In this document: piece by piece, positions 1-27,718 of the stretch
How positions within the stretch are numbered: position 1 is the stretch's first letter
Layout of the letters: every line of letters begins with the position of its first letter
Virus genome (UHGV): UHGV-0268347
Strand: one strand, 5' to 3'
Length of the DNA: 27,718 bases
DNA from: a virus
Translations under genes and position numbers: made by a program
The notes under the pieces: generated by a model
What the model was told of the DNA's origin: nothing
The model's database searches: none
Seen by the model: the letters and a program-made list of their open reading frames with translations, nothing else

Positions 1-141
1 ATGCGGGCAACGGTGTTTAATTATATCGAATGTGATTACAATCGGTGGCGGCGGCACAGTTGGTGTGGCGGCCTCAGTCCGGAACAATTTGAAAACCAGA
101 ACCTCGCTTAAGCCTGTGTCCATATTACGTGGGTAGGATCA
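1..141 (+). mobile_element. insF: IS3 right end: 3' end of transposase orfB (InsF) plus terminal inverted repeat, cut by the window edge
   Basis: Translation of 1..111 is [36 protein letters not shown], which I recognise as the C-terminus of IS3 InsF; ...cacgtgggtaggatca ending at 141 matches the IS3 terminal repeat as I recall it. No search run. Confidence 0.8.
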
Positions 142-181
142 ATAATCGTATCTGTTGTAGCCACAGTCACGTCACATATAA

Positions 182-420
182 GAACTTGCTGGCCTAAGAA
201 GAATGCGCGCTGATTTTGAAGATAAAATCAGCGTTACAACGCCCGAAAGACCCGGGCTAAAAAATTTCTCAGGACATTATCGGCAGGTGACACTCTGGTG
301 GTCTGGAAACTGGATCGACTGAGGCGCAGTATGCGGCATCTTGTCGTGCTGGTGGAGGAACTGCGCGAAAGAGGCATCAACTTTTGCAATCTGACGGATT
401 CAATTGATACACAGTATCTT
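182..420 (+). pseudogene. Serine recombinase (Pin/Gin/Hin-type DNA invertase) remnant, N- and C-terminally truncated with an internal frameshift
   Basis: One frame gives ...FEDKISVTTPERPGLK, the next gives KFLRTLSAGDTLVVWKLDRLRRSMRHLVVLVEELRERGINFCNLTDSIDT; together these resemble residues about 30-95 of Pin-family invertases. The frame switches near the A-run at 255-262. The catalytic-serine N-terminus is absent and the sequence diverges after SIDT. Confidence 0.6.
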
Positions 421-545
421 GTTAACACCAACACATGGCTGCAGGAGGGATATTATCGGTACCCGATTTCAGGATACAGCGCCTGATTAGACTAAAGAGG
501 GGCTATATTGTAGAGTTTGCTAAATTTTTTTATAGGGTTAAGCAA

Positions 546-1616
546 ATGACAGTCAGGAACTACACTAATTTAAATTTAGATCGGACAACTATTGAGGCTA
601 CGTCTAGGGCATTTATTGAAAATAAAAACTATTCCGTCCATTCAATTGGACCAATGCCTGGTGCAAGAGCAGGACTTCGGGTTGTGTTTGCTAAACCAGG
701 AGAAGCTTTGGCAACTGTTAACATTTTCTATAATAACGGAGGGACGTCTACAGTCCAGTATCAAACAGGAGCTAATCATAATCTTGGAAAAGAGTTGGCT
801 GATGATCTCTATGAAACCATCAATCCTGCAGAATTTGAACAGGTAAATATGGTGTTACAAGGGTTCGTTGAAGCGAACGTTTTATCTGTACTTCAGCTCT
901 CAGCAGAGCAGCCACATATACAATTTTACGAATACTTACGGAACACTCATACAACGGTGTGGAAAATTCATTCGCCAGAATTTCAGGATGAGTTGACAGT
1001 TAGTCTGCATCACAGAAATGGAACACTACAAATACAAGGGCGTCCATTGTCATGTTATAGAGTGTTTATATTCAACTTGTCAGAGCTACTCGATTTACAA
1101 GGACTGGAAAAAGTTCTCATTCGTCAGGACGATGGCAAAGCGTATATAGTTCAGAAAGAAGTTGCTCGCTCACATCTAGAGTGTGAAATGGGGGATGCGT
1201 ACCCACTATTGCATAAGAATGTTGAAAAATTGCTCGTTTCTGGGCTGTGTGTTAAACTCGCCGCCCCCGATTTACCCGATTACTGTATGTTGTTGTATCC
1301 TGAATTACGTTCAGTTGAGGGAGTACTTAAATCAACAATGTACCGATATGGCATGCCAATCACGCAGGATGGTTTCGGGCGTTATTTTGATAAAATTGGG
1401 AGTGAATTTATTCTGAAACAACAATTTGGATGCAATTTATCGTCAGCTAAGGTTAAGACCATTAATGATGCCTATACTTTCTTTAACAGAGAACGTCATG
1501 GCCTGTTTCATATGGAGATAGTTGTCGACACAAGCCGTATGGTTTCTGACATGGCACGACTGATGACTAAGGCCAGACAGGCATGGGGAATTATTAAGGA
1601 TTTGTATATTGTTTGA
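546..1616 (+). CDS. rnlA: RNase LS toxin RnlA
   Basis: 356-aa product from ATG 546 (MTVRNYTNLNLDRTTIEA...GLCVKLAAPDLPDYCMLLYPELR...AWGIIKDLYIV); length and sequence closely resemble E. coli RnlA as I recall it. The ORF track's 435 start is an upstream in-frame extension. Confidence 0.8.
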   Translation: MTVRNYTNLNLDRTTIEATSRAFIENKNYSVHSIGPMPGARAGLRVVFAKPGEALATVNIFYNNGGTSTVQYQTGANHNLGKELADDLYETINPAEFEQVNMVLQGFVEANVLSVLQLSAEQPHIQFYEYLRNTHTTVWKIHSPEFQDELTVSLHHRNGTLQIQGRPLSCYRVFIFNLSELLDLQGLEKVLIRQDDGKAYIVQKEVARSHLECEMGDAYPLLHKNVEKLLVSGLCVKLAAPDLPDYCMLLYPELRSVEGVLKSTMYRYGMPITQDGFGRYFDKIGSEFILKQQFGCNLSSAKVKTINDAYTFFNRERHGLFHMEIVVDTSRMVSDMARLMTKARQAWGIIKDLYIV

Positions 1617-1971
1617 AATAACAGGTGTTAACGTCTCAGGGGCTCTCATTGCCGTCGTTATGGCGACTGGCTACGAGAACCCCTTGACTTCAGTTCACGA
1701 AATCGAGAAGAGGCTTTCTGTTATACTGGGCAATTCACAGGCTACAGGTGAGGTTTTGTTTGACCTTTTGTGTTCTAATGGTCCAGAGTGGAATCGCTTT
1801 GTTTCGCTGGAAATAAGGTGTGGCAGTATTTTGCTGGATACTGCCAAAATTGTGGATGAGCAAGAAATTCCAGCGCAGATCTTGAGACATCAGAGAGATG
1901 TATTACGTAACCACCCTGAGTACGTAGAAGACTCTGTGTTAACACCAGATGATGTTCTTTGTATTCTCTAG
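1609..1971 (+). CDS. rnlB: RnlB antitoxin
   Basis: 120-aa product MFEITGVNVSGALIAVVMATGYENPL...NHPEYVEDSVLTPDDV, resembling RnlB; overlaps the rnlA stop by 8 nt (operon arrangement); apparent TTG start. Confidence 0.75.
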   Translation: MFEITGVNVSGALIAVVMATGYENPLTSVHEIEKRLSVILGNSQATGEVLFDLLCSNGPEWNRFVSLEIRCGSILLDTAKIVDEQEIPAQILRHQRDVLRNHPEYVEDSVLTPDDVLCIL

Positions 1972-2108
1972 CTAAGAAATTTTGCACGAGAGGATTTTAA
2001 CCTCCTCCCCGACAGACATGACAGTGCCCAAATGTCTTAAGAACGTATGTACTTGAAATGGACATTGCTAATACCACTGGGTATTGATTAATTTGGGGCT
2101 GGTAAGCA

Positions 2109-2378
2109 TTACAAACCAATAATCTGGAATAGCGCGGTTGCTGCTGCAGACAATGCTGCAAATGAATTGTACTTAGATTGAAGCCGCGCAGTGGCGAAGA
2201 AATCATGGAGATTCACGTTAAGTTCGGGATCTTCATACGTAACCATGACAATTTTTTTGCCTAACTCAACTTTTGCTGTAGCAGATTTAATCCATAAAAT
2301 TGCAGATAAGACGCCAAAAGTTAATGACATCACATGATGATCTTTAATCCAACACATCACAAAAAGTAGATTTTCCAT
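2109..2378 (-). CDS. Hypothetical small hydrophobic protein (89 aa)
   Basis: ORF with a strong RBS (aggaaggtga) 4 nt upstream of ATG on the minus strand; no family recognised; could be a gene fragment. Confidence 0.25.
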   Translation of the reverse strand: MENLLFVMCWIKDHHVMSLTFGVLSAILWIKSATAKVELGKKIVMVTYEDPELNVNLHDFFATARLQSKYNSFAALSAAATALFQIIGL

Positions 2379-2521
2379 TAATCACCTTCCTGATAAAGAA
2401 CAGTGGCATTACAAATAAACAAGAAATCTCCTGTCGCAGGTACCTTGTCAATTTAACACCCACATCAATAAAGGCTGTTGTTCCGTTTGTGGCAGCTGAT
2501 GTATAGACATTTTTGCAGATG

Positions 2522-2548
2522 AAACGAAAAAGCCCGCAGATGCGGGCT
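2522..2548 (-). terminator. Rho-independent terminator (minus strand)
   Basis: Stem agcccgca/tgcgggct with 2-nt loop at 2531-2548, followed on the minus strand by a T-run (plus-strand gaaacgaaaaa). Confidence 0.6.
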
Positions 2549-2678
2549 TTCATGTCACTTGGGAGCCGCGGCTCCTTTGCGTATCCTTTTTTGTATCCTC
2601 ACCGTCTGGTCGGTGTCCTGCTGAGACTGCTAACTTCCTGTTTTTATTGGTGTTGTCCTTACACCGTCCAATCATGAT

Positions 2679-2723
2679 TGGTGGAGCTGGCGGGAGTTGA
2701 ACCCGCGTCCGAAATTCCTACAT
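2679..2723 (-). other. ssrA: Prophage attachment-site core: 45-nt duplicate of the 3' end of tmRNA gene ssrA
   Basis: Reverse complement reads ATGTAGGAATTTCGGACGCGGGTTCAACTCCCGCCAGCTCCACCA, identical to the ssrA 3' end as I recall it; the match stops abruptly at 2724, so this is a partial att copy, not the gene. Confidence 0.8.
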
Positions 2724-2808
2724 ACCATTTTCACTATAGCAAAAACATTAACTTGCGTTTAAAATCAGCAAGTTAGTATTATCTTGTGTTTGTCCGTTTT
2801 ACTCATTT

Positions 2809-3855
2809 TTAATGCTCTGTCGCCAATCTGTCGCCATTGTAGGTCAACGAAGGTTGAGCCTTCCCTTTGTTTGTTACAATTTCATCAAAGATAGCTGGAT
2901 TATTATCTTTCAGTAATCTTGCTAGTATAATGATTTGCCCAGACGAGCCATCATCCTTGAATGAAAGGAAATTATCGGTAATATCAAGAATATCAATGGT
3001 AAATTTGAAGTAGGTTTCAATTGTATCGCCAAGTTCAATGCTGGACATGAAGTTAGTAATCATTTCATATCCATCAAAGTATAAAGTTGCATGTTCATTT
3101 AACTCCATGGGAGTTAGGCAAAGCATTCGATTAAGTTCGGATAAGTGTTTTTCTATTGAATGAAGAGATTGCATTTGACGGATTAAAACTTCGTCAAACT
3201 GAGAGCCACGATTAGATGAATTTATCTTCTCTAGGTTTTTTAGTATATCAACCCAGTGATTATTTACTTCACGTATGTATTCTTTATCTGTATTTTTAGG
3301 CCGTCCCTTCTCTGGTGAGCTATTTATGAAAATATATCTATATAGATGTATTGGGTAGTTAATTTTATAACTTATCTCTTTAGTACCATAATGACGTTCG
3401 CGTTTAATGGTTTTGTTAGGTAAATTGGTGAAATAATCAGTAACGAACTTTAGATGGCTATAGTAGCTATCAGATAGATTCTTTTGCTTGGTTTCCTCAA
3501 TTTGTCGGTTTGTTTGAACTGTGCGGTGTATGTTTGCTACGACAGCAACAAATGGTATGGACAAAGAAAGTAAGGCGATAGGAAGCTTGCTAATTGCAAT
3601 GAAATTATTAAAGCCCTCACTATCAAATTGAGGGGAATGTCCAAGCCAGGAAAATATACCAAAGTATATCGCTGAAAATACAGGAATCCTAAGTGATTGT
3701 TTAAATAAGTATTGACTTGTTAATGGCCTTTCATCCATGTTAAAGCCTTTTTTTGATACGCATAGATATAATTCAAGGCATATATATATAAAATATATTA
3801 TGATAAGTAAGTACGATATCCATGGGTATTGTTGGATATAGTTATTAACAAGCAC
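2809..3855 (-). CDS. Hypothetical multi-pass membrane protein (348 aa), AT-rich integrase-adjacent moron
   Basis: ORF between int and att; N-terminus has about three hydrophobic helices (WISYLLIIIYFIYICLELYL, IPVFSAIYFGIFSWLG, LPIALLSLSIPFVAVVANI), then a roughly 230-aa soluble domain; visibly AT-rich. GTG start at 3855 overlaps the int stop, preceded by GGAG; the next in-frame Met is residue 40. Confidence 0.55.
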   Translation of the reverse strand: MLVNNYIQQYPWISYLLIIIYFIYICLELYLCVSKKGFNMDERPLTSQYLFKQSLRIPVFSAIYFGIFSWLGHSPQFDSEGFNNFIAISKLPIALLSLSIPFVAVVANIHRTVQTNRQIEETKQKNLSDSYYSHLKFVTDYFTNLPNKTIKRERHYGTKEISYKINYPIHLYRYIFINSSPEKGRPKNTDKEYIREVNNHWVDILKNLEKINSSNRGSQFDEVLIRQMQSLHSIEKHLSELNRMLCLTPMELNEHATLYFDGYEMITNFMSSIELGDTIETYFKFTIDILDITDNFLSFKDDGSSGQIIILARLLKDNNPAIFDEIVTNKGKAQPSLTYNGDRLATEH

Positions 3856-4885
3856 TTTCTAATTTTCTCCATCCAAGGTTAGCAAGAGGATTTTTGGTTA
3901 CAGCATCTTCCAGATGGTCGGGAGCGAAGTGGGCGTAAATCATTGTCATTTTTATATCGACATGGCCCAGAATATCGCGCAGCACCAGTATGTTTCCGCC
4001 ATTCATCATAAAGTGACTTGCAAATGTATGTCGTAATACGTGTGTGCATTGCCCTTCTGGTAGCTCGATACCAGCTCGTTTAACCGCACGTTCAAAAGCT
4101 TTCCTACAAGGTGTAAATAATTTTCCCCTATTCTTAGGCAGTTCTTCATATAAATCCTTTGAAATAGGCACTGTTCGGTTTTTCTTTCCTTTAGTCTTGG
4201 TATAAGTGATACGGTATTTTGATACCTGATGACTCTGTAAGTTTTCGGCTTCGCTCCAGCGTGCGCCGGTGGCCAAGCATATTTTTGCAATCATCAGCAG
4301 ACTGGGGCTTTGAGAATCAGCACAGGCATCCAGCAGACGTTTAATTTCTTCCGGGGTCAGGAACGCCAATTCACCCTCAGCAATTTTAAATGTTGGCAGC
4401 CCAGCAAGCGGGTTGGGGGCTGACCAGTGGCCCAGCTTTTTCAGTGTACCAAAAACAGATGATAGGTTGCGCTGTTCAAGATTTACCGTGCGGGGCTTAA
4501 CGGGCGACATAAGCGTGCCATCTTCATTTCGTACTTCACCTTTTAACCGTGCTTCGCGGTATTTCGTAAACTCACCAGCTGTCAGTTCTGAGGCGATGGG
4601 ATCGCCTAGACCATTACAGATAATTCTAAGTTTCGCCATGAGGCGCTTGGGGTCTGCGAGTGTTTGACCATACAGGGAATACCACAGCTCAATTAATTCT
4701 GATAGATGTCGCCGATCTTCCTTTTCCCCTAGCCATGGTTTTTTGTTCACTTCTTCCATTGTGAAGCTTTCAAACGCAATGGCTTCGCCTTTGGTAGCAA
4801 ATTGCTTACGCACGCGCTTACCATTGCGTCCATTGGGATAGCACTCACACAACCATTTTCCGTTCGGCTGTTTTCTGATGGTCAT
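3845..4885 (-). CDS. int: Tyrosine integrase (P2/186-type)
   Basis: 346 aa; C-terminal catalytic region with HVLRHTFASHF and MIYAHF (R..H-x-x-R..Y pattern); positioned next to att and the repressor as in P2/186. Confidence 0.93.
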   Translation of the reverse strand: MTIRKQPNGKWLCECYPNGRNGKRVRKQFATKGEAIAFESFTMEEVNKKPWLGEKEDRRHLSELIELWYSLYGQTLADPKRLMAKLRIICNGLGDPIASELTAGEFTKYREARLKGEVRNEDGTLMSPVKPRTVNLEQRNLSSVFGTLKKLGHWSAPNPLAGLPTFKIAEGELAFLTPEEIKRLLDACADSQSPSLLMIAKICLATGARWSEAENLQSHQVSKYRITYTKTKGKKNRTVPISKDLYEELPKNRGKLFTPCRKAFERAVKRAGIELPEGQCTHVLRHTFASHFMMNGGNILVLRDILGHVDIKMTMIYAHFAPDHLEDAVTKNPLANLGWRKLESAC

Positions 4886-4888
4886 AAG

Positions 4889-5527
4889 TTAGAGGTTCTT
4901 GATTACTTTGACTGCACGTCCTACGACTTCCACATCATCTACAGAACATTCAAATGAAGTGTCATCTTGGTTAACTACTATTTTGTTTCCGGGTATGCGC
5001 GCAATTTTGACGATGCTTTTAACTCCGTCCATATCGACTAACCAGAAGCCATTACTGACTTGTTTAACAGACGTATCCACTACAAAGCTATCATTAGCTG
5101 TTTTAACAAATAAAGCGTTGGATGAGTCACCATCGAGCAGGCTGCTATCAAGAAGAATTTCATCACTTGGCTGCAGTTCGCCGTTCTTCAGTTCAACACG
5201 TTTGATGCTAGGAGCAACGATCTTAGAAAGTGGTCTTACAGTGACGGAAGGTTCATTTTTGAGATTTATTTCTTCGTTCTCACACGCATACATATCTCCT
5301 TGACCAGTAGCCAGCCATAGAAGGGAAGCTCCTGTTTCAAGGGCACATTGGATTACCCATTCGGCAGGAAAGCTATCCCTTAAGTATCTGTTAGCCATAG
5401 TGCTTTTTGATACTTCCAGATGTTCGCAGAGCTGCTGTCGTGAGCTGAAGTTGTAAGCCTTAATAAGCCTATTAATCGCATCGCGCCCACCACTATCATT
5501 CCCCGCCTTGATTAAACTCATAATCAA
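4889..5527 (-). CDS. cI: CI-type lysogeny repressor
   Basis: 212 aa, divergent or convergent with the apl-cII operon and immediately upstream of int; N-terminal region resembles the phage CI-repressor HTH domain (186-like). Confidence 0.75.
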   Translation of the reverse strand: MIMSLIKAGNDSGGRDAINRLIKAYNFSSRQQLCEHLEVSKSTMANRYLRDSFPAEWVIQCALETGASLLWLATGQGDMYACENEEINLKNEPSVTVRPLSKIVAPSIKRVELKNGELQPSDEILLDSSLLDGDSSNALFVKTANDSFVVDTSVKQVSNGFWLVDMDGVKSIVKIARIPGNKIVVNQDDTSFECSVDDVEVVGRAVKVIKNL

Positions 5528-5532
5528 ACCTC

Positions 5533-5561
5533 TTGACGTATATAAAAAGTGATCTTAATAT
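5533..5561 (+). promoter_or_regulatory. Sigma-70 promoter, probably the lytic pR driving apl-cII
   Basis: TTGACG (5533-5538), 17-bp spacer, TAATAT (5556-5561), pointing rightward about 75 bp upstream of apl. Confidence 0.6.
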
Positions 5562-5637
5562 CCATTCATGGTTTGAAAAGCAAAACCAAACCACATAAAA
5601 CAAGATAAAACGAAACCAAACTAAGAGATACTGCACT

Positions 5638-5880
5638 ATGAGTACTGATATTTCAATTCGTGTACCAAAAGAGATGGCAACGCCTGCTGAGTTCGCGGAA
5701 TGGGAAGGTATCTCCCGCGGCTCCGTGTATCAAAAAATTCACCATGGTCAGCTTGCTAAATACATGGTCAAGAAAGAAAAAAACAAAGGCCGCGTAAGCC
5801 TGCGTTATTTAATGTACAAAACAGATCAGGTCCGTGAATCCCTCGGTCATTCCAACTTCCGCGTCATTGTTGGTAAGTAA
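5638..5880 (+). CDS. apl: Apl/Cox-like excisionase and switch regulator
   Basis: 80-aa first gene of the rightward operon opposite cI, with an HTH-like segment (ATPAEFAEWEGISRGSVYQKIHHGQL); position equivalent to 186 apl / P2 cox. Confidence 0.6.
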   Translation: MSTDISIRVPKEMATPAEFAEWEGISRGSVYQKIHHGQLAKYMVKKEKNKGRVSLRYLMYKTDQVRESLGHSNFRVIVGK

Positions 5881-5912
5881 GTTCAATTATGAGAACTTTC
5901 TAAGGGGGTAGC

Positions 5913-6422
5913 ATGTTTGATTATAAGATTTCCAAACACCCGCATTTTGATGAAGCCTGTAGAGCTTTTGCACTTCGTCATAATATGGCGAAGCTGGCAG
6001 AACGTGCAGGAATGAATGTCCAGACTCTGCGAAACAAACTCAACCCAGATCAACCGCATCAGCTCAATGCGCCAGAAATCTGGCTGCTTACCGATCTGAC
6101 TGAAGATTCAACGCTGATAGATGGTTTTCTGGCACAGATTCACTGCCTGCCATGTGTACCGATTAATGAGGTAGCAAAAGAGAAACTGCCGCATTACGTC
6201 ATGAGTGCAACCGCAGAGATCGGGCGTATTGCTGCAGGTGCGGTATCTGGCAATGTAAAAACCAGTGCAGGTCGTCGTGATGCTATCAGCAGCATTAACT
6301 CTGTAACACGACTGATGGCGCTGGCTGCTGTTTCATTGCAGGCCCGTTTACAGGCTAACCCGGCGATGGCGAGTGCAGTTGATACCATGACTGGCCTTGG
6401 TGCTTCATTCGGTTTGCTGTGA
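5913..6422 (+). CDS. cII: CII-type lysogeny-establishment regulator (186 CII-like)
   Basis: 169 aa, MFDYKISKHPHFDEACRAFALRHNMAKLAERAGMNVQTLRNKLNP...; close resemblance to phage 186 CII as I recall it; good RBS (aaggggg). Confidence 0.85.
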   Translation: MFDYKISKHPHFDEACRAFALRHNMAKLAERAGMNVQTLRNKLNPDQPHQLNAPEIWLLTDLTEDSTLIDGFLAQIHCLPCVPINEVAKEKLPHYVMSATAEIGRIAAGAVSGNVKTSAGRRDAISSINSVTRLMALAAVSLQARLQANPAMASAVDTMTGLGASFGLL

Positions 6423-6429
6423 GGTGTTT

Positions 6430-6726
6430 ATGCTGACGAAAGAACCATCATTTGCATCGCTGCTGGTAAAACAAAGCCCGGCAATGCACTACGGTCACGG
6501 CTGGATCACGGGTGAGGATGGAAAACGCTGGCATCCATGTCATTCACAAGATGAATTGCTGTCTGAATTGACCACGAGGAAACGGAGAAAGTCCAAATGT
6601 ATGTGGCAGAAAGTGAAGTGGTTTATCAGTTTCGTTACAGAGGGGAGAGTTATTCAGTACCTGAAGATGATTTGCTCTGTTGCTATCCGTCATTGTCGGG
6701 CGATGGCAGTTACTTTTTCACGTTAA
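6430..6726 (+). CDS. Fil-like small protein (3' end uncertain)
   Basis: MLTKEPSFASLLVKQSPAMHYGHGWITGEDGKRWHPCHSQDELL...; occupies the position of 186 fil after cII. Its 3' part overlaps the next ORF in another frame, so the true stop is uncertain. Confidence 0.4.
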   Translation: MLTKEPSFASLLVKQSPAMHYGHGWITGEDGKRWHPCHSQDELLSELTTRKRRKSKCMWQKVKWFISFVTEGRVIQYLKMICSVAIRHCRAMAVTFSR

Positions 6727-6821
6727 AGGATGGGACGTTTTTACGGGGAGAGCAGGTTAAAGAGACGATACGAAAAAATGTATCTCCTCTTGAGCGTTAC
6801 CGTAAGAACAAAAAACGATAG
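6597..6821 (+). CDS. Hypothetical phage early protein (74 aa)
   Basis: ATG preceded by RBS ggagaaag; overlaps the 3' end of the Fil-like ORF in a different frame. Confidence 0.45.
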   Translation: MYVAESEVVYQFRYRGESYSVPEDDLLCCYPSLSGDGSYFFTLKDGTFLRGEQVKETIRKNVSPLERYRKNKKR

Positions 6822-6843
6822 CTGCGTTTGGGGGATATGAAGT

Positions 6844-7185
6844 ATGGCAATTAATGGCGCTGCAGCAACTGTTCCATTAAGCCCCGGTGAACGCCTGAAT
6901 GGACTTAATCACATTGCGGAGTTAAGGGCGAAAGTTTTTGGCCTGAATATTGAGTCAGAGCTTGAGCGGTTTATTAAAGATATGCGTGATCCACGGGATA
7001 TCAATAATGAACAAAATAAACGGGCACTGGCTGCCATATTCTTTATGGCAAAAATTCCAGCTGAACGTCATAGCATCAGCATTAATGAGCTGACCACTGA
7101 CGAAAAGCGGGAGCTGATTAAAGCAATGAATCATTTTCGTGCAGTGGTGAGCTTATTTCCCAGACGGCTAACCATGCCGAATTAA
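6844..7185 (+). CDS. Hypothetical phage early protein (113 aa)
   Basis: ORF in the early rightward operon; no family recognised. Confidence 0.5.
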   Translation: MAINGAAATVPLSPGERLNGLNHIAELRAKVFGLNIESELERFIKDMRDPRDINNEQNKRALAAIFFMAKIPAERHSISINELTTDEKRELIKAMNHFRAVVSLFPRRLTMPN

Positions 7186-7252
7186 CCAACTAATGAAATT
7201 AATGGCGTAAACCCGCCGGGCATCCCTTTATCTAAATCCAGGAGAATTGATT

Positions 7253-7486
7253 ATGCGTAATATTGAAACCATCACGACTAAAACCGGACCGGATAATGCA
7301 GGGCTTAATATTTTACTGACAGAGGCTCGTCTGGAAGAACGCCGGGCAAGGGCTGAAGCAATGGCAGCTCGCCTTGATAGCCTGGCGTGTCATATCACAT
7401 CCCGCCAACTAAACCACGTCGAAGCGGCAGAACTGCTGCGTGTGACTGCTGAAGCAATCCAGAACGAAGCGCAGGAGATCCACTGA
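7253..7486 (+). CDS. Hypothetical phage early protein (77 aa)
   Basis: ATG at 7253 preceded by AGGAGA; its stop overlaps the next start (ATGA-type overlap). Confidence 0.5.
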   Translation: MRNIETITTKTGPDNAGLNILLTEARLEERRARAEAMAARLDSLACHITSRQLNHVEAAELLRVTAEAIQNEAQEIH

Positions 7487-7713
7487 TGGCTGATGCAATG
7501 GATCTCGTACAGCAGCGAGTTGAAGAAGAACGCCAACGTCATATCCGTGCTGCCCGTGCCAAAACGCCGGGCGTGTCCCGCGTGCTTTGCGTTGAGTGTG
7601 AAGCGCCAATTCCGCCAGCACGCCGCCGTGCCATTCCGGGTGTGCAGCTTTGCATTACCTGTCAGGAAATCGCAGAGCTGAAAGGCAAACATTACAACGG
7701 AGGTGCTGTATGA
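7486..7713 (+). CDS. TraR/DksA-type C4 zinc-finger protein
   Basis: 75 aa with CVECEAPIPPARRRAIPGVQLCITCQ (four Cys in C-x2-C...C-x2-C arrangement), as in the small zinc-finger ORFs of P2/186 early regions. Confidence 0.6.
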   Translation: MADAMDLVQQRVEEERQRHIRAARAKTPGVSRVLCVECEAPIPPARRRAIPGVQLCITCQEIAELKGKHYNGGAV

Positions 7714-8567
7714 GCACCATCCTGAAATGGGCGGGAAATAAAACCGCCATTATGTCCGAACTGAAAAAACACCTTCCTGCTGGCCCGCGACTGGTTGAAC
7801 CTTTCGCGGGTTCCTGTGCTGTGATGATGGAGACGGATTACCCCAGCTATCTGGTTGCGGATATTAATCCTGATTTAATCAACCTCTATAAAAAGGTTGC
7901 CTCTGATTGTGAATCGTTTATATCTCGCGCCAGAGTTTTATTTGAGATCGCAAACAGGGAGGTGGCTTATTACAACATAAGGCAGGAGTTTAATTACTCC
8001 ACTGAAATTACTGATTTCATGAAAGCGGTATATTTCCTGTATCTCAATCGTCACGGTTACCGTGGTTTATGTCGCTATAACAAGAGCGGGCATTTCAACA
8101 TTCCCTACGGTAATTATAAAAATCCGTATTTCCCTGAAAAAGAAATTCGCGCATTTGCAGAGAAAGCCCAGCGTGCAACGTTTATCTGCGCAAGCTTTGA
8201 TGAAACGCTGGCGATGCTGCAGGTGGGGGATGTGGTGTATTGCGATCCGCCGTATGACGGTACGTTTTCCGGCTATCACACTGATGGTTTCACTGAAGAT
8301 GACCAGTATCACCTGGCATCCGTTCTTGAACATCGGTCATCAGAAGGACATCCGGTCATTGTTTCTAACAGTGATACATCCCTGATCCGTTCGCTGTATC
8401 GCAATTTTACTCACCACTACATCAAGGCAAAACGCAGCATCGGTGTAGCAGCTGGTGAGAGTAAATCTGCAACAGAAATCATCGCTGTTTCCGGGCCGCG
8501 CTGCTGGGTGGGATTTGATCCTTCGCGTGGCGTGGATAGTTCTGCCGTGTACGGAGTGCGTGCATGA
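7710..8567 (+). CDS. dam: DNA adenine (N6) methyltransferase, Dam family
   Basis: 286 aa; N-terminal KWAGNK motif ([15 protein letters not shown]), [16 protein letters not shown], catalytic DPPY ([10 protein letters not shown]); start overlaps the upstream stop and the stop overlaps the A start. Confidence 0.9.
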
Positions 8568-10978
8568 GCCATGCTGATATGAACAACTGCAGCGGCTTTA
8601 ACAAGGTCGCCGCAGCATTCTCATGGAACAGCCCGAAAAAGGCCATTAACCCTTATCTGGACCCGGCGGAAGTTGCGCCGGTTTCTGCGCTTTCAAACCT
8701 GATCACTCTGTACGCTACCGATAACGAGCAGGAACAACTGCGCCGCGAGGCACTGAGTGATCAGGTCTGGGAGCGTTATTTCTTTAATGAATCCCGTGAT
8801 CCTGTCCAACGCGAAATGGAGCAGGATAAGCTCATTAGCCGGGCAAAGATGGCGCATGAGCAGCAGCGTTTTAATCCAGACATGGTCATTCTGGCTGACG
8901 TCAACGCCCAGCCTTCCCATATCAGCAAGCCGCTGATGCAACGTATTGAATATTTCAGCAGCCTGGGCAGGCCAAAGGCTTATTCCCGCTATTTGCGTGA
9001 GACGATTAAGCCATGTCTGGAACGACTGGAGCATATACGCGACAGCCAGCTATCTGCATCTTTTCGTTTTATGGCAAGCCATGAAGGGCTGGACGGTCTG
9101 CTGATCCTGCCTGAAATGAGTCAGGATCAGGTGAAACGCCTGTCTACCCTTGTCGCTGCGCATATGAGCATGTGTCTTGATGCCGCTTGTGGTGATTTGT
9201 ACGCCTCCGATGATGTTAAGCCAGAAGAAATCCGCAAGACATGGGAAAAGGTGGCTGCAGAAACCCTGCGACTGGATGTCATACCGCCTGCGTTTGAGCA
9301 ACTCCGCCGGAAAAGAAACCGCCGCAAACCTGTGCCTTATGAACTCATTCCGGGTTCGCTGGCGCGTATGCTGTGCGCCGACTGGTGGTATCGGAAATTA
9401 TGGAAGATGCGTTGCGAATGGCGGGAAGAGCAGTTGCGTGCTGTCTGCCTGGTCAGCAAAAAAGCATCTCCCTATGTCAGCTATGAAGCCGTGATGCATA
9501 AACGTGAGCAGCGCCGTAAGTCGCTGGAGTTTTTCCGTTCTCATGAACTGGTGAACGAAGACGGCGACACGCTGAACATGGAGGATGTGGTAAACGCCAG
9601 CAGCAGCAACCCGGCGCATCGCCGCAACGAGATGATGGCCTGTGTTAAAGGCCTGGAGCTTATCGCGGAAATGCGTGGTGACTGCGCCGTTTTCTACACC
9701 ATCACCTGTCCGTCACGTTTCCATTCCACGCTAAATAACGGCAGGCCAAACCCGACCTGGACCAACGCGACAGTAAGACAAAGCAGCGATTATCTGGTCG
9801 GCATGTTTGCTGCATTTCGTAAGGCTATGCACAAAGCCGGGTTGCGCTGGTATGGCGTGCGGGTGGCTGAGCCGCATCATGACGGCACAGTTCACTGGCA
9901 CCTGTTGTGTTTCATGCGCAAAAAAGACCGCCGCGCCATTACTGCATTGTTGCGTAAGTTTGCCATCCGAGAAGACCGCGAGGAGCTGGGCAATAACACG
10001 GGGCCACGCTTTAAGTCTGAGCTGATAAACCCGCGCAAAGGAACGCCGACAAGCTACATTGCGAAATATATCAGTAAGAATATTGACGGGCGTGGTCTGG
10101 CTGGCGAGATCAGTAAGGAAACGGGTAAATCCCTGCGTGATAACGCTGAATACGTTAATGCCTGGGCGTCTCTGCATCGTGTTCAGCAATTCCGCTTCTT
10201 TGGCATTCCGGGGCGTCAGGCTTACCGTGAACTGCGATTGCTGGCTGGTCAGGCGGCAAGGCAACAGGGTGACAAAAAAGCAGGTGCGCCGGTACTGGAT
10301 AACCCGCGCCTTGATGCCATCCTGGCTGCTGCTGATGCTGGTTGTTTTGCCACCTACATCATGAAGCAGGGCGGCGTACTGGTTCCCCGCAAATATCACC
10401 TCATCAGAACCGCTTATGAAATCAACGAAGAGCCAACCGCCTATGGCGATCACGGTATTCGTATTTATGGCATCTGGTCACCCATTGCAGAGGGCAAGAT
10501 CTGCACTCATGCAGTGAAGTGGAAAATGGTTCGTAAGGCCGTTGACGTTCAGGAGGCGGCTGCCGACCAGGGCGCTTGCGCCCCTTGGACTCGTGGCAAT
10601 AACTGTCCCCTTGCTGAAAATTTGTACCAACAAGGGAAAGACAAATCAGCTGATGGGGATACCAGAACGGATATCACCCGTATGGATGACAAGGAGTTGC
10701 ACGATTACCTGCACAGTATGAACAAAAAAGAACGCCGGGAACTGGCTGCAAGATTACGCCTGGTGAAACCGAAACGGCGTAGAGACTACAAACAGCGAAT
10801 TACAGACCATCAACGACAGCAGCTCGTCTATGAACTGAAGTCCAGAGGATTTGATGGCAGCGAGAAAGAGGTCGATTTACTCCTTCGCGGCGGCAGCATT
10901 CCGTCAGGAGCAGGCCTGCGTGTCTTCTATCGGAACCAGCGTTTGCAGGAAGATGATAAGTGGCGGAACCTGTATTAA
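8564..10978 (+). CDS. A: Replication initiation endonuclease A (P2 gpA / 186 A family)
   Basis: 804 aa; metal-binding HWH motif ([10 protein letters not shown]) and tyrosine region ([10 protein letters not shown]) typical of rolling-circle initiators; position after the early operon. Confidence 0.93.
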
Positions 10979-11070
10979 TTACGCGGGTTAACAATTCGTG
11001 CTCTTAATAATACCAGGCATATCAGGCTGATGAACGTAAAAAAACGTTTTACATCAGTAAGATTATTGTA

Positions 11071-11090
11071 TACTGTAAATATAAACAGTG
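11071..11090. promoter_or_regulatory. LexA (SOS) box
   Basis: taCTGTaaatataaACAGtg: CTGT-N8-ACAG with an AT-rich spacer, matching the LexA consensus, about 40 bp upstream of the next ORF. Confidence 0.7.
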
Positions 11091-11131
11091 GTTATGCATA
11101 CAGTATTGCGTGTGGTGTCATAGGAGGAAAG

Positions 11132-11320
11132 ATGCAGGACTATTTTTTGGAGTCTTTGAAGCTCCAGCGCATTGATTTTTTTCTTAAGCTTGTAGCGGCC
11201 AGTGAGTGTAGTGATGAAGAGAAGGGGCTGGCTCTGCAGTGGGTTTCTGAATTGACTGATGAACTCATGGCAAAAATCAGAACCCACGAATACAACCGCT
11301 CAATGGATGTCATCAGTTGA
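11132..11320 (+). CDS. Hypothetical SOS-operon protein (62 aa), tum-region ORF
   Basis: ATG with strong RBS (taggagg) directly downstream of the LexA box; no family recognised. Confidence 0.45.
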   Translation: MQDYFLESLKLQRIDFFLKLVAASECSDEEKGLALQWVSELTDELMAKIRTHEYNRSMDVIS

Positions 11321-11330
11321 GGTGACTTTT

Positions 11331-11564
11331 ATGCGCATTGAAATAATGATCGATAAAGAGCAGAAGATTAGCCAGTCTACCCTGGACTCCCTTGAATCCG
11401 AGCTTTACCGCAATCTGAGCCCCCTGTATCCCAAAGCGGTAATTCGTATCCGTAAAGGTAGCGCCAATGGTGTTGAACTGAGCGGGTTAAAACTGGATGA
11501 AGACAAAAAGCGAGTGATAGAAATCATGCAGCAGGTCTGGGAGGACGATAGTTGGTTACATTAG
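11331..11564 (+). CDS. DinI-family protein
   Basis: 77 aa, MRIEIMIDKEQKISQSTLDSLESELYRNLSPLYPKAVIRIRKG...IMQQVWEDDSW; resembles DinI in N-terminal MRIE and C-terminal acidic W motif; RBS gaggtga. Confidence 0.7.
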   Translation: MRIEIMIDKEQKISQSTLDSLESELYRNLSPLYPKAVIRIRKGSANGVELSGLKLDEDKKRVIEIMQQVWEDDSWLH

Positions 11565-11797
11565 CGAACAGAATTTAGCCAAGCGATAAGTCATTCATCC
11601 AAGGGGGCGGCGTTTGCCGCACTTTTATGGATGTTAGAACTAGTATTTTAGATCTTTATTTTATTTAACATTTTGATTGTTATGCATTTTATTTGTTTTT
11701 GTTACTTTTGTCTGTAAAAATTTTGTAGGGTAAAATCATCATCGAAGTCGAGTTAAAATGATGCTACAATCCTTCAAGTATAGAGGGAGGACTTATT

Positions 11798-12838
11798 TTG
11801 ATTAAAGTTGTTGATCTTTTTTGCGGAGCAGGTGGCTTAACTCATGGTTTGCAACGAGCAGGGTTGAATGTGGTTGCAGGCTATGATATTGATGCTACAT
11901 GTCGGTATGCTTATGAAAAAAATAACAATGCTTTATTTGTGCAAAAAAGCGTCACTGAACTTGATGAAGGGGAAATAAGTAAGCATTTTAAGGATGCATC
12001 AATTAAAGTTTTAGCTGGATGCGCTCCATGCCAGCCATTTTCTAGTTATACAAATACTGATAAATCAGTAAAAAAAATAAAAGACCATCGATGGTCTTTA
12101 TTGTATAGCTTTGCTAAGCAAATTCAATTATGTGCTCCAGATATAGTCACAATGGAGAATGTTCCAAGAGTTATTAACCACAAAGTTTTTAAAGATTTTG
12201 TGAAGACTTTAAAGTCTGAAGGGTATTTCGTTTGGTATGATACTGTATTTTGTCCTGATTATGGAATGGCCCAAAGCCGATCTAGATTAGTGTTATTAGC
12301 GTCCAAGTTTGGCGAGATAAAACTAATCCCGCCAACACATGATAAAAATAACTATAACACTGTACGTAGCGTTATTGGTGGATTGCCTCCTATTGATGCT
12401 GGATCGAGTGATGAGAAAGACAGACTTCATTATGCTGCATCTTTATCACCATTAAATATGGAGCGAATAAAACATTCTAAGCCAGGTGGAACATGGAAAG
12501 ATTGGCCTGAGTACTTACGGGCGTCATGCCACACCAAAGAATCAGGATCTTCTTACACTGCAGTTTATGGAAGAATGAGCTGGGATAAACTTGGCTCTAC
12601 AATTACAACACAATGTATAGGTTTTGGTAATGGTCGATTTGGTCATCCAGAACAAAATAGAGCTATTAGCCTAAGAGAGGCAGCTTTGCTTCAATCTTTT
12701 CCTCTAACTTATGAATTTTGGCCAGCTGAAGTAAAAGTTGAACTCAGGAATGTTGCACGACTGATTGGTAATGCTGTGCCGGTGAGGCTCGGTGAAGTTG
12801 TTGGGCAAAGTATTATTGAACACCTTAAAAGAAAATAA
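11798..12838 (+). CDS. DNA (cytosine-5) methyltransferase
   Basis: 346 aa with canonical C5-MTase motifs: I DLFCGAGG, IV GCAPCQPFS (catalytic Cys), VI ENV, VIII QSRSRLVLL, X GNAVPV. TTG start with RBS agggagga and extended -10 (tgcTACAAT) upstream; visibly AT-rich. Confidence 0.92.
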   Translation: MIKVVDLFCGAGGLTHGLQRAGLNVVAGYDIDATCRYAYEKNNNALFVQKSVTELDEGEISKHFKDASIKVLAGCAPCQPFSSYTNTDKSVKKIKDHRWSLLYSFAKQIQLCAPDIVTMENVPRVINHKVFKDFVKTLKSEGYFVWYDTVFCPDYGMAQSRSRLVLLASKFGEIKLIPPTHDKNNYNTVRSVIGGLPPIDAGSSDEKDRLHYAASLSPLNMERIKHSKPGGTWKDWPEYLRASCHTKESGSSYTAVYGRMSWDKLGSTITTQCIGFGNGRFGHPEQNRAISLREAALLQSFPLTYEFWPAEVKVELRNVARLIGNAVPVRLGEVVGQSIIEHLKRK

Positions 12839-12863
12839 AAAGGGCGAATCGCCCTTTTTTTTA
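12839..12863. terminator. Bidirectional rho-independent terminator shared by the convergent gene pair
   Basis: Stem agggcg-aat-cgccct flanked by an A-run on one side and a T-run on the other (aaaagggcgaatcgcccttttttttag). Confidence 0.75.
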
Positions 12864-14819
12864 GATACCATCAACAATTTTCATTATTCGTGCAGCATCA
12901 TCTTTTTTGCTCTGATACTCAGAGTATGCTTGTTTGGATTGTATTATAAGATCGCTATATGTTAATACCTTTGCATTTATAGATTGTAGCTGTGAGCGAA
13001 TATAATTATCTCCACTTCCGTCATAACCTTTGCCGACAAGAAAAACTACATCTATCGGTGGTATTTTTCCGGCAGGGCAACTATTTGGGTTGTTTCTAAA
13101 CCACTGCTCTGTGGCAACAACATATTTCCTTCCTTGACCTACTAATGCCAAAATATCAGGATATACATTTGGTCTTTTCATTTCAATGATGACGTGTTTA
13201 CCTGAAACGGTTTTGAAGGCTATATCAATTCTTGCACCACTTTCAGCGTCAGGGTTAACCTCTTTCAATTCCTTAGTCAGGGTTTGTTCCATAACTGTAG
13301 AACCAGTAACCCTCTCCCATGATGGGTCTAACAGCCATAAGTGGTCATAAAGATATTTTTGTACAGCCTTCTCTAACTCATTGTCATCGGTGATTTTTTG
13401 AAATTTCTCAATAACTTTCAATCGCTGTGATGTAATCTCATAAAAAAGGCTTGCCTCAATATCATTTACAGAAGCAAAAACCTCCCTAAAATGTTCTGAG
13501 TTTAAATCGCTAATTTTATCTAAAGCCTCAAGGTTATCTTTTATTCTTAATCTTTCAAAAGCAAGAACTGTATTTTTTAATACGGTTTTTTTTGCAATTT
13601 TCTGGTTTTCTTCATCTCCAGAAAATCTAAATGTGTTAATTTTGCCTAGTAATTTTTCGGCGCTGTTTCTTTCATGTTTTGACATGGAATCAAGCCAATC
13701 ACTTACAGCAGGTGAAGTTTTTTTAACCTCGCTAAGACCTTTTGCTCTTCGCCATTCATCCCATTCTTTATCTATTTTTTGTAATGTCCGTTCTAAGAAA
13801 CCCTTAATCACAGGATAGCGTGGATCATTCTGCTGTAATTTCTGTCGGGATGAGGTTGCCATGTCAGGTTTTTCATTTTCATCTAAAAAATCTGCGACAA
13901 GTTCCCCTACTAAATAATTTGTAAAAACCTTTGCGCTTCCGAATTCAAGCAATATATCTTCTTCAAATACCCGCCCATTTGATATTACGGTTATCGTGTT
14001 GTTAGATATTTCAGGGTCTTTTTTAAGTTGAGATGGTTTCTCAACACTTCCTACATAACCAGTAATGAAATAATCTACGCCTTCAAAAGATAATTTGTTA
14101 TCTAGAAGGCTTTTTTTAGAAAGATTTTTGCAAGATTTTACTCTTGCGGGATCTGAACTACCAAACTCCCATAAAAATTCAAGATCTGAAAGGAAGTCTC
14201 TATCTTCAGTAGTTATCTCAGTGTCATTGATTTTAACTATAAAATCATGACCAGGACCAATTATGCTAAACCGTCTGGCAAGTCTTTTTCTTAGATAGGT
14301 CTGAGTTCTATCAATGGATTTTTTTAAATCCATAAGAACTATTGTCGTCCCTATACTAAAGTCTTTCGGAACATTAATAATATTTGCAACATATTGTTTA
14401 CTGCTTTTTATACAGCGTTGCAATTCATCAACGTCAACTTCAAATCCCTGAGGCGTTTGGCCAATTTTGTGAGAAAATACTTGGATTTTGTTAGCTAATG
14501 AAAACATTGCTAATTTACCAATGCCTTTTCTACCCATGACTTGTCGTTGTAATCCATCACTTTTATACCTTCCACTTTCTCTTCTGGCATATCCAACTTT
14601 TAGGAATTTATTAATGATGTCATCTTTTGACATTCCATGTCCATCATCTTTAATTATTACCTTTTCATTTTCAACATCTAGAGTGATGTCTACATTTTTA
14701 GCATCCGCATCCCAAGCATTTGAGATTATTTCAGTTAGAACAGCTGGTGTGTTAGAGTAAAGACTCATACCTAAATGATTCAATACATTCAGGTCTATTT
14801 TAATTTCGAAATCGGACAT
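12861..14819 (-). CDS. GHKL-family ATPase fused to a C-terminal PD-(D/E)xK nuclease domain (652 aa); candidate restriction/defence effector
   Basis: N-terminus has Bergerat-fold motifs: N-box EIISNAWDADAKN, G1 IKDDGHGMS, G2 GRKGIGKLAMFS. C-terminus has GARIDIAF...GKHVIIEMKRP (acidic D532 and E546-x-K548 after hydrophobic strands). RBS aaggaaagga; visibly AT-rich. Confidence 0.85.
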   Translation of the reverse strand: MSDFEIKIDLNVLNHLGMSLYSNTPAVLTEIISNAWDADAKNVDITLDVENEKVIIKDDGHGMSKDDIINKFLKVGYARRESGRYKSDGLQRQVMGRKGIGKLAMFSLANKIQVFSHKIGQTPQGFEVDVDELQRCIKSSKQYVANIINVPKDFSIGTTIVLMDLKKSIDRTQTYLRKRLARRFSIIGPGHDFIVKINDTEITTEDRDFLSDLEFLWEFGSSDPARVKSCKNLSKKSLLDNKLSFEGVDYFITGYVGSVEKPSQLKKDPEISNNTITVISNGRVFEEDILLEFGSAKVFTNYLVGELVADFLDENEKPDMATSSRQKLQQNDPRYPVIKGFLERTLQKIDKEWDEWRRAKGLSEVKKTSPAVSDWLDSMSKHERNSAEKLLGKINTFRFSGDEENQKIAKKTVLKNTVLAFERLRIKDNLEALDKISDLNSEHFREVFASVNDIEASLFYEITSQRLKVIEKFQKITDDNELEKAVQKYLYDHLWLLDPSWERVTGSTVMEQTLTKELKEVNPDAESGARIDIAFKTVSGKHVIIEMKRPNVYPDILALVGQGRKYVVATEQWFRNNPNSCPAGKIPPIDVVFLVGKGYDGSGDNYIRSQLQSINAKVLTYSDLIIQSKQAYSEYQSKKDDAARIMKIVDGI

Positions 14820-15059
14820 ATCCTTTCCTTGCTGAAGCTTGTAGGCAGAGCTTAAGCCTACTCATGTGAACAAAATCCCTCGAAACTAAACATTGATTTT
14901 GACTAAATGTCAAATGTAGATGTTGCCTTGTGTAATGCATATCTATGCTGCATGAATACGCATGATCTCTTAAGGATCGCTTTTGTTGAAGCACGCCAGA
15001 ATTGGCGGGCTTTTGCTTATGTCATGCATGTGCATGAAAACTACTACATGAAGCGGGCA

Positions 15060-15078
15060 GGCGTGGCGGGGATACGAG
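15060..15078. other. Probable cos site (cohesive-end region)
   Basis: ggcgtggcggggatacgag shares its first 13 nt with the 186/P2 cohesive end as I recall it (GGCGTGGCGGGGA...), at the expected place between the cargo hotspot and portal gene Q. Confidence 0.5.
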
Positions 15079-15166
15079 CGCGCGCAGCGGGGTAAAATGG
15101 CCAAAATCCGGCGCAGCCTCTGGCCCGCTGGTGGCCTCATTTTGCGTAGGGGGGATAAATGTCAGG

Positions 15167-15202
15167 ACAAAAAGAAACGCCCCGCAGAATGCTGCTGGGG
15201 CG
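15167..15202 (-). terminator. Putative terminator downstream of Q (minus strand)
   Basis: Imperfect GC stem (cgcccc...ggggcg) followed on the minus strand by a T-rich run. Confidence 0.45.
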
Positions 15203-15239
15203 TTGTGAGAATTGGTCAGTTATTGATGTTGTGAGTATG

Positions 15240-16289
15240 TCAGCCTCGTTTGCTCTTAAGTCCTAAGTCATAGGCTTCAAAACGGATCACCTCTTCACCC
15301 AGCCAGTTGTTAAGCTCCTGCAGTCGCTTTTGCAGTGGCATCAGTTCATTGCGGACGAAAACACGGCTCGCCTTTTCCACATCACCGAAGCCACCAGTGT
15401 TGTTGGGAATGATACCCATCATTTGCGGCGGCACACGATGCGCCGCCATCATGTCGTCCCGGCTTACGTTCTTGATGTTCAGAAACTCATCCTTCGCCGC
15501 GACTTCTGATAACGGGATAATCTGAAGTCCGTCCTTTTTGCCGTTAGGAGAGTACATAAACAGATTGCGGAAGTTACCTGGTCCTTTGGCGCTTTTCATT
15601 GCATTGCGGAGGTTGTTCACATCCTCCTGGTTTTGTGCGGCGTCGGTCATGTACATGATGAAGCCTGCATGACTGCCGTTGATGTAATACTTCCGGCGGA
15701 ACAGCGTGGCGGACTCGTTGAGCAGGGCTGACGGAATGGCAGAAAGATAACCGGGCAGGCCGTAGATCTCCTGGTTGATGTCCGGTTCCATCAGATGAAA
15801 AATGCTGCCTTTCGCGAACTGATACGGCTGGGTTGTCATACCGTATTGCACAAACCAGTAGGTATCCAGGTCTAACCCGCGTCGGGTGTATTTTGCCAGA
15901 GCAGGCTCTAGGGCGATAACTTCACCGAAGCGGTTCGTGCGTTTCTCCAGGTAGGCGTTACCAAATACCAGATAGTCCTGCACAAAACGTGAAAAAGCCT
16001 GCTGGCTGAGCAGCGGGTGAGGGATGTAGGTGCTGGTCAGAATGTTGCATTTCACCGCAATCGGTGAGCTGTGATGCACGGCGGCGCGGAAGGTTCGCGC
16101 CAGTCCGTCGAAACTCACAGGCGGCTCATACCAGCGATCCATCTGTACGCATTCCACATAGTCCAGCAGTTCACGGCGGTCCAGAACAGGAACGGGATCG
16201 CCGAAGCTGAATGCTTCGGCTGTAGTTTGACTTTTAAGCTGGATCTGTTTCGTCGCCGCAGCGCGGTTCTTCTTACTCTTTCCCATCAA
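15240..16289 (-). CDS. Q: Capsid portal protein Q
   Basis: 349 aa; size, position next to cos and upstream of the terminase ATPase, and sequence match P2 gpQ. Confidence 0.9.
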   Translation of the reverse strand: MMGKSKKNRAAATKQIQLKSQTTAEAFSFGDPVPVLDRRELLDYVECVQMDRWYEPPVSFDGLARTFRAAVHHSSPIAVKCNILTSTYIPHPLLSQQAFSRFVQDYLVFGNAYLEKRTNRFGEVIALEPALAKYTRRGLDLDTYWFVQYGMTTQPYQFAKGSIFHLMEPDINQEIYGLPGYLSAIPSALLNESATLFRRKYYINGSHAGFIMYMTDAAQNQEDVNNLRNAMKSAKGPGNFRNLFMYSPNGKKDGLQIIPLSEVAAKDEFLNIKNVSRDDMMAAHRVPPQMMGIIPNNTGGFGDVEKASRVFVRNELMPLQKRLQELNNWLGEEVIRFEAYDLGLKSKRG

Positions 16290-18052
16290 AAAATCTCCAC
16301 AATATTGCTGGTATTGGCGGATTCGCCCTGCAGCGGTTCGTTAAACAGTGCGTGCATCGTTGCCCAGGCCAGATCCGCATGGCTGGCTTCTTCGCTGCGG
16401 CTGGCTTCATAGGTCGGGCGGTTGCCACTGGCGGTGGTGGAGCGACGGATTGCCATAAAGGACTGCGCTATGTCGGTGTGTCCGGCGTCAAACTCCAGAC
16501 GGCGGTGGCTGATAATGTCGTAGGCCTTGAGTACCAGGGCGTTTTTAACGTTGGGGTTGTAGACAAACTCCCGGACGGCAGGAAAGAATGCTTTCACGTT
16601 CTCGTAAACCCCGTGGCCGACGCCAGTTGAGTCGATGCCGATGTATGTCACGTTGTACTGTTCGGTCAGTTTTTTGATGGCGTCAGCCTGGGCGCGGAAG
16701 TCCATCCCGCGCCACTGGTGACGCTCAAGAATGCGGAACTTACCGCCCGGCACGGCTGGCGGTGCCACCACCACGCACCCGGCGCTGTCGCCGTTCTGCG
16801 TACCTTTTGCCGGGTCATAACCGATCCACACCTCGCGCCAGCCAAACGGGCGCAGCGCCAGTGCATGAAAGTCGGTCCAGACTTCCCAGCTGTCCACCAT
16901 GCACGCCTGCAGCTCGCTGAGCGGGAACACGGACGCGAGATCGTCCACAAACTCGCACATCAGCAGGTTCTGGTATTCGTCCGGGCTGTACTCCATGCGC
17001 AACTGGTCAAGGTCGAACAGGTTACAGCCGCCGCGCACCGCATCTTCCACGGTGACTATCTGGCGGTACTGCCCGTCTGCGCACAGCAGGCCGGGGGCCA
17101 GATTGCGGTGGGACAGGTCGATGTCCACCTTATCGGCTTTGTTGCGCCCTCGGTTGAACAGCGCACCGGACCAGAACGGATAAGCACTGTGTGTCAGGCT
17201 GGATGGCGTGGAAAAATAGGTTTGTCGCCATTTTTTGTGAATAGCCATACCGGAAGCCACTTTGCGCAGCTCCTGGAATTTCGGTATCCAGAAATATTCA
17301 TCCAGATACAGGTTGCCGTGGTAACTCTGGGCCGTGCGGGCATTGGTGCCGAGGAAGTAAAGCGTGGCCCCGTTAGGAAGCACCATCGGATCGCCTTTCA
17401 GCTCCACCTCCACTTCTTTGGCGAAGTCGATGATGTACTGCTTAAAGACGTGGGCCTGTGCCTTACTGGCGGAAAGGAAAATCTGGTTACGCCCGGTAAG
17501 CAGGGCGTCAATCAGGGCTTCACGGGCAAAGTAAAAGGTCGCGCCGATCTGGCGTGACTTCAGCAGATTGCGGATGCGGTTGGTTTTTCCGGCTTCCCAC
17601 CAGTGGCGCTGGTAGTTGAACATGGAGGAATGGAAGATTTCTTCCAGCTTCTCAATCTGCTCATCGGTGAAAACATTCTTTTCCGGCTGACGGCGTGGGC
17701 CTTTGTTGCGGTTGGCGACGTTTGGGTTTAAGTCGGCTTCGTTGCCGCCATTGTTAAACTTGCCGATCCGCGCGTGGCGCTCCGACTGGCGCGCCAGCAG
17801 GTCAATCTCTTTGAAATCTTTCCCTTCTTTGTGCTCCTTCATGATGAGCTGACAGTAGCGTGCGGCGGTGGTGAGCTGCATCTGATCCAGCGGACCATAG
17901 TCACCCCACTTGTCGCGTTTTTTCCAGCTGTGAACGGTTGCAACTTTCTCGCCCAGCATTTCAGCAATGCGGGCTACGCGGTATCCCTGAAAGTACAGCA
18001 GCATGGCCTGCCGACGGGGATCGAGATCTGCGGGTGTCAGTGTGGTGTTCAT
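16286..18052 (-). CDS. P: Terminase ATPase (large) subunit P
   Basis: 588 aa; P2 gpP-like, overlapping Q by 4 nt; Q-P leftward operon as in P2. Confidence 0.9.
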   Translation of the reverse strand: MNTTLTPADLDPRRQAMLLYFQGYRVARIAEMLGEKVATVHSWKKRDKWGDYGPLDQMQLTTAARYCQLIMKEHKEGKDFKEIDLLARQSERHARIGKFNNGGNEADLNPNVANRNKGPRRQPEKNVFTDEQIEKLEEIFHSSMFNYQRHWWEAGKTNRIRNLLKSRQIGATFYFAREALIDALLTGRNQIFLSASKAQAHVFKQYIIDFAKEVEVELKGDPMVLPNGATLYFLGTNARTAQSYHGNLYLDEYFWIPKFQELRKVASGMAIHKKWRQTYFSTPSSLTHSAYPFWSGALFNRGRNKADKVDIDLSHRNLAPGLLCADGQYRQIVTVEDAVRGGCNLFDLDQLRMEYSPDEYQNLLMCEFVDDLASVFPLSELQACMVDSWEVWTDFHALALRPFGWREVWIGYDPAKGTQNGDSAGCVVVAPPAVPGGKFRILERHQWRGMDFRAQADAIKKLTEQYNVTYIGIDSTGVGHGVYENVKAFFPAVREFVYNPNVKNALVLKAYDIISHRRLEFDAGHTDIAQSFMAIRRSTTASGNRPTYEASRSEEASHADLAWATMHALFNEPLQGESANTSNIVEIF

Positions 18053-18097
18053 GGCACAAACCTACAGCCTTGAATGAAGGCTTTCCCCGCCTGCGGT

Positions 18098-18115
18098 TTG
18101 TGTGGTTGTCGGTAC
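18098..18115. promoter_or_regulatory. Putative Ogr/B late-activator site (TGT-N12-ACA) in the divergent P/O late promoter region
   Basis: TGTgtggttgtcggtACA in the 142-bp intergenic region between divergent P and O. Confidence 0.45.
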
Positions 18116-18194
18116 AAATACCGCGCATTGTTTCACTGCCCCCATCACCGCAACCATAAGGCTCCAGTAAGTTTTTTCTAACGGAGCACGGCTC

Positions 18195-19028
18195 ATGACA
18201 GTGAAAGCAAAGCGTTTTCGCATCGGGGTGGAAGGTGCCACCACCGACGGACGCGAAATCCAGCGTGAATGGCTGGAACAGATGGCAGCCAGCTACAACC
18301 CGGCGGTGTATACCGCGCTGATTAACCTTGAGCACATCAAGTCTTATCTCCCGGACAGCACCTTTAACCGCTACGGCAAGGTGACAGCGCTGTTTGCTGA
18401 AGAAATCAAGGAAGGTCCGCTGGCAGGCAAGATGGCGCTGTATGCCGACGTTGAGCCAACGGAGTCCCTGGTGGAACTGGTGAAAAAAGGCCAGAAATTA
18501 TTCACCTCTATGGAAGTCAGCCCGAAGTTCGCTGATACGGGCAAAGCCTACCTGGTCGGCCTGGCTGCCACTGATGACCCTGCCAGTCTGGGCACTGAAA
18601 TGCTGACATTCAGCGCCAGTGCAGCCCATAACCCGCTGGCAAACCGCAAGCAGAATCCCGCCAATCTTTTTACCGCTGCAGAGGAAACGGTGATCGAACT
18701 GGAAGAAATCCAGGATGACAAACCGTCCCTGTTTGCCCGTGTCACGGCGCTGTTCACCAAAAAAGAGCAGTCCGATGATGCCCGGTTCTCTGATGTGCAT
18801 AAGGCCGTGGAACTGGTCGCCACTGAGCAGCAGAACCTGAGTGCGCGCACCGAAAAATCCCTGTCTGAGCAGGAAGAACGCCTGTCTGAGATGGAGACTG
18901 CCCTGCAGGCACAACAAGCCGCCTTTAACGAACTGGTGGACAAGCTGAGCCATGAAGACAGCCGCCAGGACTACCGCCAGCGTGCAACAGGCGGTAACGC
19001 CCCCGCTGACACTCTGACCAATTGCTGA
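18195..19028 (+). CDS. O: Capsid scaffolding protein O
   Basis: 277 aa; first gene of the rightward late operon, before the major capsid gene; P2 gpO-like. Confidence 0.88.
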   Translation: MTVKAKRFRIGVEGATTDGREIQREWLEQMAASYNPAVYTALINLEHIKSYLPDSTFNRYGKVTALFAEEIKEGPLAGKMALYADVEPTESLVELVKKGQKLFTSMEVSPKFADTGKAYLVGLAATDDPASLGTEMLTFSASAAHNPLANRKQNPANLFTAAEETVIELEEIQDDKPSLFARVTALFTKKEQSDDARFSDVHKAVELVATEQQNLSARTEKSLSEQEERLSEMETALQAQQAAFNELVDKLSHEDSRQDYRQRATGGNAPADTLTNC

Positions 19029-19044
19029 TGGAGCACAAAACCTG

Positions 19045-20103
19045 ATGAAGAAGAATACCCGCTTTGCTTTTAACGCTTACCTGCAGCAACTGGCACGTCT
19101 GAACGGTGTGGCAGTTGAAGAACTGTCCAGCAAGTTCACTGTAGAGCCGTCTGTGCAGCAGACGCTGGAAGACCAGATCCAGCAGTCCGCTGCTTTCCTG
19201 ACGCTGATTAACGTCACGCCAGTGACTGAGCAGTCCGGTCAGCTGCTGGGGCTGGGGGTTGGCAGCACCATTGCCGGAACCACTGATACCACCGCGAAAG
19301 AGCGAGAACCTGTCGATCCGACGCTGATGGTCGATGTGGAATACAAATGCGAACAGACCAACTTTGACACGGTGCTGACCTACGCGAAGCTGGACCTGTG
19401 GGCGAAGTTTCAGGATTTCCAGGTGCGTATCCGTAACGCCATCGTGAAACGTCAGGCACTGGACCGCATCATGATCGGCTTTAACGGCGTGAAGCGTGCG
19501 AAAACCTCCAACCGTAGCGAAAACCCGCTGCTGCAGGATGTGAACAAAGGCTGGCTGCAGAAAATCCGTGAGGATGCACCGGATCACGTCATGGGCAGCA
19601 CCACCACGGGCGGTGAAACCACACCGGGCGCGGTGAAAGTCGGTAAAGGTGGCGAATATGCCAACCTGGACGCCGTAGTGATGGATGCCGTCAATGAGCT
19701 TATCGACGTGGTCTACCAGGACGATGACGATCTGGTGGTGATTTGCGGTCGTGAACTGCTGTCTGACAAGTATTTCCCGCTGGTCAACAAAGAGCAGGAA
19801 AACAGTGAAAAACTGGCTGCCGATATGATCATCAGTCAGAAACGCATGGGTGGCCTGCAGGCCGTGCGTGCGCCGTTCTTTCCGCCGAATGCACTGCTGA
19901 TCACCCGTCTGGATAACCTGTCCATCTACTGGCAGGAAGACACCCGCCGCCGTTCAGTTATCGACAACCCGAAACGTGACCGGATTGAAAACTTTGAATC
20001 CGTTAACGAAGCCTATGTGGTTGAGGACTATCGCTGCGCTGCACTGGTGGAAAACATCCAGATTGGCGATTTTAGCGCCGCCGCAGCAGAAACCGGAGCG
20101 TAA
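19045..20103 (+). CDS. N: Major capsid protein N
   Basis: 352 aa; P2 gpN-like by size, position and sequence. Confidence 0.9.
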   Translation: MKKNTRFAFNAYLQQLARLNGVAVEELSSKFTVEPSVQQTLEDQIQQSAAFLTLINVTPVTEQSGQLLGLGVGSTIAGTTDTTAKEREPVDPTLMVDVEYKCEQTNFDTVLTYAKLDLWAKFQDFQVRIRNAIVKRQALDRIMIGFNGVKRAKTSNRSENPLLQDVNKGWLQKIREDAPDHVMGSTTTGGETTPGAVKVGKGGEYANLDAVVMDAVNELIDVVYQDDDDLVVICGRELLSDKYFPLVNKEQENSEKLAADMIISQKRMGGLQAVRAPFFPPNALLITRLDNLSIYWQEDTRRRSVIDNPKRDRIENFESVNEAYVVEDYRCAALVENIQIGDFSAAAAETGA

Positions 20104-20106
20104 TTC

Positions 20107-20757
20107 ATGAGCCTGAGTCCCGCACGGCAGCATCGCCTGCGCGTTCAGGCTGAACAGGCCGCCCGTGAGGGCGGCAGCGTTCGCCACGCGTCGGGCTATG
20201 ACCTGATGTTGCTGCAACTGGCGGAAGATCGCCGCCGTCTCAAGGGCGTTCAGTCCACGGTCAAAAAAGCGGAAATCAAAGTAGAGCTGCTGCCGAAGTA
20301 CGCCGCCTGGGCGGAGGGTGTCCTGGCTGCCGGAGGCGCTCAACAGGATGACGTGCTGATGTACGTGATGCTGTGGCGCATTGATGCCGGAGATTATGCC
20401 GGGGCGCTGGAGATCGGGCGTCATGCTCTGCGTCATGGCTGGGTGATGCCGCTGGGTAACCGCAACGTGCAGACTGTGCTGGCAGAGGAAATGGCAGACG
20501 CGGCACAGAGCGCAATGCTTGCCACTACCGGCTTTGATGTCGATCTGTTGATGCAGACGCTGGAGCTGACAGACGGTCTGGATATGCCGGACCAGTCACG
20601 GGCGCGTCTGCATAAAGCGATTGGCGCAGTCCTGAGTGAAAGCAATCCGGCTTCCGCCCTTAATCATCTCAACCATGCGTTACAGCTCGATCCCCGCTGT
20701 GGCGTGAAAAAAGACAAACAGCAGCTGGAGCGCAGACTGCGCAATGACAGCCGCTGA
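20107..20757 (+). CDS. M: Terminase endonuclease (small) subunit M
   Basis: 216 aa; P2 gpM-like, immediately after N. Confidence 0.88.
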   Translation: MSLSPARQHRLRVQAEQAAREGGSVRHASGYDLMLLQLAEDRRRLKGVQSTVKKAEIKVELLPKYAAWAEGVLAAGGAQQDDVLMYVMLWRIDAGDYAGALEIGRHALRHGWVMPLGNRNVQTVLAEEMADAAQSAMLATTGFDVDLLMQTLELTDGLDMPDQSRARLHKAIGAVLSESNPASALNHLNHALQLDPRCGVKKDKQQLERRLRNDSR

Positions 20758-20852
20758 CAGAACGTGCCCCCGCGCACGGGCGGCACGGGGGGGCGAAAGG
20801 CACAGCCACATCAAAACCCCGTCCACCGCCCTTTATTTCAGGAGAAAGCAGC

Positions 20853-21317
20853 ATGAAGTTTGTTGCGCCAGAACAGGCACCGGAACAGGCGGAAATCATC
20901 AGAAATACGCCGTTCTGGCCTGATGTGGACCTGTCGGAGTTTCGCAGTGTCATGCGCACTGACGGCACGGTGACGCAGCCGCGTTTAAAGCAGGTTGCGC
21001 TGTCGGCAATTTCGGAGGTCAACGCAGAGCTGTATGAGTTTCGCAGACGCCAGCAGATGCTGGGGTATGCCTCGCTGGCAGAGGTTCCGGCGGAACAGCT
21101 GGACGGCAAAAGTGAGCGCATTCAGCACTATTTCAACGCGGTTTACTGCTGGGCACGCGCCATGCTCAACGAACGTTACCAGGACTATGACGCCACGGCA
21201 TCCGGTGTGAAGCGGGGCGAGGAACTGGCGGAAGCCAGCGGTGATTTATGGCGTGACGCCCGCTGGGCCATCAGCCGGGTACAGGACGCGCCGCACTGCA
21301 CAGTGGAGCTTATCTGA
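20853..21317 (+). CDS. L: Head completion/stabilisation protein L
   Basis: 154 aa; P2 gpL-like. Confidence 0.85.
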   Translation: MKFVAPEQAPEQAEIIRNTPFWPDVDLSEFRSVMRTDGTVTQPRLKQVALSAISEVNAELYEFRRRQQMLGYASLAEVPAEQLDGKSERIQHYFNAVYCWARAMLNERYQDYDATASGVKRGEELAEASGDLWRDARWAISRVQDAPHCTVELI

Positions 21318-21520
21318 TGAAAGTGCGTGCGCATCAGTATGACACGGTGGACGCGCTTTGCTGGCGTCATTACGGGCGCACGCAGGGTGTCACGGAGCAG
21401 GTACTGAAGGCAAATCCGGGGCTTGCCGAATATGGCCCCTTTTTACCTCACGGGCTGCAGGTGGAGCTGCCGGACATTCCGACAACCACCACCGTGCAGA
21501 CCGTCCAGCTATGGGACTGA
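21317..21520 (+). CDS. X: Tail protein X
   Basis: 67 aa; P2 gpX-like small protein after L; start overlaps the L stop. Confidence 0.75.
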   Translation: MKVRAHQYDTVDALCWRHYGRTQGVTEQVLKANPGLAEYGPFLPHGLQVELPDIPTTTTVQTVQLWD

Positions 21521-21523
21521 ATT

Positions 21524-21739
21524 ATGACGCTTGAGCGAATCAGCGCCTTTATCACGTATTGCATCGCCGTCGTGCTGGCCTGGCTGGGCGATTTGTCCAT
21601 CAAGGATGCCTCAACGCTGGGCGGCCTGATGATCGGTGTGCTGATGCTGGCTATCAACTGGTACTACAAACACAAAGCCTACCAGCTTCTGCGCGACGGG
21701 CAGATCACGCGGGAGGACTATGAATCCATCAATCGTTAA
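21524..21739 (+). CDS. Holin
   Basis: 71 aa with two hydrophobic segments and a charged C-terminus, immediately upstream of the endolysin. Confidence 0.7.
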   Translation: MTLERISAFITYCIAVVLAWLGDLSIKDASTLGGLMIGVLMLAINWYYKHKAYQLLRDGQITREDYESINR

Positions 21740-22232
21740 ACGCTGCCTTGTCGGGACCGTGCTGGCTATTGCTGCCACGCTGCCGGGTTTTCAGCAGCTT
21801 CACACCTCCGTGGAAGGACTGAAACTGATTGCCGATTACGAAGGCTGTCGTCTGCAGCCGTATCAGTGCAGCGCGGGTGTATGGACTGACGGCATTGGTA
21901 ATACGTCGGGCGTCATTCCCGGCAAAACCATTACGGAACGACAGGCAGCAGAAGGGCTTATCTCCAACGTGCTGCGTGTGGAGCGGGCGCTGGAAAGATG
22001 TGTGAAGCAACAGCCGCCACAAAAGGTGTATGACTCGGTGGTGTCGTTTGCCTTCAACGTGGGGACAGGCAATGCCTGCAGCTCCACGCTGGTGAAATTG
22101 CTCAATCAGCGGCGCTGGGCGGATGCGTGCCGACAGTTGCCGCGCTGGGTTTATGTAAAAGGTGTGTTTAATCAGGGGCTGGATAACCGCCGTGCGCGGG
22201 AGATGGCCTGGTGTTTACAGGGAGCAAACTGA
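21720..22232 (+). CDS. Endolysin (phage lysozyme), probably signal-anchor-release type
   Basis: 170 aa; lysozyme-like core (GLKLIADYEGCRLQPYQCSAGVWTDGIGNT) preceded by a hydrophobic N-terminus (LVGTVLAIAATLPGF). Confidence 0.85.
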   Translation: MNPSIVKRCLVGTVLAIAATLPGFQQLHTSVEGLKLIADYEGCRLQPYQCSAGVWTDGIGNTSGVIPGKTITERQAAEGLISNVLRVERALERCVKQQPPQKVYDSVVSFAFNVGTGNACSSTLVKLLNQRRWADACRQLPRWVYVKGVFNQGLDNRRAREMAWCLQGAN

Positions 22233-22233
22233 A

Positions 22234-22611
22234 ATGAAAAAGAAATTAATCAGCGGACTGTTTCTGATGTTATGGATGGCGTTGTTAATCGCAGCAATGG
22301 TGTATCCGCAGGGGATTTTTCCGGTACTGGCAGCGTCCGGCGTTTGGGTAGCCTGTTTGCTGACATGGGCGGTAATTCCGGTAGCACTGGCTGCGTTAAT
22401 TAAGAATGGCCCGCTCTGGCAGGAGTTAAGGGCATCTTTGCTGAAGACAATTACCCGAAAAGAAAACGTATTTATCAGTTGGGTGATGCGATTGCTGATT
22501 GTCGTAAGTCTCGCCTGGACGGGGTGGGCTATTACCCTGGTCTTTTATCTGCTGACCGTTATTGCCTTCTGGATCACCCGTAATCAGATGGCGCAACAGG
22601 TAGCAGCATGA
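22234..22611 (+). CDS. lysA: LysA-like lysis-accessory membrane protein
   Basis: 125 aa with about four hydrophobic helices; RBS agggag; position equivalent to P2 lysA. Confidence 0.6.
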   Translation: MKKKLISGLFLMLWMALLIAAMVYPQGIFPVLAASGVWVACLLTWAVIPVALAALIKNGPLWQELRASLLKTITRKENVFISWVMRLLIVVSLAWTGWAITLVFYLLTVIAFWITRNQMAQQVAA

Positions 22612-23036
22612 ACCGGTTGCTGCTGGTTGTGCTGGCGTTATTACTGGCGGCGCTGGGCTGGCAGACGTGGCGGCTGGCTGATGCCAGCCAGACCATCAGC
22701 ACGCAGTCAGACGAGCTGCAGAGCAAAAGCCAGGCACTGGCAAAGAGCAACAGCCAGCTTATTAGCCTGTCCATTCTGACTGAAACCAATAACCGGGAGC
22801 AGGCGCGGCTCTATGCCGAAGCAGAACAGACCAGCGCGCTGCTGAGACAACGACAACACCGGATCGAGGAGCTGAAACGTGAGAACGAGGATTTACGCCG
22901 CTGGGCTGATACTCCTTTGCCTGCTGACATTATCCGGCTGCGGGAACGTCCGACACTCACCGGAGGTGCAGCTTACCGTCAGTGGTTGTCCGCGAGTGAC
23001 GCCGTGTCGGCTGGAGCAGGCAACGCCGCGCACTAA
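22608..23036 (+). CDS. lysB: LysB-like inner-membrane spanin (Rz-like)
   Basis: 142 aa; N-terminal TM (LLLVVLALLLAALGW) followed by a coiled-coil-like charged region. Confidence 0.6.
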   Translation: MNRLLLVVLALLLAALGWQTWRLADASQTISTQSDELQSKSQALAKSNSQLISLSILTETNNREQARLYAEAEQTSALLRQRQHRIEELKRENEDLRRWADTPLPADIIRLRERPTLTGGAAYRQWLSASDAVSAGAGNAAH

Positions 23037-23169
23037 CGGTGAGCTGGACGCGTTGCTGGATGAAACGGAGGCCGCCTGGGCGGTCTGTGCAGACAAAGTG
23101 GACATGATTATTGCGTGTCAGGAGCGAAACAGTGAACAAACCACAATCCCTGCGCCACGCCCTCAATAA
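22879..23169 (+). CDS. lysC: LysC-like outer-membrane lipoprotein spanin (Rz1-like), overlapping lysB
   Basis: 96 aa with signal peptide and lipobox (LLTLSGC), encoded in another frame overlapping the 3' end of lysB. Confidence 0.5.
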   Translation: MRTRIYAAGLILLCLLTLSGCGNVRHSPEVQLTVSGCPRVTPCRLEQATPRTNGELDALLDETEAAWAVCADKVDMIIACQERNSEQTTIPAPRPQ

Positions 23170-23563
23170 AGCGGTGCCTTATGTCCGCAATAACCCGGAC
23201 AAACTGCATCTGTTTGTGGATAACGGTTCGCTGGTTGCCACGGGGGCCAGCTCCATGTCGTGGGAGTACCGTTACACCCTGAACGCGGTGATTGAGGATT
23301 TCAGCGGCGACCAGAATCTGCTGATGGCCCCGGTTTTGCTGTGGCTGAGGGATAACCAGCCCGATGCCATCAATAACCCGGCGTTACGGGAAAAACTATT
23401 CACCTTTGAGGTGGATATTCTGCGCAACGATGTCTGTGATATCAGCCTGAACCTGCAACTGACGGAACGTGTGCTGGTCAGCACTGACGGCAGTGTGTCG
23501 AGCGTTGAAGCTGTAGCGGAACCCGATGAACCTGAAGAAATGTGGACGGTGAAACGTGGCTGA
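23132..23563 (+). CDS. R: Tail completion protein R
   Basis: P2 gpR-like; GTG 23132 with RBS caggag chosen as start (the ORF track's 23111 is an upstream extension); stop overlaps the S start. Confidence 0.75.
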   Translation: MNKPQSLRHALNKAVPYVRNNPDKLHLFVDNGSLVATGASSMSWEYRYTLNAVIEDFSGDQNLLMAPVLLWLRDNQPDAINNPALREKLFTFEVDILRNDVCDISLNLQLTERVLVSTDGSVSSVEAVAEPDEPEEMWTVKRG

Positions 23564-24002
23564 ACTGCAGAAGGTGGACGACTGGCTGAGTGCTTTGCTG
23601 GCGAATCTGGAGCCAGCCGCCAGAAGCCGCATGATGCGCCAGCTGGCGCAGGAACTGCGCCGGACACAGCAGCAGAATATCAGGATGCAGCGCAACCCTG
23701 ACGGCAGCAGCTATGAGCCGCGACGGGTAACAGCACGAAGTAAAAAAGGGCGCATCAAACGTCAGATGTTTGCAAAGCTGCGCACCACAAAATACCTGAA
23801 AACCGCCGCCAGCGCCGACTCTGCCAGCGTACAGTTTGAAGGTAAGGTGCAGAGCATTGCCCGCGTTCACCATTATGGCCTGCGTGATCGCGTCAGCCGC
23901 AAAGGACCGGAGGTCCGTTACGCAGAGCGTCGCCTTCTGGGTGTAAATGATGATGTTGAGGCAATGACCCGCGACATGATTCTGCAATGGCTGGCGGGGT
24001 GA
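23556..24002 (+). CDS. S: Tail completion protein S
   Basis: 148 aa; P2 gpS-like; GTG start. Confidence 0.75.
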   Translation: MAELQKVDDWLSALLANLEPAARSRMMRQLAQELRRTQQQNIRMQRNPDGSSYEPRRVTARSKKGRIKRQMFAKLRTTKYLKTAASADSASVQFEGKVQSIARVHHYGLRDRVSRKGPEVRYAERRLLGVNDDVEAMTRDMILQWLAG

Positions 24003-24070
24003 TCTTTGTATCAGCACTGATACAAGTTGCAGCACTGCCGCCTTTCTTCCCCTGATGGCAACCTTTCCCT

Positions 24071-24649
24071 ATGAACGCACAATTAACCGAAATCATGCGC
24101 CTTATCACCAACCTGATCCGCACAGGTGTAGTCACCGAAGTGGACCGGGAAAACTGGCTTTGCCGGGTGAAAACGGGCGAGCTTGAAACTAACTGGATCA
24201 GCTGGCTGACGCTGCGTGCCGGGAATGCCCGCACATGGTGGCGACCATCGGAAGGTGAGCAGGTGGTGCTGCTGAGTCTGGGCGGCAATCTGGAAACCGC
24301 CTTTGCGTTACCCGCCATCTATTCGAATCAGTTCGCGCCACCGTCGACGTCGGCGGACGCCTGCGTGACAGAACATCCTGACGGTGGCTGGTTTGAATAC
24401 GAACCCGCCACCGGGCGCTGGTATGTCAGGGGCATCAAATCAATGGTCATTGAGGCCGCTGACAACATCACCATGAAAACCAGTGAGTTTGTACTGGAGG
24501 CTGACCGCACGCGCATTAACAGTGAAGTGGTGATCAATGGTGGCGTTACCCAGGGCGGCGGAGCGATGAGTTCTAACGGGATCGTGGTTGATGCGCATCA
24601 GCATACTGGCGTCCTGAAAGGCGGCGATACAACCGGAGGCCCGGTATGA
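24071..24649 (+). CDS. V: Baseplate spike protein V
   Basis: 192 aa; P2 gpV-like. Confidence 0.88.
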   Translation: MNAQLTEIMRLITNLIRTGVVTEVDRENWLCRVKTGELETNWISWLTLRAGNARTWWRPSEGEQVVLLSLGGNLETAFALPAIYSNQFAPPSTSADACVTEHPDGGWFEYEPATGRWYVRGIKSMVIEAADNITMKTSEFVLEADRTRINSEVVINGGVTQGGGAMSSNGIVVDAHQHTGVLKGGDTTGGPV

Positions 24650-25005
24650 CGCTTTATAGCGGGATGAACAATACCAGCGGTAAAGCCATTACTGATATTG
24701 ACCATCTGCGCCAGTCGGTGCGGGACATTCTGCTGACGCCGCAGGGTAGCCGCATTGCTCGCCGTGAATATGGTTCCCTGCTGTTGGCACTGATAGACCA
24801 GCCACAAAATCCGGCGTTACGTCTGCAGGTCATGTCGGCAGTGTATGTGGCGCTGAGTCGCTGGGAACCACGGCTGACGCTGGATTCCATCACCATCAAC
24901 AGCCATTTTGACGGTTCAATGGTGGTGGCGCTGACCGGGCGGCGGAATAACGGTGTGCCTGTTTCCCTTTCCGTATCAACAGGAGCAGAGAATGGCAGTG
25001 ATTGA
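24646..25005 (+). CDS. W: Baseplate wedge protein W
   Basis: 119 aa; P2 gpW-like; overlaps V stop by 4 nt. Confidence 0.85.
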   Translation: MTLYSGMNNTSGKAITDIDHLRQSVRDILLTPQGSRIARREYGSLLLALIDQPQNPALRLQVMSAVYVALSRWEPRLTLDSITINSHFDGSMVVALTGRRNNGVPVSLSVSTGAENGSD

Positions 25006-25900
25006 CCTTTCGCAGTTGCCTGCGCCGCAGATTGTGGATGTGCCGGACTTTGAGACGCTGCTTGCCGCACGCAAGGCAGAATTTGTGGCGCTTCATCCGA
25101 AAGATGAACAGGAGGCTGTGATGCGTACCCTGGAACTGGAATCTGAACCCGTCACCAAATTGCTGCAGGAGAATACTTACCGTGAGTTGCTTCTGCGCCA
25201 GCGCATTAACGAAGCCGCGCAGGCGGTGATGGTGGCTTACGCGATGGGCGGCGATCTGGACCAGCTCGCTGCCAACTACAACGTGACACGCCTGACGGTG
25301 ACGCCTGCTGATAATGACGCTGTGCCGCCCGTTGCGGCTGTGATGGAAAGCGATGAAGCGTTACGCCTGCGTGTGCCTGCAGCATTTGAAGGACTTTCAG
25401 TTGCGGGGCCAACTGCAGCTTATGAATTTCATGCCCGAAGCGCCGACGGTCGGGTGGCGGATGCCAGTGCAACCAGTCCGGCACCTGCAGAGGTGGTGCT
25501 GACTGTCCTGAGCCGCGAAGGCGATGGAACAGCAGAAAAAGACTTGCTGGATGTGGTGGAGAAAGCCCTGAACAGTGAGAACGTCCGCCCGGTGGCTGAC
25601 CGTCTGACGGTTCGCAGCGCAGAAATCATCCCGTACCGTGTGGAAGCCACCATTTTTCTTTATCCGGGACCGGAAGCAGAGCCGGTAATGGCAGCGGCAA
25701 AAGTCAGCCTGCAGAGGTACATCGCCAGTCAGACGCGGCTCGGTCGGGATATTCGCCGTAGTGCTATTTTTGCCGCGCTGCATGTTGAGGGTGTTCAGCG
25801 TGTGGAACTGGCTTCACCGCTGGCTGATGTGGTCCTGAACAAAACACAGGCCGCATCATGTACGCAGTGGAGCGTAACCAACGGAGGAACGGATGAATAG
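24992..25900 (+). CDS. J: Baseplate assembly protein J
   Basis: P2 gpJ-like; ATG 24992 with RBS aggagcagag chosen over the longer 24953 ORF-track start. Confidence 0.88.
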   Translation: MAVIDLSQLPAPQIVDVPDFETLLAARKAEFVALHPKDEQEAVMRTLELESEPVTKLLQENTYRELLLRQRINEAAQAVMVAYAMGGDLDQLAANYNVTRLTVTPADNDAVPPVAAVMESDEALRLRVPAAFEGLSVAGPTAAYEFHARSADGRVADASATSPAPAEVVLTVLSREGDGTAEKDLLDVVEKALNSENVRPVADRLTVRSAEIIPYRVEATIFLYPGPEAEPVMAAAKVSLQRYIASQTRLGRDIRRSAIFAALHVEGVQRVELASPLADVVLNKTQAASCTQWSVTNGGTDE

Positions 25901-26498
25901 TCTGCTGCCACCGGGTTCAACTTCACTGGAGCGCCGACTGGCGCAGACCTGTAGCGGGATTTCTGATCTGCAGGTGCCGCTGCGTGACTTGTGGAATCCG
26001 GCGACCTGTCCGGTCAGTTTCCTTCCTTATCTCGCCTGGGCGTTCTCTGTGGATCGCTGGGACGAGGGCTGGACAGAAAGCGTCAAGCGCCAGGTGGTGA
26101 AGGATGCTTTTTATATTCATCAGCATAAAGGGACCACCAGTGCCGTGCGGCGGGTGGTGGAGCCGTTCGGCTTTCTGATCCGCATTATTGAGTGGTGGCA
26201 GACCGGAGAAACACCGGGCACGTTTCGCCTGGATATCGGCGTGCAGGACCAGGGCATCACTGAAGATACCTATCTGGAACTTGAGCGGCTGATAAGCGAT
26301 GCCAAACCATGTAGCCGCCATCTGATCGGCATGTCCATCAATCTGCAGACCAGCGGCCCGCATTGGGTGGGGGCTGCCAGCTATCTTGGCGAAGAAATCA
26401 CGATCTATCCGTATATCAACGAAACAATTATTTCCGGCGGCACCGCGCATGAAGGCGGGGCGGTCCATGTTATTGACACAATGAGAGTGAATCCATGA
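25893..26498 (+). CDS. I: Tail/baseplate protein I
   Basis: 201 aa; P2 gpI-like; overlaps J and H. Confidence 0.85.
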   Translation: MNSLLPPGSTSLERRLAQTCSGISDLQVPLRDLWNPATCPVSFLPYLAWAFSVDRWDEGWTESVKRQVVKDAFYIHQHKGTTSAVRRVVEPFGFLIRIIEWWQTGETPGTFRLDIGVQDQGITEDTYLELERLISDAKPCSRHLIGMSINLQTSGPHWVGAASYLGEEITIYPYINETIISGGTAHEGGAVHVIDTMRVNP

Positions 26499-27718
26499 GC
26501 ACAAAATTTTATACCCTGCTGACGGATATTGGCGCGGCGAAACTTGCCAGCGCCGCCGCGCTCGGTGTGCCGTTAAAAATTACCCATATGGCGGTAGGCG
26601 ATGGCGGCGGAACATTACCAACGCCGGACGCAAAGCAGACGGCACTGGTAAATGAGAAACGCCGGGCTGCGTTGAATATGCTCTATATCGACCCGCAGAA
26701 CAGTAGCCAGATTATTGCTGAACAGGTGATCCCTGAAAACGAGGGCGGTTGGTGGATACGTGAAGTGGGCCTGTTTGATGAGTCCGGGGCATTGATTGCC
26801 GTGGGAAACTGCCCGGAAAGCTATAAACCGCAACTGGCTGAAGGCAGCGGGCGCACCCAGACCGTACGCATGGTGCTGATTACCAGCAGTACGGACAATA
26901 TCACCCTGAAAATCGACCCTGCTGTAGTACTAGCAACTCGCAAGTATGTGGATGATAAAGCACTGGAGCTGAAGGTGTATGTGGATGACCAAATGGCAAA
27001 ACACCTTGCCGCAGCGGACCCACATTCACAGTATGCGCCCAAAGAAAGTCCGACATTTACCGGGACACCCAAAGCGCCAACGCCAGCAGCAGGGAATAAC
27101 ACCACGCAGATTGCGACCACCGCGTTTGTTCAGGCGGCTCTGACGGCTCTTATTAATGGTGCGCCAGCCACGCTGGACACGCTGAAAGAAATAGCCGCAG
27201 CCATTAACAATGATCCGAAATTCAGTACCACCATTAACAATGCGCTGGCACTAAAAGCACCGCTGTCGAGTCCGGCACTCACCGGAACGCCAACCGCACC
27301 TACTGCGGCACAGTCGGTCAACAATACACAGATTGCCACTACAGCTTTTGTGAAATCAGCGATTGCAGCAATGGTGGGTTCTGCACCTGCGGCACTGGAT
27401 ACACTGAACGAACTGGCGGCGGCACTGGGGAATGATCCGAACTTTGCCACGACAATGCTTAATGCGCTGGCAGGTAAACAACCGCTGGACAATACGCTGA
27501 CTAATTTGAGTGGAAAGGATGTAGCTGGTCTTCTCGCATACCTTGGTTTGGGAGAAGGTTCGGCATTACCCGTTGGCGTGCCTGTTCCGTGGCCTTCCGC
27601 CACTCCGCCAACAGGCTGGCTGAAATGCAACGGGGCGGCTTTTTCTGCTGAAGAATACCCGGAACTGGCAAAGGTTTACCCGACAAATAAATTGCCTGAT
27701 TTACGCGGTGAGTTTATT
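26495..27718 (+). CDS. H: Tail fibre protein H, N-terminal 408 codons, truncated by the window end
   Basis: Open frame from ATG 26495 (overlapping the I stop) to the window end with no stop: MSTKFYTLLTDIGAAKLASAAALGVPLKITHMAVGDGGG..., the conserved P2-like gpH N-terminus. Absent from the ORF track because no stop lies in the window. Confidence 0.9.
   Translation, partial: MSTKFYTLLTDIGAAKLASAAALGVPLKITHMAVGDGGGTLPTPDAKQTALVNEKRRAALNMLYIDPQNSSQIIAEQVIPENEGGWWIREVGLFDESGALIAVGNCPESYKPQLAEGSGRTQTVRMVLITSSTDNITLKIDPAVVLATRKYVDDKALELKVYVDDQMAKHLAAADPHSQYAPKESPTFTGTPKAPTPAAGNNTTQIATTAFVQAALTALINGAPATLDTLKEIAAAINNDPKFSTTINNALALKAPLSSPALTGTPTAPTAAQSVNNTQIATTAFVKSAIAAMVGSAPAALDTLNELAAALGNDPNFATTMLNALAGKQPLDNTLTNLSGKDVAGLLAYLGLGEGSALPVGVPVPWPSATPPTGWLKCNGAAFSAEEYPELAKVYPTNKLPDLRGEFI

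What the first reader, a model, noticed from the sequence alone, without database searches (positions are those of the whole stretch)
546..1971. RnlA-RnlB toxin-antitoxin (RNase LS) immediately outside the prophage
RnlA/RnlB is a known anti-phage toxin-antitoxin (RNase LS acts against T4 dmd mutants). Here it sits between a decayed IS3/invertase junction and the prophage att site, giving a second defence locus within 10 kb of the cargo hotspot.
Basis: established knowledge. Interest (0 to 1): 0.45.

Follow-up and report, generated by a model that had tools for sequence, protein, structure and literature searches.

The report
Intact RnlA-RnlB toxin-antitoxin pair
The two genes are an intact, already-annotated variant of the well-known E. 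coli RnlA/RnlB toxin-antitoxin anti-phage module, left over from an older decayed prophage beside the tmRNA gene, so the finding is correct but ordinary.

Summary
Confirmed, and ordinary. Window 546-1616 (+) encodes a 356-aa RnlA: 71% identical to K-12 RnlA, E 8e-167 to PDB 6y2p/4i8o, all three RnlA Pfam domains present. Window 1609-1971 (+) encodes a 120-aa RnlB: about 68% identical, E 4e-51 to 6y2p_C. The four residues shown to be essential in K-12 RnlA (R255, E258, R318, H323) are all kept. Gene order, the TTG start of rnlB and the 8-nt overlap match K-12.

The same DNA at 99% identity or more occurs in 73 of 5426 complete E. coli genomes, where PGAP already names it "RnlA family toxin / RnlB family antitoxin".

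The IS3 end is at 1-140 and an invertase pseudogene at 215-411. A 45-nt ssrA 3' end at 2679-2723 is the att core of a Fels-2-like P2-family prophage, so rnlAB lies about 700 bp outside that prophage.

One refinement: the block 141-2706 (invertase remnant, rnlAB, an 89-aa ORF, fossil ssrA att) recurs at the tail-fibre end of lambdoid prophages at three or more chromosomal sites. Here rnlAB is therefore surviving cargo of an older ssrA-integrated lambdoid prophage cut down at an IS3 junction.

RNase activity and anti-phage function are inferred by homology, not tested.

The parts
1..140 (+). Right end of an IS3 element (last 111 nt of the transposase gene plus the terminal inverted repeat). It marks the left break of the relic island.
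   Evidence: This stretch is 100% identical to strain AHM8C212RI, where PGAP annotates an IS3 transposase ending at window position 111. Genomes without the IS3 match the window only from 141. The IS3 terminal repeat is readable at 121-141.
215..411 (+). Pseudogene fragment of a serine recombinase (tail-fibre invertase, Pin-like).
   Evidence: PGAP annotates 'recombinase family protein, frameshifted, incomplete' at this place in the matching genomes. ORF 298-486 hits Pfam Resolvase at 1.7e-8. In other genomes it follows a tail-fibre assembly gene.
499..545 (+). 5' leader/upstream region of rnlA, homologous to the region upstream of K-12 rnlA. It is the presumed promoter-proximal region.
   Evidence: The blastn alignment of the window to K-12 runs from 499 to 1955 at 72.9% identity, starting 49 nt upstream of K-12 rnlA. 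A promoter function is inferred; the consensus promoter scan found no more sites than shuffles.
546..1616 (+). rnlA: HEPN endoribonuclease toxin (RNase LS family), 356 aa.
   Evidence: Searches give 71.4% identity to K-12 RnlA, all three domains, and R255/E258/R317/H322 plus V206 and D245 conserved. dN/dS against K-12 is 0.107.
1609..1971 (+). rnlB: cognate antitoxin, 120 aa, TTG start, overlapping the end of rnlA by 8 nt.
   Evidence: Searches give PF15933 at 3.5e-24, 6y2p_C at E 4e-51, and 83 identical positions out of 124 alignment columns against K-12 RnlB. K-12 has the same TTG start and the same 8-nt overlap. dN/dS is 0.211.
2109..2378 (-). 89-aa ORF of unknown function, convergent with rnlB. 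It is the third gene of the travelling cassette and is probably dispensable.
   Evidence: PGAP calls it a hypothetical protein, WP_000429347.1. It hits phrog_14357 'unknown function' at 4e-33. It is next to rnlB in all 8 places shown for it. In L009, L010 and L013 the match to the window stops at 2218, and L009 and L013 carry IS1 genes just beyond.
2523..2678 (-). Sequence downstream of the ssrA 3' end, carried as the att flank of the older lambdoid prophage.
   Evidence: In ETEC4088 a second copy (93.7% identical over window 2523-2711) lies at the far, integrase end of the lambdoid prophage next to ypjA. The block travels with rnlAB to non-ssrA sites.
2679..2723 (-). 3'-terminal 45 nt of ssrA (tmRNA gene). 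It is the att core shared by the chromosome and the Fels-2-like prophage, and forms the prophage/island junction.
   Evidence: It is an exact match to the ssrA 3' end in ETEC4088. There is an Rfam tmRNA partial hit at 2679-2769, E 3e-11. Phage and prophage records match the window from 2678 onward.

Best explanation
This is a complete RnlA-RnlB type II toxin-antitoxin module of the RNase LS family. By homology, RnlA is a three-domain HEPN endoribonuclease held inactive by direct binding of RnlB to its canonical HEPN dimer. When a lytic phage shuts off host gene expression, the labile RnlB decays. Free RnlA then cleaves mRNA and aborts the infection, unless the phage brings a Dmd-like inhibitor. 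The locus does not belong to the adjacent P2-family prophage. It is the last intact cargo of an older lambdoid prophage that had integrated at ssrA and now ends at an IS3 junction. A Fels-2-like phage later used the same ssrA att site, which put rnlAB about 700 bp from its junction. Shown here: identity, intactness, gene architecture, genomic position and history. Inferred: RNase activity, neutralisation by RnlB, the trigger, and the anti-phage phenotype.
For: Homology is full length and strong: E 8e-167 and 4e-51 to the solved K-12 RnlA:RnlB complex, with Pfam domains complete. R255, E258, R317 (K-12 R318) and H322 (K-12 H323) are kept. Alanine substitution of each abolishes K-12 RnlA activity and toxicity (PMC8266594). 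The same four positions are invariant in 28 family members spanning 25-86% identity to the window protein. V206 and D245, the positions mutated in that paper (V206R, D245R), are also kept. The operon architecture is identical to K-12: toxin first, TTG start for rnlB, 8-nt overlap, and homology extending 47 nt upstream. Purifying selection has acted since the split from the K-12 allele, with dN/dS 0.107 for rnlA and 0.211 for rnlB. There are no stops or frameshifts in any of five DNA alleles from 21 loci. On position, strains lacking the P2-like prophage have pin'-rnlA-rnlB-ORF89-ssrA-smpB, and phage homology begins at 2678. On origin, the cassette 141-2706 follows J-lom-stf-tfa in lambdoid prophages at ssrA, near the pao/xdhC genes and near icd, and it carries 26-28 nt of the ssrA 3' end even at the non-ssrA sites.
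Against: No experiment exists for this allele. It differs from K-12 RnlA at 29% of positions and from K-12 RnlB at about 32%. RnlB is 3 residues shorter with a different C-terminal tail. No promoter could be identified above chance. PADLOC-DB 2.0 gave no hit for either protein, although that shows only that no model in that library matched. Neither the phage collection nor the plasmid collection holds this DNA, so carriage by a lambdoid phage rests on prophage contexts only.
Confidence: 0.88

Rival explanations
1. The pair is functional but persists mainly as an addiction (anti-deletion) module, not as a phage defence. Any deletion that removes it frees stable RnlA from labile RnlB and kills the cell. 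That would explain why it is the only intact part of the decayed prophage.
For: The IS3 junction lies about 400 bp upstream of rnlA, and everything else of the lambdoid prophage is gone. The genes are intact and under purifying selection. Both observations fit this reading equally well.
Against: K-12 RnlAB has a demonstrated anti-phage phenotype against T4 dmd mutants (PMC8266594 introduction). In most places read the cassette sits in apparently complete lambdoid prophage tail regions, not in relics. The two roles are not mutually exclusive.
Confidence: 0.3
2. The genes are intact but silent or inactive relics. The native promoter was lost with the upstream prophage DNA, or the allele has lost toxicity.
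For: The upstream DNA is an invertase pseudogene and an IS3 end, and no promoter stands out.
Against: The upstream 141-545 is the same in every genome carrying the cassette, including those with the full prophage tail region, so nothing specific was lost here. The 47 nt upstream of rnlA are homologous to K-12. All catalytic and family-invariant residues are kept. No disrupted copies were seen among the 21 loci.
Confidence: 0.07
3. rnlAB is cargo of the adjacent P2-family prophage, lying inside its borders.
For: It is close to the integrase end, and P2-like phages do carry defence cargo. This prophage has a restriction-modification pair in its hotspot between the replication gene (P2 A-like) and the portal gene (P2 Q-like).
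Against: The att core is at 2679-2723. Phage and prophage records match only from 2678 onward. The same prophage sits beside unrelated DNA (ypjA, a P4-like satellite) in other strains. rnlAB sits beside an intact ssrA in strains without the prophage.
Confidence: 0.01

Closest known systems
E. coli K-12 RnlA-RnlB (RNase LS; rnlA b2630 / rnlB b2631, in cryptic prophage CP4-57; PDB 4I8O, 6Y2P)
   Same: It has the same three-domain toxin and the same antitoxin fold family. Identity is 71% for RnlA and about 68% for RnlB. The catalytic residues, gene order, TTG start of rnlB and 8-nt overlap are the same. The upstream 47 nt are homologous, and both loci lie in the island downstream of ssrA.
   Different: It is a distinct allele: 72.9% DNA identity, not found by megablast, and named only 'RnlA family' by PGAP. 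The neighbours differ. K-12 has yfjM/abpAB upstream and yfjP downstream inside CP4-57. Here the neighbours are an invertase remnant and an 89-aa ORF at a lambdoid prophage end. It is rarer, in 73 against 363 of 5426 complete genomes. It is untested experimentally.
LsoA-LsoB of plasmid pOSAK1 (E. coli O157:H7; PDB 5HY3, LsoA with T4 Dmd)
   Same: It belongs to the same RnlA/LsoA HEPN RNase family, a toxin-first type II TA system that is inhibited by T4 Dmd.
   Different: It is only distantly related (E 7.5e-14 against 8e-167 for RnlA). LsoAB is plasmid-borne, whereas this cassette was found only on chromosomes.
Accessory ('moron') genes at the tail-fibre/att end of lambdoid prophages
   Same: The cassette sits after J-lom-stf-tfa and before the att site in several lambdoid prophages.
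   Different: In this window the phage itself is gone and only the cassette remains.

Membership tests
RnlA toxin (RNase LS, HEPN_RnaseLS branch) | Three-domain architecture: N-terminal TBP-like domain, repeated TBP-like domain, and C-terminal HEPN (Dmd-binding) domain. | tested here: met
   PF19417 covers residues 6-86, PF15935 covers 98-183, and PF19034/PF18869 cover 203-336, all above the gathering scores. The end-to-end alignment to 6y2p_A covers 1-356 against 1-357.
RnlA toxin (RNase LS, HEPN_RnaseLS branch) | HEPN Rx4-6H motif plus the conserved Arg and Glu (K-12 R255, E258, R318, H323). | tested here: met
   R255, E258, R317 and H322 are present. They are invariant in 28 family members. 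Their essentiality is shown in PMC8266594.
RnlA toxin (RNase LS, HEPN_RnaseLS branch) | Endoribonuclease activity and growth inhibition when expressed alone. | not testable with these tools
   This needs expression and RNA-cleavage assays.
RnlB antitoxin | RnlB_antitoxin domain, and homology to the K-12 RnlB seen bound to the RnlA HEPN dimer. | tested here: met
   PF15933 scores 3.5e-24 and covers model positions 2-93 of 94. The match to 6y2p_C is E 4e-51 over residues 1-119.
RnlAB type II TA operon | Toxin gene first, antitoxin immediately downstream and overlapping. | tested here: met
   The 8-nt overlap and the TTG start of rnlB occur both here and in K-12 MG1655.
RnlAB type II TA operon | RnlB neutralises RnlA and is proteolytically labile. 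The system restricts T4 dmd mutants. | not testable with these tools
   This is known for the K-12 pair only. It needs co-expression, stability and plating assays.
Cargo of the adjacent P2-family (Fels-2-like) prophage | The genes lie between the prophage att sites and co-occur with the phage. | tested here: not met
   The att core is at 2679-2723 and phage homology starts at 2678. The prophage is found without rnlAB, and rnlAB is found without the prophage.
Lambdoid-prophage accessory cassette | It recurs at the same position in lambdoid prophages, independent of the chromosomal site. | tested here: met
   Window 141-2706 recurs at 99% identity or more after the tail-fibre genes at ssrA, near pao/xdhC and near icd. 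In ETEC4088 it is bounded by two ssrA-3' copies.

The most novel reading that the evidence does not exclude
This allele, about 30% diverged from K-12, may be an insulated toxin-antitoxin pair with its own specificity. It might not be neutralised by K-12 RnlB and might be less sensitive to T4 Dmd, so it could restrict wild-type T-even phages. The 2.6-kb block (invertase remnant, rnlAB, ORF89, fossil ssrA att) would then be a defence cassette shuffled by recombination among lambdoid prophages with different integration sites.
Probability: 0.12. Interest if true: 0.4.

Novelty: already known. Interest (0 to 1): 0.15.

Why it matters
It matters little beyond correct annotation. The strain carries an apparently functional RnlAB abortive-infection module next to a prophage that itself carries a restriction-modification pair, which is typical of the clustering of defence genes at the ssrA integration hotspot. 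The modest added value lies in the history. The module is the sole survivor of an older lambdoid prophage. The same cassette, with a fossil ssrA att fragment, travels among lambdoid prophages at several chromosomal sites. This illustrates how toxin-antitoxin defence genes outlive the phages that delivered them.

Tried and rejected
- PADLOC-DB 2.0 gave no hit for RnlA or RnlB, and NCBIfam gave none either. I treated both as library gaps, because Pfam and PDB homology are unambiguous.
- The consensus promoter and terminator scan of 100-2800 found no more promoter-like sites than shuffles. No promoter is claimed.
- ARAGORN found no tRNA or tmRNA in the window. The ssrA piece is only a 45-nt 3' fragment, found by comparison with annotated genomes and by Rfam at a relaxed threshold.
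- No second copy of the att core lies in the window, so the other prophage end is beyond 27718.
- blastn against the phage and plasmid collections found nothing for rnlAB.
- The idea that rnlAB is P2-prophage cargo was rejected.
- The long 393-aa reading of rnlA from 435 was rejected in favour of 546.

Full report
**The observation**

One is 546-1616 (ATG start, 356 aa). The other is 1609-1971 (TTG start, 120 aa).

The first protein carries all the Pfam domains of RNase LS: RnlA_toxin_N, RnlA_toxin, and RnlA-toxin_DBD/HEPN_RnaseLS. The second carries RnlB_antitoxin. All scores are above the curated cut-offs.

Against PDB chain sequences:
- The toxin aligns end to end with K-12 RnlA (6y2p_A, 4i8o_A) at E 8e-167.
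- The antitoxin aligns with K-12 RnlB (6y2p_C) at E 4e-51.
- The plasmid homologue LsoA (5hy3) is far more distant, at E 7.5e-14.

Global identity is 71.4% for RnlA (NTD 69%, NRD 76%, HEPN 69%) and about 68% for RnlB.

The mechanical ORF list shows a 393-aa version starting at 435, and PGAP uses it in some genomes. K-12 RnlA aligns from residue 1 of the 546 start, and DNA homology with K-12 ends 47 nt upstream of 546. I therefore take 546 as the homologous start.

**Intactness**

Garcia-Rodriguez et al. (PMC8266594) showed that alanine substitution of R255, E258, R318 or H323 in K-12 RnlA abolishes RNase activity and toxicity. The equivalent residues here are R255, E258, R317 and H322, and all are present.

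- In an alignment of 28 family members spanning 25-86% identity to the window protein, these four positions are among only 18 invariant columns.
- V206 and D245, the positions mutated in that paper (V206R, D245R), are also kept.
- The operon layout matches K-12 MG1655: toxin first, rnlB starting with TTG, and an 8-nt overlap.
- Between this allele and the K-12 allele, dN/dS is 0.107 for rnlA and 0.211 for rnlB.
- None of the five DNA alleles recovered from 21 loci has a stop or frameshift.

No inactivating change was found.

**How common it is**

The 1426-bp segment occurs at 99% identity or more in 73 of 5426 complete E. coli genomes. It is always chromosomal, and PGAP annotates it as [quoted passage not shown]. 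The K-12 allele occurs in 363 of 5426.

The exact RnlA protein is listed in 1378 index blocks of the assembly collection. The wider family is large and continuous across Proteobacteria, and it is consistently named RnlA family. Neither the phage nor the plasmid collection has this DNA.

**Context on the right: the P2-family prophage**

Strains with the same left-hand DNA but no prophage show this order: recombinase pseudogene, rnlA, rnlB, 89-aa ORF, ssrA, smpB. The match to the window ends at 2723, 45 nt into the 3' end of ssrA.

- The 45-mer at 2679-2723 is an exact ssrA 3' end, and Rfam detects it as a tmRNA fragment.
- Phage and prophage records (Fels-2, Kp4865-2, RE2010, Cartapus and others) match the window from 2678 onward.
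- Beyond the junction come an integrase (3845-4885, -), a CI repressor (4889-5527, -), and ORFs in the order expected for P2 replication and head genes.

So 2679-2723 is the att core, and rnlAB ends 707 nt outside it. In other strains the same prophage abuts unrelated DNA, either ypjA or a P4-like satellite, so rnlAB is not its cargo.

The prophage's low-GC hotspot, between the replication gene (P2 A-like) and the portal gene (P2 Q-like), holds an m5C methyltransferase (11798-12838). It also holds a BbrUII/HgiDII-family restriction enzyme (12861-14819).

**Context on the left and the origin of the module**

Positions 1-140 are the right end of IS3, and 215-411 is a fragment of a serine recombinase. 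In strain ETEC4088 the same invertase fragment follows the J, lom, tail-fibre and tail-fibre-assembly genes of a complete-looking lambdoid prophage. That prophage's integrase lies about 40 kb away next to ypjA.

The prophage is bracketed by the real ssrA 3' end on one side. On the other side is a second copy, 93.7% identical, of window 2523-2711, which is the ssrA-downstream sequence plus 33 nt of ssrA. In ETEC4088, rnlAB and the 89-aa ORF therefore lie inside a lambdoid prophage, between the tail-fibre genes and its att site.

Look-ups by exact protein show the same arrangement at other chromosomal sites, near the pao/xdhC genes and near icd. There the DNA match to the window still extends to 2704-2706. 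The cassette thus drags 26-28 nt of the ssrA 3' end with it as a fossil att.

In this window, and in AHM8C212RI (identical over 1-2723), the DNA left of position 141 is IS3 instead of the tail-fibre genes. In AHM8C212RI the chromosomal ygaQ/glaH/gab genes follow the IS3. I infer an IS3-associated deletion that removed the rest of the older prophage.

The most economical history has four steps:
1. A lambdoid phage carrying rnlAB integrated at ssrA.
2. Most of that prophage was lost, leaving its remnant ending at the IS3 junction.
3. The TA pair survived.
4. A Fels-2-like phage later integrated at the same ssrA site.

**Mechanism**

By homology with the K-12 system, RnlA is a HEPN endoribonuclease that is active as a canonical HEPN dimer. 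RnlB binds that dimer and blocks the active-site cleft.

From established knowledge of K-12 RnlAB (Koga et al. 2011; Otsuka and Yonesaki 2012; cited from memory), RnlB is short-lived. T4-induced shut-off of host expression therefore frees RnlA, which degrades late phage mRNA. T4 counters this with Dmd.

None of this was tested for the present allele, and no promoter could be pinned down.

An addiction or anti-deletion role would equally explain why the pair outlived its prophage. The two roles are compatible.

**Novelty and score**

The finding is correct and is already annotated under the right family name in RefSeq. It belongs to one of the best-studied TA defence modules. I rate it "already known", with interest 0.15.

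The most novel reading still open is that this diverged allele is an insulated pair with altered sensitivity to Dmd. Dmd inhibits both RnlA and the far more distant LsoA, which argues against that reading. I give it a probability of about 0.12.

**What led nowhere**

- PADLOC and NCBIfam gave no hits for the pair.
- ARAGORN saw no tmRNA.
- The att core occurs only once in the window.
- As a side item, I modelled the 348-aa membrane-anchored ORF between the integrase and att (2809-3855, -) with good confidence (pLDDT 83). It has no informative structural or family match.

Noticed in passing
[not shown]
   Followed up: partly
window 11798-14819: A low-GC island (0.33-0.39 against about 0.55) lies in the prophage hotspot between the replication gene (P2 A-like) and the portal gene (P2 Q-like). 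It holds an m5C DNA methyltransferase (11798-12838, +) and a convergent BbrUII/HgiDII-family restriction enzyme with a GHKL ATPase domain (12861-14819, -; NF050001, E 6e-226).
   Followed up: partly
window 141-2706; loci L006, L014, L020, L021: The whole block (invertase remnant, rnlAB, 89-aa ORF, ssrA-downstream sequence, first 26-28 nt of the ssrA 3' end) recurs at 99% identity or more in lambdoid prophages that are not at ssrA (near pao/xdhC, near icd). A fossil ssrA att therefore travels with the cassette, which implies recombinational shuffling among lambdoid prophages with different integration modules.
   Followed up: partly
window 2109-2378 (-): An 89-aa ORF (WP_000429347.1, phrog_14357, unknown function) is convergent with rnlB and is next to rnlB in all 8 places shown for it. 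In L009, L010 and L013 the match to the window stops at 2218, inside this ORF, and L009 and L013 carry IS1 genes just beyond. It is therefore probably dispensable for the TA pair.
   Followed up: partly
window 1-130 vs K-12 locus L022 12345-12514: The IS3 end in the window has 80-83% matches to a short stretch between abpA and yfjM in K-12 CP4-57, just upstream of K-12 rnlA. This suggests an IS3-family remnant near the K-12 rnlAB as well.
   Followed up: no
loci L003, L004 (other E. coli strains): The same Fels-2-like prophage sits at ssrA beside different older elements: ypjA in CFSAN051542, and a P4-like satellite carrying a large ATP-binding protein in HS4. This shows tandem, serial use of the ssrA att site.
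   Followed up: no

Follow-up and report, generated by a model that had tools for sequence, protein, structure and literature searches.

The interval at positions 1972 to 2680 of the UHGV virus genome UHGV-0268347 (27,718 nucleotides of one strand, hereafter the window) most probably represents, with a probability that we put near 80%, the arm nearest to the attachment site in a decayed LLS-type lambdoid prophage that had integrated into ssrA, and not a single functional locus. Phages of the LLS type carry, one after another, a tail-fiber invertase gene, a variable cargo slot, a copied ssrA trailer that includes the terminator, and, as attP, the 3' end of ssrA. The same order is found in the window, where an invertase pseudogene (~203-486) is followed by rnlA-rnlB and an 89-aa open reading frame (ORF89) as cargo, the trailer (2523-2678), and a copy of the ssrA 3' end (2679-2723). 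The invertase fragment shares 76% identity with LLS fin and 82% with K-12 pinH. In the free phage LLS (PQ299149), with the order tail fiber, Fin invertase, cargo, trailer, attP, and int, a stretch of 191 bp at the annotated attP and "tmRNA pseudogene" is 90.6% identical to window positions 2527-2717. Integration of LLS into ssrA was deduced by its authors, whose paper gives a 29-bp identity to ssrA only and does not describe the homology of the trailer (PMC12315714). In JJ1886, a complete lambdoid prophage is bounded on each side by the ssrA 3' end plus trailer, as direct repeats that are 90.9% alike, and intact ssrA adjoins the repeat that has ORF89 and rnlAB next to it.

The original prediction had treated the interval as one orphan locus with a small ORF and two hairpins. 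Judged by where homology begins and ends, it is instead a mosaic, left by the traffic of phages through the tmRNA gene: in most E. coli genomes, homology to the interval is confined to 2523-2680, ORF89 cassettes elsewhere match the window only across ~2060-2461, and the GC content steps from 39% in the neighboring DNA to 50% at the trailer boundary. The two hairpins are not part of ORF89; they belong to a distinct upstream element that is far more widespread, the non-coding ssrA 3' trailer and terminator (~156 nt, minus strand, 2523-2678), which is conserved next to ssrA or its fragments. The mobile ORF89 cassette (~400 bp, minus strand, 2060-2461) is delimited by homology to copies with unrelated flanks. 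Two spacers without strand assignment, likewise set by the homology limits, make up the remainder, one of 88 bp from the rnlB stop codon to the cassette end (1972-2059) and one of 61 bp from the terminator to the cassette (2462-2522). Both are specific to the lineage; in the collections searched, the second is common only to E. coli genomes with the rnlAB-ORF89 block, which is present whole and at least 99% identical in 74 E. coli genomes. The first contains a weak hairpin at ~1992-2012 (minus-strand fold of 1972-2030, −16.2 kcal/mol, z = −2.1). Two 69-aa ORFs (1997-2206 and 2344-2553) matched no family, and the exact arrangement of the window was found in none of the complete E. coli genomes of the collection. 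The earlier statement that the interval holds no recognizable gene is partly wrong: ORF89 is RefSeq protein WP_000429347.1, and positions 2679-2680 already form part of the ssrA 3' end copy.

That copy (45 nt, minus strand, 2679-2723) is 100% identical to the 3' end of K-12 ssrA, with its CCA at 2681-2679, and comparison against Table 1 of PMC10107115 identifies it as the wild-type sequence, with T357 present. It is a fragment and not a gene: the Rfam tmRNA model (RF00023) gave a partial match truncated at its 5' end (45 bits against a gathering score of 47, E = 1.8e-16, model positions 333-374), and neither ARAGORN nor Rfam at the gathering score found a full tmRNA or a tRNA in the window. 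The fragment forms a putative att repeat and adjoins a P2-like prophage that starts at 2724, with the int and CI genes of the latter in the window and intact ssrA beyond the window end. The same interval directly adjoins intact ssrA in AHM8C212RI and JJ1886, where ssrA ends at the position equivalent to the 2679-2723 copy, and CFSAN051542 shows the order trailer, ssrA fragment, hypothetical gene, int, CI, P2-like genes, ogr, intact ssrA, and smpB. Read against these strains, the P2-like prophage inserted at 2679-2723 is probably what parts the trailer from ssrA here, by more than 25 kb.

A predicted intrinsic terminator hairpin is found at 2529-2550 on the minus strand. Its 9-bp stem, aaagcccgc/gcgggcttt (2529-2537 with 2542-2550), contains six G-C pairs and closes a 4-nt loop (2538-2541), slightly longer than the hairpin first noticed at 2531-2548. 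Folding as minus-strand RNA gives −18.3 kcal/mol (z = −5.2), a value matched by none of 200 shuffled sequences. A U-run at 2521-2531, reading UUUUUCGUUUC, follows the hairpin directly on the minus strand, while the plus-strand side offers three T only, and the hairpin is therefore a candidate minus-strand terminator, a G+C-rich stem-loop with an immediate U-run on the transcribed strand. A compensatory change from G-C to A-U occurs in the stem in 15 of 75 sequences. The hairpin was not listed by a consensus terminator scanner, and its assignment rests on fold and sequence. The second palindrome had been placed at about 2562-2575, and exactly these positions hold the perfect 14-nt palindrome GGAGCCGCGGCTCC / ggagccgcggctcc (minus strand). 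With a 5-bp stem, −10 kcal/mol, and a z score of about −2, ggagccgcggctcc alone is marginally better than chance; the helix is kept across the 75 relatives, with compensatory C-G to U-A changes in 6 and G-C to G-U changes in 17. The terminator, orphaned in the window, follows int and the 348-aa gene of the P2-like prophage in the same orientation, and it most likely now serves only to stop read-through from these genes.

Trailers that are 91 to 94% identical adjoin ssrA or ssrA 3' fragments in ~4,100 of 5,426 E. coli genomes, and the trailer was aligned with those of K-12 attR, JJ1886, CFSAN051542, and the phages LLS and Ayreon. Five helices are conserved (2668-2681, 2649-2665, 2593-2627, 2600-2615, and 2562-2575, the fifth being the palindrome). 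Across 75 distinct trailer sequences, pairing is retained in 96.9% of cells, compared with 35 to 47% in slid controls, and compensatory changes were found in six base pairs. Homology among the 75 loci, as in the K-12 attR alignment, stops within a few bases past the U-run. The central 60 to 80 nt are near-invariant in sequence as well as in structure, which speaks for the trailer acting as DNA, namely, as the P' arm of an attP with integrase arm-domain, IHF, or excisionase sites conserved for recombination. Its location within the attP region of LLS would fit such a role, as would phage Ayreon, where the central block is kept near the integrase gene without an ssrA piece, and two of the helices are perfect palindromes, as is often the case in dimer binding sites. 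However, the same trailer is found beside ssrA fragments from elements whose integrases are unrelated (P4-type CP4-57, P2-type, and lambdoid) and is also present on the host side of many other islands. The pairing likewise points to RNA, in that helix 2 shows three pair types, the terminator covaries, and the more than 60 G-U cells in the alignment, which would be A-C mismatches on the other strand, fit pairing of the ssrA-sense strand only; the element also always ends in a terminator. We therefore regard a purely DNA-level function as unlikely, although DNA and RNA functions could coexist.

As an RNA, the trailer is most simply read as the tail of the pre-tmRNA transcript rather than as an independent sRNA gene. 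The original prediction had suggested an sRNA locus, and what is present is indeed a conserved, structured, non-coding element of ~156 nt that ends at an intrinsic terminator and has been retained where it is parted from ssrA; the 41-aa ORF inside it is not conserved and is interrupted in most relatives. These features would suit a regulatory sRNA, either cut from the pre-tmRNA tail or transcribed by itself. Against this, an Rfam scan of the interval returned no family at threshold for the trailer, the only candidates for a known sRNA being weak matches to isrK (17.5 bits) and STnc350 (21.9 bits) far below their gathering scores, a promoter scan found no promoter-like site, and the conservation is equally accounted for by processing and termination of pre-tmRNA. 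An sRNA thus appears quite improbable, and the pre-tmRNA tail is preferred. We infer that the trailer copy in the window was borne by a phage; a host origin would also be compatible with the trailers on the host side of other islands.

The 89-aa ORF was correctly described as a hydrophobic minus-strand reading frame with a ribosome-binding site. It occupies 2109-2378 with an ATG start, and a Shine-Dalgarno-like sequence, AGGAAGGTGA at 2382-2391 in the minus sense, ends ~4 nt before the ATG and is kept in homologs. RefSeq labels the product a hypothetical protein. Lack of conservation had been named as grounds for dismissing it, and a homology search gave the opposite result: residues 1-88 match positions 1-89 of the 90-position PHROG profile phrog_14357 at E = 4e-33, a significant match over the full length that places the protein in PHROG 14357. 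Clustering at 50% gave 33 family representatives; 27 of these were placed in an alignment with the window protein, and each of the 28 sequences matched the profile. Homologs that are 69 to 94% identical have the same length, and the length of 89 aa is kept across genera that include E. coli and Pantoea, and on a Pseudomonas plasmid; distant relatives of 75 to 113 aa have the motifs G..SA.LW..SA and QSKWNS.AA in common. The ratio dN/dS was 0.06 to 0.11 in five comparisons, at dS of 0.25 to 0.5, and 0.32 in one pair.

It was also proposed that the ORF is a gene remnant, and an ORF that arose by chance or is left over from a larger gene would be consistent with its short length, its failure to match any Pfam or NCBIfam family, the similar-sized ORFs that overlap it, and several frameshifted or truncated database entries (P0003, P0016, and P0020). 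The profile match, the constant length, and the dN/dS values effectively refute this, the shared motifs and the conserved ribosome-binding site also count against it, and it has next to no likelihood. On this comparative evidence, ORF89 is a real gene under purifying selection, predicted to encode a two-helix hydrophobic protein, and the earlier suggestion of a small membrane peptide at an island boundary agrees with both the product and the site. The protein has a GRAVY of +0.56, hydrophobic segments at residues ~14-35 and 70-89, a polar middle third, and a hydrophobic, uncharged C terminus, and an AlphaFold2 model (pLDDT 72.5) places helices at 2-47 and 55-87. Searches for a function gave little: a single weak and implausible "oxidoreductase" match in PADLOC (E = 0.0035), nothing credible in a PDB sequence profile search, nothing below E = 0.5 in Foldseek against viral structures, no match by tblastn in deposited phage genomes, and no homolog of known function among those found. 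The ORF is interrupted in three or four E. coli genomes and is therefore dispensable.

The cassette (a conserved leader, the ribosome-binding site, the ORF, and a short 3' tail) has a low GC content of 38% and is 84 to 90% identical at the nucleotide level to copies in Enterobacter hormaechei, Pseudescherichia, Kalamiella, Erwinia papayae, and a Pseudomonas silvicola megaplasmid. Copies with unrelated flanks occur in six other genomes; the profile locus search was built on the alignment of close relatives. Relative to other copies, that in the window is ~50 bp shorter upstream and has no downstream hairpin, a feature present in only some copies. The fold of the conserved leader is not significant in the window copy (z = −0.96) and reaches significance only in distant copies. 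The contexts differ in every genus, with no conserved gene partner; a 148-aa neighbor in Pantoea prophages was considered as a partner and set aside, being not generally adjacent. In two prophages, the ORF89 homolog is a lone opposite-strand gene flanked by the lysis cassette and the small terminase gene. Linkage to rnlAB was found in 72 of the 74 near-clonal (at least 99% identical) E. coli genomes that carry the block; DNA matching the window rnlAB was not found at the homologous loci of other genera, and the block had no near match in phages, while plasmids yielded the ORF89 cassette alone, in one Pseudomonas megaplasmid.

Type I toxins are very small hydrophobic peptides, usually under 60 aa, with an overlapping or adjacent antisense RNA. 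The small hydrophobic product of ORF89, together with a conserved leader that can form a hairpin in distant copies, might suggest a membrane toxin of this kind, its position next to the lysis cassette in two prophages a holin or antiholin, and its place beside rnlB and its linkage to rnlAB in the E. coli block a third RnlAB component. As a type I toxin, it would be unusually long and have a polar middle third, and no antisense RNA gene, family, or promoter was found by Rfam or the promoter scan. A holin or antiholin would be expected neither on the opposite strand outside the holin-endolysin-spanin run nor with an uncharged hydrophobic C terminus, and no holin Pfam family was matched. As for RnlAB, outside E. 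coli the gene is never found with rnlAB, and the link is confined to the near-clonal block. We consider it very unlikely that ORF89 belongs to any of these classes.

The history of the interval was rebuilt from other strains, because intact ssrA and the far end of the lambdoid prophage are both absent from the window. A phage of the LLS type would, on integrating, have replaced the host ssrA 3' end, trailer, and terminator with its own copy. The pre-tmRNA would then have kept a native-like structured tail and stopped at the same terminator, and cargo placed behind the trailer would have been insulated from the very strong ssrA promoter. Later, a P2-like phage probably entered ssrA at that 3' end, which moved the trailer over 25 kb away from the gene, and an IS3 element appears to have removed the rest of the lambdoid prophage, which is intact in JJ1886. 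ORF89 may be transcribed from a weak promoter of its own (GCGACA, 18 nt, TGTAAT), although a consensus promoter scan upstream found nothing, and would be translated from the conserved ribosome-binding site into a two-helix inner-membrane protein. A benefit to the lysogen, such as membrane-level exclusion of superinfecting phage, is our best guess at its role and is made by analogy with stand-alone prophage morons.

The interval should accordingly be annotated neither as an orphan nor as an sRNA locus. Its history appears to include two or more phage integrations at ssrA, one after the other, and a single deletion by IS3. The tmRNA should remain intact if the P2-like prophage is lost, because the leftover ssrA fragment has the wild-type sequence; excision of CP4-57 in K-12, in contrast, deletes U357 and inactivates tmRNA (PMC10107115). 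As one modest lead, enterobacterial ssrA has a conserved structured 3' trailer that lacks an Rfam family and of which at least one free phage carries a copy; the pre-tmRNA of K-12 cannot reveal this trailer, since its tail is a different and shorter one that comes from CP4-57. A second modest lead is PHROG 14357, a small family of predicted membrane proteins that has been transferred widely and lacks an assigned function. More speculatively, the trailer may be a functional RNA throughout the Enterobacteriaceae, either a determinant of pre-tmRNA processing and stability or a 3'-end sRNA, that phages copied into attP so that lysogeny leaves it undisturbed, and ORF89, separately, may be a membrane protein for phage exclusion or defense that ssrA read-through drives in some strains; as a whole we hold this unlikely. 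The locus is composed of known kinds of element, and the structured trailer without an Rfam family is its sole mildly new point.

Phage morons, in the Hendrix-type definition, are independently transcribed extra genes between conserved phage genes. ORF89 resembles them in its lone opposite-strand placement between such genes, in being a 400-bp unit that moves between variable contexts, and in its low GC content, whereas a promoter and terminator of its own are putative and the window copy lacks the downstream hairpin. In Streptococcus pyogenes M1UK, speA is driven by read-through from ssrA into a prophage (PMC9951164). In strains where the interval abuts ssrA (AHM8C212RI and JJ1886), ORF89 follows the ssrA terminator at ~300 bp in the same orientation, and read-through could drive it as it does speA, although the speA case concerns a different organism and phage; in the window itself this does not apply, since ssrA is more than 25 kb away. 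The CP4-57 locus of K-12, with the order psaA, trailer, ypjA, and pinH, corresponds to the ssrA fragment, trailer, ORF89-rnlBA, and invertase remnant of the window, but the cargo differs and the ssrA fragment has 14 nt and lacks T357 (PMC10107115), compared with 45 nt of wild-type sequence here. The interval also closely resembles the arm of Escherichia phage LLS, with which the window shares gene order, trailer and att identity, and the invertase fragment. The cargo of LLS is gp25-30, compared with rnlAB and ORF89 in the window, and the window retains a remnant of ~2.5 kb that was truncated by IS3 and displaced from ssrA by a second prophage. Such an arrangement recalls the "Traffic at the tmRNA gene" of Williams (2003), in which successive integrations at the ssrA 3' end reportedly leave gene fragments and push older material outward.

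The interval between rnlB and att (approximately 1972 to 2680) is, judged from sequence comparison, a mosaic. At least 80% of it was found in 66 complete Escherichia coli genomes, and in the two of these that were inspected, AHM8C212RI and JJ1886, it directly adjoins an intact ssrA. Approximately 4,100 of 5,426 E. coli genomes matched query positions 552 to 709 only (window 2523 to 2680), at 90 to 95% identity, and another set of sequences matched approximately 2060 to 2461 alone, a cassette holding the 89-amino-acid open reading frame (ORF89). The remaining 88 and 61 bp were common only to the E. coli lineage carrying the whole block (74 genomes, identity of 99% or more). The GC content is 39% in the cassette and spacers and 50% in the segment at 2523 to 2678 on the minus strand, which is a 3' trailer of ssrA. 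The interval had originally been predicted to be an orphan locus; we consider it roughly 80% probable that it combines a displaced, phage-borne ssrA tail and its terminator with an independent moron. It is ordinary traffic at a tmRNA gene.

Both of the hairpins that the original prediction placed in the interval are present. The one at 2531 to 2548 makes up the inner part of a 9-bp stem (2529 to 2537 paired with 2542 to 2550), and its fold in minus-strand RNA has an energy of −18.3 kcal/mol (z = −5.2). On the minus strand it is followed by UUUUUCGUUUC, whereas the plus strand offers three T residues only. The hairpin would therefore terminate transcripts that enter from the att side, and it lies upstream rather than downstream of ORF89. 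The palindrome GGAGCCGCGGCTCC is at 2562 to 2575. A 17-mer from the center of the trailer was used as an IMG/VR query, which recovered at least 120 stretches; removal of duplicates and spurious matches left 72 distinct trailer sequences including that of the window, and these were aligned with those of the free ssrA-integrating lambdoid phage LLS, the distal copy in JJ1886, and K-12. All 75 end at the terminator and begin either at the CCA end of ssrA or with an ssrA fragment whose length varies; past the terminator, the loci diverge into many unrelated flanks. Across five helices and the terminator, 96.9% of the cells in the 75 sequences pair, compared to 35 to 47% when the partners are slid by 1 to 3 columns. 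Compensatory double changes occur in six pairs of the structure; one position in helix 2 shows three pair types (U-A, A-U, and C-G), the palindrome helix has a C-G to U-A change, and the terminator stem has a G-C to A-U change. The invariance of helix 4 is by construction, because it falls in the 17-mer search pattern. Both hairpins thus belong to the ssrA transcription unit, as portions of a single element, its structured and conserved tail, and not to an ORF89 locus.

The main rival explanation is that the trailer acts at the DNA level as an attP arm, as its contexts in the phages LLS and Ayreon and its near-invariant center would suggest. Against this role stand the presence of the trailer beside unrelated integrases, the covariation in the helices, and the G-U pattern: more than 60 cells are G-U, and on the other strand these would read A-C, which favors pairing of the ssrA-sense transcript over pairing of DNA or of an antisense RNA. 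The trailer could, with low probability, also be a 3'-derived small RNA. A 41-amino-acid ORF within it is broken in most of the aligned sequences, and no Rfam family covers it. Found at loci L023 to L142 as well as in the window, the trailer adjoins tmRNA genes of 363 and of 364 nucleotides and so is probably present in more than one genus. This conserved structured trailer is the single point that is perhaps worth a short follow-up.

The 89-amino-acid ORF itself (WP_000429347.1) was correctly described: it occupies 2109 to 2378 on the minus strand, its predicted strong ribosome binding site, AGGAAGGTGA at 2382 to 2391, is kept in its relatives, and its product is hydrophobic (GRAVY of +0.56), with hydrophobic stretches at residues ~14 to 35 and 70 to 89. 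The homology search suggested for the product gave a full-length match to PHROG 14357 (E value of 4e-33), to which all 28 aligned sequences, including that of the window, were assigned. No family was found in Pfam or NCBIfam, PADLOC gave no credible match, and a fold search returned nothing informative. Close homologs, 69 to 94% identical and all of 89 or 90 amino acids, occur in Erwinia, Pantoea, Enterobacter, Pseudescherichia, Kalamiella, Atlantibacter, and a Pseudomonas megaplasmid. An exhaustive profile search yielded 33 representatives at 50% clustering, most of 75 to 113 amino acids, with common motifs in the first (G..SA.LW..SA) and second (QSKWNS.AA..AA) helices; the AlphaFold2 model has two long helices, 2 to 47 and 55 to 87 (pLDDT of 72.5). 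The dN/dS ratio was 0.06 to 0.11 against five copies, at dS of 0.25 to 0.5, with a sixth copy giving 0.32; for the comparison with distant prophage copies, dN was 0.12 to 0.16 and synonymous sites were saturated. On sequence grounds ORF89 is a new member of an uncharacterized phage family, and our guess is that it is a membrane protein benefiting the lysogen, perhaps by exclusion.

Two prophages have a solitary ORF89 homolog that separates the small terminase gene from the lysis cassette and lies on the opposite strand, and in Erwinia one lies in a chromosomal variable region; the flanks of other copies are unrelated. This varied placement indicates a stand-alone moron cassette of approximately 400 bp, whose link to rnlAB is confined to a single near-clonal block of E. 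coli. The rnlAB-ORF89 match is broken within ORF89, at approximately 2218, in three or four E. coli genomes (H135 to H138), which suggests an insertion or deletion there and therefore that ORF89 is dispensable. The window cassette lacks ~50 bp of upstream sequence and a downstream hairpin found in other copies. Its leader (approximately 2395 to 2445, minus strand; CTCGCGACAGGAGATTTCTTGTTTGT), which includes GCGACA, 18 nucleotides, and TGTAAT, is conserved more than the first codons; a consensus promoter scan of it called no promoter. The leader folds into a strong hairpin in distant prophage copies (L005 and L008 5925 to 6020; z = −2.2 and −3.2), whereas the hairpin in the window copy is not significant. 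Where the arm adjoins ssrA, ORF89 could be driven by transcripts that read through the terminator, by analogy with Streptococcus pyogenes, in which read-through from ssrA drives speA (PMC9951164). Such read-through cannot apply in the window itself.

To the left of the interval are an IS3 end, a serine-invertase pseudogene fragment, rnlA, and rnlB. The mechanical ORF of rnlA spans 435 to 1616, starting at 435, and a RefSeq homolog of the RnlA-family toxin is 1,071 nucleotides long, equivalent to a start at 546. To the right are a 348-amino-acid ORF and the tyrosine integrase (3845 to 4885) and CI-like repressor (4889 to 5527) of a P2-like prophage, both on the minus strand. The 348-amino-acid ORF (2809 to 3855, minus strand), located between att and the integrase, matches phrog_17460 (E value of 1e-156), has a hydrophobic N-terminal region and a GC content of 34%, and gave a weak PADLOC match to "2TM effector" (E value of 2e-4); it may be a cargo or defense gene. 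The window contains no complete tmRNA or tRNA gene, and positions 2679 to 2723 are identical to the last 45 nucleotides of E. coli ssrA. In CFSAN051542, the junction matching 2523 to 3100 belongs to a P2-like prophage, a degraded relative of that of the window, whose far end is an intact ssrA adjoining smpB. Because CFSAN051542 shows the same junction and the full arrangement, we infer that a P2-like prophage integrated in ssrA makes up 2724 to 27718 and that 2679 to 2723 is its distal att repeat; its intact-ssrA end should fall beyond the window. The P2-like prophage and the ORF89 block occurred together in no complete genome of the collection searched.

We hypothesize that rnlAB and ORF89 arrived at ssrA with an integrating phage of the LLS type, that the restored ssrA 3' end then took up a P2-like phage, which pushed the arm away, and that IS3, before or after this second integration, deleted the remainder of the lambdoid prophage. 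In AHM8C212RI, IS3 adjoins the same invertase fragment as in the window. The ssrA fragment of the window is wild type (CGCCAGCTCCACCA) and keeps T357, and so excision of the P2-like prophage should restore a functional ssrA; the fragments of K-12 (psaA) and CFSAN051542 lack T357, and excision of CP4-57 deletes U357 and inactivates tmRNA (PMC10107115).

In JJ1886, a complete lambdoid prophage of ~46 kb is bounded on one side by the intact ssrA and on the other by a second ssrA-trailer copy in direct orientation (34 nucleotides of ssrA plus the trailer; 90.9% identical). The order is ssrA, trailer, ORF89, rnlB, rnlA, invertase remnant, tail-fiber assembly, and tail fiber, followed by the rest of the phage, the integrase, two cargo genes, the ssrA fragment, the second trailer, and glaH. 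The two genes between integrase and distal ssrA fragment (L020 43354 to 46066) encode an AAA-family ATPase and a DNA adenine methylase, and this gap gives the prophage type a further cargo slot. The Campbell model predicts that the copy next to intact ssrA comes from the phage, and the window trailer is thus most probably the phage's own; we infer this origin with the caveat that trailers also lie on the host side of other islands.

At its annotated "tmRNA pseudogene" and attP, phage LLS has a 191-bp stretch with 90.6% identity to window 2527 to 2717, and its own order is tail fibers, Fin invertase, cargo genes, trailer, attP, and integrase. Its integration into the ssrA 3' end was deduced by its authors from a 29-bp identity (PMC12315714). 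Related pieces are also present in phages phiNP, Ayreon, and PhiR12. In K-12, the trailer lies at the far end of CP4-57, between the 14-nucleotide ssrA fragment psaA and the end of ypjA, and homology to the window ends straight after the U-run. Directly behind ssrA, CP4-57 supplies a different, shorter tail with its own terminator, and this is the tail of the K-12 pre-tmRNA, because the trailer is confined to the far end of the element. The invertase fragment of the window (252 to 384; compared with L004 6656 to 6789 and L021 1407 to 1535) shares 82% identity with pinH of K-12 and 76% with fin of LLS, which gives pinH, ypjA, trailer, and psaA of K-12 the same layout; K-12 thus seems to have a prophage arm of this kind, in which ypjA occupies the cargo slot.

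Follow-up and report, generated by a model that had tools for sequence, protein, structure and literature searches.

The 45 nucleotides at positions 2679-2723 of the window, by which we mean the whole analysed stretch of 27,718 nt from virus genome UHGV-0268347, very probably represent the attachment core at the integrase-proximal junction of a Fels-2/RE-2010-like prophage that entered the tmRNA gene ssrA on top of an older, IS3-truncated lambdoid prophage stump. The locus is a composite of successive integrations: two foreign segments stand in series, the 45-mer is the internal boundary between them, and the distal boundary of the older segment has been lost to IS3. To the right of the core, a P2-family, Felsduovirus-like prophage occupies 2724-27718 in classical gene order and runs off the end of the window.

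The displaced 3' end of ssrA

The plus-strand sequence of window 2679-2723, TGGTGGAGCTGGCGGGAGTTGAACCCGCGTCCGAAATTCCTACAT, is the exact reverse complement of positions 319-363 of E. coli ssrA with the CCA end included (identity 45/45), and the minus strand accordingly reads as the T-arm and the 3' acceptor strand of the molecule. The annotated tmRNA gene of AHM8C212RI (363 nt), reverse-complemented and then aligned, served as the reference. The same 45-nt end is found exactly in the annotated tmRNA genes of AHM8C212RI, K-12, JJ1886, HS4 and PEC1011, and all five genes gave a full-length BLAST alignment at 100%. As neither ARAGORN nor Rfam (at the gathering threshold) called a tmRNA or tRNA gene in the window, 2679-2723 is a fragment and not a gene; such silence is expected for a piece of 45 nt, for which reason the check was made against the annotated ssrA genes. 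A second tmRNA pseudogene at this place was also considered and rejected. The 45-mer has no other match within the window, even with three mismatches permitted, and with a chance expectation of zero the shuffled controls gave no match at all. Further ssrA fragments above chance were found neither in window 1-2678 nor in the corresponding flank of AHM8C212RI. In comparison with an uninterrupted ssrA locus, identity is perfect over 2400-2723 and collapses from 2724 on, so the description in the earlier note, of a terminal 45 nt of tmRNA with CCA followed by an abrupt divergence, is accurate.

The far prophage end and the unoccupied site

Elements that integrate into the 3' ends of tRNA-like genes carry the gene end in their attP; one junction thereby regains a complete gene, and the displaced end stays behind at the other. 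Both junctions can be read in close relatives of the window prophage. Window 2679-27718 differs from a prophage of E. coli HS4 by one mismatch in 25,040 nt (99.996% identity), and beyond the D-ogr prophage end HS4 and PEC1011 alike carry a hypothetical gene, then an intact ssrA and smpB. The two core copies lie 35,722 bp apart in HS4, and when the junctions of HS4 and PEC1011 are compared, the only sequence that they share is the 45-mer plus one flanking T. In these two genomes the same 45 nt thus bounds both prophage ends, and it also lies inside the terminal repeats of RE-2010, which supports the proposal of the earlier note that the fragment is an att duplicate. In HS4 and PEC1011 a hairpin with a T-run, of phage origin, lies behind the rebuilt ssrA. 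The note had further placed the intact ssrA beyond the other prophage end and outside the window, which is the arrangement seen in these relatives; judging from the near-identical HS4, it should stand about 10.7 kb past the right end of the window.

The state of the locus before the arrival of this prophage is preserved in AHM8C212RI, which is 100% identical to window 1-2723, there contiguous with an intact ssrA, and which carries no P2 phage. The alignment to an empty ssrA locus that had been suggested is provided by this genome, as it follows the window without a difference over 1-2723 and then runs into ssrA. AHM8C212RI therefore represents the attB state for the P2-family phage, which places the crossover inside the 45 nt. 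The prophage boundary is fixed to the base, at 2723/2724. The complete E. coli genomes of the collection do not have the rnlAB flank joined to this prophage in exactly this way, none of them covers the junction beyond 80%, and the combination was likewise not found among the 20 listed places returned by look-ups of the integrase and of the 89-aa protein described below.

Gene content of the left flank

The window begins with the right end of an IS3 element (1-141), whose terminal repeat, ending in GGATCA, closes at 141 and which truncates the older lambdoid prophage; this IS3 end is 98.6% identical to one in PEC1011. Position 141 is also where identity to the JJ1886 prophage sets in, within the tail-fibre assembly gene of the latter and 4 nt from that gene's 3' end. 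The first gene trace is a Pin-type DNA invertase pseudogene (215-411, plus strand), a remnant of the lambdoid prophage that is annotated in RefSeq as a frameshifted partial recombinase, as read on the 100%-identical sequence of AHM8C212RI. Its identity is 82-88% both to pinH/pinE and to the invertase genes of the P2-like prophages.

Next comes an rnlA-family toxin gene of 356 aa (546-1616, plus strand) with the Pfam domains RnlA_toxin_N, RnlA_toxin, RnlA-toxin_DBD and HEPN_RnaseLS, and it overlaps by 8 nt with an rnlB-family antitoxin gene of 120 aa (1609-1971, plus strand; Pfam RnlB_antitoxin, E 3.5e-24). The encoded proteins are 71% and 69% identical, respectively, to RnlA and RnlB of K-12, and the annotations of AHM8C212RI and JJ1886 name the former an RnlA family toxin. 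As the RnlA-RnlB domain set is complete, with all Pfam matches above the curated cut-offs, and the genes overlap, the pair is predicted to be a type II toxin-antitoxin system of the RnlA-RnlB kind.

Between this pair and the ssrA fragment lie two further features on the minus strand. The gene at 2109-2378 encodes a hypothetical protein of 89 aa that belongs to the phage family phrog_14357 (unknown function, E 4e-33); it stands beside rnlB at lambdoid tail-fibre ends in 10 of the 10 contexts that were read, and an exact-protein look-up found the protein to be widespread (2885 index blocks). Sequence comparison identifies 2523-2678 as the lambdoid-phage-borne version of a 156-nt segment that directly follows the 3' end of ssrA. 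RNA folding and direct reading reveal a terminator-like hairpin with a U-run at about 2528-2550 of the minus strand, for which a scan for consensus terminators made no call. In K-12, HS4 and JJ1886 the distal ssrA fragment has a copy of the segment (88-94% identical) behind it, and some version of it adjoins a copy of ssrA in nearly all E. coli.

The lambdoid origin of the left flank

The DNA to the left of the 45-mer is, as far as can be judged from comparisons of sequence, the stump of an older lambdoid prophage, namely its ssrA-proximal end, cut off by IS3. Over 141-2723 the window agrees to 99.69% with the DNA adjacent to ssrA in JJ1886, and altogether the flank is 99.7-99.9% identical to the ends of lambdoid prophages. 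In JJ1886 it continues into a complete lambdoid prophage, with tail-fibre assembly gene, tail fibre gene, lom and J, followed further on by the terminase genes, the repressor region and int. Past int there are an AAA ATPase gene, dam, a 33-nt fragment of the ssrA 3' end with one mismatch, and a second copy of the 156-nt segment (91% identical). This prophage of 45.7 kb thus has ssrA at one end and the 33-nt ssrA fragment at the other. To look for its empty site, ssrA was joined to the distal flank of JJ1886, and the joined sequence was found with 100% identity and full coverage among the matches listed and with at least 80% coverage in 709 of 5426 complete genomes. Because the joined sequence occurs in other genomes, the 45.7-kb segment of JJ1886, including its rnlAB end, is a precise att-bounded insertion in ssrA. 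The 709 genomes lack both the P2 prophage and the lambdoid stump, and in one of them glaH lies only 684 nt from ssrA.

The pin remnant, rnlA, rnlB, the 89-aa gene, the 156-nt segment and the ssrA end are common to the window and the JJ1886-type prophage. In contrast to the latter, the window lacks everything past the 3' end of the tail-fibre assembly gene, where IS3 is found instead, and its stump is now split from ssrA by the P2-family prophage. A distal ssrA fragment belonging to the lambdoid remnant is present neither in the window nor in AHM8C212RI, and it is the comparison with JJ1886-type genomes that points to a former integration of this remnant at ssrA. A 48-kb ssrA integrant of CFT073 and RS218 was listed by Williams 2003, as cited in Table 1 of PMC10107115, and the JJ1886-type lambdoid prophage is probably the kind of element behind it.

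One could argue that the flank is simply native chromosome on the bacterial side of attB, and that the locus holds a single prophage and is no composite. In AHM8C212RI and other strains the flank is indeed contiguous with an intact ssrA and has no integrase nearby, and a version of the 156-nt segment is a neighbour of an ssrA copy almost throughout E. coli. However, the empty-site genomes do without this DNA, the rnlAB cassette reaches at least 80% coverage in just 64 of the 5426 complete genomes, and in JJ1886 the same DNA runs without a break into a complete lambdoid prophage bounded by att sites. The match to JJ1886, the position of the cassette beside tail-fibre genes also at other loci, and the membership of the 89-aa protein in a phage family together identify the flank as phage DNA, and we regard a chromosomal origin as very improbable. 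A different question is how the phage DNA came to its place, as the rnlAB remnant could have been acquired by homologous recombination between resident lambdoid prophages, without any lambdoid integration into ssrA in this lineage. This would fit the finding of 99-99.9% identical copies of the cassette (rnlA, rnlB and the 89-aa gene), accompanied by the 156-nt segment and 26-28 nt from the very end of ssrA, at lambdoid tail-fibre ends away from the ssrA locus, namely at an icd-linked site and in at least three other contexts, which indicates that the cassette moves between prophages. On the other hand, the junction with ssrA in the window and AHM8C212RI is that of an integrated JJ1886-type prophage, identical across the 45-mer into ssrA, and integration is the simplest route to it, so that we consider such an exchange unlikely. 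In either case the flank is derived from a prophage, and the reading of the locus as a composite stands.

Equivalents of window 141-2706 were seen at five other loci. The sites of the cassette outside ssrA lie by an icd fragment and bluF/bluR (the e14 site), by xdhC and a LysR gene, by a P4-type integrase, and by IS66 or IS21. The rnlAB cargo thus takes half of an ssrA-type attP along with it as a fossil. It has occurred to us that the last 26-28 nt of ssrA, the 156-nt terminator segment, the 89-aa gene and rnlBA might together be a portable module, passed from prophage to prophage at different loci (icd, xdh-linked, IS-flanked). It could then serve as a terminator or insulator at the prophage end, or else offer a decoy or secondary landing site to integrases that target ssrA, for instance those of P4-like satellites, but this is a speculation to which we give little credence.

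The relation to CP4-57

The earlier note had associated the rnlA-rnlB pair to the left of the fragment with CP4-57 of K-12 and remarked on its opposite orientation. The orientation was correctly seen, as both genes lie left of the minus-strand ssrA fragment and converge with it, whereas in CP4-57 they are co-directional with ssrA. The association itself does not hold. In the alignment to K-12 CP4-57 that had been called for, rnlAB matches with 72.8% nucleotide identity, and otherwise only two stretches of 60-65 nt align, both in the IS3 end; a P4-type integrase is missing. Of the two origins that had been offered for the composite, successive integrations are borne out by the lambdoid prophage end beneath the P2 prophage, but rearrangement is not, since there is no inversion of CP4-57. 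In the window, the rnlAB pair is prophage cargo and not a marker of CP4-57.

The idea that the left flank is an inverted piece of a CP4-57-type island with a P4 integrase, and that rearrangement of such an island made the composite, deserves a closer look because in K-12 CP4-57, too, rnlA-rnlB lies downstream of ssrA, with the relative orientation reversed, and because HS4, PEC1011 and several other genomes have P4-type islands arrayed in tandem with this P2-family prophage. Against it speak the low similarity to the K-12 pair at both the nucleotide and the protein level, and the fact that the 60- and 65-nt stretches (80-83% identical) are all that aligns besides. An integrase of the P4 type, with the Arm-DNA-bind_3/Phage_int_M architecture, is absent from the window, and the flank has its near-identical counterparts at the ends of lambdoid prophages. 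Furthermore, the scars of P4-type elements are short and degenerate (the 14 bp of psaA in K-12, about 22 nt with indels in HS4), whereas the scar of the window has 45 nt and is perfect. We find this origin extremely improbable and have rejected the flank as inverted CP4-57 material; here rnlAB is a cargo cassette of a lambdoid prophage, located at its tail-fibre end.

What the locus has in common with CP4-57 is the use of the ssrA 3' end and an rnlA-rnlB toxin-antitoxin pair as cargo. It differs in that the P4-type integrase of CP4-57 adjoins the intact gene and its distal scar is the degenerate psaA of 14 bp. Excision of CP4-57 via psaA deletes U357 and inactivates the tmRNA, and integrants of the P2 type keep CGCCAGCTCCACCA intact (PMC10107115, Table 1). 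As the displaced copy in the window is perfect, with CGCCAGCTCCACCA unchanged, precise excision of the present prophage would regenerate a wild-type ssrA, unlike that of CP4-57 in K-12.

The layout of K-12 past psaA (L004, 23973-29305) is reminiscent of window 215-2693: psaA scar, 156-nt segment, ypjA and pinH in the one, scar, 156-nt segment, rnlAB cargo and pin remnant in the other. The whole ssrA-glaH interval of K-12 (36 kb) is missing from the empty-site genomes, and the ypjA-pinH stretch past the annotated end of CP4-57 looks like another decayed prophage stump. The ssrA-glaH interval of E. coli, which measures 684 nt when empty and at least 36 kb in K-12, can be seen as accessory DNA that stems from repeated integration and decay, which is not new in kind.

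The P2-family prophage

Directly to the right of the core follows the phage arm of the attachment site (2724-2836), which carries CTGTCGCCA twice in tandem at 2817-2836. This motif has two matches in the window, both of them in the tandem, where 0.26 would be expected, and it lies about 95-115 nt from the att core. Related motifs, CTATCGCCA and TTGCCGCCA, are found near the opposite arm in HS4, PEC1011 and RE-2010. The tandem may provide arm-type sites for the integrase, for which it is a candidate by motif and position.

Between the attachment site and int lies an open reading frame with 33% GC (2809-3855, minus strand), which belongs to phrog_17460 (unknown function, E 1e-156) and for which RefSeq gives a version of 309 aa with its start at 3738. 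It has no Pfam match, and a weak match to the PADLOC "2TM effector" (E 2e-4). As the gene in this slot is unrelated in sequence in RE-2010 and of a different length in PEC1011, the slot is a variable cargo position. The tyrosine integrase gene follows at 3845-4885 on the minus strand (Pfam Int_N and Phage_integrase), with a product that is 94% identical to the integrase of the Salmonella phage RE-2010, a Felsduovirus, and then a CI repressor of the 186 type at 4889-5527, also on the minus strand (Pfam Phage_CI_repr and Phage_CI_C).

The remaining P2-family genes of the window (5638-27718) were assigned by means of the HS4 and PEC1011 annotations, Pfam and PADLOC. On the plus strand, the early genes apl/cox-like, cII, fil and dam are followed by the replication gene A (8564-10978). 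Portal and terminase genes are located at 15240-18052 on the minus strand, and capsid, lysis, baseplate and tail-fibre genes come after them. The space between gene A and the portal gene, presumably the tin/old cargo slot of P2, holds what looks like a type II restriction-modification pair by its Pfam and PADLOC matches: a C5 cytosine methyltransferase gene (11798-12838, plus strand), and a gene (12861-14819, minus strand) for a 652-aa HATPase_c_3 protein that matches PADLOC models of type II restriction enzymes with E 9e-91.

An exact-protein look-up found the window integrase to be widespread as well (4880 index blocks). The identical 346-aa integrase also occurs beside another flank, with LysR, flavin reductase, AraC and RND efflux genes, at four loci in genomes of 5.3-5.4 Mb. 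Many Klebsiella prophage records match the early region of the window prophage at 91-97%, and phages of this type may use ssrA across enterobacterial genera.

A proposed order of events

The history of the locus would most likely begin with an empty ssrA-glaH site, as it is still found in the 709 genomes. A lambdoid phage would then have integrated via a core of 33 nt or less, bringing its own version of the 156 nt and the rnlAB cargo to a place right behind ssrA. An IS3-associated event would have removed most of this prophage, resulting in the state of AHM8C212RI, and finally the Fels-2-like phage would have entered via the 45-nt core, so that the stump came to lie 35.7 kb from ssrA. The deletion probably preceded the second integration, as in AHM8C212RI the remnant is already truncated although no P2 phage is there, and on this ground the IS3 event is tentatively placed between the two integrations.

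For the last step we propose that the Fels-2/RE-2010-like phage inserted in the 3' end of ssrA by site-specific recombination, catalyzed by its presumably active tyrosine integrase. An attP with the same 45 nt would have rebuilt an intact ssrA at the far prophage end and supplied it with a phage-borne terminator, and the displaced 3' end would have stayed by int. The core length varies with the type of element at ssrA, and amounts to 45 nt in the P2 family, 26-33 nt in lambdoid elements and 14-22 nt, degenerate, in those of the P4 type.

Comparison with known elements at ssrA

The integration of Fels-2 and SopEPhi in ssrA has been reported (PMC3448106, citing Pelludat 2003). The group of Fels-2, SopEPhi and RE-2010 (ELPhiS) in Salmonella ssrA has the same order as the window prophage and its relatives, with att, cargo gene, int, CI, apl and cII, later A, then Q, P, O and N, and at the end D, ogr and att. 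The annotated 84-bp terminal repeats of RE-2010 contain the same 45 nt of ssrA, and in this group, too, the displaced copy keeps CGCCAGCTCCACCA and excision leaves ssrA unharmed (PMC3448106; PMC10107115, Table 1). In contrast to this Salmonella group, the window prophage has E. coli as its host and the repeat shared by its junctions is 45-46 nt, compared with the 84 bp annotated for RE-2010. It also has a different open reading frame as cargo beside att and the predicted type II restriction-modification pair in the A/Q slot, and its repressor region is just 84-87% identical.

Tandem arrays and accretion of elements at ssrA have been described, also by Williams 2003, as cited in PMC3448106, PMC10107115 and PMC3146451, and ssrA islands have also been described in Dehalococcoides (PMC3146451). 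As in those arrays, successive elements have used one tmRNA gene here, each leaving a 3'-end fragment as a boundary; the difference is that the older member in the window is a decayed stump that retains neither an integrase nor its distal repeat. The hotspot, the Fels-2-type integration and the tandem arrays are all documented (PMC3448106, PMC10107115, PMC3146451) and the prophage is already present in public genomes, so the finding is an ordinary one. Its gain lies in the annotation, as the prophage boundary is set and the location of the intact tmRNA gene is predicted.

In HS4 and PEC1011, the P2 phage and P4-type elements form arrays at ssrA. Elements with a P4-type integrase often come next in tandem after the same P2-family prophage, as in HS4 (L003, 6609-18686), in PEC1011 (L002, 3298-8732) and at five further loci. 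Their cargo includes a P4-like satellite with psu, delta and primase genes, a pair of histidine kinase and response regulator, a SIR2-STAND gene, a YobI ATPase and LmuB-like genes, and the satellite of HS4 has a distal scar of its own, of about 22 nt with indels.

Follow-up and report, generated by a model that had tools for sequence, protein, structure and literature searches.

The gene between int and the attachment core of this prophage, here called X, encodes a 348-aa protein with three predicted membrane helices and, as judged by sequence comparison, is one allele of a large and old family that sits on the cI-int lysogeny operon and turns over in a cassette-like manner, and is no isolated insert. 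The prophage is 186-like and integrated at ssrA, and P2-like gene content is found both in the window, by which we mean the whole analysed stretch of 27,718 nucleotides, and in sister loci. We propose, tentatively and with a little less than even confidence, that X is a lysogen-protecting, membrane-acting protein of the abortive-infection type directed against other phages.

Gene X and the lysogeny operon

The gene order is cI, int, X and att core, with the following features.

4889 to 5521, minus strand: cI-type immunity repressor, first gene of cI-int-X (PGAP on near-identical prophages; Pfam Phage_CI_repr in homologous loci)
3845 to 4885, minus strand: int, a P2/186-type tyrosine integrase (Pfam Int_N and Phage_integrase; BLASTP)
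3845 to 3855, minus strand: 11-nt overlap in which int ends (TAA, 3847-3845) and X begins (GTG, 3855-3853), a putative translational coupling junction
2809 to 3855, minus strand: gene X, 348-aa three-TM protein (ORF, hydropathy and charge distribution, AlphaFold2, homologues, purifying selection)
2818 to 2825 and 2829 to 2836, no strand assigned: two tandem TGTCGCCA repeats at an 11-bp spacing, candidate Int arm-type (P' arm) sites of attP
2679 to 2718, minus strand: copy of the ssrA (tmRNA) 3' end, forming the att core and the boundary of the prophage (Rfam RF00023, matched up to model position 374 of 374)
2527 to 2550, minus strand: GC-rich hairpin and T-run on the host side, immediately past the att core (read from the sequence; absent from the list of a simple scan)

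Int is 55% identical to the integrase of 186 and 39% identical to that of P2 (BLASTP). The confident part of the Rfam tmRNA alignment covers 2679-2717 with the tmRNA 3' end at 2679, which places the X ORF between int and the att core; ARAGORN found no full tmRNA in the window. The earlier note had proposed a 348-aa ORF in this interval, and this is confirmed at 2809-3855, the range of 2740-3860 given there including 69 nt of non-coding spacer besides the ORF. Its description as more AT-rich than its flanks also holds, with a GC content of 33.8% (GC3 31%) for X against 45.8% for int, 42.6% for cI and 51% for the remaining prophage.

The name "moron" that the earlier note gave to X stands only in part. 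X is AT-rich accessory cargo, but a moron usually implies a gene with its own promoter and terminator, and these are not evident here. A sequence scan of the int-X junction gave neither a promoter nor a terminator signal, and a promoter belonging to X itself was rejected after a consensus scan returned fewer promoter-like sites than chance, none of them usefully placed. X looks like an extension of the operon. The hairpin at 2527-2550 is probably the terminator of the cI-int-X transcript in the lysogen, and in the annotation of 186 the transcript of the pL/pE lysogenic operon continues past int and the next ORF to a terminator beyond attP. Taken together, the gene order, the lack of intervening signals and the 186 operon annotation suggest that X is co-transcribed with cI in lysogens.

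The X start was said to overlap the int stop, and it does so by 11 nt; this tight junction is general, as in 33 of 37 IMG/VR clusters X comes right after a P2/186-type Int, at a distance of -44 to +11 nt. RefSeq/PGAP instead starts X at an internal ATG (Met40, 3738), giving a 309-aa protein (2809-3738) whose gene is separated from int by 106 nt. Two codons before the GTG the frame is closed by a TAG and, on reading the sequence, no ATG, GTG or TTG other than the GTG at 3855 occurs upstream of codon 40, so the long form can start only there. Sequence comparison leaves the long form better supported. No stop interrupts the 39 codons upstream of Met40 in homologues whose synonymous sites are saturated, and the dN/dS of this N-terminal extension is 0.4-0.5. 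The GTG is kept in four diverged loci (among them L023, L024 and L003), and Met40 is invariant within the X subfamily but not conserved across the wider family.

It is very improbable that the long ORF results from mis-annotation or gene decay, so that only the PGAP form with two TM helices, or nothing functional, is made. Such a reading would draw on the PGAP choice of start, on the AAGG that precedes Met40 and is better spaced than the GGAG lying 11 nt from the GTG, and on the rarity of this allele, which is found in only 14 of 5426 complete E. coli genomes. Against it stand the extension, open, hydrophobic and with dN/dS below 1 behind a retained GTG, the hydrophobic TM1 present in 88 of 97 family members, the very strong purifying selection on the core described below, and a family of 823 clusters. 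By these sequence measures X is a real gene under constraint.

A conserved membrane module and a hypervariable domain

The earlier description of a three-TM protein with a large soluble domain agrees with both hydropathy, which gives hydrophobic segments at about aa 12-33, 56-72 and 88-108, and the AlphaFold2 model (pLDDT 79), which gives helices at 12-34, 49-71 and 79-143. The mean number of K and R residues over 97 family members is 3.1 in loop 1, 1.0 in loop 2 and 3.9 after TM3, from which the positive-inside rule predicts an N-terminus outside, in the periplasm, and a C-terminus inside, in the cytoplasm. In this predicted topology only about 11 and about 15 residues face the periplasm. Two parts of the protein differ strongly in their conservation.

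3415 to 3738, minus strand: conserved core, codons 40-147, comprising PLTxQxLF, TM2, the GFxxF loop, TM3 and the juxtamembrane helix HRTxQTxxQI...KNxxD (conservation, dN/dS)
2812 to 3414, minus strand: hypervariable C-terminal domain, aa 148-348, predicted cytoplasmic, a helical bundle with beta-hairpins

Q48, P58, F85, P92, H110 and Q114 are invariant across the 97 members, conservation in X is highest in the membrane hairpin and the short, predicted periplasmic loop GHxPxFxxxGFxxF, and the TM2-TM3 core is strongly conserved at a dN/dS of 0.02-0.04. The C-terminal domain has a dN/dS of 0.15-0.24. Among the IMG/VR clusters the Int proteins are 61-98% identical and the X proteins have a median identity of 27%, made up of 41% in the N-terminal module and 16% in the C-terminal domain; even phages that share 90% or more Int identity have X proteins only about 30% identical. 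This pattern of divergence reads as the signature of an arms race, and the hypervariability of the C-terminal domain could in part come from relaxed constraint.

The family comprises at least 823 clusters at 50% identity, all unannotated. X matches PHROG 17460 ("unknown function") at E 1.2e-156, with aa 4-332 aligned to positions 2-343 of 343, and has no sequence match in Pfam, NCBIfam or the PDB and no solid match in PADLOC. The 97 members gave only sporadic weak matches to TM proteins in Pfam, NCBIfam and PADLOC, two fold searches with X gave no informative match, and a search of the literature on the RefSeq accessions and on int-adjacent membrane morons found no characterised member. The earlier failure to recognise a family is thus borne out by the lack of a named match in Pfam, NCBIfam, PADLOC or PHROG. 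The association with lysogeny genes extends beyond int: in clusters L058 and L092 X follows a CI repressor and is itself followed by an ORF of about 346-349 aa on the same strand, and a distant relative in tailless prophages of Vibrio starts 1 nt after a LexA/CI-like repressor. Such Vibrio prophages contain, as a group, an accessory-gene hotspot enriched in defence genes. A scan of species-representative genomes with a narrow X alignment gave 6 loci.

The interval between int and att as a cargo site

Comparison of related prophages, which the earlier note had suggested, shows this interval to be a site of variable cargo. It is empty in the sister prophages L010 and L016; in L011, L014 and L015 it holds genes unrelated to X, in L012 a distant X allele, and in L013 a dCTP deaminase, a known anti-phage gene (PADLOC E 1.7e-145), with the ssrA core lying beyond the cargo in all of the L010-L016 slots compared. 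At least three other gene families of unknown function share the slot; a RES domain in the cargo of L011 and L014, guessed from the sequence, was unsupported by Pfam. In the available part of the DefensePredictor supplement X is not among the entries, and another occupant of the slot, WP_001244285, is listed there as a "predicted novel defense gene". The earlier statement that P2 and 186 have only non-coding DNA in this interval is right for P2, which has no ORF there, but wrong for 186, because Orf69 (CP69) occupies its slot. Orf69 takes the same operon place as X, directly after int and before the arm sites, but it is an 83-aa protein of seven LAPDGTYVGG-like repeats with 51% GC and no TM segment; as a repeat peptide without similarity to X it was rejected as an X remnant.

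The int-att interval has recently been named among the minor defence hotspots in P2-like phages (PMC13586616, 2026), the main P2 hotspots being those of Rousset et al. 2022 (PMC9122126). X fits this slot by position (Int at 3845-4885, X at 2809-3855, ssrA core at 2679-2718) and resembles its cargo in being AT-rich, in the variability of the slot among close relatives, and in the dCTP deaminase of a sister prophage. It differs in that the published count is limited to recognisable systems, while the X family is absent from PADLOC, Pfam and NCBIfam. The same prophage also has defence cargo at the classical P2 hotspot, in the form of a type II restriction-modification (RM) system.

The TGTCGCCA repeats fall within the last nine codons of X and are of the same type as those of the 186 arm-site annotation, with only one further copy in the 27.7-kb window. 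They lie at +108 and +119 from the core in nine sister prophages, whatever the cargo, and their register is retained in 11 of the 37 clusters. Cargo of other families stops at the same point as X. The anatomy of X shows a way of fitting cargo into an attP region without breaking it, its ORF running from the int stop codon to the putative arm-type sites.

Proposed function and its alternatives

We propose the following model, for which we infer the expression of X in lysogens, its topology and all of its activity. X would be accessory cargo on the lysogeny operon (cI, then int, then X) of an ssrA-integrated 186-like prophage, and ribosomes re-initiating at the int stop would yield small amounts of the protein in lysogens. 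Its three helices would anchor it in the inner membrane, with the short N-terminus in the periplasm and a C-terminal part of 240 aa in the cytoplasm. The fast-evolving cytoplasmic domain may recognise a phage-made component, upon which the TM2-TM3 hairpin and the polar juxtamembrane helix (HRTxQTxxQI) would serve as an effector or assembly module that perturbs the membrane. As no partner gene lies beside X, its neighbours being int and the att core, a single X protein would have to both sense and act, which weighs against the model. Since the family is large and unnamed, diversifies fast and occupies a slot known for anti-phage cargo, X is a good candidate for a new phage-exclusion protein, the argument from the slot being one of guilt by association.

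The same observations bear on two other functions. X could be a non-suicidal superinfection exclusion protein of the inner membrane, which leaves the cell alive while blocking genome entry or ejection by incoming phages, among them relatives of its own phage, much as P22 SieA, T4 Imm and HK97 gp15 do. We consider this unlikely, while acknowledging that a prophage-encoded, predicted inner-membrane protein on a lysogeny operon, with alleles that turn over among closely related phages, would suit such a role, and that the hairpin and periplasmic loop would be expected to be most conserved if a membrane machine of host or phage were the target. However, the variable and presumably specificity-giving domain is predicted to be cytoplasmic, no named Sie family is matched by X in the Pfam, NCBIfam or PHROG profiles, and the known Sie proteins are much smaller than X at 348 aa. 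It is a little less likely again that X serves lysogenic conversion or a function of the phage's own outside defence, for example as a membrane sensor or modulator acting on host envelope physiology, on prophage induction or the timing of lysis, or on the control of Int or excision. In favour of this are the very close linkage to int, with overlapping or abutting ORFs in 33 of the 37 clusters, the extension of the X 3' end over the putative Int arm-type sites, and the subfamily-invariant Met40, which with its upstream AAGG could yield a two-TM isoform comparable to holin/antiholin pairs. Yet X is dispensable, because related ssrA prophages lack it or carry unrelated genes and both P2 and 186 do without it; no lysis genes adjoin it, Met40 is not conserved across the wider family, and cassette boundaries account for the overlap with the arm sites, as cargo of other families ends at the same point. 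Holins and antiholins are small TM proteins of the lysis cassette, next to the endolysin, and X was rejected as one of these, being 348 aa long and encoded in the lysogeny operon at the prophage end, away from the lysis genes.

Our preferred reading of X as a membrane-acting abortive-infection-type protein can be widened, in a form that is possible but somewhat doubtful, to the founding of a new family, widespread among temperate phages, of anti-phage sensors that each consist of one membrane-anchored protein and are encoded on the lysogeny operon. In these the hypervariable cytoplasmic domain would directly recognise phage components, the conserved TM hairpin and HRTxQTxxQI helix would disrupt the membrane, and alleles would be swapped as cassettes between the 3' end of int and the attP arm sites, the carriers being P2/186-like phages of Enterobacterales, P2-like prophages of Pseudomonas and tailless PM2-like vibriophages. 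If X acts in defence or exclusion it would add a family of at least 823 clusters (50% identity) that current defence catalogues miss, and the little-studied int-att slot of P2/186-like phages would become a productive place to search. Its architecture, a conserved membrane module joined to a swappable cytoplasmic domain, would open the encoding of specificity to domain swaps.

Among known systems, Lambda RexAB combines RexA, a cytoplasmic sensor, with RexB, a four-TM channel. Like RexAB, X would provide prophage protection of the host from what is probably the repressor transcript, by means of a proposed membrane effector. RexAB has two components, whereas X is one gene, coding for three TM helices and followed directly by attP, and in most members it is coupled to int and does not directly follow cI. 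PD-T7-4 (Vassallo et al. 2022, PMC9519451) has been validated as a defence that consists of one gene, and its ORF "often overlaps an integrase gene". The protein has about 220 aa and carries the label Zn-finger-HEPN, which includes no TM feature. It was rejected as a relative on account of this Zn-finger-HEPN identity, X having no PADLOC match to PD-T7-4.

The two-TM (SLATT-like) effectors of CBASS and Pycsar share with X a TM hairpin followed by a long conserved helix. The PADLOC "2TM effector" profile PDLC00691 matches X marginally (E 2e-4) from TM2 to the juxtamembrane helix, and is matched by 2 of the 97 members, as is 2TM_IV, with composition bias a possible cause; PDLC02912 matches another family member at E 4e-5. 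Pfam SLATT/DUF4231 gave no match for X at E<=1 or for the 97 members at E<=0.1, and no cyclase or other signal generator lies beside X, the same being true in 33 of 37 clusters. X differs further from these effectors by an extra N-terminal TM helix and by its own 200-aa variable domain.

Position of X at the prophage left end

The left end of a 186-like (P2-like) prophage lies in the window; its minus strand reads, in order, a cI-type repressor, int, X (a 348-aa ORF), a spacer and a copy of the ssrA (tmRNA) 3′ end.

Features of the left end and its host side
4889-5521, minus: cI-type repressor, first in the left-end order
3845-4885, minus: int (Pfam Int_N and Phage_integrase)
2809-3855, minus: X, 348-aa ORF
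between X and the ssrA copy: spacer, 85-90 nt
2679-2717 (confident alignment), ending at 2679: ssrA 3′-end copy, Rfam tmRNA, reaching the last model position
2527-2550, minus: GC-rich hairpin AAAGCCCGC-ATCT-GCGGGCTTT plus T-run, immediately host-side of the ssrA core, read from the sequence
2109-2378, minus: ORF of 89 aa that includes a hydrophobic stretch, flanked by rnlB and the ssrA-downstream region
435-1616 and 1609-1971, plus: complete rnlA-rnlB pair (RNase LS toxin/antitoxin), past the ssrA core on the host or CP4-57-like side and just outside the prophage
298-486, plus: recombinase fragment, a truncated resolvase/invertase-like ORF preceding rnlA-rnlB

As the Rfam tmRNA 3′ end lies at 2679 and ARAGORN found no complete tmRNA in the window, this copy represents the att core that bounds the prophage on its int-proximal side. 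The exact core string is present in the window and eight other loci; it was not found, with up to three mismatches allowed, at about 6150-6200 of the otherwise 98.6% identical E. coli CFSAN051542 locus (L001), where a small indel is the likely cause. With rnlA-rnlB just beyond the prophage end, X neighbours another phage-related toxin-antitoxin locus. The 89-aa ORF, which has no Pfam match and a PADLOC match at chance level only, may not be a gene.

The strongest evidence on X is its genomic position. Homologues from Citrobacter (67% identity) and E. coli (39%) keep the same order of cI, int, X and ssrA core, with an overlap of 11 or 4 nt between the X start and the int stop. Scanning IMG/VR with a motif yielded 80 loci of the family in 37 clusters at 80% identity; X lies directly 3′ of a 337-346-aa orthologue of the window Int, on the same strand and with a gap of -44 to +11 nt, in 33 of the 37; in two (L058, L092) it comes after the CI repressor and precedes a same-strand ORF of about 346-349 aa. 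In Xenorhabdus, Pseudomonas and metagenomes, members occupy the ends of prophages or islands, close to an integrase or to the gpD end of a P2-like prophage. A distant member (profile E 4e-22) was found at 13712-14833 of the Vibrio phage 10N.286.55.F1_PE001 locus, at the end of a 15-kb tailless PM2-like (Vinavirales) prophage, beginning 1 nt after a LexA/CI-like repressor, and the family therefore crosses viral realms with its place on the lysogeny transcript kept. For tailless PM2-like Vibrio prophages in general, a hotspot of accessory genes in which defence genes are over-represented has been reported. According to its GenBank annotation, the lysogenic operon of 186 (pL/pE) reads cI, int and the next ORF, with a terminator beyond attP; since X holds the equivalent position, its expression in lysogens would be the natural expectation. 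The hairpin at 2527-2550, absent from the output of a simple terminator scan, is likely the terminator of a read-through cI-int-X transcript.

The cassette is also fitted into attP. Tandem TG(T/C)CGCCA repeats (TGTCGCCA), 11 bp apart, occupy window positions 2818-2825 and 2829-2836, and each of the nine prophages compared has them at +108 and +119 relative to the core, irrespective of its cargo; the octamer has just one other copy within the window. Matching the annotated arm-type sites of 186 Int (int side of attP) in type and position, they are probably Int arm-type sites that Int would bind. They fall within the final nine codons of X (...NGDRLATEH-stop), which accounts for the conserved GDxLAAxH tail that ends the hypervariable X domain in 11 of 37 clusters. 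Motif copies lie at most 27 nt downstream of the X stop in 10 more clusters (five with two copies, five with one), and Int C-terminal tails are also variable at the X junction. From the int-stop overlap and the repeats in the 3′ end of X, the cassette therefore spans the int stop codon to the arm sites.

Coding extent and architecture of X

The earlier note had described an AT-rich 348-aa ORF between int and the att core with a start overlapping the int stop, and this is borne out: GC is 33.8% in X, 45.8% in int and 51% in the remaining prophage, and the X GTG (3855-3853) and the int TAA stop (3847-3845) give an 11-nt overlap. TAG stands two codons 5′ of the GTG, and the first alternative start within X is codon 40. 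PGAP starts identical genes at Met40, which shortens the product to 309 aa and leaves 106 nt between int and the gene; Met40 is invariant among the 24 closest homologues, with AAGG 7 nt upstream, and may be an extra internal start in this subfamily. From sequence comparison we favour the GTG. The 39-codon extension is open in homologues with saturated synonymous sites, has a dN/dS of 0.4-0.5, and keeps its GTG in four loci 67-88% identical; a hydrophobic helix precedes the conserved core in 88 of 97 family members, and the position of Met40 is usually Leu across the wider family. That the long ORF is an artefact seems highly improbable.

Hydropathy places hydrophobic segments at aa 12-33, 56-72 and 88-108, and the AlphaFold2 model (pLDDT 79; alignment of 24 homologues) has helices at 12-34 and 49-71, a third of 65 residues (79-143) running from TM3 into the cytoplasm, and a mixed helical/beta-hairpin domain at 148-340. 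Mean K+R among 97 members is 0.8 in the N-terminal tail, 3.1 in loop 1, 1.0 in loop 2 and 3.9 after TM3, from which the positive-inside rule predicts the N-terminus out and the C-terminus in; the large domain should therefore be cytoplasmic.

For the 33 Int-X pairs, identity between Ints is 61-98% (median 75%) and between X proteins 21-77% (median 27%), the median being 41% in the N-terminal 146 residues and 16% in the C-terminal domain; even where Ints are at least 90% identical, median X identity is 30%. In the closest subfamily dN/dS is 0.02-0.04 in the core and 0.15-0.24 in the C-terminal domain. Thus X is under constraint, closely related phages exchange its alleles, and it joins a fixed membrane module to a fast-diverging, predicted cytoplasmic domain.

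A word-indexed search gave 29 clusters, all 'hypothetical' and all from Enterobacterales; a full profile search across 1.84 billion representatives gave 823 (E<=1e-3), 126 of them at E<=1e-30, with most sequences 320-400 aa long. Q48, P58, F85, P92, H110 and Q114 are invariant among the 97 members, which carry the motif NNIHRTIQTxxQI...KNxxDxxYxHxK immediately after TM3. X has no match in Pfam or NCBIfam, and matches PHROG 17460, which has no assigned function, at full length. PADLOC yields a marginal match only (E 2e-4), with a '2TM effector' model of the CBASS type that two of 97 members hit.

A possible role in guarding the lysogen

Judged from sequence, X fits a lysogen-expressed membrane protein that would guard the lysogen against other phages. 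An abortive-infection-type mechanism is our tentative preference, somewhat short of an even chance, because the prediction puts the variable domain in the cytoplasm, because conservation centres on a TM hairpin and its polar juxtamembrane helix, and because the design resembles sensor-plus-membrane-effector systems. Non-suicidal exclusion at the membrane appears unlikely, if a serious candidate, and a non-defence role, in lysogenic conversion or phage regulation, a little less probable again. Defence or exclusion cargo on prophages is already known, and the int-att hotspot has recently been described; the X family is large and unannotated, consistently coupled to int, and unusual in how it is built into attP.

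Other cargo of the int-att slot

Comparison with related prophages confirmed that the content of this interval varies. Of 5426 complete E. coli genomes, 214 carry an int with a DNA identity of at least 80%, and only 14 have the X allele of the window.

Slot contents of sampled sister E. coli prophages
L010, L016: empty
L012: distant X allele
L011 1269-2492, L014 1270-2475: X-unrelated proteins, 401-407 aa
L015 974-2494: X-unrelated protein, 506 aa
L013: dCTP deaminase, opposite strand (PADLOC dCTPase, E 1.7e-145)

At least two further unnamed protein families (401-407 aa; 506 aa) share the int-ssrA slot. GC is 31-35% for the four unnamed cargo genes measured (L011, L012, L014, L015), and cargo other than the deaminase has no Pfam or PADLOC match. 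The 401-aa protein occurs in E. coli LF82, and the 407-aa L011 protein (WP_001244285) is entered as a 'predicted novel defense gene' in DefensePredictor. In some prophages a second ORF lies between X and the att site or the next integrase, at L107 6121-7650 (Cronobacter, 509 aa) and L027 7126-8196 (356 aa), so the slot can hold more than one cargo gene. P2, as the earlier note held, has no ORF here, the int 3′ end overlapping the P′ arm; the same claim fails for 186, which carries Orf69 (L103 1658-1909) between int and attP, an 83-aa low-complexity peptide of seven tandem LAPDGTYVGG-like repeats, on the lysogenic operon and unrelated to X. In a 2026 survey (PMC13586616), the int-att interval counts as a minor hotspot for defence in P2-like phages and holds 3% of their systems.

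The classical P2 defence hotspot, after the replication gene A (8564-10978), holds a type II restriction-modification pair:
11798-12838, plus: C5-cytosine methyltransferase (PADLOC MTase_II/DrmMII, E 1e-87 to 1e-90)
12861-14819, minus: restriction enzyme (PADLOC REase_II, E 9e-91)

At its far border lies a 349-aa ORF (15240-16289, minus), which by position we take to be the portal gene Q.

Follow-up and report, generated by a model that had tools for sequence, protein, structure and literature searches.

A probable 186-type immunity switch with two facing promoters in a Fels-2-like prophage

The region between cI and apl in the virus genome UHGV-0268347 very probably serves a Fels-2-like temperate phage of the 186 type as its immunity switch, in which two promoters would face each other about 54 bp apart. 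As such it is an ordinary copy of the 186-type switch, which is already known, in a very common prophage family. Its base-level map, comprising the predicted pR and pL, the Apl-type repeats, pE with its CII site and the tum-like operon, is usable for Fels-2-type prophages of Klebsiella, Salmonella, Enterobacter and their relatives. We analysed the whole stretch of DNA (27,718 nucleotides, hereafter the window) and compared it with 18 genomic loci encoding cI relatives, 80 viral contigs whose Apl is identical to that of the window, and 160 contigs from the 186 and PsP3 CI clades.

Prophage identity and switch genes

Over positions 4800-6500 the window shares 99% identity with Klebsiella phage Kp4865-2; the figure for Salmonella phage Fels-2 is 89%. 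A match search with this interval found the related region in about 110 phage records. The window and Fels-2 have almost the same sequence throughout the switch region (5480-5720), and a single base separates their cI-apl intergenic regions. The attL core has the same sequence as the Fels-2 att core, which lies in ssrA, the integration site of that phage (PMC3448106); tRNA/tmRNA calling at attL returned nothing, and ssrA is present there as a 3' fragment only. Its sequence identifies the window as a Fels-2-like prophage (186-type, Peduoviridae) whose insertion site is the 3' end of ssrA. Its genes and sites are arranged as follows.

2700-2726: attL core (ssrA 3' end)
between attL and int, minus strand: 348-aa ORF of unknown function
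3845-4885, minus strand: int
4889..5521, minus strand: cI, 186-type immunity repressor, 210 aa, with an alternative TTG start at 5527
5530..5535, minus strand: cI Shine-Dalgarno AAGAGG, at 7-nt spacing from the ATG at 5521 and overlapping the pR -35 hexamer
5638..5880, plus strand: apl, Cox/Apl-type excisionase and repressor by homology, 80 aa
5913-6422, rightward: cII
right of cII: DUF5347, DUF2732 and DksA-like genes
7710-8567: Dam-like methyltransferase (D12-class adenine methyltransferase), in the early operon to the right of the DksA-like gene
right of the Dam-like gene and left of the tum-like operon: replication gene A
11073..11564, plus strand: split tum-like SOS operon, consisting of the LexA box CTGTAAATATAAACAG, then a small ORF, then a DinI-like ORF
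right of the tum-like operon: cargo and late genes

Fels-2 (NC_010463; cI is STM2738, apl is STM2737 and cII is STM2736), which has been classed as carrying a 186-type switch (PMC3448106), shares the gene order, the ssrA att core and the split tum/dinI arrangement with the window. The window differs from it in the extra 348-aa ORF between attL and int and in its C5-methylase/restriction-like cargo, which is located downstream of the replication gene.

The leftward gene encodes a protein with the Pfam domains Phage_CI_repr (PF07022, 8e-33) and Phage_CI_C (PF16452, 1e-40). The alignment of this protein with 186 CI extends along its entire length (32% identity, 193 aligned positions, E 2e-36); the Pfam search found no S24 peptidase domain in CI. 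The product of the rightward gene is 30% identical to 186 Apl from end to end (E 4e-13) and matches both the PHROG family phrog_575, 'Cox-like excisionase and repressor' (5e-28), and the PHROG excisionase family, while a Pfam search of it gave no match. The gene 3' of apl is cII (Phage_CP76, PF06892, 2.5e-43). The names cI and apl, which the original prediction had given to the leftward and the rightward gene, are therefore well founded, with full-length homology to 186 CI and Apl and with PHROG families that agree.

The ATG at 5521 appears the likelier start of cI, compared with the TTG at 5527, because AAGAGG precedes it at 7-nt spacing and because the resulting 210-aa product is the one annotated in Fels-2. 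Counted from this ATG, the gap between cI and apl extends over 5522-5637 and measures 116 bp, versus 129 bp in 186. The distance of about 110 bp proposed earlier is exact when measured from the TTG at 5527, the start of the mechanically called ORF, and grows to 116 bp with the likelier ATG.

The putative rightward promoter

The putative pR consists of three elements, which are listed below together with the corresponding entries of the 186 record.

5533..5538, plus strand: pR -35 hexamer TTGACG, from promoter scan, conservation and a position homologous to 186 pR
5539..5555, plus strand: pR spacer, 17 nt, whose first 12 nt differ from one immunity-module type to another
5556..5561, plus strand: pR -10 hexamer TAATAT, from promoter scan and conservation
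186 (NC_001317): cI start 23011, pR -35 23026, pR -10 23049
186 (NC_001317): seven Apl sites 23056-23123, pL -10 23131-23136, apl ATG 23141, pL -35 23154-23159
186 (NC_001317): FR operator at the apl stop, CII site at the start of cII

The two hexamers agree with the consensus at 5/6 and 4/6 positions (9/12 overall) and are separated by an ideal spacer; 186 pR, TTTACT-17-TATATT, also reaches 9/12. A near-consensus -35/-10 pair had been predicted at 5533-5561. The hexamers are found exactly there, with a 17-nt spacer, although the term is slightly generous for a -10 that matches at only four positions of six. Promoter prediction on both strands gave pR, on the plus strand, as the sole site above threshold between 4500 and 7000 (2.5 kb), and a relaxed scan of the minus strand gave the pL candidate described below. 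Shuffled sequences yielded 4.4 +/- 2.4 sites. As a pattern match, pR is within chance expectation, and the scan alone proves nothing. We judge pR to be real because of its position and its conservation, and not because of its scan score.

As to position, the -35 hexamer starts 12 bp from the cI ATG, compared with 15 bp in 186, and the distance from the -35 to the apl ATG is kept between 105 and 109 bp across module types. As to conservation, we examined about 60 distinct related switch sequences representing at least 8 unrelated cI/pR module types: the -35 is TTGAC[GA] with one exception (TTTACG), the spacer is 17 nt long in all, and the -10 reads TAnnnT, again with a single exception. Another three switch sequences fell outside the filter, two with a single change in the -35 and one with the -10 TGTGTT. 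These patterns are strong evidence, on the sequence side, that pR is a genuine and positionally constrained promoter. Its transcription start is predicted near 5568, because the +1 of 186 pR lies 7 nt after the -10 hexamer (PMC6593788).

The predicted leftward promoter

The lytic and lysogenic promoters of 186 were described in the original prediction as facing and interfering with each other, in keeping with the literature: 186 pR and pL are convergent, and interference at pL amounts to about 5.6-fold (PMC6593788). By the same reasoning the leftward promoter of the window was expected inside or near the 5' end of apl, and it is there that the relaxed minus-strand scan and the 186 offset place the best candidate, TTGAAA-17-CAGTAT.

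5651..5656, minus strand: candidate pL -35 hexamer TTGAAA, inside apl codons 5-7
5628..5633, minus strand: candidate pL -10 hexamer CAGTAT

With respect to the apl ATG, the two hexamers occupy offsets +13..+18 and -10..-5, identical to those of the mapped 186 pL, and they enclose a 17-nt spacer. The candidate scores only 8/12 (3/6 in the -10), below the threshold of the original scan; the hexamers of 186 pL, TTGCGA and CATGAT, are as weak. Conservation was assessed on 39 distinct apl sequences. The pL -10 hexamer is nearly invariant, with 3 of the 39 differing, at one position, and the same is true of the 16 bases immediately upstream of the apl ATG, where the apl Shine-Dalgarno and the pL -10 are located. 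Within the gene, third positions of codons 4-13 (5647..5676) have a minor-allele sum of 5. Codons 14-80 have a mean of 7.2 per codon, their lowest non-overlapping 10-codon stretch sums to 31, and none of 20000 permutations reached 5. Codons 2-3, within the pL spacer, vary freely. The near-absence of synonymous variation in codons 4-13 thus indicates an overlapping element at the DNA level, which would be the pL -35 with its upstream region. Alternatively, low synonymous variation at the 5' end of a gene could reflect a constraint on translation initiation.

The transcription start of pL is predicted near 5622. By the 186 spacing rules, the starts of pR and pL would then be about 54 bp apart, compared with 62-64 bp in 186 (PMC6593788). 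In the literature on Fels-2-type phages we found no transcript, footprint or reporter data, and the Fels-2 record carries no experimentally mapped promoters or operators.

The layout of the two promoters can also be read in other ways. The cI maintenance promoter could overlap pR on the minus strand, in a compact, lambda-like arrangement, instead of lying inside apl. The sequence that would serve is the following.

5579 to 5574, 16 nt, 5557 to 5552, minus strand: alternative cI promoter, -35 TTTTCA, spacer, -10 TAAGAT, whose transcript would start near 5545 and have a 24-nt leader containing the cI Shine-Dalgarno

This sequence also scores 8/12. Its -10 is the complement of the conserved GATCnTA, so that TA[A/C/T]GAT occurs in every module type and the invariant GATC of the pR spacer (see below) would be explained. 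Its -35, however, falls in a type-specific dyad region and, in a by-eye reading, shows no conservation in type C or type D; the mapped switch of 186 lacks a promoter of this kind; and neither the constraint on apl codons 4-13 nor the exact match of TTGAAA-17-CAGTAT to the 186 pL offsets would be accounted for. We therefore regard an overlapping cI promoter as highly improbable. A P2-type C/Cox or a lambda-type CI/Cro switch deserves practically no weight at all. These types have in common with the 186 type a leftward repressor gene, a rightward first lytic gene and a short gap, but the repressor of the window carries the 186-specific Phage_CI_C domain and is 210 aa long, whereas the P2 C repressor has roughly 99 aa. 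Moreover, a 186-type cII lies 3' of apl, and the mere 12 bp between the cI ATG and the pR -35 leave no room for a back-to-back promoter. The P2 C/Cox switch (Pe/Pc) does resemble that of the window in its face-to-face promoters 40-60 bp apart and in a Cox/Apl-family protein that binds direct repeats located at att as well as between the promoters (PMC7498355, PMC3448106); it differs in a C repressor of unrelated architecture, in having no cII/pE, and in not being SOS-inducible (PMC3448106, PMC5322425). The facing pR and pL of a 186-type switch are thus the reading that we retain below.

Phased repeats as candidate Apl sites

Between the two promoters we found a run of short direct repeats, and a second array lies beside attL.

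5572..5631, plus strand: six 10-bp-phased blocks ending AAAC, AAGC or ATAC, candidate Apl operators and also phased A-tracts
blocks 1-3, in order from 5572: TTTGAAAAGC / AAAACCAAAC / CACATAAAAC
blocks 4-6, in order to 5631: AAGATAAAAC / GAAACCAAAC / TAAGAGATAC
2757..2805, minus strand: candidate Apl (excisionase) array of 10-bp-phased TAAAAC, AAACAC and TAATAC blocks beside attL, inverted with respect to the switch array

Four consecutive AAAC at exact 10-bp spacing were obtained in none of 20000 mononucleotide shuffles and in a fraction of 5e-5 of 20000 first-order Markov simulations. The apl-proximal blocks are common to all module types that carry the Apl of the window, despite their different cI, and phages with a different Apl have a different sequence at these positions. 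When the window was searched with a matrix built from the six switch blocks, the three-block array at 2776-2805 (minus strand) ranked third, not first, among the non-self positions of the 27.7 kb. This array lies 50-80 bp from the att core, and weaker blocks continue leftward from it to 2757. The Apl sites of 186, spaced 10-11 bp apart, number seven in the pR-pL interval and five, inverted, beside att (PMC7498355). The phased AAAC repeats in the switch and beside attL are hence put forward as candidate Apl operators. The repeat unit itself is (A/T)AAAC in the window and TGGCAA in 186, and the switch arrays hold six and seven repeats, respectively. We note that the distance between promoter starts (about 54 bp versus 62-64 bp) differs by one helical turn, which corresponds to the six versus seven phased repeats.

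Candidate CI operators around pR

CI of 186 forms a wheel oligomer and binds three operators at pR (PMC3675496), which are spaced by two helical turns. The sequences that could fulfil this function in the window are the following.

5547-5553, in the pR spacer: AAGTGAT half-site, candidate seat of the central CI operator
5569..5593, over the pR start: dyad TGGTTTG-N11-CAAACCA, candidate for a downstream CI operator, or else a hairpin at the 5' end of the pR mRNA

Across the switches compared, type-specific blocks are located upstream of the -35, within the spacer and after the -10. In the 186 clade, the pR spacer contains a dyad whose arms covary (ATCTC..GAGAT, ACTTC..GAAGT, ATTCC..GGAAT, ACTCC..GGAGT), a pattern that appears to mark the central operator. 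Spacer dyads are present in module types B, C and D as well; in type A, that of the window, the right half AAGTGAT is the only part found, with no evident counterpart of the clear 186-clade dyad. On sequence comparison, the pR spacer is the likely seat of the central CI operator. Most module types have, in addition, a dyad of different sequence starting 5-10 nt after the -10 hexamer, and in the other types the dyads are, by a by-eye reading of the aligned sequences, about 31 bp and not 21 bp apart. The motifs AAGTGAT, CAAACC/GGTTTG and TTGATTA/TAATCAA were considered as CI operators and proved too inconsistent to assign. In 186 itself, the two outer pR operators are unlike the central dyad.

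The dyad at 5569-5593 may instead act as RNA, forming a hairpin at the 5' end of the apl-cII mRNA that stabilises the transcript. RNA folding gives it a 7-bp stem, placed at the expected 5' end of the transcript (-8.2 kcal/mol, z -2.7), and most module types keep the pairing, not the sequence, 5-10 nt past the -10 hexamer. Against this, the third CI operator of 186 and the CI footprint cover the equivalent position (186 record; PMC3675496), and different cI alleles come with different dyads, which is the behaviour expected of operators. Furthermore, their loops range from 1 to 13 nt, so that some of them (TCAAT-T-ATTGA in type C) are incapable of forming a hairpin loop, and the dyad has no Rfam match; in fact, the Rfam search found no known RNA family anywhere within 5300-6100. 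For this one element, a role as an RNA hairpin is unlikely, and we continue to treat the dyad as a candidate CI operator. The recognition helix of CI, SKSTMANR[Y/N/V/M]LRD, is almost identical in types A-E, though the DNA flanking pR differs greatly among them; the basis of immunity specificity is therefore not evident from the helix.

The apl-cII junction and the tum-like SOS operon

Further sites with counterparts in 186 were recognised at the end of apl and at the start of cII.

5879..5898, at the apl stop codon: dyad AAGTTC-N8-GAACTT, positional homologue of the 186 FR operator
5887-5892, minus strand: CATAAT, predicted pE -10, inside this dyad and at the position of the 186 pE -10
5913..5939, start of cII: candidate CII site ATGTTTG-N13-CAAACAC, which aligns with the annotated 186 CII site activating pE

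The 186 FR operator, ATTCAC-N5-GTGAAT, aligns with the dyad at the apl stop. The latter is conserved in types A-D, which are all the module types examined for it, and does not change with the cI type; with a sequence constant across these types, it was rejected as an immunity-specific CI site. The comparison of this dyad with the cI type cannot decide whether CI binds there, because the types hardly differ in their CI recognition helix. In 186, the distal CI sites FL and FR lie about 300 bp on either side; in the window, we found the dyad at the FR position only. A search within cI for an FL-like copy of AAGTTC-N8-GAACTT, allowing up to 3 mismatches, found none, and the total over the window was at chance level. 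A single exact ATCACTT occurs at 5162-5168.

The LexA box of the tum-like operon, at 11073-11088, is perfect, and the split tum operons of Fels-2 and PsP3 have the same arrangement (PMC3121763). The operon is thus likely, from its organisation, to provide the input that inactivates CI.

Proposed working of the switch

We infer promoter activity, the start sites, the bases contacted by CI, the interference and a wheel-type oligomer for this phage, and from these the following scheme can be drawn. pR would drive apl, cII and the early lytic operon rightward, and the weaker pL would drive cI and int leftward with a transcript that reads through pR. In the lytic state, polymerases coming from pR would displace the polymerase waiting at pL, so that little CI is made. 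In a lysogen, CI, with its 186-type C-terminal oligomerisation domain, would shut pR by binding to type-specific sequences that lie within its spacer and across its start; with pR shut, the interference on pL would be relieved and CI would maintain its own synthesis. Apl, the first product of pR, may bind the six AAAC repeats cooperatively and damp both promoters, and its binding to the array on the attL side may direct excision. For the establishment of lysogeny, CII would act at the ATGTTTG...CAAACAC site and fire the leftward pE, whose -10 is predicted in the apl-stop dyad. Finally, SOS induction would proceed via the LexA-controlled tum-like antirepressor at 11073-11564 rather than by self-cleavage of CI.

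The scheme is built on likenesses between the window and 186. Both have the convergent geometry with identical pL offsets, a pR that abuts the start of cI, and phased direct repeats which lie between the promoters and, inverted, beside att. They also share the apl-stop dyad overlapping the (here predicted) pE -10, the CII site at the start of cII, and the LexA-controlled antirepressor. On the other hand, the CI and Apl proteins of the two phages are only 30-32% identical, the spacer dyad of the 186 clade has no evident counterpart in type A, and no FL-like site was found in the window.

GATC in the pR spacer and exchange of cI/pR modules

The GATC at 5551-5554 occupies spacer positions 13-16 (about -17 to -14). 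All Fels-2-like switches examined have it without variation, although the other 12 spacer bases were replaced many times; it is the only element of the region that could lead somewhere new. In most PsP3-type switches, GATC is found at spacer positions 14-17, adjoining the -10, and some lineages of the PsP3 clade have GATT or GAAC instead. The CI of PsP3-type switches has DNA-reading helices different from those of the Fels-2-like CI, and PsP3 CI itself contains two different helix-turn-helix domains. Among the 186-clade sequences with a called promoter, none of 59 distinct ones has GATC in the pR spacer.

The GATC may be the conserved outer end of the central CI half-site, and the 186 half-site also ends in GAT. 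Alternatively, it may be kept as the complement of the leftward, -10-like TAnGAT. We consider quite unlikely a further interpretation, in which the site would be a Dam-methylation checkpoint that places an epigenetic lock on the lysis-lysogeny decision. CI bound in the lysogen would then keep the GATC unmethylated and, after the loss of CI, either the Dam of the host or the Dam-like enzyme of the phage (7710-8567) would methylate it and alter the strength of pR or the re-binding of CI. PsP3 has the GATC, yet no enzyme with a DPPY motif was found in the 8 kb examined, which is a weak test as the hosts have Dam anyway. A literature search on Dam or GATC in connection with Fels-2 or 186-type switches found nothing relevant, the one paper on Dam and a prophage dealing with ST64B.

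Lastly, in the 80 contigs with identical Apl, identical apl genes are joined to at least five unrelated cI/pR modules. Left of about 5595-5625 these contigs abruptly cease to resemble one another, and a mosaic (recombination) joint is therefore located inside the pR-pL interval.

Exchange of cI/pR Modules in the Switch

Among the 80 viral contigs whose Apl is 100% identical to that of the window (L021-L100), at least five unrelated cI/pR modules were found. Comparison of these contigs with the window places the recombination joint at approximately 5595-5625, that is, within the phased repeats and inside the interval between pR and the inferred pL.

One element is retained regardless of the module present. 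Positions 13-16 of the pR spacer read GATC (5551-5554 in the window), and this tetranucleotide is invariant across all Fels-2-like switches. In most PsP3-type switches, it adjoins the -10 hexamer. The comparison covered L003-L100, which include the contigs with identical Apl, and L184-L263. The 186-clade switch sequences compared have no GATC in the pR spacer. The GATC may mark where a CI half-site ends, serve as a Dam site, or belong to TAnGAT, a leftward sequence resembling a -10 hexamer.

CI Operators and Possible CI Contacts

In the 186-like phages, the dyad of the pR spacer displays clear arm-to-arm covariation between lineages (186-clade switch regions, L104-L183). On comparative grounds, this supports the central operator of 186 CI.

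In the window, two copies of AAGAGAT, 46 bp apart, flank the inferred pL (5623-5629 and 5669-5675). Both differ at one base from AAGTGAT, the half-site in the spacer, and share the ending GAGAT with the 186 half-site; the second copy falls in the stretch of apl with almost no synonymous change. This pair may correspond to the weak contacts that CI is described as making "over pL" in 186.

Early Operon, SOS Operon, and Cargo

Rightward of the switch, the following genes were identified:

7710-8567, + strand: D12-class N6-adenine DNA methyltransferase, Dam-like (Pfam, 3.5e-76)
11073-11564, + strand: perfect LexA box (CTGTAAATATAAACAG), then a small ORF (phrog_698), then a DinI-like ORF
11798-12838, + strand: C5-cytosine DNA methylase
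12861-14819, - strand: protein of 652 aa that carries a GHKL-type ATPase domain and matches type II restriction enzyme models

The Dam-like gene belongs to the rightward early operon and precedes replication gene A. The annotated early region of 186 contains no methyltransferase. The LexA box and the two ORFs that follow it form a tum-like SOS operon, split as has been reported in Fels-2 and PsP3. After the replication region, the C5-cytosine methylase and the GHKL protein form a convergent cargo pair (11798-14819), which is probably a prophage-borne restriction-modification system.

The attL Side

Two further loci lie on either side of attL:

2809-3855, - strand: 348-aa ORF with a hydrophobic N-terminus, between attL and int
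435-1971, + strand: RnlA-type (RNase LS) toxin gene followed by a small overlapping ORF, left of attL and outside the prophage

The 348-aa ORF, whose position is devoid of an ORF in Fels-2, matches phrog_17460 (unknown function) and, weakly (E 2e-4), the defence model "2TM effector"; no Pfam domain was found in it. A role as a moron or in defence is possible. Adjoining the att-side repeat array, a tandem of CTGTCGCCAAT and CTGTCGCCATT at 2817-2838 resembles the 186-type Int arm-site consensus tgccGCCActt. Outside the prophage, the small ORF overlapping the RnlA-type gene could encode the antitoxin to that toxin.

What the first reader, a model, noticed from the sequence alone, without database searches (positions are those of the whole stretch)
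11060..11564. LexA-box-controlled two-gene operon ending in a DinI-like gene (SOS induction module)
A near-consensus LexA box lies about 40 bp upstream of a 62-aa ORF followed by a DinI-family gene, at the position of the 186 tum (SOS antirepressor) operon. The 62-aa protein is much shorter than the 186 antirepressor as I recall it, so it may be a different SOS-inducible antirepressor or a DinI partner. This module probably determines whether the prophage is UV-inducible.
Basis: partly seen in the sequence, partly recalled or inferred. Interest (0 to 1): 0.45.

Follow-up and report, generated by a model that had tools for sequence, protein, structure and literature searches.

The report
Split Tum SOS-induction operon of a prophage
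This is the known DNA-damage switch of a Fels-2-like P2-family prophage in E. coli: a LexA-repressed promoter drives a 62-residue antirepressor (the split-off front half of phage 186 Tum) and a DinI-like gene, so the finding is correct but ordinary.

Summary
A perfect CTGT-N8-ACAG LexA box (11073-11088) lies upstream of a 62-aa ORF (11132-11320). A 77-aa DinI-family gene follows (11331-11564). Both sit directly after the P2 gpA-like replicase gene, where phage 186 has its tum operon.

The module is already known. It is about 94% identical in DNA to Fels-2 STM2728 + STM2726.1 and matches the "split tum" (tumA/tumB) of PSP3 and Fels-2 described in the literature. The deletion primers of a 2025 paper on the E. 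coli HS prophage DuoHS match the window exactly at both ends of the 62-aa ORF. That in-frame "Δtum" deletion, of a 98.4% identical protein, abolished mitomycin C induction, as did lexA(Ind-).

The 62-aa protein is therefore the inducing factor, most likely an antirepressor of the 186-type CI at 4889-5521. It is only a remote, profile-level relative of the first 70 residues of 186 Tum.

Three smaller points go beyond the finding. The operator is a colicin-type double overlapping LexA box (11073-11103), which the 186-type and PSP3-type loci lack. The type of Tum front module tracks the type of CI helix-turn-helix domain in 213 of 215 loci. Databases label the protein "hypothetical".

Verdict: already known, low interest.

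The parts
11048..11053 (+). putative -35 hexamer TTTACA of the tum promoter
   Evidence: Inference from phylogenetic footprinting. TTTACA-N15-TATACT is kept in the window, DuoHS and Fels-2. It is also kept in SopEPhi, MLG42 and ST437-OXA245phi4.1, whose 15-nt spacers have diverged completely. The generic promoter scan missed it because the spacer is 15 nt.
11069..11074 (+). putative -10 hexamer TATACT, overlapping LexA box 1
   Evidence: It is conserved in all 698-type loci inspected. In 186 the annotated p95 -10 likewise overlaps the LexA site.
11071..11090 (+). LexA box 1 (20-mer TACTGTAAATATAAACAGTG; core CTGT-N8-ACAG at 11073-11088)
   Evidence: Found. A perfect core is present in 78 of 83 related loci, always 59 nt from the ATG.
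11088..11103 (+). LexA box 2 (GTGG-TTATGCAT-ACAG), sharing one base with box 1: a colicin-type double operator
   Evidence: The 31-nt pattern occurs once in the window against 0.00 expected. The ColE1 cea operator CTGTATATAAAACCAGTGGTTATATGTACAG has the same geometry. The double box is present in 76 of 83 698-type loci, 0 of 80 PSP3-type and 0 of 81 186-type. The box-2 spacer has 16 variants in the 76 loci that carry the double box.
11122..11127 (+). Shine-Dalgarno AGGAGG for tumA
   Evidence: Read directly from the sequence. It is invariant in related loci.
11132..11320 (+). tumA-like gene, 62 aa: SOS-induced antirepressor module
   Evidence: phrog_698 E = 3.6e-38. It is 98.4% identical to ECHS_RS04495, the experimentally deleted 'tum' of DuoHS, and to Fels-2 STM2728. 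The DuoHS deletion primers match 11112-11134 and 11318-11340 exactly. dN/dS is about 0.07. The AlphaFold2 model is a helical hairpin with pLDDT 90.
11319..11325 (+). Shine-Dalgarno GAGGTGA for the dinI-like gene, overlapping the tumA stop codon
   Evidence: Read directly from the sequence. Only 10 nt separate the tumA stop codon from the next ATG.
11331..11564 (+). dinI-like gene (tumB equivalent), 77 aa
   Evidence: Pfam DinI E = 1e-22. phrog_189 positions 71-148 of 151. 84% identical to PSP3 TumB and 38.7% identical to residues 71-145 of 186 Tum. PDB 1GHH E = 5.7e-8.
11606..11630 (+). terminator-like hairpin GGCGGCGTTTGCCGC followed by a T-rich tail
   Evidence: Found by the consensus scan. 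It sits where 186 has its partial terminator t95a. Function is inferred only.
4889..5521 (-). cI: the 186-type immunity repressor (210 aa), the presumed target of TumA
   Evidence: Pfam Phage_CI_repr (residues 13-77, E = 8e-33) plus Phage_CI_C (residues 104-203, E = 1.2e-40). 93% identical to Fels-2 CI. RefSeq annotates the same 633-nt CDS as 'phage repressor protein CI' in strain PEC1011.

Best explanation
Window 11048-11630 is the SOS-induction operon of a Fels-2-like (Felsduovirus, P2 family) prophage of E. coli.

In a lysogen, host LexA occupies a double overlapping operator (11073-11103) that overlaps the -10 hexamer and the transcription start region, and keeps the operon silent. DNA damage activates RecA and LexA cleaves itself. 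The promoter then fires and two small proteins are made from one transcript.

- The 62-aa TumA-like protein, predicted to be a two-helix hairpin, binds the prophage's 186-type CI repressor (4889-5521) and stops it from holding the lytic promoter. This switches the prophage to lytic growth without cleaving the repressor. Its contact is most likely the conserved N-terminal helix-turn-helix domain.
- The 77-aa DinI-like protein probably binds RecA filaments and tunes the strength or duration of the SOS signal.

Shown, in near-identical relatives: the gene is required for mitomycin C induction, and induction needs cleavable LexA.

Inferred: LexA binding to both boxes, direct TumA-CI binding in this lineage, the CI domain contacted, and the role of DinI.
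For: - Anatomy and synteny match Fels-2, PSP3 (tumA/tumB) and 186 (p95-LexA-tum).
- Experiment: in PMC12055606 the 'tum' gene ECHS_RS04495 of prophage DuoHS was deleted in frame. Primers NHR24 and NHR28 match window 11112-11134 and 11318-11340 with no mismatch. ECHS_RS04495 is the 189-nt CDS just upstream of the DinI gene and is 98.4% identical to the window protein. Delta-tum and lexA(Ind-) cultures do not lyse or form viral foci after mitomycin C.
- Remote homology to 186 Tum residues 1-70:
  - The 186 N-half hits phrog_698 at E = 5.9e-6, positions 6-44 to 6-44.
  - Both proteins hit phrog_8554, the window at 2.4e-8 and 186 at 3.4e-12.
  - A local profile gives E = 0.0038 at Z = 1e5.
- Operator conservation.
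- Purifying selection: dN/dS about 0.07.
- The cognate CI is of the 186 type.
- Coupling to CI:
  - The Tum front-module type matches the CI HTH-motif type in 213 of 215 loci.
  - Agreement of gene clusters with Tum type (adjusted mutual information, AMI): CI N-terminal domain 0.91-0.93, the physically intervening cII 0.53-0.73, CI C-terminal domain 0.61-0.66.
  - One identical TumA travels with CIs whose N-terminal domains are 73% identical at the median but whose C-terminal domains are only 32% identical.
Against: - No binding experiment exists for this lineage's TumA and CI. The antirepressor activity of PSP3 TumA is a personal communication cited second-hand.
- Pairwise BLASTP finds no similarity to 186 Tum or PSP3 TumA, and hhalign gives only 19% probability. 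Common ancestry of the front module is probable, not proven.
- The DuoHS deletion was not, as far as I could read, complemented, so a polar effect on dinI cannot be formally excluded.
- The Tum-type / CI-type association is confounded by lineage. CI C-terminal-domain clusters are also mostly type-specific.
- The 80 loci per type were the best matches to each query, not a random sample.
- ESSI2_ev015 pairs a 49%-identical TumA-like protein with a 186-like CI N-terminal motif. Two loci, L152 and L215, are discordant.
- The proposed promoter has an unusual 15-nt spacer.
Confidence: 0.88

Rival explanations
1. TumA does inactivate CI, but through the C-terminal oligomerisation domain or the linker, breaking up the CI multimer, rather than through the N-terminal DNA-binding domain.
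For: - 186-type CI needs its C-terminal domain for higher-order assembly (my own knowledge of the 186 literature).
- CI C-terminal-domain clusters are also rarely shared between Tum types: 2 mixed clusters, and the nearest neighbour has the same Tum type for 149 of 151 sequences.
- No domain-mapping data could be found.
Against: An identical 62-aa TumA co-occurs with CI C-terminal domains that are only 14-32% identical (minimum and median) and with CI lengths of 189-318 aa. The N-terminal HTH domain keeps the motif SKST[ML]A[NT]RYxRDxFPA[DE]W[VI]IQCALETG throughout.
Confidence: 0.3
2. The 62-aa protein is a partner or regulator of the DinI-like protein or of RecA and does not act on CI. Induction would follow indirectly from altered RecA activity.
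For: - The two genes are always adjacent in the 698-type and PSP3-type loci and are fused in 186.
- Direct TumA-CI binding has not been shown in this lineage.
Against: - ESSI2_ev015 and ESSI-2 carry a TumA-like gene behind a LexA box with no dinI.
- 186 Tum is annotated as inhibiting CI DNA binding.
- In PSP3 the upstream gene alone is reported to have the antirepressor activity.
- 186-type CI has no known RecA-dependent cleavage (my own knowledge).
- The tumA and dinI alleles recombine freely. PSP3 TumB is 84% identical to the window DinI while TumA is about 22% identical.
Confidence: 0.05
3. The DinI-like gene is the real inducer, and the DuoHS delta-tum phenotype reflects loss of translational coupling or transcript stability for the downstream gene.
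For: - The tumA stop codon and the dinI Shine-Dalgarno sequence overlap, so the two genes may be translationally coupled.
- I found no complementation data in the text I could read.
Against: - The deletion keeps ATG-TGA and the whole GAGGTGA-N-ATG initiation region of dinI.
- In 186 the DinI-like C-terminal products alone are annotated only as modulators of SOS induction.
- DinI homologues are widespread in prophages that use other antirepressors, such as the Gifsy phages.
Confidence: 0.04
4. The LexA box is a chance match and the small ORF is a non-functional remnant of a once-fused tum gene.
For: - A single CTGT-N8-ACAG is expected 0.33 times in a window of this size.
- The protein has no Pfam family and is annotated 'hypothetical' everywhere.
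Against: - The double box has 0.00 expected matches.
- The operator and the hexamers are conserved while the sequences between them diverge.
- dN/dS is about 0.07.
- The module is present in 1125 of 5426 complete E. coli genomes.
- There is a genetic phenotype in DuoHS.
Confidence: 0.02

Closest known systems
tum (ECHS_RS04495) plus the dinI-like gene of E. coli HS prophage DuoHS, and STM2728 + STM2726.1 of Salmonella phage Fels-2
   Same: - Same gene order: replicase A, double LexA operator, 62-aa ORF, 77-aa DinI.
- The TumA protein is 98.4% identical.
- The promoter-operator region differs from DuoHS at 4 of the last 94 upstream positions, none in a half-site or hexamer.
- The DuoHS gene is experimentally required for mitomycin C induction.
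   Different: - The window's DinI allele is only 84% identical to those of DuoHS and Fels-2. dS jumps from 0.06 in tumA to 0.44 in dinI.
- The CI is 93% identical to Fels-2 CI but only about 38% identical to DuoHS CI.
- The downstream cargo differs: a type II restriction-modification pair here, an orf97-like gene in Fels-2.
tumA/tumB of Salmonella phage PSP3
   Same: - A split operon behind a LexA box directly after the replicase gene.
- tumA (60 aa) is annotated 'UV induction of prophage'.
- TumB is 84% identical to the window DinI.
   Different: - TumA is only about 22% identical, belongs to a different PHROG (1993 against 698), and gives no BLASTP hit.
- It has a single LexA box 37-40 nt from the start codon.
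- PSP3 CI has a duplicated HTH domain of a different motif type.
Tum antirepressor and the p95 SOS operon of coliphage 186
   Same: - A LexA-repressed promoter after gene A.
- An N-terminal module followed by a DinI-like module.
- The target is a 186-type CI.
- The mechanism is reversible inhibition of CI DNA binding rather than cleavage.
- The internal GTG start of 186 Tum95.5 falls exactly where the separate DinI ORF begins here.
   Different: - The two modules are fused into one 146-aa protein in 186 (78 of 81 186-type loci).
- It has a single LexA box.
- The N-terminal module is related only at profile level.
- The operon continues into orf97 in 186.
Double overlapping SOS boxes of colicin operons (ColE1 cea)
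   Same: Identical geometry: two 16-mers sharing one base, CTGT-N8-NCAG/GTGG-N8-ACAG. Among the invariant alignment columns listed, about 33 fall in the 42-nt operator stretch (my count from that list). Fels-2 box 2, with the bases on either side, is identical to ColE1's over 22 nt.
   Different: It controls a phage antirepressor rather than a bacteriocin. Similarity is confined to the operator. Co-operative binding of two LexA dimers is known for colicins (PMC2994835) but is untested here.
LexA-controlled antirepressor operons of the Gifsy prophages (GfoA/GftA with a dinI homologue)
   Same: An SOS-controlled operon that encodes a small antirepressor plus a DinI homologue. Induction works by binding the repressor, not by cleaving it.
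   Different: The gene order is reversed, with dinI first. The antirepressors and repressors belong to lambdoid families. Sequence similarity was not tested here.

Membership tests
Peduoviridae Tum SOS-induction operon (186 tum; PSP3/Fels-2 tumA-tumB) | The operon lies immediately downstream of the rolling-circle replicase gene A, on the same strand. | tested here: met
   gpA-like ORF at 8564-10978 and tumA at 11132. The layout is the same in Fels-2, PSP3, 186 and DuoHS.
Peduoviridae Tum SOS-induction operon (186 tum; PSP3/Fels-2 tumA-tumB) | A LexA operator overlaps the promoter. | tested here: met
   At sequence level the operator spans 11071-11105 and overlaps the conserved TATACT hexamer. 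Physical LexA binding cannot be tested with these tools.
Peduoviridae Tum SOS-induction operon (186 tum; PSP3/Fels-2 tumA-tumB) | The first module is homologous to residues 1-70 of 186 Tum / PSP3 TumA. | tested here: inconclusive
   - PHROG profiles link the two in register: 186 N-half to phrog_698 at 5.9e-6, window to phrog_1993 at 0.0022, and both to phrog_8554.
- A local profile gives E = 0.0038 at Z = 1e5.
- hhalign gives E = 0.0012 but 19% probability.
- BLASTP gives no hit.
- The similarity is about as weak as that between PSP3 TumA and 186 Tum.
Peduoviridae Tum SOS-induction operon (186 tum; PSP3/Fels-2 tumA-tumB) | The second module is DinI-like. | tested here: met
   Pfam DinI 80.6 bits against a 24.2-bit cut-off. 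38.7% identical to 186 Tum residues 71-145 and 84% identical to PSP3 TumB.
Peduoviridae Tum SOS-induction operon (186 tum; PSP3/Fels-2 tumA-tumB) | The same prophage encodes a 186-type CI repressor (HTH domain plus CI C-terminal domain) as the target. | tested here: met
   Window 4889-5521: Phage_CI_repr E = 8e-33 and Phage_CI_C E = 1.2e-40.
Peduoviridae Tum SOS-induction operon (186 tum; PSP3/Fels-2 tumA-tumB) | The gene is required for SOS induction, and its product binds CI and blocks operator binding. | not testable with these tools
   The requirement for induction is shown for the 98.4% identical DuoHS orthologue. CI binding is shown only for 186 Tum (annotation; cited).
DinI family (Pfam PF06183) | The protein scores above the Pfam gathering threshold over the full domain. 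| tested here: met
   Residues 14-76 match profile positions 1-63 of 63, E = 1e-22. Solved E. coli DinI (1GHH) scores E = 5.7e-8.
Colicin-type double SOS operator | Two LexA 16-mers share one base (CTGT-N8-NCAG overlapping GTGG-N8-ACAG). | tested here: met
   Window 11073-11103 and ColE1 5063-5093 match the same 31-nt pattern, with 0.00 expected by chance in each.
Colicin-type double SOS operator | Two LexA dimers bind, giving very tight repression and delayed or heterogeneous expression. | not testable with these tools
   This is known for colicin operators (PMC2994835). There are no data for tum promoters.

The most novel reading that the evidence does not exclude
Fels-2-type tum operons may differ from the 186 paradigm in two ways that have not, to my knowledge, been described.

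(a) They are gated by a colicin-type double LexA operator. This would make prophage induction a late, high-threshold SOS event.

(b) Their TumA is a free-standing helical hairpin that recognises the conserved helix-turn-helix domain shared by many otherwise unrelated CI repressors. One antirepressor could then induce several heteroimmune Fels-2-like prophages in trans, as seen in Gifsy prophage cross-talk.
Probability: 0.4. Interest if true: 0.4.

Novelty: already known. Interest (0 to 1): 0.15.

Why it matters
This module decides whether a very common E. coli, Salmonella and Klebsiella prophage type wakes up after DNA damage, for example under fluoroquinolones or mitomycin C. About one in five complete E. 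coli genomes carries it. These phages often carry virulence or defence cargo, here a restriction-modification system.

The biology is already established. The practical value of this check is threefold:
- It assigns a name and function to a protein that every database calls "hypothetical".
- It points out the double LexA operator.
- It yields a testable prediction about which CI domain the antirepressor recognises.

Tried and rejected
- Pairwise BLASTP of the 62-aa protein against 186 Tum and PSP3 TumA gave no hit.
- hhalign of shallow family alignments was weak: E = 0.0012, probability 19%.
- A PDB sequence search with the family profile found nothing.
- Foldseek of the confident AlphaFold2 model against the PDB returned only generic helical hairpins, none with E < 0.001. 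It is uninformative.
- The generic sigma-70 scan found no promoter upstream of tumA. The conserved hexamers have a 15-nt spacer, outside the scan's 16-18 nt range.
- Alternative -10 candidates (GATTAT, TAAGAT) were rejected because they are not conserved in SopEPhi, MLG42 or ST437phi4.1.
- The longer 96-aa ORF from the ATG at 11030, and the 84-109-aa database versions, were rejected. They read through the promoter and operator. Conservation starts at the Shine-Dalgarno-preceded ATG at 11132. RefSeq and the DuoHS deletion both use the 62-aa start.
- I gave the antisense ORFs 11063-11287 and 11140-11313 no weight. They were not tested; the purifying selection measured is in the + strand frame.
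- Rfam found no RNA family anywhere in the window.
- Bunny et al. 2002 and Shearwin et al. 1998 could not be read. Their content is cited only through later papers.
- A full-text search for the operator sequence found no paper.
- A simple one-to-one specificity model (each TumA allele matched to one CI allele) was rejected. An identical TumA accompanies 41 or more distinct CI sequences.
Full report
**What is there.** The window is the left arm and part of the structural region of a P2-family prophage. The order is integrase, cI (4889-5521, minus strand), apl, cII, small early genes, a Dam-like methylase, and the 804-aa gpA-like replicase (8564-10978).

Directly after the replicase gene, read from the sequence, lie:
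- TTTACA (11048-11053), a 15-nt spacer, and TATACT (11069-11074);
- the LexA 20-mer TACTGTAAATATAAACAGTG (11071-11090);
- a strong Shine-Dalgarno sequence, AGGAGG (11122-11127);
- a 62-codon ORF (11132-11320);
- 10 nt that contain GAGGTGA;
- a 77-codon ORF (11331-11564);
- a terminator-like hairpin (11606-11620).

The second ORF is a clear DinI-family member: Pfam E = 1e-22 and PDB 1GHH E = 5.7e-8.

**Is the LexA box more than chance?** A single CTGT-N8-ACAG is not significant on its own in 27.7 kb (0.33 expected). Three further results settle the matter.

- In 83 loci that encode the same small protein, 78 have a perfect core, always 59 nt from the ATG. PSP3-type and 186-type tum loci carry a box at the equivalent place, with constant CTGT/ACAG and variable spacers.
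- The box is the first half of a double operator, CTGTAAATATAAACAGTGGTTATGCATACAG (11073-11103). The last G of box 1 is the first base of a second, degenerate box, GTGG-N8-ACAG. This 31-nt pattern has 0.00 expected matches.
- The pattern has exactly the geometry of the colicin E1 operator CTGTATATAAAACCAGTGGTTATATGTACAG, which I retrieved from plasmid ColE1.

The double box is present in 76 of 83 loci of this type and in none of 161 PSP3-type or 186-type loci. Its second spacer occurs in 16 variants in the 76 loci that carry the double box. In more diverged relatives (SopEPhi, MLG42, ST437-OXA245phi4.1) the surrounding DNA has changed beyond recognition. TTTACA-N15-TATACT and the double box nevertheless persist. 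That is a phylogenetic footprint for the promoter and both boxes. Colicin double boxes are known to bind two LexA dimers and to give very tight repression (PMC2994835). Whether the same holds here is an inference.

**What the module is.** The region is about 94% identical in DNA to Fels-2 (STM2728 'hypothetical' plus STM2726.1 'DinI family', the latter noted as similar to PSP3 TumB). It is similar to many Klebsiella, Salmonella and Escherichia P2-like phages. It is present in 1125 of 5426 complete E. coli genomes, at 100% identity in strains PEC1011 and HS4.

- PSP3 annotates the equivalent genes as tumA ('similar to 5' end 186 tum; UV induction of prophage') and tumB ('similar to dinI and 3' end of 186 tum').
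- Phage 186 has the fused 146-aa Tum behind the LexA-controlled promoter p95.
- Lemire et al. 2011 (PMC3121763), citing Bunny et al. [quoted passage not shown] - All lexA-null survivors in Salmonella LT2 had lost Fels-2.

**Direct experimental link.** Ortiz de Ora et al. 2025 (PMC12055606) deleted 'tum' (ECHS_RS04495) in frame in the E. coli HS prophage DuoHS. [quoted passage not shown]

- Their primers NHR24 and NHR28 match window 11112-11134 and 11318-11340 without a mismatch. These are the bases that flank the 62-aa ORF.
- In the HS genome, ECHS_RS04495 is the 189-nt 'hypothetical protein' CDS immediately upstream of the DinI-like gene.
- It is 98.4% identical to the window protein.
- The promoter-operator region differs at 4 of the last 94 upstream positions, none in a hexamer or half-site.

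**Relationship to 186 Tum.** The DinI half is clearly homologous: 38.7% identity to Tum residues 71-145. The internal GTG start of 186 'Tum95.5' coincides with the start of the separate DinI ORF.

The 62-aa protein is a different matter.
- BLASTP finds nothing in 186 Tum or PSP3 TumA, and MAFFT identity is about 21-22%.
- Profile methods connect them in register. The 186 N-half hits the window's family phrog_698 at E = 5.9e-6 (positions 6-44 to 6-44). The window protein hits the TumA family phrog_1993 at 0.0022. Both hit phrog_8554, at 2.4e-8 and 3.4e-12.
- A local profile of the 698 family plus ESSI-type relatives scores 186 Tum residues 1-70 at E = 0.0038 for Z = 1e5.
- hhalign gives E = 0.0012 but only 19% probability.

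This is no weaker than the similarity between PSP3 TumA and 186 Tum. I treat common ancestry as probable and functional equivalence as well supported.

The gene is under strong purifying selection: dN/dS about 0.07 at dS about 1.0-1.3. AlphaFold2 predicts a two-helix hairpin (helices 2-23 and 28-61, pLDDT 90). Fold and PDB sequence searches add nothing.

**How it probably works, and on what.** The cognate repressor at 4889-5521 is a 186-type CI with Phage_CI_repr and Phage_CI_C domains and is 93% identical to Fels-2 CI.

To ask which part of CI matters, I fetched 80 IMG/VR loci for each of three Tum front-module types: the window type, the PSP3 type and the 186 type. I then extracted the upstream cI genes.

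- Eighty loci that encode the identical 62-aa protein carry 41 or more distinct CI sequences, 189-318 aa long.
- Their C-terminal domains are as different from one another (median 32% identity) as CIs of different Tum types are (median 27%). Their N-terminal domains stay at a median of 73% and share the motif SKST[ML]A[NT]RYxRDxFPA[DE]W[VI]IQCALETG.
- PSP3-type loci have SSGTISTWVRRDFFPGDVVVTCALDTG, and 186-type loci have A[AS]SSLxNRYTRGxxSYDFAxxCALETG.
- The Tum type matches the CI N-terminal-domain motif type in 213 of 215 loci.
- Agreement of gene clusters with Tum type, measured as adjusted mutual information (AMI), is 0.91-0.93 for the CI N-terminal domain. It is 0.61-0.66 for the C-terminal domain, 0.53-0.73 for cII (which lies between cI and tum) and 0.62-0.70 for DinI.

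I infer, with roughly even confidence, that TumA contacts the CI DNA-binding domain. That fits an antirepressor that blocks operator binding.

Several caveats apply.
- Lineage is a confound, and the sample is the best 80 matches per query rather than a random one.
- C-terminal-domain clusters are also mostly type-specific.
- Two loci are discordant.
- ESSI2_ev015 pairs a 49%-identical TumA-like protein with a 186-like N-terminal-domain motif.

**The DinI-like gene.** It is dispensable for the basic design. ESSI2_ev015 and ESSI-2 have a LexA-boxed TumA-like gene and no dinI. It also recombines independently of tumA. The window's dinI is 84% identical at the protein level to those of Fels-2, DuoHS and PSP3, and 92% identical to those of Cartapus and MLG42. 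Its tumA, by contrast, is 98-100% identical to Fels-2, DuoHS and Cartapus, 84% to MLG42 and about 22% to PSP3. Against DuoHS, dS jumps from 0.06 in tumA to 0.44 in dinI. By analogy with E. coli DinI and the 'modulates SOS induction' annotation of the short 186 Tum products, it most likely tunes RecA-filament activity. This was not tested.

**Verdict.** The finding is accurate and its interpretation is supported, but the system is already known genetically and in the literature. Three points go beyond what I could find described:
- the colicin-type double LexA operator specific to this lineage (no paper in the searchable library contains the sequence; Bunny 2002 could not be read);
- the covariation between Tum type and the CI HTH domain;
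- the fact that all databases still call the protein 'hypothetical', or 'levan regulatory protein', often with a wrongly extended N-terminus.

Interest is low.

Noticed in passing
window 11073-11103: The tum operator is a double LexA box. It is not the single box the finding describes. The two 16-mers share one base, exactly as in colicin operons (ColE1 cea: CTGTATATAAAACCAGTGGTTATATGTACAG). It is present in 76 of 83 loci of this Tum type and in none of 161 PSP3-type or 186-type loci. No paper in the searchable library contains the sequence.
   Followed up: yes
window 4889-5521 (cI) and 11132-11320 (tumA); loci L009-L248: The type of Tum front module tracks the motif type of the CI helix-turn-helix domain in 213 of 215 loci. 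One identical TumA travels with 41 or more different CI proteins whose C-terminal domains are only about 32% identical. This suggests that TumA recognises the CI N-terminal domain and could act in trans on heteroimmune relatives. Loci L152 and L215 are discordant.
   Followed up: partly
window 11320-11331 (tumA/dinI junction): There is a recombination seam between the two genes. Against DuoHS, dS is 0.06 in tumA and 0.44 in dinI. PSP3 TumB is 84% identical to the window DinI, whereas PSP3 TumA is about 22% identical to the window TumA.
   Followed up: partly
window 11565-15000 (ORFs 11798-12838 + and 12861-14819 -): Low-GC cargo (33-39% GC against 51-57% in the flanks) sits between dinI and the portal gene, where Fels-2 and 186 have an orf97-like gene. 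It encodes a C5 cytosine methyltransferase (Pfam DNA_methylase E = 4.7e-57) and a convergent 652-aa HATPase_c_3 protein. The latter matches a PADLOC type II restriction-enzyme model at E = 1.1e-90. It is probably a prophage-borne restriction-modification defence system in the P2 hotspot. A promoter-like site at 11708-11736 precedes the methylase.
   Followed up: partly
L250 9001-9213 (ESSI2_ev015); L251 about 7971-8138 (Cronobacter phage ESSI-2): These P2-like phages have a stand-alone TumA-like gene (49% and 41% identical to the window protein) behind a single LexA box and no dinI gene. In ESSI-2 the ORF is not annotated at all.
   Followed up: partly
window 11030-11320; proteins P0001-P0120: The protein is 'hypothetical' in RefSeq and in nearly all named clusters of the 120 listed (482 clusters found) and has no Pfam family. 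It is occasionally mislabelled 'levan regulatory protein'. Many gene calls extend the N-terminus to 84-109 aa, reading through the promoter and the LexA operator.
   Followed up: yes
window 11048-11074: The only hexamer pair conserved across diverged relatives is TTTACA and TATACT, with an unusually short 15-nt spacer. The generic promoter scan missed it. The window has G at 11068, just upstream of the -10 hexamer, where most relatives have A.
   Followed up: partly
L009, upstream of 10001: In one IMG/VR locus the promoter and LexA box 1 are replaced by unrelated GC-rich sequence, with the junction inside the box-2 spacer. It may be a natural promoter-less, possibly non-inducible, variant, or an assembly chimera.
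   Followed up: no
L008 8293-8523 (phage 186) compared with window 11331: The annotated internal GTG start of 186 'Tum95.5' aligns exactly with the start codon of the separate DinI-like ORF in the split operons. The fused and split forms may therefore yield the same DinI-like product.
   Followed up: partly

Follow-up and report, generated by a model that had tools for sequence, protein, structure and literature searches.

A probable Type II restriction-modification gene pair from the HgiDII/BbrUII family, with an Hsp90-like ATPase module, in the cos-proximal cargo site of a P2/186-like prophage

Introduction

HgiDII from Herpetosiphon and BbrUII from Bifidobacterium breve UCC2003 are the type enzymes of a family of restriction-modification (R-M) systems, and both have been characterised. 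R.HgiDII was described in 2008 as containing an N-terminal GHKL domain and a second domain (PMC2441816), while M.HgiDII is an m5C enzyme that acts at GTCGAC (PMC5867850, PMC6329791). The Bifidobacterium papers, the primary BbrUII paper aside, do not give the recognition sequence of BbrUII and contradict each other on the base modified by its methyltransferase: M.BbrUII is called an N6-adenine enzyme in PMC5829577, at odds with PMC5867850.

Comparable domain combinations have been reported elsewhere. The paraMORC3 proteins of Iyer, Abhiman and Aravind (2008) consist of a GHKL domain, an S5/transducer domain and a C-terminal RE-fold nuclease with an E-D-ExK motif, and are found in R-M contexts beside cytosine methylases in proteobacteria (PMC2292703). 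VcSduA of V. cholerae, a type 1D Shedu protein, acts alone, is tolerated without a methyltransferase and depends on its ATPase glutamate (PMC12137116). In phage P2, the cargo site between gpA, cos and gpQ has been documented as a hotspot for defence genes (Rousset et al. 2022, PMC9122126). Here, we describe a methyltransferase (M) and nuclease (R) gene pair located in such a site.

Prophage context and gene arrangement

The gene pair lies in the virus genome UHGV-0268347, of which a stretch of 27,718 nucleotides (the window) was analysed. The host element is a P2/186-like E. coli prophage, in which a variable, AT-rich cargo of 3.37 kb (11564–14930) occupies the gpA-cos hotspot and contains the M and R genes. 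The GC fraction is 0.33–0.39 over 11500–15000 and 0.51–0.60 in the flanking prophage. Backbone homology to related prophages, one with an empty site (L002) and one with other cargo (L003), ends at 11563 and restarts at 14931–14936, placing the cargo edges at 11563/11564 and 14931–14936. On one side, the cargo is bordered by a LexA-controlled DinI operon and on the other by cos and the portal gene. The LexA box TACTGTAAATATAAACAGT (11071–11089, plus strand), the only match to CTGT-N8-ACAG within the window, precedes a small ORF (11132–11320) and a DinI-like ORF (11331–11564; DinI Pfam match with an E-value of 2.1e-22), and an intrinsic terminator (11606–11620) follows this operon.

The two genes are convergent, with M (11798–12838) on the plus strand and R (12861–14819) on the minus strand, and the M gene is 22 bp from the stop codon of R. 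Both share a bidirectional intrinsic terminator, AAAAAGGGCGAATCGCCCTTTTTTTT (12837–12862), in which a GC-rich stem of 10 bp stands between an A-run and a T-run. The original prediction of an AT-rich insert of about 3.3 kb at 11565–14900, situated in the P2 cargo hotspot between the LexA-controlled DinI operon and cos and holding two convergent genes with one bidirectional terminator, agrees with these observations; its edges are very close to those obtained from the alignment.

With old/tin and the other gpA–gpQ cargo of P2 (PMC9122126), the insert has in common its cos-adjacent position, its variable AT-rich nature and a role in defence or exclusion, whereas the P2 gene content, OLD nuclease and Tin, is unrelated to the predicted Type II R-M cassette in the window. 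The cargo is rare, being present in only two of 5426 complete E. coli genomes (the flanks are matched in 1260), and is 100.0% identical between two unrelated E. coli isolates. In the identical region of E. coli HS4, PGAP annotates only the M and R genes within the cargo, and the ORF list contains no candidate for an additional small gene, ORFs of at least 50 amino acids overlapping M or R being left aside. A controller (C) protein is absent from both the cargo ORF list and the HS4 annotation, and the cassette shows no other evident way to postpone the expression of R, which counts against a plain R-M reading.

The methyltransferase and its sequence specificity

The M gene codes for a predicted C5-cytosine DNA methyltransferase of 346 amino acids. 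It starts with TTG, 7 nucleotides after the Shine-Dalgarno sequence GGGAGGA; PGAP, which names the product DNA cytosine methyltransferase, places the start one codon earlier, at 11795. The protein matches PF00145 over its full length (E-value 4.7e-57), the PADLOC MTase_II/DrmMII models (1e-87 to 1e-90; 2.8e-87 for MTase_II) and TIGR00675 dcm (118.8 bits). Motifs I (FCGAGG), IV (PC), VI (ENV), VIII (QSRSR), IX (RE..LQSFP) and X (GNAV) are all present, and numbering is almost co-linear with M.HgiDII, the motif VIII arginine being residue 162 there and 163 here. Upstream of the gene, a consensus scan (9/12 matches) located a putative promoter, TTGTCT-17-TAAAAT (11708–11736, plus strand); in the region overall, such promoter-like sites are no more frequent than in shuffled sequence.

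The target-recognition region of M (residues 181–290, approximately) has conservation values of 0.42–0.59, compared to 0.34–0.66 for the catalytic core, a similarity that is expected if one specificity is common to the family. The conservation of this region among the partner methyltransferases, together with the literature on M.HgiDII, suggests that the window cassette probably recognises GTCGAC, the characterised members, which cut GTCGAC, belonging to other phyla than E. coli. When 6-bp palindromes in the window were compared to Markov expectation, GTCGAC was observed twice where 3.6 sites were expected; these numbers are too small to be informative on specificity.

Expression signals and domain structure of the nuclease

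The R gene starts with ATG, preceded by the Shine-Dalgarno sequence AAGGAAAGGA. Direct reading of the sequence reveals a candidate promoter (14885–14913, minus strand) with a perfect −35 element, TTGACA (14913–14908), a 17-nucleotide spacer and the −10-like element TTTAGT (14890–14885). The −35 element sits within the palindrome TTGACTAAATGTCAA. The consensus scan missed this promoter because its −10 element does not have an A at position 2. Should the cassette be a decaying or inactive remnant, R would be silent or dead and M alone active, as an orphan or epigenetic enzyme. The non-ATG start of M could be taken as a sign of this, as could the PGAP name of the R product, which is only "ATP-binding protein", and activity of the window allele is a prediction from sequence. 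However, R has an undiminished, full-length ORF that retains every invariant catalytic residue, its ATG start, strong Shine-Dalgarno sequence and perfect −35 element are in place, and the cargo is completely identical in the two unrelated isolates; we consider decay extremely improbable and treat R as the probable endonuclease of an R-M pair.

The N-terminal residues 1–200 of R (14220–14819, minus strand) form a GHKL (Bergerat-fold) ATP-binding domain, with the HATPase_c_3 match (E-value 2.1e-23) spanning residues 26–133. Its key residues are Glu30, Asn34 and Asp37 of motif I, Asp58, Gly60 and Gly62 of motif II, Gly96, Gly99 and Gly101 of motif III and Thr158 of motif IV. Next comes an Hsp90-middle/S5-like transducer domain (residues 201–330, approximately; 13830–14219, minus strand), modelled by AF2 with pLDDT values of 80–95. 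It closes with the invariant loop SSRQxLQQ, containing Arg325, which we take to resemble the Hsp90 catalytic-loop motif LSREMLQQ. An all-helical linker or clamp region (residues 331–480, approximately; 13380–13829, minus strand), with helices at residues 334–490 in the AF2 model and lower confidence at 440–470, leads to a NucS/Shedu-type PD-(D/E)xK nuclease domain (residues 481–652; 12864–13379, minus strand). Here, Glu483, Asp532, Glu546-x-Lys548 and Gln562 provide the E, D, ExK and Q of motifs I to IV.

A Foldseek search with the whole R model put Hsp90-family proteins on top (E-value 1e-14), with alignments of around 390–480 columns that cover the Hsp90 N and M domains. As the Hsp90 matches swamped this search and left the C-terminus uninformative, residues 473–652 were modelled separately; the resulting model resembles NucS, SduA and restriction-enzyme nucleases and has the SduA/NucS-type PD-(D/E)xK fold with its four motifs. 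At the sequence level, whole R retrieved only Hsp90/HtpG N-domains from the PDB (E-values of at least 7.6e-5), and a PDB profile search with the C-terminal domain gave nothing significant, with SduA reached only at an E-value of 0.81. The best sequence and fold matches of the ATPase module are HtpG/Hsp90; MutL N-terminal profiles score weakly, at 17–28 bits, below their cut-offs of 180 and above. Pfam and NCBIfam profiles found no helicase/ResIII domain, the SF2 motor of Types I, III and ISP, in either M or R, and the GHKL fold is the sole NTPase.

The GHKL residues and Arg325 do not vary among 40 homologues, nor among 80 distant loci; in the latter, at an overall identity of 35–44%, the nuclease catalytic residues are invariant too. 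The invariance of the ATPase site and Arg325 over such distances indicates selection for nucleotide binding or hydrolysis.

Family assignment

R matches the NCBIfam equivalog model NF050001, "BbrUII/HgiDII family restriction enzyme", with 752 bits (cut-off 550), residues 4–651 aligning to HMM positions 1–658 of 659, and the PADLOC model REase_II PDLC03419 with an E-value of 9.4e-91. Homologues with 80–91% identity bear the same family name at NCBI and UniRef, and membership follows from the curated HMM and these source-given names. Profiles, the AF2 model and fold searches all reveal the published two-part layout, an N-terminal GHKL domain and a distinct C-terminal domain. With the HgiDII and BbrUII systems, the window cassette shares the full-length HMM match, the GHKL-bearing R and a partner C5-methyltransferase of about 350 amino acids; unlike them, it has an E. 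coli host and is carried in a P2-like prophage hotspot. Judged by these profile matches, the M/R pair is an ordinary member of the long-known HgiDII/BbrUII family. We regard it as highly probable that the cassette is a two-gene Type II R-M system of this family, which a P2/186-like prophage carries as exchangeable cargo in its cos-proximal hotspot.

The original prediction of a C5-methyltransferase accompanied by a protein that joins a GHKL ATPase to a PD-(D/E)xK nuclease is borne out by the profiles, AF2 models and fold searches, and the general logic it put forward, in which modification would protect self while unmodified DNA would be cleaved, is upheld. It went further in taking the pair as a candidate for a defence system not yet described, restriction-like and ATP-dependent, that lies outside Types I to IV and is not assignable to any characterised named system. 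The invariant GHKL site and Hsp90-like catalytic-loop arginine fit such a reading, and our literature searches gave no biochemical study of the role of the ATPase in the HgiDII/BbrUII family. However, the family is named and curated, with NF050001 matched over its full length, and PADLOC calls the two genes as Type II REase and MTase. Furthermore, its type enzymes are characterised and both GHKL-linked R-M operons and paraMORC3 were published in 2008 (PMC2441816, PMC2292703), so at the family level this is an already characterised enzyme system. Whatever the role of ATP, the system is therefore not undescribed, and a novel type is highly unlikely.

Conserved pairing and comparison with Shedu and paraMORC3

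The pairing of R with a co-evolving C5-methyltransferase is conserved. The 80 homologous loci come from numerous bacterial phyla and two archaeal MAGs; a C5-methyltransferase gene adjoins the endonuclease gene in 66 of them, and in 63 of these 66 the partner is around 46–59% identical to M of the window; some of the 14 loci without one end at contig ends. All four locus contexts inspected have the adjacent C5-methyltransferase. Whereas the genes converge in the window, their order is M-to-R and co-directional in 60 of the 80 distant loci. In the 66 loci with an adjacent partner, the methyltransferase gene is usually located 11–90 bp upstream of the nuclease gene, in an operon. Convergent pairs are also present in P2-like prophages of Serratia and Gallibacterium and in an Alcanivorax chromosome. 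In phage PhiR44_1, a 78%-identical R homologue, annotated as ParaMORC3, is located in the same hotspot beside a gene for a "Dcm protein".

R and VcSduA (PMC12137116) both have a GHKL ATPase, a clamp-like middle part and a DUF4263-like PD-(D/E)xK nuclease, with Glu27 and Lys557 of VcSduA at positions equivalent to Glu30 and Lys548 of R. R might thus be a Shedu-type immune nuclease (type 1D, VcSduA-like, or "paraMORC3") that senses an infection cue through its ATPase instead of reading a particular unmethylated sequence, with M an independent phage anti-restriction or orphan enzyme. However, R does not match Pfam PF14082 (SduA_C), either as a whole at an E-value of up to 0.1 or with its C-terminal 166 residues at up to 10, nor the PADLOC Shedu models; the Type II endonuclease models and NF050001 are matched instead. 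One R homologue (P0037) barely passes PF14082, with 28.1 bits against 27. The insignificant PDB score for SduA also speaks against this explanation, as does the truncation at contig ends of some of the loci lacking a methyltransferase. VcSduA is a single-gene system, whereas R is paired with a conserved methyltransferase that co-varies with it across phyla, which independent genes would not do. We judge the Shedu explanation to be improbable and retain the assignment of R to a Type II R-M pair.

Judged from the published family description, the similarity to paraMORC3 comprises the domain architecture, the intact ATP motifs and the E-D-ExK nuclease. Differences are that nuclease-bearing paraMORC3 proteins are often stand-alone (PMC2292703), whereas the R clade is tightly linked to C5-methyltransferases, and that the ATPase module of R is structurally nearest to the Hsp90 family rather than to MutL or MORC. 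WonAB, which came up through a text match to "paraMORC3", was rejected as the same system: it consists of an OLD-ABC ATPase and a separate nuclease, and the protein in that paper to which R is comparable is VcSduA.

Discussion

In the mechanism we propose, the methyltransferase would add a 5-methyl group to a cytosine of a short palindromic site, most probably GTCGAC, shielding the host chromosome and the prophage alike. The 652-residue R would use its C-terminal PD-(D/E)xK domain to cleave this site in incoming DNA that lacks the methylation. Its Hsp90-like GHKL and transducer module most likely dimerises upon ATP binding, and the ATP-bound dimer would be a clamp by which the two nuclease domains are placed on DNA or licensed there. 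The GTCGAC specificity, the dimeric clamp and any requirement for ATP are what we infer for this cassette.

As a discovery, the cassette is of small importance: the curated NCBIfam and PADLOC models would flag it automatically, and the P2 cos-proximal hotspot is a place where R-M systems are to be expected. For the bacteria involved, lysogens of the prophage probably restrict unmodified DNA and bear m5C at a 6-bp palindrome, which would affect transformation and phage host range.

The point of interest is that a sequence-specific Type II family retains a perfectly conserved Hsp90-like ATPase together with the kind of nuclease used by Shedu. Classical HgiDII digests are not known to have included ATP. 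If cleavage is indeed ATP-free, a plain Type IIP mechanism leaves the strictly conserved ATPase site unexplained. It is conceivable, and we propose it tentatively, that enzymes of the HgiDII/BbrUII family are ATP-gated, Hsp90-like clamp nucleases in which nucleotide-driven GHKL dimerisation licenses sequence-specific cleavage, forming a bridge, in mechanism and in evolution, between classical Type II endonucleases and GHKL-type Shedu proteins. ATP gating of cleavage would bear on how R-M enzymes are related to Shedu nucleases. The ATPase residues invariant in the 80 homologues, the NucS/Shedu-type nuclease and the need of VcSduA for its ATPase glutamate are compatible with an ATP-gated clamp.

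Setting of the cassette in the prophage

The window contains a P2/186-like prophage, and a prophage in the chromosome of E. coli HS4 is 99.996% identical to the window from position 2679 onward. On one side, the cargo is preceded by the gene for a gpA-like replication endonuclease (8564-10978) and, downstream of that gene, by a small operon headed by a perfect LexA box, TACTGTAAATATAAACAGT (11071-11089), and comprising a 62-aa ORF and a DinI-like gene that ends at 11564. The other flank is formed by the portal gene (15240-16289, - strand) and the large terminase gene (16286-18052, - strand). The GC content is 0.33-0.39 between the flanks, compared to 0.51-0.60 within them. The edges of the cargo were set by alignment with the DEC9B prophage, which has an empty site with 76 bp between the flanks, and the LF4-1 prophage, which carries unrelated cargo. 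The conserved backbone ends at 11563 and restarts at 14931-14936; the cargo therefore spans 11564-14930, essentially equal to the insert of the original prediction. About 130 bp from its right edge, GGCGTGGCGGGGATACGAGC (15060-15079) resembles the P2/186 cohesive-end (cos) sequence, which fits a cos-proximal hotspot. In P2-like phages, the cos-proximal interval from gpA to gpQ is a hotspot for anti-phage systems, and P2 itself carries old and tin there (Rousset et al. 2022, PMC9122126). The allele described here is rare, being present in two of 5426 complete E. coli genomes, with the flanks matched in 1260; E. coli HS4 and PEC1011 are carriers.

Other parts of the window also contain genes of interest. 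A D12-class N6-adenine DNA methyltransferase is encoded in the early operon, just upstream of gpA (7710-8567, + strand; PF02086, E 3.5e-76), so that, with the C5-methyltransferase, the element carries two DNA methyltransferases. A 348-aa ORF without Pfam match (2809-3855, - strand) lies left of the integrase gene (3845-4885), inside the point at which the prophage homology begins (2679), and may mark a second cargo position. Upstream of 2679 the window is unlike E. coli HS4, and this part therefore originates from another strain or context. Here, outside the prophage, an RnlA / RNase LS toxin ORF is located (435-1616, + strand), with the RnlA_toxin_N, RnlA_toxin, DBD and HEPN domains all matched.

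The gene pair and its family

The cargo holds exactly two genes, which converge on a bidirectional terminator, AAAAAGGGCGAATCGCCCTTTTTTTT. In the ORF list, M (11798-12838, + strand) encodes 346 amino acids and R (12861-14819, - strand) 652. The start codon of M is not ATG; it is TTG at 11798, or ATT at 11795 as picked by PGAP. R starts with ATG, preceded by a strong AAGGAAAGGA Shine-Dalgarno sequence (14819-14835), and has a perfect -35 element upstream. No controller protein was found with the pair in the cargo. M is a complete C5-cytosine methyltransferase, matching PF00145 (E 4.7e-57), TIGR00675 and the PADLOC Type II methyltransferase models (E 2.8e-87), with motifs I, IV, VI, VIII, IX and X all present. 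That the cassette is a dead remnant is unlikely, given the intact ORF and motifs, the strong Shine-Dalgarno sequence and perfect -35 of R, and a cargo region that is 100.0% identical between two unrelated isolates.

The N-terminal part of R is a GHKL ATPase domain (HATPase_c_3, E 2.1e-23), and over its full length R matches the NCBIfam model NF050001, "BbrUII/HgiDII family restriction enzyme" (752 bits, HMM positions 1-658 of 659). This is an equivalog-level model with a curated cut-off of 550 bits, and it shows R, at the level of sequence, to belong to the BbrUII/HgiDII family. The PADLOC Type II restriction-enzyme model PDLC03419 also matches (E 9.4e-91). Thousands of R homologues are present in a collection of 5.8 billion proteins; those from Serratia and Pantoea, with 80-91% identity, bear the family name in NCBI or UniRef, and a 91% identical one from Cronobacter is named only "ATP-binding protein".

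Members of this family have been described before. R.HgiDII is a two-domain enzyme (Orlowski and Bujnicki 2008, PMC2441816), and experiments have shown M.HgiDII to be an m5C methyltransferase acting on GTCGAC (PMC5867850; REBASE-derived table in PMC6329791). Bifidobacterium breve UCC2003 has three characterised Type II restriction-modification systems, BbrUII among them; the BbrUII methyltransferase is given as an N6-adenine methylase in PMC5829577 and as an m5C enzyme homologous to M.HgiDII in PMC5867850. The paraMORC families of restriction-modification operons go back to Iyer, Abhiman and Aravind (2008, PMC2292703); among them, paraMORC3, prevalent in proteobacteria, combines GHKL and S5 domains with a C-terminal RecB-like RE-fold nuclease containing E-D-ExK. 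In phage PhiR44_1 (GenBank PV340563), a 78% identical R homologue is annotated "ParaMORC3" and adjoins a "Dcm protein" gene; that pair, flanked by gpA and gpQ, occupies the hotspot of our cassette. The original prediction was correct about the anatomy (two convergent genes, their domains and one common terminator), but its proposal of an undescribed, unassignable ATP-dependent system is contradicted by the full-length NF050001 match and these precedents. By these matches, the cassette is a new E. coli prophage-borne representative of a known restriction-modification family.

Predicted structure and conservation of R

The AlphaFold2 model of whole R (mean pLDDT 79) aligns with the N-terminal and middle domains of the Hsp90-family chaperones GRP94, TRAP1 and Hsc82 over about 390-480 columns (Foldseek E ~1e-14). 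The C-terminal domain, modelled separately, matches the folds of NucS/EndoMS (10.1), AF1548 (9.5) and E. coli Shedu SduA (8.9), followed by FokI, BspD6I, HindIII and other restriction nucleases. This supplies a fold for the domain left "unassigned" in 2008, in agreement with Iyer et al. and with the PD-(D/E)xK nuclease of the original prediction.

In 40 R homologues, down to 43% identity, the catalytic residues of both domains are invariant. They comprise Glu30, Asn34, Asp37, Asp58, Gly60, Gly62, Gly96, Gly99, Gly101 and Thr158 of the GHKL domain, and Glu483, Asp532, Glu546, Lys548 and Gln562 of the nuclease. Arg325 is likewise invariant; it lies within an SSRQxLQQ loop that resembles the Hsp90 catalytic loop. 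Scanning the GTDB species representatives yielded 80 full-length relatives with 35-44% identity, from Proteobacteria, Acidobacteriota, Chloroflexota, Actinomycetota, Bacteroidota, Planctomycetota and other bacterial phyla, and from four archaeal MAGs. None of the sixteen residues varies in these relatives, apart from one alignment gap at Gln562. The pair combines both folds and intact, selected active sites with a position in a variable defence hotspot.

At the sequence level, the link between R and Shedu is marginal. R does not match Pfam SduA_C, a 67% identical homologue barely passes it (28.1 bits, cut-off 27), and a PDB search with a profile of the R C-terminal domain retrieves SduA only at E 0.81. 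VcSduA, which shares the architecture of R but acts alone, needs its GHKL glutamate as well as its nuclease lysine for defence (PMC12137116).

Linkage to the methyltransferase and proposed mechanism

A C5-methyltransferase adjoins the nuclease gene in 66 of the 80 loci, and in 63 of these it is about 46-59% identical to M. It is absent from the other 14, several of which stop at contig edges. The linkage looks obligate, with a co-evolving methyltransferase. Were R a Shedu-type sensor nuclease and M an unrelated neighbour, this tight, phylum-spanning association would not be expected; the failure of R to match Shedu models also argues against it. A Type II restriction-modification system is the best-supported reading of the cassette.

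In such a system, M would methylate a cytosine in GTCGAC and R would cut the unmethylated site. The GHKL and transducer module would dimerise on ATP, as in Hsp90, MutL and topoisomerases, and might then clamp or license the nuclease domains; the residues required in VcSduA support this indirectly. HgiDII was reportedly first assayed without ATP, as an ordinary Mg-dependent SalI isoschizomer; SalI itself is blocked by m5C in its GTCGAC site. The family remains of interest for the part that a strictly conserved ATPase of the Hsp90 type may play in a Type II enzyme with sequence specificity, and for the kinship of R with GHKL-Shedu nucleases. In the 58 full-length methyltransferases that partner R homologues, residues ~181-290, which form the target-recognition region, are conserved like the catalytic core (identity 0.42-0.59 and 0.34-0.66, respectively). 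For C5 enzymes, this argues for a common specificity throughout the family.

Gene order varies by lineage when the 80 loci (L015-L094) are compared with the window (11798-14819). M lies upstream of R on the same strand in 60 loci, nearly always immediately so, with gaps of 8-162 bp and two cases more than 2 kb away. The convergent arrangement occurs in four of the 80, and also in P2-like prophages of Serratia, where it shares the window's hotspot, and of Gallibacterium, where the hotspot differs, as well as outside phage DNA in an Alcanivorax chromosome. An uncultured Cenarchaeum sp. chromosome (OY282369.1) encodes at least five full-length R homologues (L041, L050, L053, L061 and L085), about 38% identical and with intact catalytic residues; no related C5-methyltransferase lies within 3 kb of any of them, an unusual situation for a Type II restriction enzyme. 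In Yersinia phage P37 (L013, MT239398.1, 2932-5977), past gpA in the same hotspot as in the window, a C5-methyltransferase gene is followed in the same orientation by one for a divergent GHKL protein (26% identity, 96% coverage), and this locus is a second, distant lineage of methyltransferase and GHKL-nuclease cargo in P2-like phages.

Follow-up and report, generated by a model that had tools for sequence, protein, structure and literature searches.

Described relatives of the locus

The GHKL domain of the restriction enzyme R.HgiDII, and the combination of GHKL and PD-(D/E)xK domains in the R.VeiORF1182P subfamily, were noted in 2008 in a classification that described the C-terminus of R.HgiDII as "unassigned to any known fold" (Orlowski & Bujnicki; PMC2441816). 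HgiDII is tabulated there as subtype P among the Type II REases (PMC2441816), and M.HgiDII is reported to be an m5C methyltransferase (MTase) of GTCGAC (PMC5867850). The paraMORC3 proteins, also defined in 2008, have a GHKL domain and an S5 domain followed by a C-terminal restriction-endonuclease fold with the motifs E-D-ExK, and they were linked to DNA methylases and Vsr (Iyer, Abhiman & Aravind 2008). GHKL-DUF4263 proteins have been treated as Shedu, type 1D; Shedu nucleases are immune nucleases, with NucS as their closest fold (Gu et al. 2023). In VcSduA of V. cholerae, the substitutions E27A and K557A were each reported in 2025 to abolish defence (PMC12137116).

Here we describe a gene, R, in a 27,718-nucleotide stretch of viral DNA (the window; UHGV virus genome UHGV-0268347). 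We are largely confident that R supplies the restriction subunit in a two-gene cassette for m5C restriction-modification (R-M) that belongs to the BbrUII/HgiDII family, and that a P2-like prophage of E. coli bears this cassette as accessory cargo in the GpA-cos-GpQ defence hotspot. With R.HgiDII (Herpetosiphon) and R.BbrUII (Bifidobacterium breve), it shares a full-length match, a GHKL N-terminus and an m5C MTase partner, which is related to enzymes of the M.HgiDII type. It differs from that family in that the window allele lies on a P2-like prophage and has convergent M and R genes, not the commoner M-then-R operon.

The window protein has the same architecture as paraMORC3, a likeness drawn from architecture and from the depositors' label "ParaMORC3" on a protein of phage PhiR44_1. 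Many of the nuclease-bearing paraMORC3 genes stand alone (Iyer et al. 2008), whereas the window family is tightly MTase-linked. VcSduA and Shedu type 1D, compared by architecture only, likewise have the same domain architecture. However, VcSduA is a single gene without an MTase, whereas the window system has a conserved cognate MTase and thus departs from the Shedu trait of a single gene with no modification partner. A 62%-identical V. cholerae homologue (P0045) was considered as VcSduA and rejected, since 518 residues separate its Glu from its Lys where E27 and K557 imply 530. Unlike MutL, which works with MutH or Vsr, the window protein combines ATPase and nuclease in one polypeptide, and its context is defence, not repair.

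A low-GC cassette in a P2-like prophage

The R gene lies in a low-GC cargo cassette of 3367 bp (11564..14930), which replaces 76 bp of empty slot in a P2-like prophage. A blastn comparison with the empty site in E. coli ET846 (locus L082) set the edges, as the flanks match up to 11563 and from 14931. The GC content of the cassette was 34-39%, compared with 52-58% outside it. The gene order places this variable insert of foreign composition between conserved gpA/DinI-like genes and cos/gpQ. Of 5426 E. coli genomes searched, 1260 had the flanks and two had the cargo. GpA-GpQ is the main defence hotspot of P2 (PMC13586616; PMC9122126); methylase, MutL, MORC and GHKL are nowhere mentioned in the P2-hotspot paper of Rousset et al. 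(2022). The viable P2-like phage PhiR44_1 carries, in the same slot, a 78%-identical pair annotated as "ParaMORC3" and "Dcm".

Between the cassette and the portal gene Q, a cos-like sequence was read by eye at 15060..15079 (GGCGTGGCGGGGATACGAGC), which we take to resemble the cos of P2/186. A 19-mer taken as the P2 cos had no match in the window at up to 3 mismatches.

The M gene (11798..12838, plus strand) encodes a C5 cytosine DNA methyltransferase of 346 amino acids from a TTG codon at 11798; the RefSeq start is the ATT at 11795. The product matched Pfam DNA_methylase (4.7e-57) and PADLOC MTase_II, and the motifs FCGAGG, PCQ, ENV, QSRSR and GNAVP were found in it. A terminator scan detected a bidirectional hairpin terminator with a 10-bp stem where the M and R genes converge (12837..12859; AAAAAGGGCGAATCGCCCTTTTT). 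Neither Vsr nor an obvious controller protein was found in the window cassette.

The R gene and its family

The R gene (12861..14819, minus strand) encodes, from an ATG start, a BbrUII/HgiDII-family restriction enzyme of 652 amino acids composed of a GHKL-S5 ATPase, a helical linker and a PD-(D/E)xK nuclease. A Shine-Dalgarno-like stretch (AGGAAAGGA) lies immediately 5' of the start, and the protein is identical to RefSeq WP_047649912.1 from E. coli HS4. An earlier note on this DNA had read the ORF as a GHKL ATPase fused to a C-terminal PD-(D/E)xK nuclease in one protein. The ORF is real and both domains were upheld structurally: the note had proposed a structure model and a Foldseek search as a check, and both domain calls survived it (AF2 models, predicted folds).

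In NCBIfam, the protein scored 752 bits against the "BbrUII/HgiDII family restriction enzyme" model NF050001, an equivalog-level model with a cutoff of 550, and amino acids 4-651 aligned with profile positions 1-658 of 659. PADLOC assigned it to REase_II (9e-91) and gave no Shedu match at E <= 0.1. An E. coli variant with 72.6% nucleotide identity bears the RefSeq name "BbrUII/HgiDII family restriction enzyme". The fusion had been called unusual, but the protein scores above the cutoff of a named family whose architecture has been known since 2008. The fusion itself is thus already known, and the locus adds a member to the BbrUII/HgiDII family.

We examined conservation in 81 homologues that are 35-44% identical to the window protein and are spread across bacteria and archaea in many phyla. 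Residues E30, N34, D37, D58, G60, G62, G96-K102, G157 and T158 in the ATPase part, and E483, E511, R530, D532, E546, K548 and Q562 in the nuclease part, were conserved in 100% of them. This conservation indicates that both active sites are under selection. The motif matches, profile hits and conservation are far beyond chance.

The residues singled out in the earlier note were N34, D58/D59, D532, E546 and K548. All lie at the positions it gave, and all are invariant except D59, which is replaced by N in the homologue of Yersinia phage P37 and is missing from the invariant lists. The note overlooked E30, which is the catalytic glutamate in motif I of the GHKL domain. As the counterpart of VcSduA E27 (PMC12137116), E30 is the best target for an ATPase-dead mutant.

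ATPase module and linker

The GHKL (Bergerat) ATP-binding domain (amino acids 1 to ~170; 14310..14819, minus strand) has its motif residues in motif I (E30/N34/D37), motif II (D58-x-G60-x-G62), motif III (G96-K102) and motif IV (G157-T158). The three signatures read previously, EIISNAWDADA (30-40), DDGHG (58-62) and GRKGIGK (96-102), are all in place. The protein matched Pfam HATPase_c_3 (E 2e-23), and the Bergerat fold was recovered in three dimensions in its predicted structure.

A transducer or S5-like middle domain (amino acids ~171-330; 13830..14309, minus strand) holds the motif DMATSSRQ, in which D319 and R325 are invariant; the basic residue R325 is a candidate for phosphate sensing. 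The S5-fold transducer directly follows the GHKL domain, and alignments with two-domain ATPase modules (those of MORC3, SMCHD1, MORC2 and TRAP1) cover 281-326 residues. The full-length AF2 model (pLDDT 78.9) matched the N and middle domains of the Hsp90 family in Foldseek (E ~1e-13). Because of this match, the earlier guess of a MutL/MORC-like transducer between the ATPase and the nuclease is right for residues ~170-330; residues ~334-475 form an all-helical linker.

The boundaries of this linker (amino acids ~331-475; 13395..13829, minus strand) were taken from the AF2 secondary structure, with helices at 334-368, 381-396, 403-426 and 461-475. The pLDDT was 80-90 over 334-430 and lower over 440-470. 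Profile searches of the R protein and of family members gave no family match for the linker. It is possibly a dimerisation arm, a DNA clamp or a site reader.

Nuclease domain

The C-terminal PD-(D/E)xK nuclease domain, of Shedu/NucS/FokI type (amino acids ~476-652; 12864..13394, minus strand), carries motifs I to IV: E483 in a helix (motif I), E511 on beta1, D532 on beta2 (motif II), E546-x-K548 on beta3 (motif III) and Q562 (motif IV). Here too the previous reading of the motifs was confirmed, with RIDIAF at 530-535 and HVIIEMKRP at 542-550, starting 12 residues after R530.

Sequence searches of the PDB, with the protein and with a family profile, found GHKL relatives only (Hsp90, MutL) and none for the C-terminus; a fold comparison was therefore needed. 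Amino acids 458-652 were modelled separately because the full-length Foldseek search of the PDB was swamped by Hsp90 matches. The model (pLDDT 83) had the alpha-beta-beta-beta-alpha-beta core of a PD-(D/E)xK nuclease. With D on beta2 and ExK on beta3, this predicted structure is a C-terminal restriction-endonuclease fold with E-D-ExK motifs. It resembles the solved SduA nuclease domains, and motifs I-IV are present, including the Gln of motif IV. In Pfam SduA_C (DUF4263, PF14082), the window C-terminus scored 18.1 bits over a partial profile, under the cutoff of 27, and a relative (P0037) reached 28.1 bits across positions 3-159 of the profile. Matches to SduA_C at E <= 0.01 were obtained for 10 of 47 family members. 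On these models, the C-terminus of the HgiDII family is a Shedu-type PD-(D/E)xK domain, the fold left open in the 2008 classification.

Proposed mode of action

We propose, tentatively and with less than even confidence, that HgiDII-type enzymes, long grouped with ordinary Type II endonucleases, are ATP-gated MORC/MutL-like clamps whose Shedu-type nuclease fires only after nucleotide-driven dimerisation on unmethylated DNA. In the mechanism that we propose with the R-M assignment, the convergent C5 MTase would mark host and prophage DNA at the family site, probably GTCGAC. The R protein would act as a MORC/MutL-like switch, in which the GHKL domain and the S5-like transducer bind ATP and dimerise, followed by the helical arm and then the nuclease; the fold in this step comes from predicted, monomer models and dimerisation from the biology of GHKL proteins. 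When the DNA is foreign and unmethylated, the two N-terminal domains would close in an ATP-driven step and so put two nuclease domains on the duplex. By analogy with VcSduA, closure would license Mg2+-dependent cleavage by D532/E546/K548. Judging from the location of the cassette, the lysogen would be protected from superinfecting phages, and the pair may serve the prophage as an addiction module.

The R protein might instead be an orthodox, ATP-independent Type IIP enzyme, in which the nuclease domain alone reads and cuts the palindrome and the GHKL domain serves only as a constitutive scaffold for dimerisation or as a regulatory appendage. We consider this rather unlikely. HgiDII was discovered as a classical SalI-isoschizomer activity, which speaks for it. 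So does the listing of HgiDII as subtype P (PMC2441816); if accurate, it means cleavage without a need for ATP and therefore counts against ATP gating. Hints of weak restriction by BbrUII were counted against the main reading. However, the GHKL motif residues are invariant across the 81 homologues, and a mere scaffold would not need such conservation. In VcSduA, with the same architecture, E27A kills defence.

Linkage to the methyltransferase

A C5 MTase adjoined the R gene in 67 of 80 distant loci, in bacteria and archaea, and in 63 of the 80 an MTase orthologue at least 46% identical lay less than 450 bp from R. The usual arrangement elsewhere is an MTase 8-100 bp upstream of R in one operon, whereas M and R of the window are convergent. 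The target-recognition region of the MTase was conserved like its catalytic core (0.55 vs 0.48). The recognition site is probably GTCGAC, extrapolated from two characterized relatives; this conservation and the site reported for M.HgiDII lend it indirect support. GTCGAC occurred twice in the window against 3.75 expected, an uninformative count; by a hand estimate, ~0.4 sites would occur by chance in the 3.4-kb cassette.

In 7 of the 76 loci with adequate flanks, no MTase was found within 6 kb, which counts against the R-M reading. These seven loci would fit a stand-alone Shedu type 1D nuclease that, whatever the methylation state, responds to a cue of infection (DNA ends, DNA structure or misfolded proteins), with the Dcm-like neighbour as an unrelated passenger or orphan methylase. 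The architecture is that of VcSduA, which works as one gene, and GHKL-DUF4263 proteins were counted as Shedu by Gu et al. (2023). We nevertheless regard this as improbable: the adjacent C5 MTase of 67 of the 80 loci co-diverges with R, two R-M systems gave the family its name, and PADLOC gave REase_II and no Shedu match (E <= 0.1).

A Vsr-like ORF lay beside the pair in 27 of the 80 loci and was the sole recurrent gene besides M and R. Judged from their coordinates, the other recurrent "families" at these loci were apparently short ORFs overlapping R or M.

The R protein could also be a repair accessory of the MTase, analogous to Vsr, with a MutL-like ATPase and a NucS/EndoMS-like nuclease acting on T:G mismatches from 5mC deamination. 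This is highly improbable, with a separate Vsr-like gene already present beside the pair at those 27 loci and the cassette located within a phage defence hotspot; likeness to NucS is shared by the Shedu nucleases, which act in immunity. A Type IV, methylation-dependent reading was set aside, as such an enzyme would be suicidal beside its cognate methylase.

Significance

The assignment to a two-gene R-M cassette turns an "ATP-binding protein" of RefSeq into a specific predicted restriction enzyme with a cognate methylase, and provides one further R-M cargo for the P2 GpA-GpQ defence hotspot. Apparently, one architecture has been described under three names: the HgiDII/BbrUII Type II enzymes of REBASE, Aravind's paraMORC3, and Shedu type 1D/VcSduA. 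The compact two-gene cassette of a cultivable E. coli prophage would be a convenient model for the role of a GHKL ATPase that is strictly conserved although the enzyme is nominally ATP-independent. The ATP-gated clamp, if true, would be a mechanistic class apart from Types I-IV, and would make Shedu and classical R-M systems one lineage, differing only in self-marking by the MTase.

Domain architecture of the R protein

The R gene (12861-14819, minus strand) is an intact ORF with an ATG start and encodes 652 amino acids. An earlier note, made by reading the sequence alone, had described its product as a GHKL ATPase fused to a PD-(D/E)xK nuclease. A script located all the quoted motifs where that note had placed them (EIISNAWDADA at residues 30-40, DDGHG at 58-62, GRKGIGK at 96-102, RIDIAF at 530-535 and HVIIEMKRP at 542-550), with N34, D58, D59, D532, E546 and K548 correctly numbered. 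The motif residues, D59 excepted, were invariant across 47 homologues of 43-91% identity, and likewise in 81 sequences from Proteobacteria, Chloroflexota, Acidobacteria, Actinobacteria, Bacteroidota, Thaumarchaeota and other groups, which included 80 distant loci at only 35-44% identity. This invariance, together with a match to Pfam HATPase_c_3 (E = 2e-23), indicates that the motif matches did not arise by chance. Of the adjacent aspartates named as catalytic, D58 is conserved but D59 is not, either in these two sets or in Yersinia phage P37, and the list of catalytic residues had left out E30, the catalytic glutamate of motif I.

A full-length AlphaFold2 model built on the 47-sequence alignment (mean pLDDT 78.9) matched the N-terminal and middle domains of the Hsp90 family in Foldseek (E ~1e-13). 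The guess that a MutL/MORC-like transducer lies between the motifs is thus right for about aa 170-330, but aa 334-475 form a succession of long helices in the predicted model, with no recognisable family. When modelled on its own (pLDDT 83), the segment aa 458-652 had a canonical PD-(D/E)xK core, consisting of a helix (E483), a strand (E511), a strand (D532), a strand (E546 and K548), a helix (Q562) and a strand. The Pfam profile of the Shedu nuclease domain, SduA_C (PF14082), scored a sub-threshold 18.1 bits against the window protein; in a 67%-identical relative, P0037, it scored 28.1 bits, above the cutoff and with the whole profile covered, and it matched at E <= 0.01 in 10 of the 47 relatives. 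The C-terminus is thus predicted to have a nuclease fold, and the domain interpretation stands in these models. Prediction and conservation together show the R protein as a putative MORC/MutL-type ATP switch module joined to a helical arm and a Shedu-type PD-(D/E)xK domain; both predicted catalytic centres are strictly conserved, and the cognate methylase is a conserved companion.

Family assignment and proposed mechanism

The full-length window protein scored 752 bits against NCBIfam NF050001, "BbrUII/HgiDII family restriction enzyme" (curated cutoff, 550), and PADLOC called it a Type II REase (9e-91). Profile comparison puts it, above threshold, in a named restriction-enzyme family. RefSeq lists the identical protein, WP_047649912.1, simply as "ATP-binding protein". 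For an E. coli variant with 72.6% nucleotide identity, RefSeq uses the family name in some copies and "ATP-binding protein" in others.

We infer that the GHKL domains would dimerise on ATP binding, as in MutL, MORC and Hsp90. Dimerisation would bring a pair of nuclease domains to unmethylated DNA and license cleavage by D532, E546 and K548, and methylation by M would block this cleavage. The closest experimental support, by analogy, is from VcSduA of V. cholerae, a GHKL-DUF4263 protein of the same architecture, where E27A (ATPase) or K557A (nuclease) abolished defence and the AlphaFold3 dimer was an entwined clamp; its authors equated the architecture with paraMORC3 and with Shedu type I-D (PMC12137116). 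Gu et al. also described fusions of DUF4263 with HATPase_c_3 and a middle domain of Hsp90/MORC type, and located 602 Shedu genes within R-M systems. An orthodox enzyme that cleaves independently of ATP is a possible but unlikely alternative: HgiDII is listed as orthodox subtype P (PMC2441816), but the invariance of the ATPase motifs and the VcSduA E27A result argue against ATP independence. Our literature search found no biochemical study of the HgiDII-family ATPase.

Prophage setting of the cassette

The window holds a P2-like prophage of E. coli. Genes for integrase, CI, CII, a Dam-like methylase and gpA (804 aa, Phage_GPA) occupy its left side; those for portal Q, terminase P, scaffold O and capsid N occupy its right side. 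Window 2679-27200 was 99.996% identical to E. coli HS4, while 1-2678 was not common to that strain. Comparison with the empty-slot P2-like prophage of strain ET846 delimited a cargo at 11564-14930, with 3367 bp in place of 76 bp and a GC content of 34-39% versus 52-58% for the phage. Besides R, it carries a 346-aa C5 cytosine methyltransferase (11798-12838, plus strand; PF00145, 4.7e-57; all classical motifs present), directly downstream of R and convergent with it; a bidirectional terminator with a 10-bp stem lies between the two stop codons. Among 5426 complete E. coli genomes, the cargo flanks were present in 1260 and the same cargo in 2. Some member of the family was carried by 32 genomes.

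About 130 bp past the cargo boundary lies GGCGTGGCGGGGATACGAGC (15060-15079), a putative cos that resembles the P2/186 cohesive-end sequence and would put the cassette immediately beside cos. The prophage early operon has a D12-class N6-adenine (Dam-like) methyltransferase gene (7650-8567, plus strand), whose end meets the gpA start, so that the prophage has two DNA methyltransferases of unlike chemistry. P2-like phages have their principal defence hotspot in the GpA-GpQ interval, which adjoins cos (PMC9122126; PMC13586616).

Just beyond the integrase end of the prophage lies an RnlA/RnlB (RNase LS) toxin-antitoxin pair (435-1616 and 1609-1971, both plus strand), itself an anti-phage module. 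Between this pair and the P2-type integrase is a 309-aa hypothetical gene (2809-3738, minus strand) of low GC (35-41%), which had no Pfam family and just a weak PADLOC match to '2TM effector' (8e-5). P2 is described as having a minor defence hotspot at integrase-att, and this gene may be part of its cargo.

Partnership with a methyltransferase

A C5 methyltransferase was adjacent to R in 67 of the 80 distant loci (63 at least 46% identical to the window MTase and within 450 bp, 4 more divergent), usually on the same strand and 8-100 bp upstream. In two loci it was 1.9-4.9 kb away, four lacked it with R at a contig edge, and seven had none within 6 kb. This adjacency makes a stand-alone Shedu acting independently of methylation improbable. 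A Vsr-like (very-short-patch repair) endonuclease gene of ~146 aa was the only other recurrent neighbour (27 of 80); the E. coli prophage cassette has no such gene. That R is a MutL/NucS-like repair accessory is very improbable, given these separate Vsr genes and the position of the cassette in a defence hotspot.

The putative target-recognition region of the MTase (aa 180-289) was as conserved as the catalytic core (mean identity 0.55 versus 0.48 in 60 orthologues), which suggests one specificity throughout the family. M.HgiDII is reported to be an m5C methylase of GTCGAC, and M.BbrUII is its homologue (PMC5867850), so our best guess for the recognition site is GTCGAC.

Relatives in phages and archaea

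The cassette is also present in a deposited P2-like phage genome: in Escherichia phage PhiR44_1 (PV340563.1, 5001-8049; recorded host, E. coli C), the GpA-GpQ slot likewise holds a gene 78% identical to R and annotated "ParaMORC3", together with a "Dcm protein" gene convergent with it. Yersinia phage P37 (MT239398.1, 1932-4977; Peduovirus) has a 26%-identical GHKL-nuclease homologue directly behind a C5 methylase. Its ExK motif aligns as E-F-M, with M in place of K548; the lysine may have migrated or the nuclease may be inactive.

An uncultured Cenarchaeum MAG (OY282369.1), from an archaeal sponge symbiont, encodes at least five full-length paralogues (L028, L037, L040, L048 and L072), each retaining every catalytic residue. 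For three of them no methyltransferase lies within 6 kb, and a fourth is accompanied only by one of 26% identity at a distance of 1.9 kb. MAGs of Poribacteria, Latescibacteria and related lineages contributed many of the other homologues.

Relation to known systems

The earlier note had called the fusion unusual, but its architecture was already defined in 2008, and the protein is above threshold in NF050001. Orlowski & Bujnicki (2008) noted the GHKL domain of R.HgiDII, whose C-terminal domain they assigned to no known fold, and described another GHKL REase subfamily ending in a PD-(D/E)xK C-terminus (PMC2441816). Also in 2008, Iyer et al. defined paraMORC3 by its combination of GHKL, S5 and an RE-fold nuclease with E-D-ExK motifs; in paraMORC neighbourhoods they noted cytosine methylases alongside Vsr genes. 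GHKL-nuclease fusions were therefore already known. What the present analysis adds is small: explicit structure and sequence evidence that the unassigned C-terminus of the HgiDII family is probably a Shedu-type PD-(D/E)xK domain. This BbrUII/HgiDII family, classed as "Type II", and Shedu 1D, a single-gene system, appear to have one architecture and to differ in the presence of the methylase.

Follow-up and report, generated by a model that had tools for sequence, protein, structure and literature searches.

Most of a P2-family prophage is contained in the 27,718-nt stretch of DNA analysed here (the window), which ends before the last late genes. The integrase, CI repressor and early genes are followed by genes for a Dam-type methylase, the replication protein gpA and a DinI-like protein, and then by a cargo segment encoding a C5 cytosine methyltransferase and a putative type II restriction enzyme. 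Beyond the cargo, after a non-coding stretch, lie the leftward genes for the portal protein and the terminase large subunit (homologues of Q and P), the scaffold and capsid genes, the gene for the small terminase subunit (M homologue), and then genes for lysis and tail (Table 1). Q, P, O, N and M, as well as the downstream head, lysis and tail genes, were all full length. The G+C content, 33-39% across the cargo, rises to 51-61% from position 15001 on.

From position 2679 to its end, and from there onward only, the window was 99.996% identical to a prophage of Escherichia coli strain HS4. A 3' fragment of ssrA (tmRNA; ...GGACGCGGGTTCAACTCCCGCCAGCTCCACCA on the minus strand) lies at this edge; it scored 37.9 bits against the Rfam tmRNA family, below gathering, and a gathering scan of the whole window returned no RNA family. 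Homology to HS4 begins at 2679 and homology to the flanks of other E. coli stops at 2723, and the fragment marks the prophage attachment junction. Fels-2 integrates at ssrA, and the window prophage, with its own ssrA 3' fragment, shares this Fels-2-like edge. The prophage is very probably a P2-family member of the Felsduovirus type (Fels-2/SEN8-like), apparently intact and integrated in E. coli at the ssrA 3' end.

Two further features were seen near this junction. A pair of genes on the plus strand encoding the RnlA toxin (435-1616) and RnlB antitoxin (1609-1971) lies beyond the ssrA fragment, outside the prophage, in a segment that adjoins ssrA in other E. coli strains. Between the attachment junction and the integrase sits a minus-strand ORF (2809-3855) in a region of 33-37% G+C, with no Pfam match and a weak PADLOC match to a '2TM effector' (E 2e-4). 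The att-integrase position is a minor defence hotspot of P2-like phages (PMC13586616).

Table 1. Features of the window, in order of position.
Feature	Position	Strand	Remarks
ssrA (tmRNA) 3' fragment	2679-2723	-	attachment junction
Integrase	3845-4885	-	
CI repressor	4889-5527	-	
Early genes			between CI repressor and gpA
Dam-type methylase	7650-8567	+	
Replication protein gpA	8564-10978	+	
DinI-like gene	in 11259-11564	+	
Cargo segment	11798-14819		gpA side of cos; C5 methyltransferase and putative restriction enzyme
C5 cytosine methyltransferase	11798-12838	+	Pfam DNA_methylase (PF00145, E 5e-57); PADLOC MTase_II/DrmMII
GHKL-ATPase protein, putative type II restriction enzyme	12861-14819	-	Pfam HATPase_c_3; PADLOC REase_II, E 9e-91
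Distal cluster of three YGCAT motifs	14935-14966	+	at -124, -111 and -101 from the predicted top-strand nick
Inverted repeat	14994-15007	+	CGCCAgaatTGGCG then GGCTTTTGC; between distal YGCAT cluster and core; terminator-like
Left flank of core	15030-15059	+	TGCATGAAAAC...AAGCGGGCA; right-end side of packaged genome (predicted); part of 55-bp family core
Fourth YGCAT motif	15031-15035	+	at -29 from the predicted top-strand nick
19-nt cohesive-end core (predicted)	15060-15078	+	GGCGTGGCGGGGATACGAG; read from sequence, homology to SEN8/Fels-2/186/P2
Right flank of core	15079-15086	+	CGCGCGCA; short, conserved
Rho-independent terminator of leftward P-Q operon (predicted)	15167-15204	-	hairpin ACGCCCCAGCAG-CAUU-CUGCGGGGCGU then UUCUUUUUG
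Portal protein gene, Q homologue	15240-16289	-	Pfam Phage_portal; called phage portal protein by PGAP (strain HS4)
Terminase large subunit gene, P homologue	16286-18052	-	Pfam Terminase_5, Terminase_6N, Terminase_6C
Scaffold O and capsid N genes			between P and M
Terminase small subunit gene, M homologue	20107-20757	+	Pfam Phage_term_smal
Lysis and tail genes			beyond M

The predicted cohesive-end core and its flanks

A sequence-only reading of the window had proposed a cos site containing a 19-nt GC-rich element within 15040-15100. Such an element is present on the plus strand, with 74% G+C, and window-wide it was the best match to each of three reference 19-mers. The likeness to the 186 and P2 cohesive ends that the same reading had noticed is real (15/19 and 14/19, with the first 13 nt the same as in 186), but the 19-mer is the Felsduovirus variant and not the P2 or 186 sequence. 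The core differs from the 19-mer of P2 at five positions and from that of 186 at four, all but one of them in the last six bases, which is why a pattern search with these two 19-mers at up to three mismatches gave no hit. In Markov-simulated windows, at most four mismatches to the 186 19-mer occurred in 29 of 300 (∼10%), and at most five to the P2 19-mer in 141 of 300 (∼47%). Taken alone, the core's likeness to the P2 and 186 ends would be weak evidence.

The core was identical at 19/19 positions in the Felsduovirus phages SEN8, Fels-2 and SopEPhi, and in Yersinia phage MLG42, which carries the same 19-mer yet is classified in Elveevirus. SEN8 is an isolated phage whose cos was identified during annotation, and its genome paper names 'ggcgtggcggggatacgag', exactly the window 19-mer, as cos (PMC5427200). 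The records of SEN8, SEN4, SEN5, P2, 186 and PSP3 all start at the base aligned with 15060, and the cut positions annotated in the 186 and PSP3 records lie at the 5' end of the 19-mer on the top strand and at its 3' end on the bottom strand. In the literature we found no end-sequencing report for this variant of the core, and a literature search on its reverse complement gave nothing relevant. The exact 19-mer matched at least 120 stretches in an IMG/VR scan, all of them internally and with no physical-end evidence. One IMG/VR contig (L170) contained two exact 19-mers in opposite orientation, at 3447-3465 (minus strand) and 6704-6722 (plus strand), ∼3.2 kb apart. Two short contigs (L015 and L017) of a single assembly of Escherichia sp. 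E1V33 start ∼40 nt left of the core, which probably represents an assembly break at a cos region common to two P2-like prophages.

Alignment with the P2 and 186 cos sites, which had been suggested as a check, gave gap-free flanks. Anchored on the core, the left flank matched at 25/35 positions to P2 and to 186 and at 31-32/35 to SEN8, Fels-2, SopEPhi and MLG42, and it also aligned gap-free to P4-like and SEN8 sequences. The right flank matched at 6/8 positions to each of P2 and 186, and at 8/8 to the Felsduovirus phages and MLG42. The blocks TGCAT-AAAAC, AAG-GGGC and GCGCGC were invariant in the eight sequences compared. In a larger alignment of 57 sequences, comprising the window and 56 related loci, these blocks and most columns of the left flank were at least 95% conserved. 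Conservation peaked within and beside the 19-mer; it ran from ∼14935 to ∼15086 and then dropped to background, stopping 7-8 nt past the predicted bottom-strand nick. The conserved part is strongly asymmetric: the gpA side, predicted to become the right end of the packaged molecule, has ∼125 nt of it and the Q side almost none. At position 15042 the window has a T (AAAACT) where P2, 186, the P4-like sequence, SEN8, Fels-2, SopEPhi and MLG42 have a C (AAAACC). A T at this position was also present in at least four related prophages (L061, L065, L068 and L069), suggesting that it is probably tolerated.

A small ORF (14907-15095) spans the conserved block, which carries a hypothetical-protein annotation in several phage records. 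We rejected it as a gene, since substitutions showed no codon periodicity (0.131/0.133/0.140 for the three positions); 17 of the 57 sequences had no open frame over the block.

Four YGCAT motifs, a distal cluster of three and a fourth close to the core, lie within this block. Their positions are common to the window, SEN8, 186, P4 and a P4-like satellite, and in P2 they stand at -123, -111, -101 and -29; the sequence between the motifs has diverged. The YGCAT columns were conserved across the 57 sequences, and the 135 nt left of cos contained a median of 3 TGCAT motifs, where the remainder of these loci would predict 0.13. The motifs are candidate binding sites for terminase or an accessory protein. 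Between the distal cluster and the core lies a terminator-like inverted repeat whose hairpin (-15.6 kcal/mol) was no better than that of shuffled sequences (z -0.88). Its stem columns were conserved, and the stem of the relatives, GCCCGCCAG..CTGGCGGGC, is stronger. On visual inspection, 186 and P4 also show an inverted repeat, with another sequence, roughly as far to the left of the nick. That the repeat in the window acts as a terminator is a guess.

On the Q side, the core is 161 bp from 15240, where the Q ORF has its lowest coordinate and its stop codon; the distance is 167 bp in P2 (cos at 1-19, stop codon of Q at 187) and 176 bp in 186 (cos at 1-19, stop codon of the portal gene at 196). 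The sequence-only reading had the distance right, at about 160 bp, and the side wrong: it placed the element upstream of Q, but the minus-strand orientation of that gene puts it downstream. The predicted terminator of the P-Q operon, with arms at 15176-15183 and 15197-15204, folded at -20.6 kcal/mol (z -2.35) and is the counterpart, in the same position, of P2 tQ (160-181) and 186 tW (164-187). The Q protein was 89% identical to that of SEN8 and 62-63% identical to those of P2 and 186. The corresponding values were 99.3% and 63% for gpP, the enzyme expected to cut cos, and 94% and 49% for gpM, the expected cos-recognition subunit.

Cargo and variable DNA around cos

The gene for the putative restriction enzyme starts 240 bp from the predicted right end and is transcribed away from cos, the same right-end placement and orientation as P2 old. 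With a cut at 15059/15060, the C5-methyltransferase/restriction pair would be the last genes before the right end of the packaged molecule. This agrees with the earlier proposal that the methyltransferase/nuclease module sits at the packaged end, as P2 old/tin do. At the N terminus of the predicted restriction protein is a GHKL (HATPase_c_3) ATPase domain, and the match to the PADLOC REase_II model PDLC03419 spans the full length of the protein; PGAP labels the product only 'ATP-binding protein'. A promoter scan of 14700-15350 found no sigma-70-like site and did not place the promoter of the leftward restriction gene.

The content of the cargo side varies within E. coli. It was covered in only 2 of the 1210 E. 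coli genomes with a match, and most of the E. coli matches listed start at window positions 14931-14937, which marks the right edge of the variable cargo, at ∼14931. The gene content between gpA and gpQ is thus variable at this locus, beside cos and between stretches of conserved phage DNA, and the cargo is of defence type as predicted by homology.

We compared this arrangement with that of 80 loci, each from a different species, that encode a Q relative. In 65 of the 80, a cos-like match lay on the side of Q, and on the strand, where the window has its own, with one match per locus save for a weak second match in a single case (L064). The exact window 19-mer was present in 33 loci, and a one-base variant, GGCGTGGCGGGGCTACGAG, in 13. 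Among the 58 loci with a strong match, the gap between gpA and cos was 460-4390 bp and the interval between cos and Q had a median of 1.6 kb (range 148-3499 bp). This interval was 260 bp or less in 9 of the 58 and 600 bp or more in 49, and therefore variable DNA is commonly present on the Q side too. Annotated genes were found between cos and Q in all five phages inspected (Fels-2, SopEPhi, SEN8, Cartapus and 500465-1).

Variable DNA flanks cos on both sides in this lineage, and the window belongs to the minority with an empty Q side. The sequence-only reading had taken cos to divide the hotspot from the packaging genes, which describes the window and does not hold generally. The Q side of cos is known as a hotspot or proposed pick-up site (Dodd and Egan in 1996 and Nakayama et al. 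in 1999; both as cited in PMC5694545). In this lineage either side of cos can hold cargo, so surveys of hotspots should take cos as their anchor and not rely only on gpQ.

Proposed packaging function and competing explanations

In the window, gpA, the DinI-like gene and the cargo lie left of the core and the Q stop codon lies right of it, with the tQ-like terminator between. The core is homologous to known cohesive ends, its flanks are conserved, it is placed beyond the 3' end of Q after the P-Q terminator, and a cognate terminase is encoded by the same prophage. Taken with the identity of the core to that of SEN8 and the 65 related loci, this evidence bears out the proposal of a cos site: we hold with high confidence that 15060-15078 is a cos homologous to those of the P2 family, the residual doubt concerning the activity of this copy and the exact nick positions.

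The packaging of P2 and 186 (PMC3931495, PMC7617512) suggests how such a site would act. After excision and replication, the gpM/gpP terminase would bind the conserved region of ∼14935-15086, nicking the top strand at 15059/15060 and the bottom strand at 15078/15079. One genome length would be packaged with 19-nt 5' cohesive ends, 5'-GGCGTGGCGGGGATACGAG being on the left end. The left end would then start 161 bp from the end of the portal gene Q, and the right end would bear the methyltransferase/restriction pair. We infer by homology where cleavage falls and which polarity the overhangs have, as well as a binding role for the YGCAT motifs and the activity of this copy.

The site could also be a relic, a true P2-family homologue that is no longer cut in a defective prophage or after a disabling change. 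The T at 15042, the weaker stem at 14994-15007 compared with the relatives and the end of the window before the last late genes are in keeping with such a loss. However, the same T occurs in the four related prophages named above, the genes from Q to M and those for head, lysis and tail are full length, the terminase is close to that of an isolated phage, SEN8, and the HS4 prophage is nearly identical. We regard loss of cleavage as improbable, with a small share of the likelihood left to it.

Far less likely still is that the ∼150-bp block is kept mainly as a terminator for the rightward DinI operon, as a promoter for the leftward cargo or as a small conserved ORF (14907-15095), with the 19-mer incidental. 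The terminator-like hairpin would suit such a role, as would the P2 old-tin transcription that starts ∼150 bp left of cos and the hypothetical protein annotated in phage records. Yet the block lacks codon periodicity and, in 17 of the 57 sequences, an open frame, and the promoter scan gave no sigma-70-like site. The block and its YGCAT positions are common to P4, which has other genes there, and conservation is highest in and beside the 19-mer. Regulatory elements of this kind are compatible with a cos and no substitute for it. A chance match of a GC-rich stretch to the 186/P2 cohesive end, for all the simulated rates given above, is already refuted by the comparative data (the exact Felsduovirus 19-mer, the homologous flanks, the correct position and the recurrence in 65 related loci) and retains a negligible probability.

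The identification of 15060-15078 as a P2-family cos fixes the packaged genome ends for this prophage and gives exact predicted nick coordinates. It also assigns the restriction-modification pair to a known cos-adjacent cargo position, predicted to be the right end of the virion DNA.

Comparison with known cos sites and hotspots

The cos of the P2 family has long been known, with its 19-nt 5' ends and a 55-bp core common to P2, P4 and relatives (Padmanabhan et al. 1974, as cited in PMC3931495; Ziermann and Calendar 1990, as cited in PMC3931495 and PMC5694545). Like the window, P2 and 186 have a 19-nt core starting GGCG-GGCGGGGA, share AAAAC...AAG-GGGC and GCGCGC in the flanks, and have the site 161-176 bp beyond the Q stop (the range including the window) with a terminator between. 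Both carry non-essential genes on the far side of cos, namely old/tin in P2 and the tum/orf97 region in 186. SEN8, Fels-2 and SopEPhi are closest in cos sequence but differ in what surrounds it: they have one or two genes between cos and Q where the window has 161 bp with a terminator, and their cargo left of cos differs from that of the window.

P4 and P4-like elements have the same four YGCAT positions, an inverted repeat left of the nick, and a 19-mer followed by CGCGCGC. P4 has the P2-type 19-mer GGCGAGGCGGGGAAAGCAC, encodes no terminase and needs a helper phage. Homology between P2 and P4 is limited to the cos region, and P4-like elements have a variable cargo hotspot directly beside cos (PMC9122126). 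In strain HS4, the same prophage adjoins a P4-like satellite that lies outside the window. The cos of this satellite (3589-3607 of locus L009) is of the P2 type, with five differences from the 19-mer of the neighbouring phage.

These likenesses raise the tentative possibility, which we consider rather less than even, that the packaging signal of P2, 186, P4 and the Felsduovirus phages reaches ∼125 bp beyond the nick on its right-end side. Such a signal would comprise a fixed YGCAT array and an inverted repeat, with the motifs docking the small terminase subunit, and the last six bases of the 19-mer (AAGCAC, AAGCAT or TACGAG) would be free to vary by lineage. If so, these six bases could decide which helpers package which P4-like satellites. 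The YGCAT array may already stand in the 1990 cos paper.

Earlier studies described the cargo hotspot that adjoins cos in the gpA-gpQ interval, and surveyed it (Rousset et al. 2022, PMC9122126; de Sousa and co-workers 2026, PMC13586616), and type II restriction-modification is among the systems reported at this P2-like locus (PMC9122126, PMC13586616). The cos site, the exact 19-mer and the cos-side position of the cargo are all already known, and the locus contains no new kind of element. The window is one more instance of the cos-proximal defence hotspot of P2-like phages, with all of its cargo on the gpA side.
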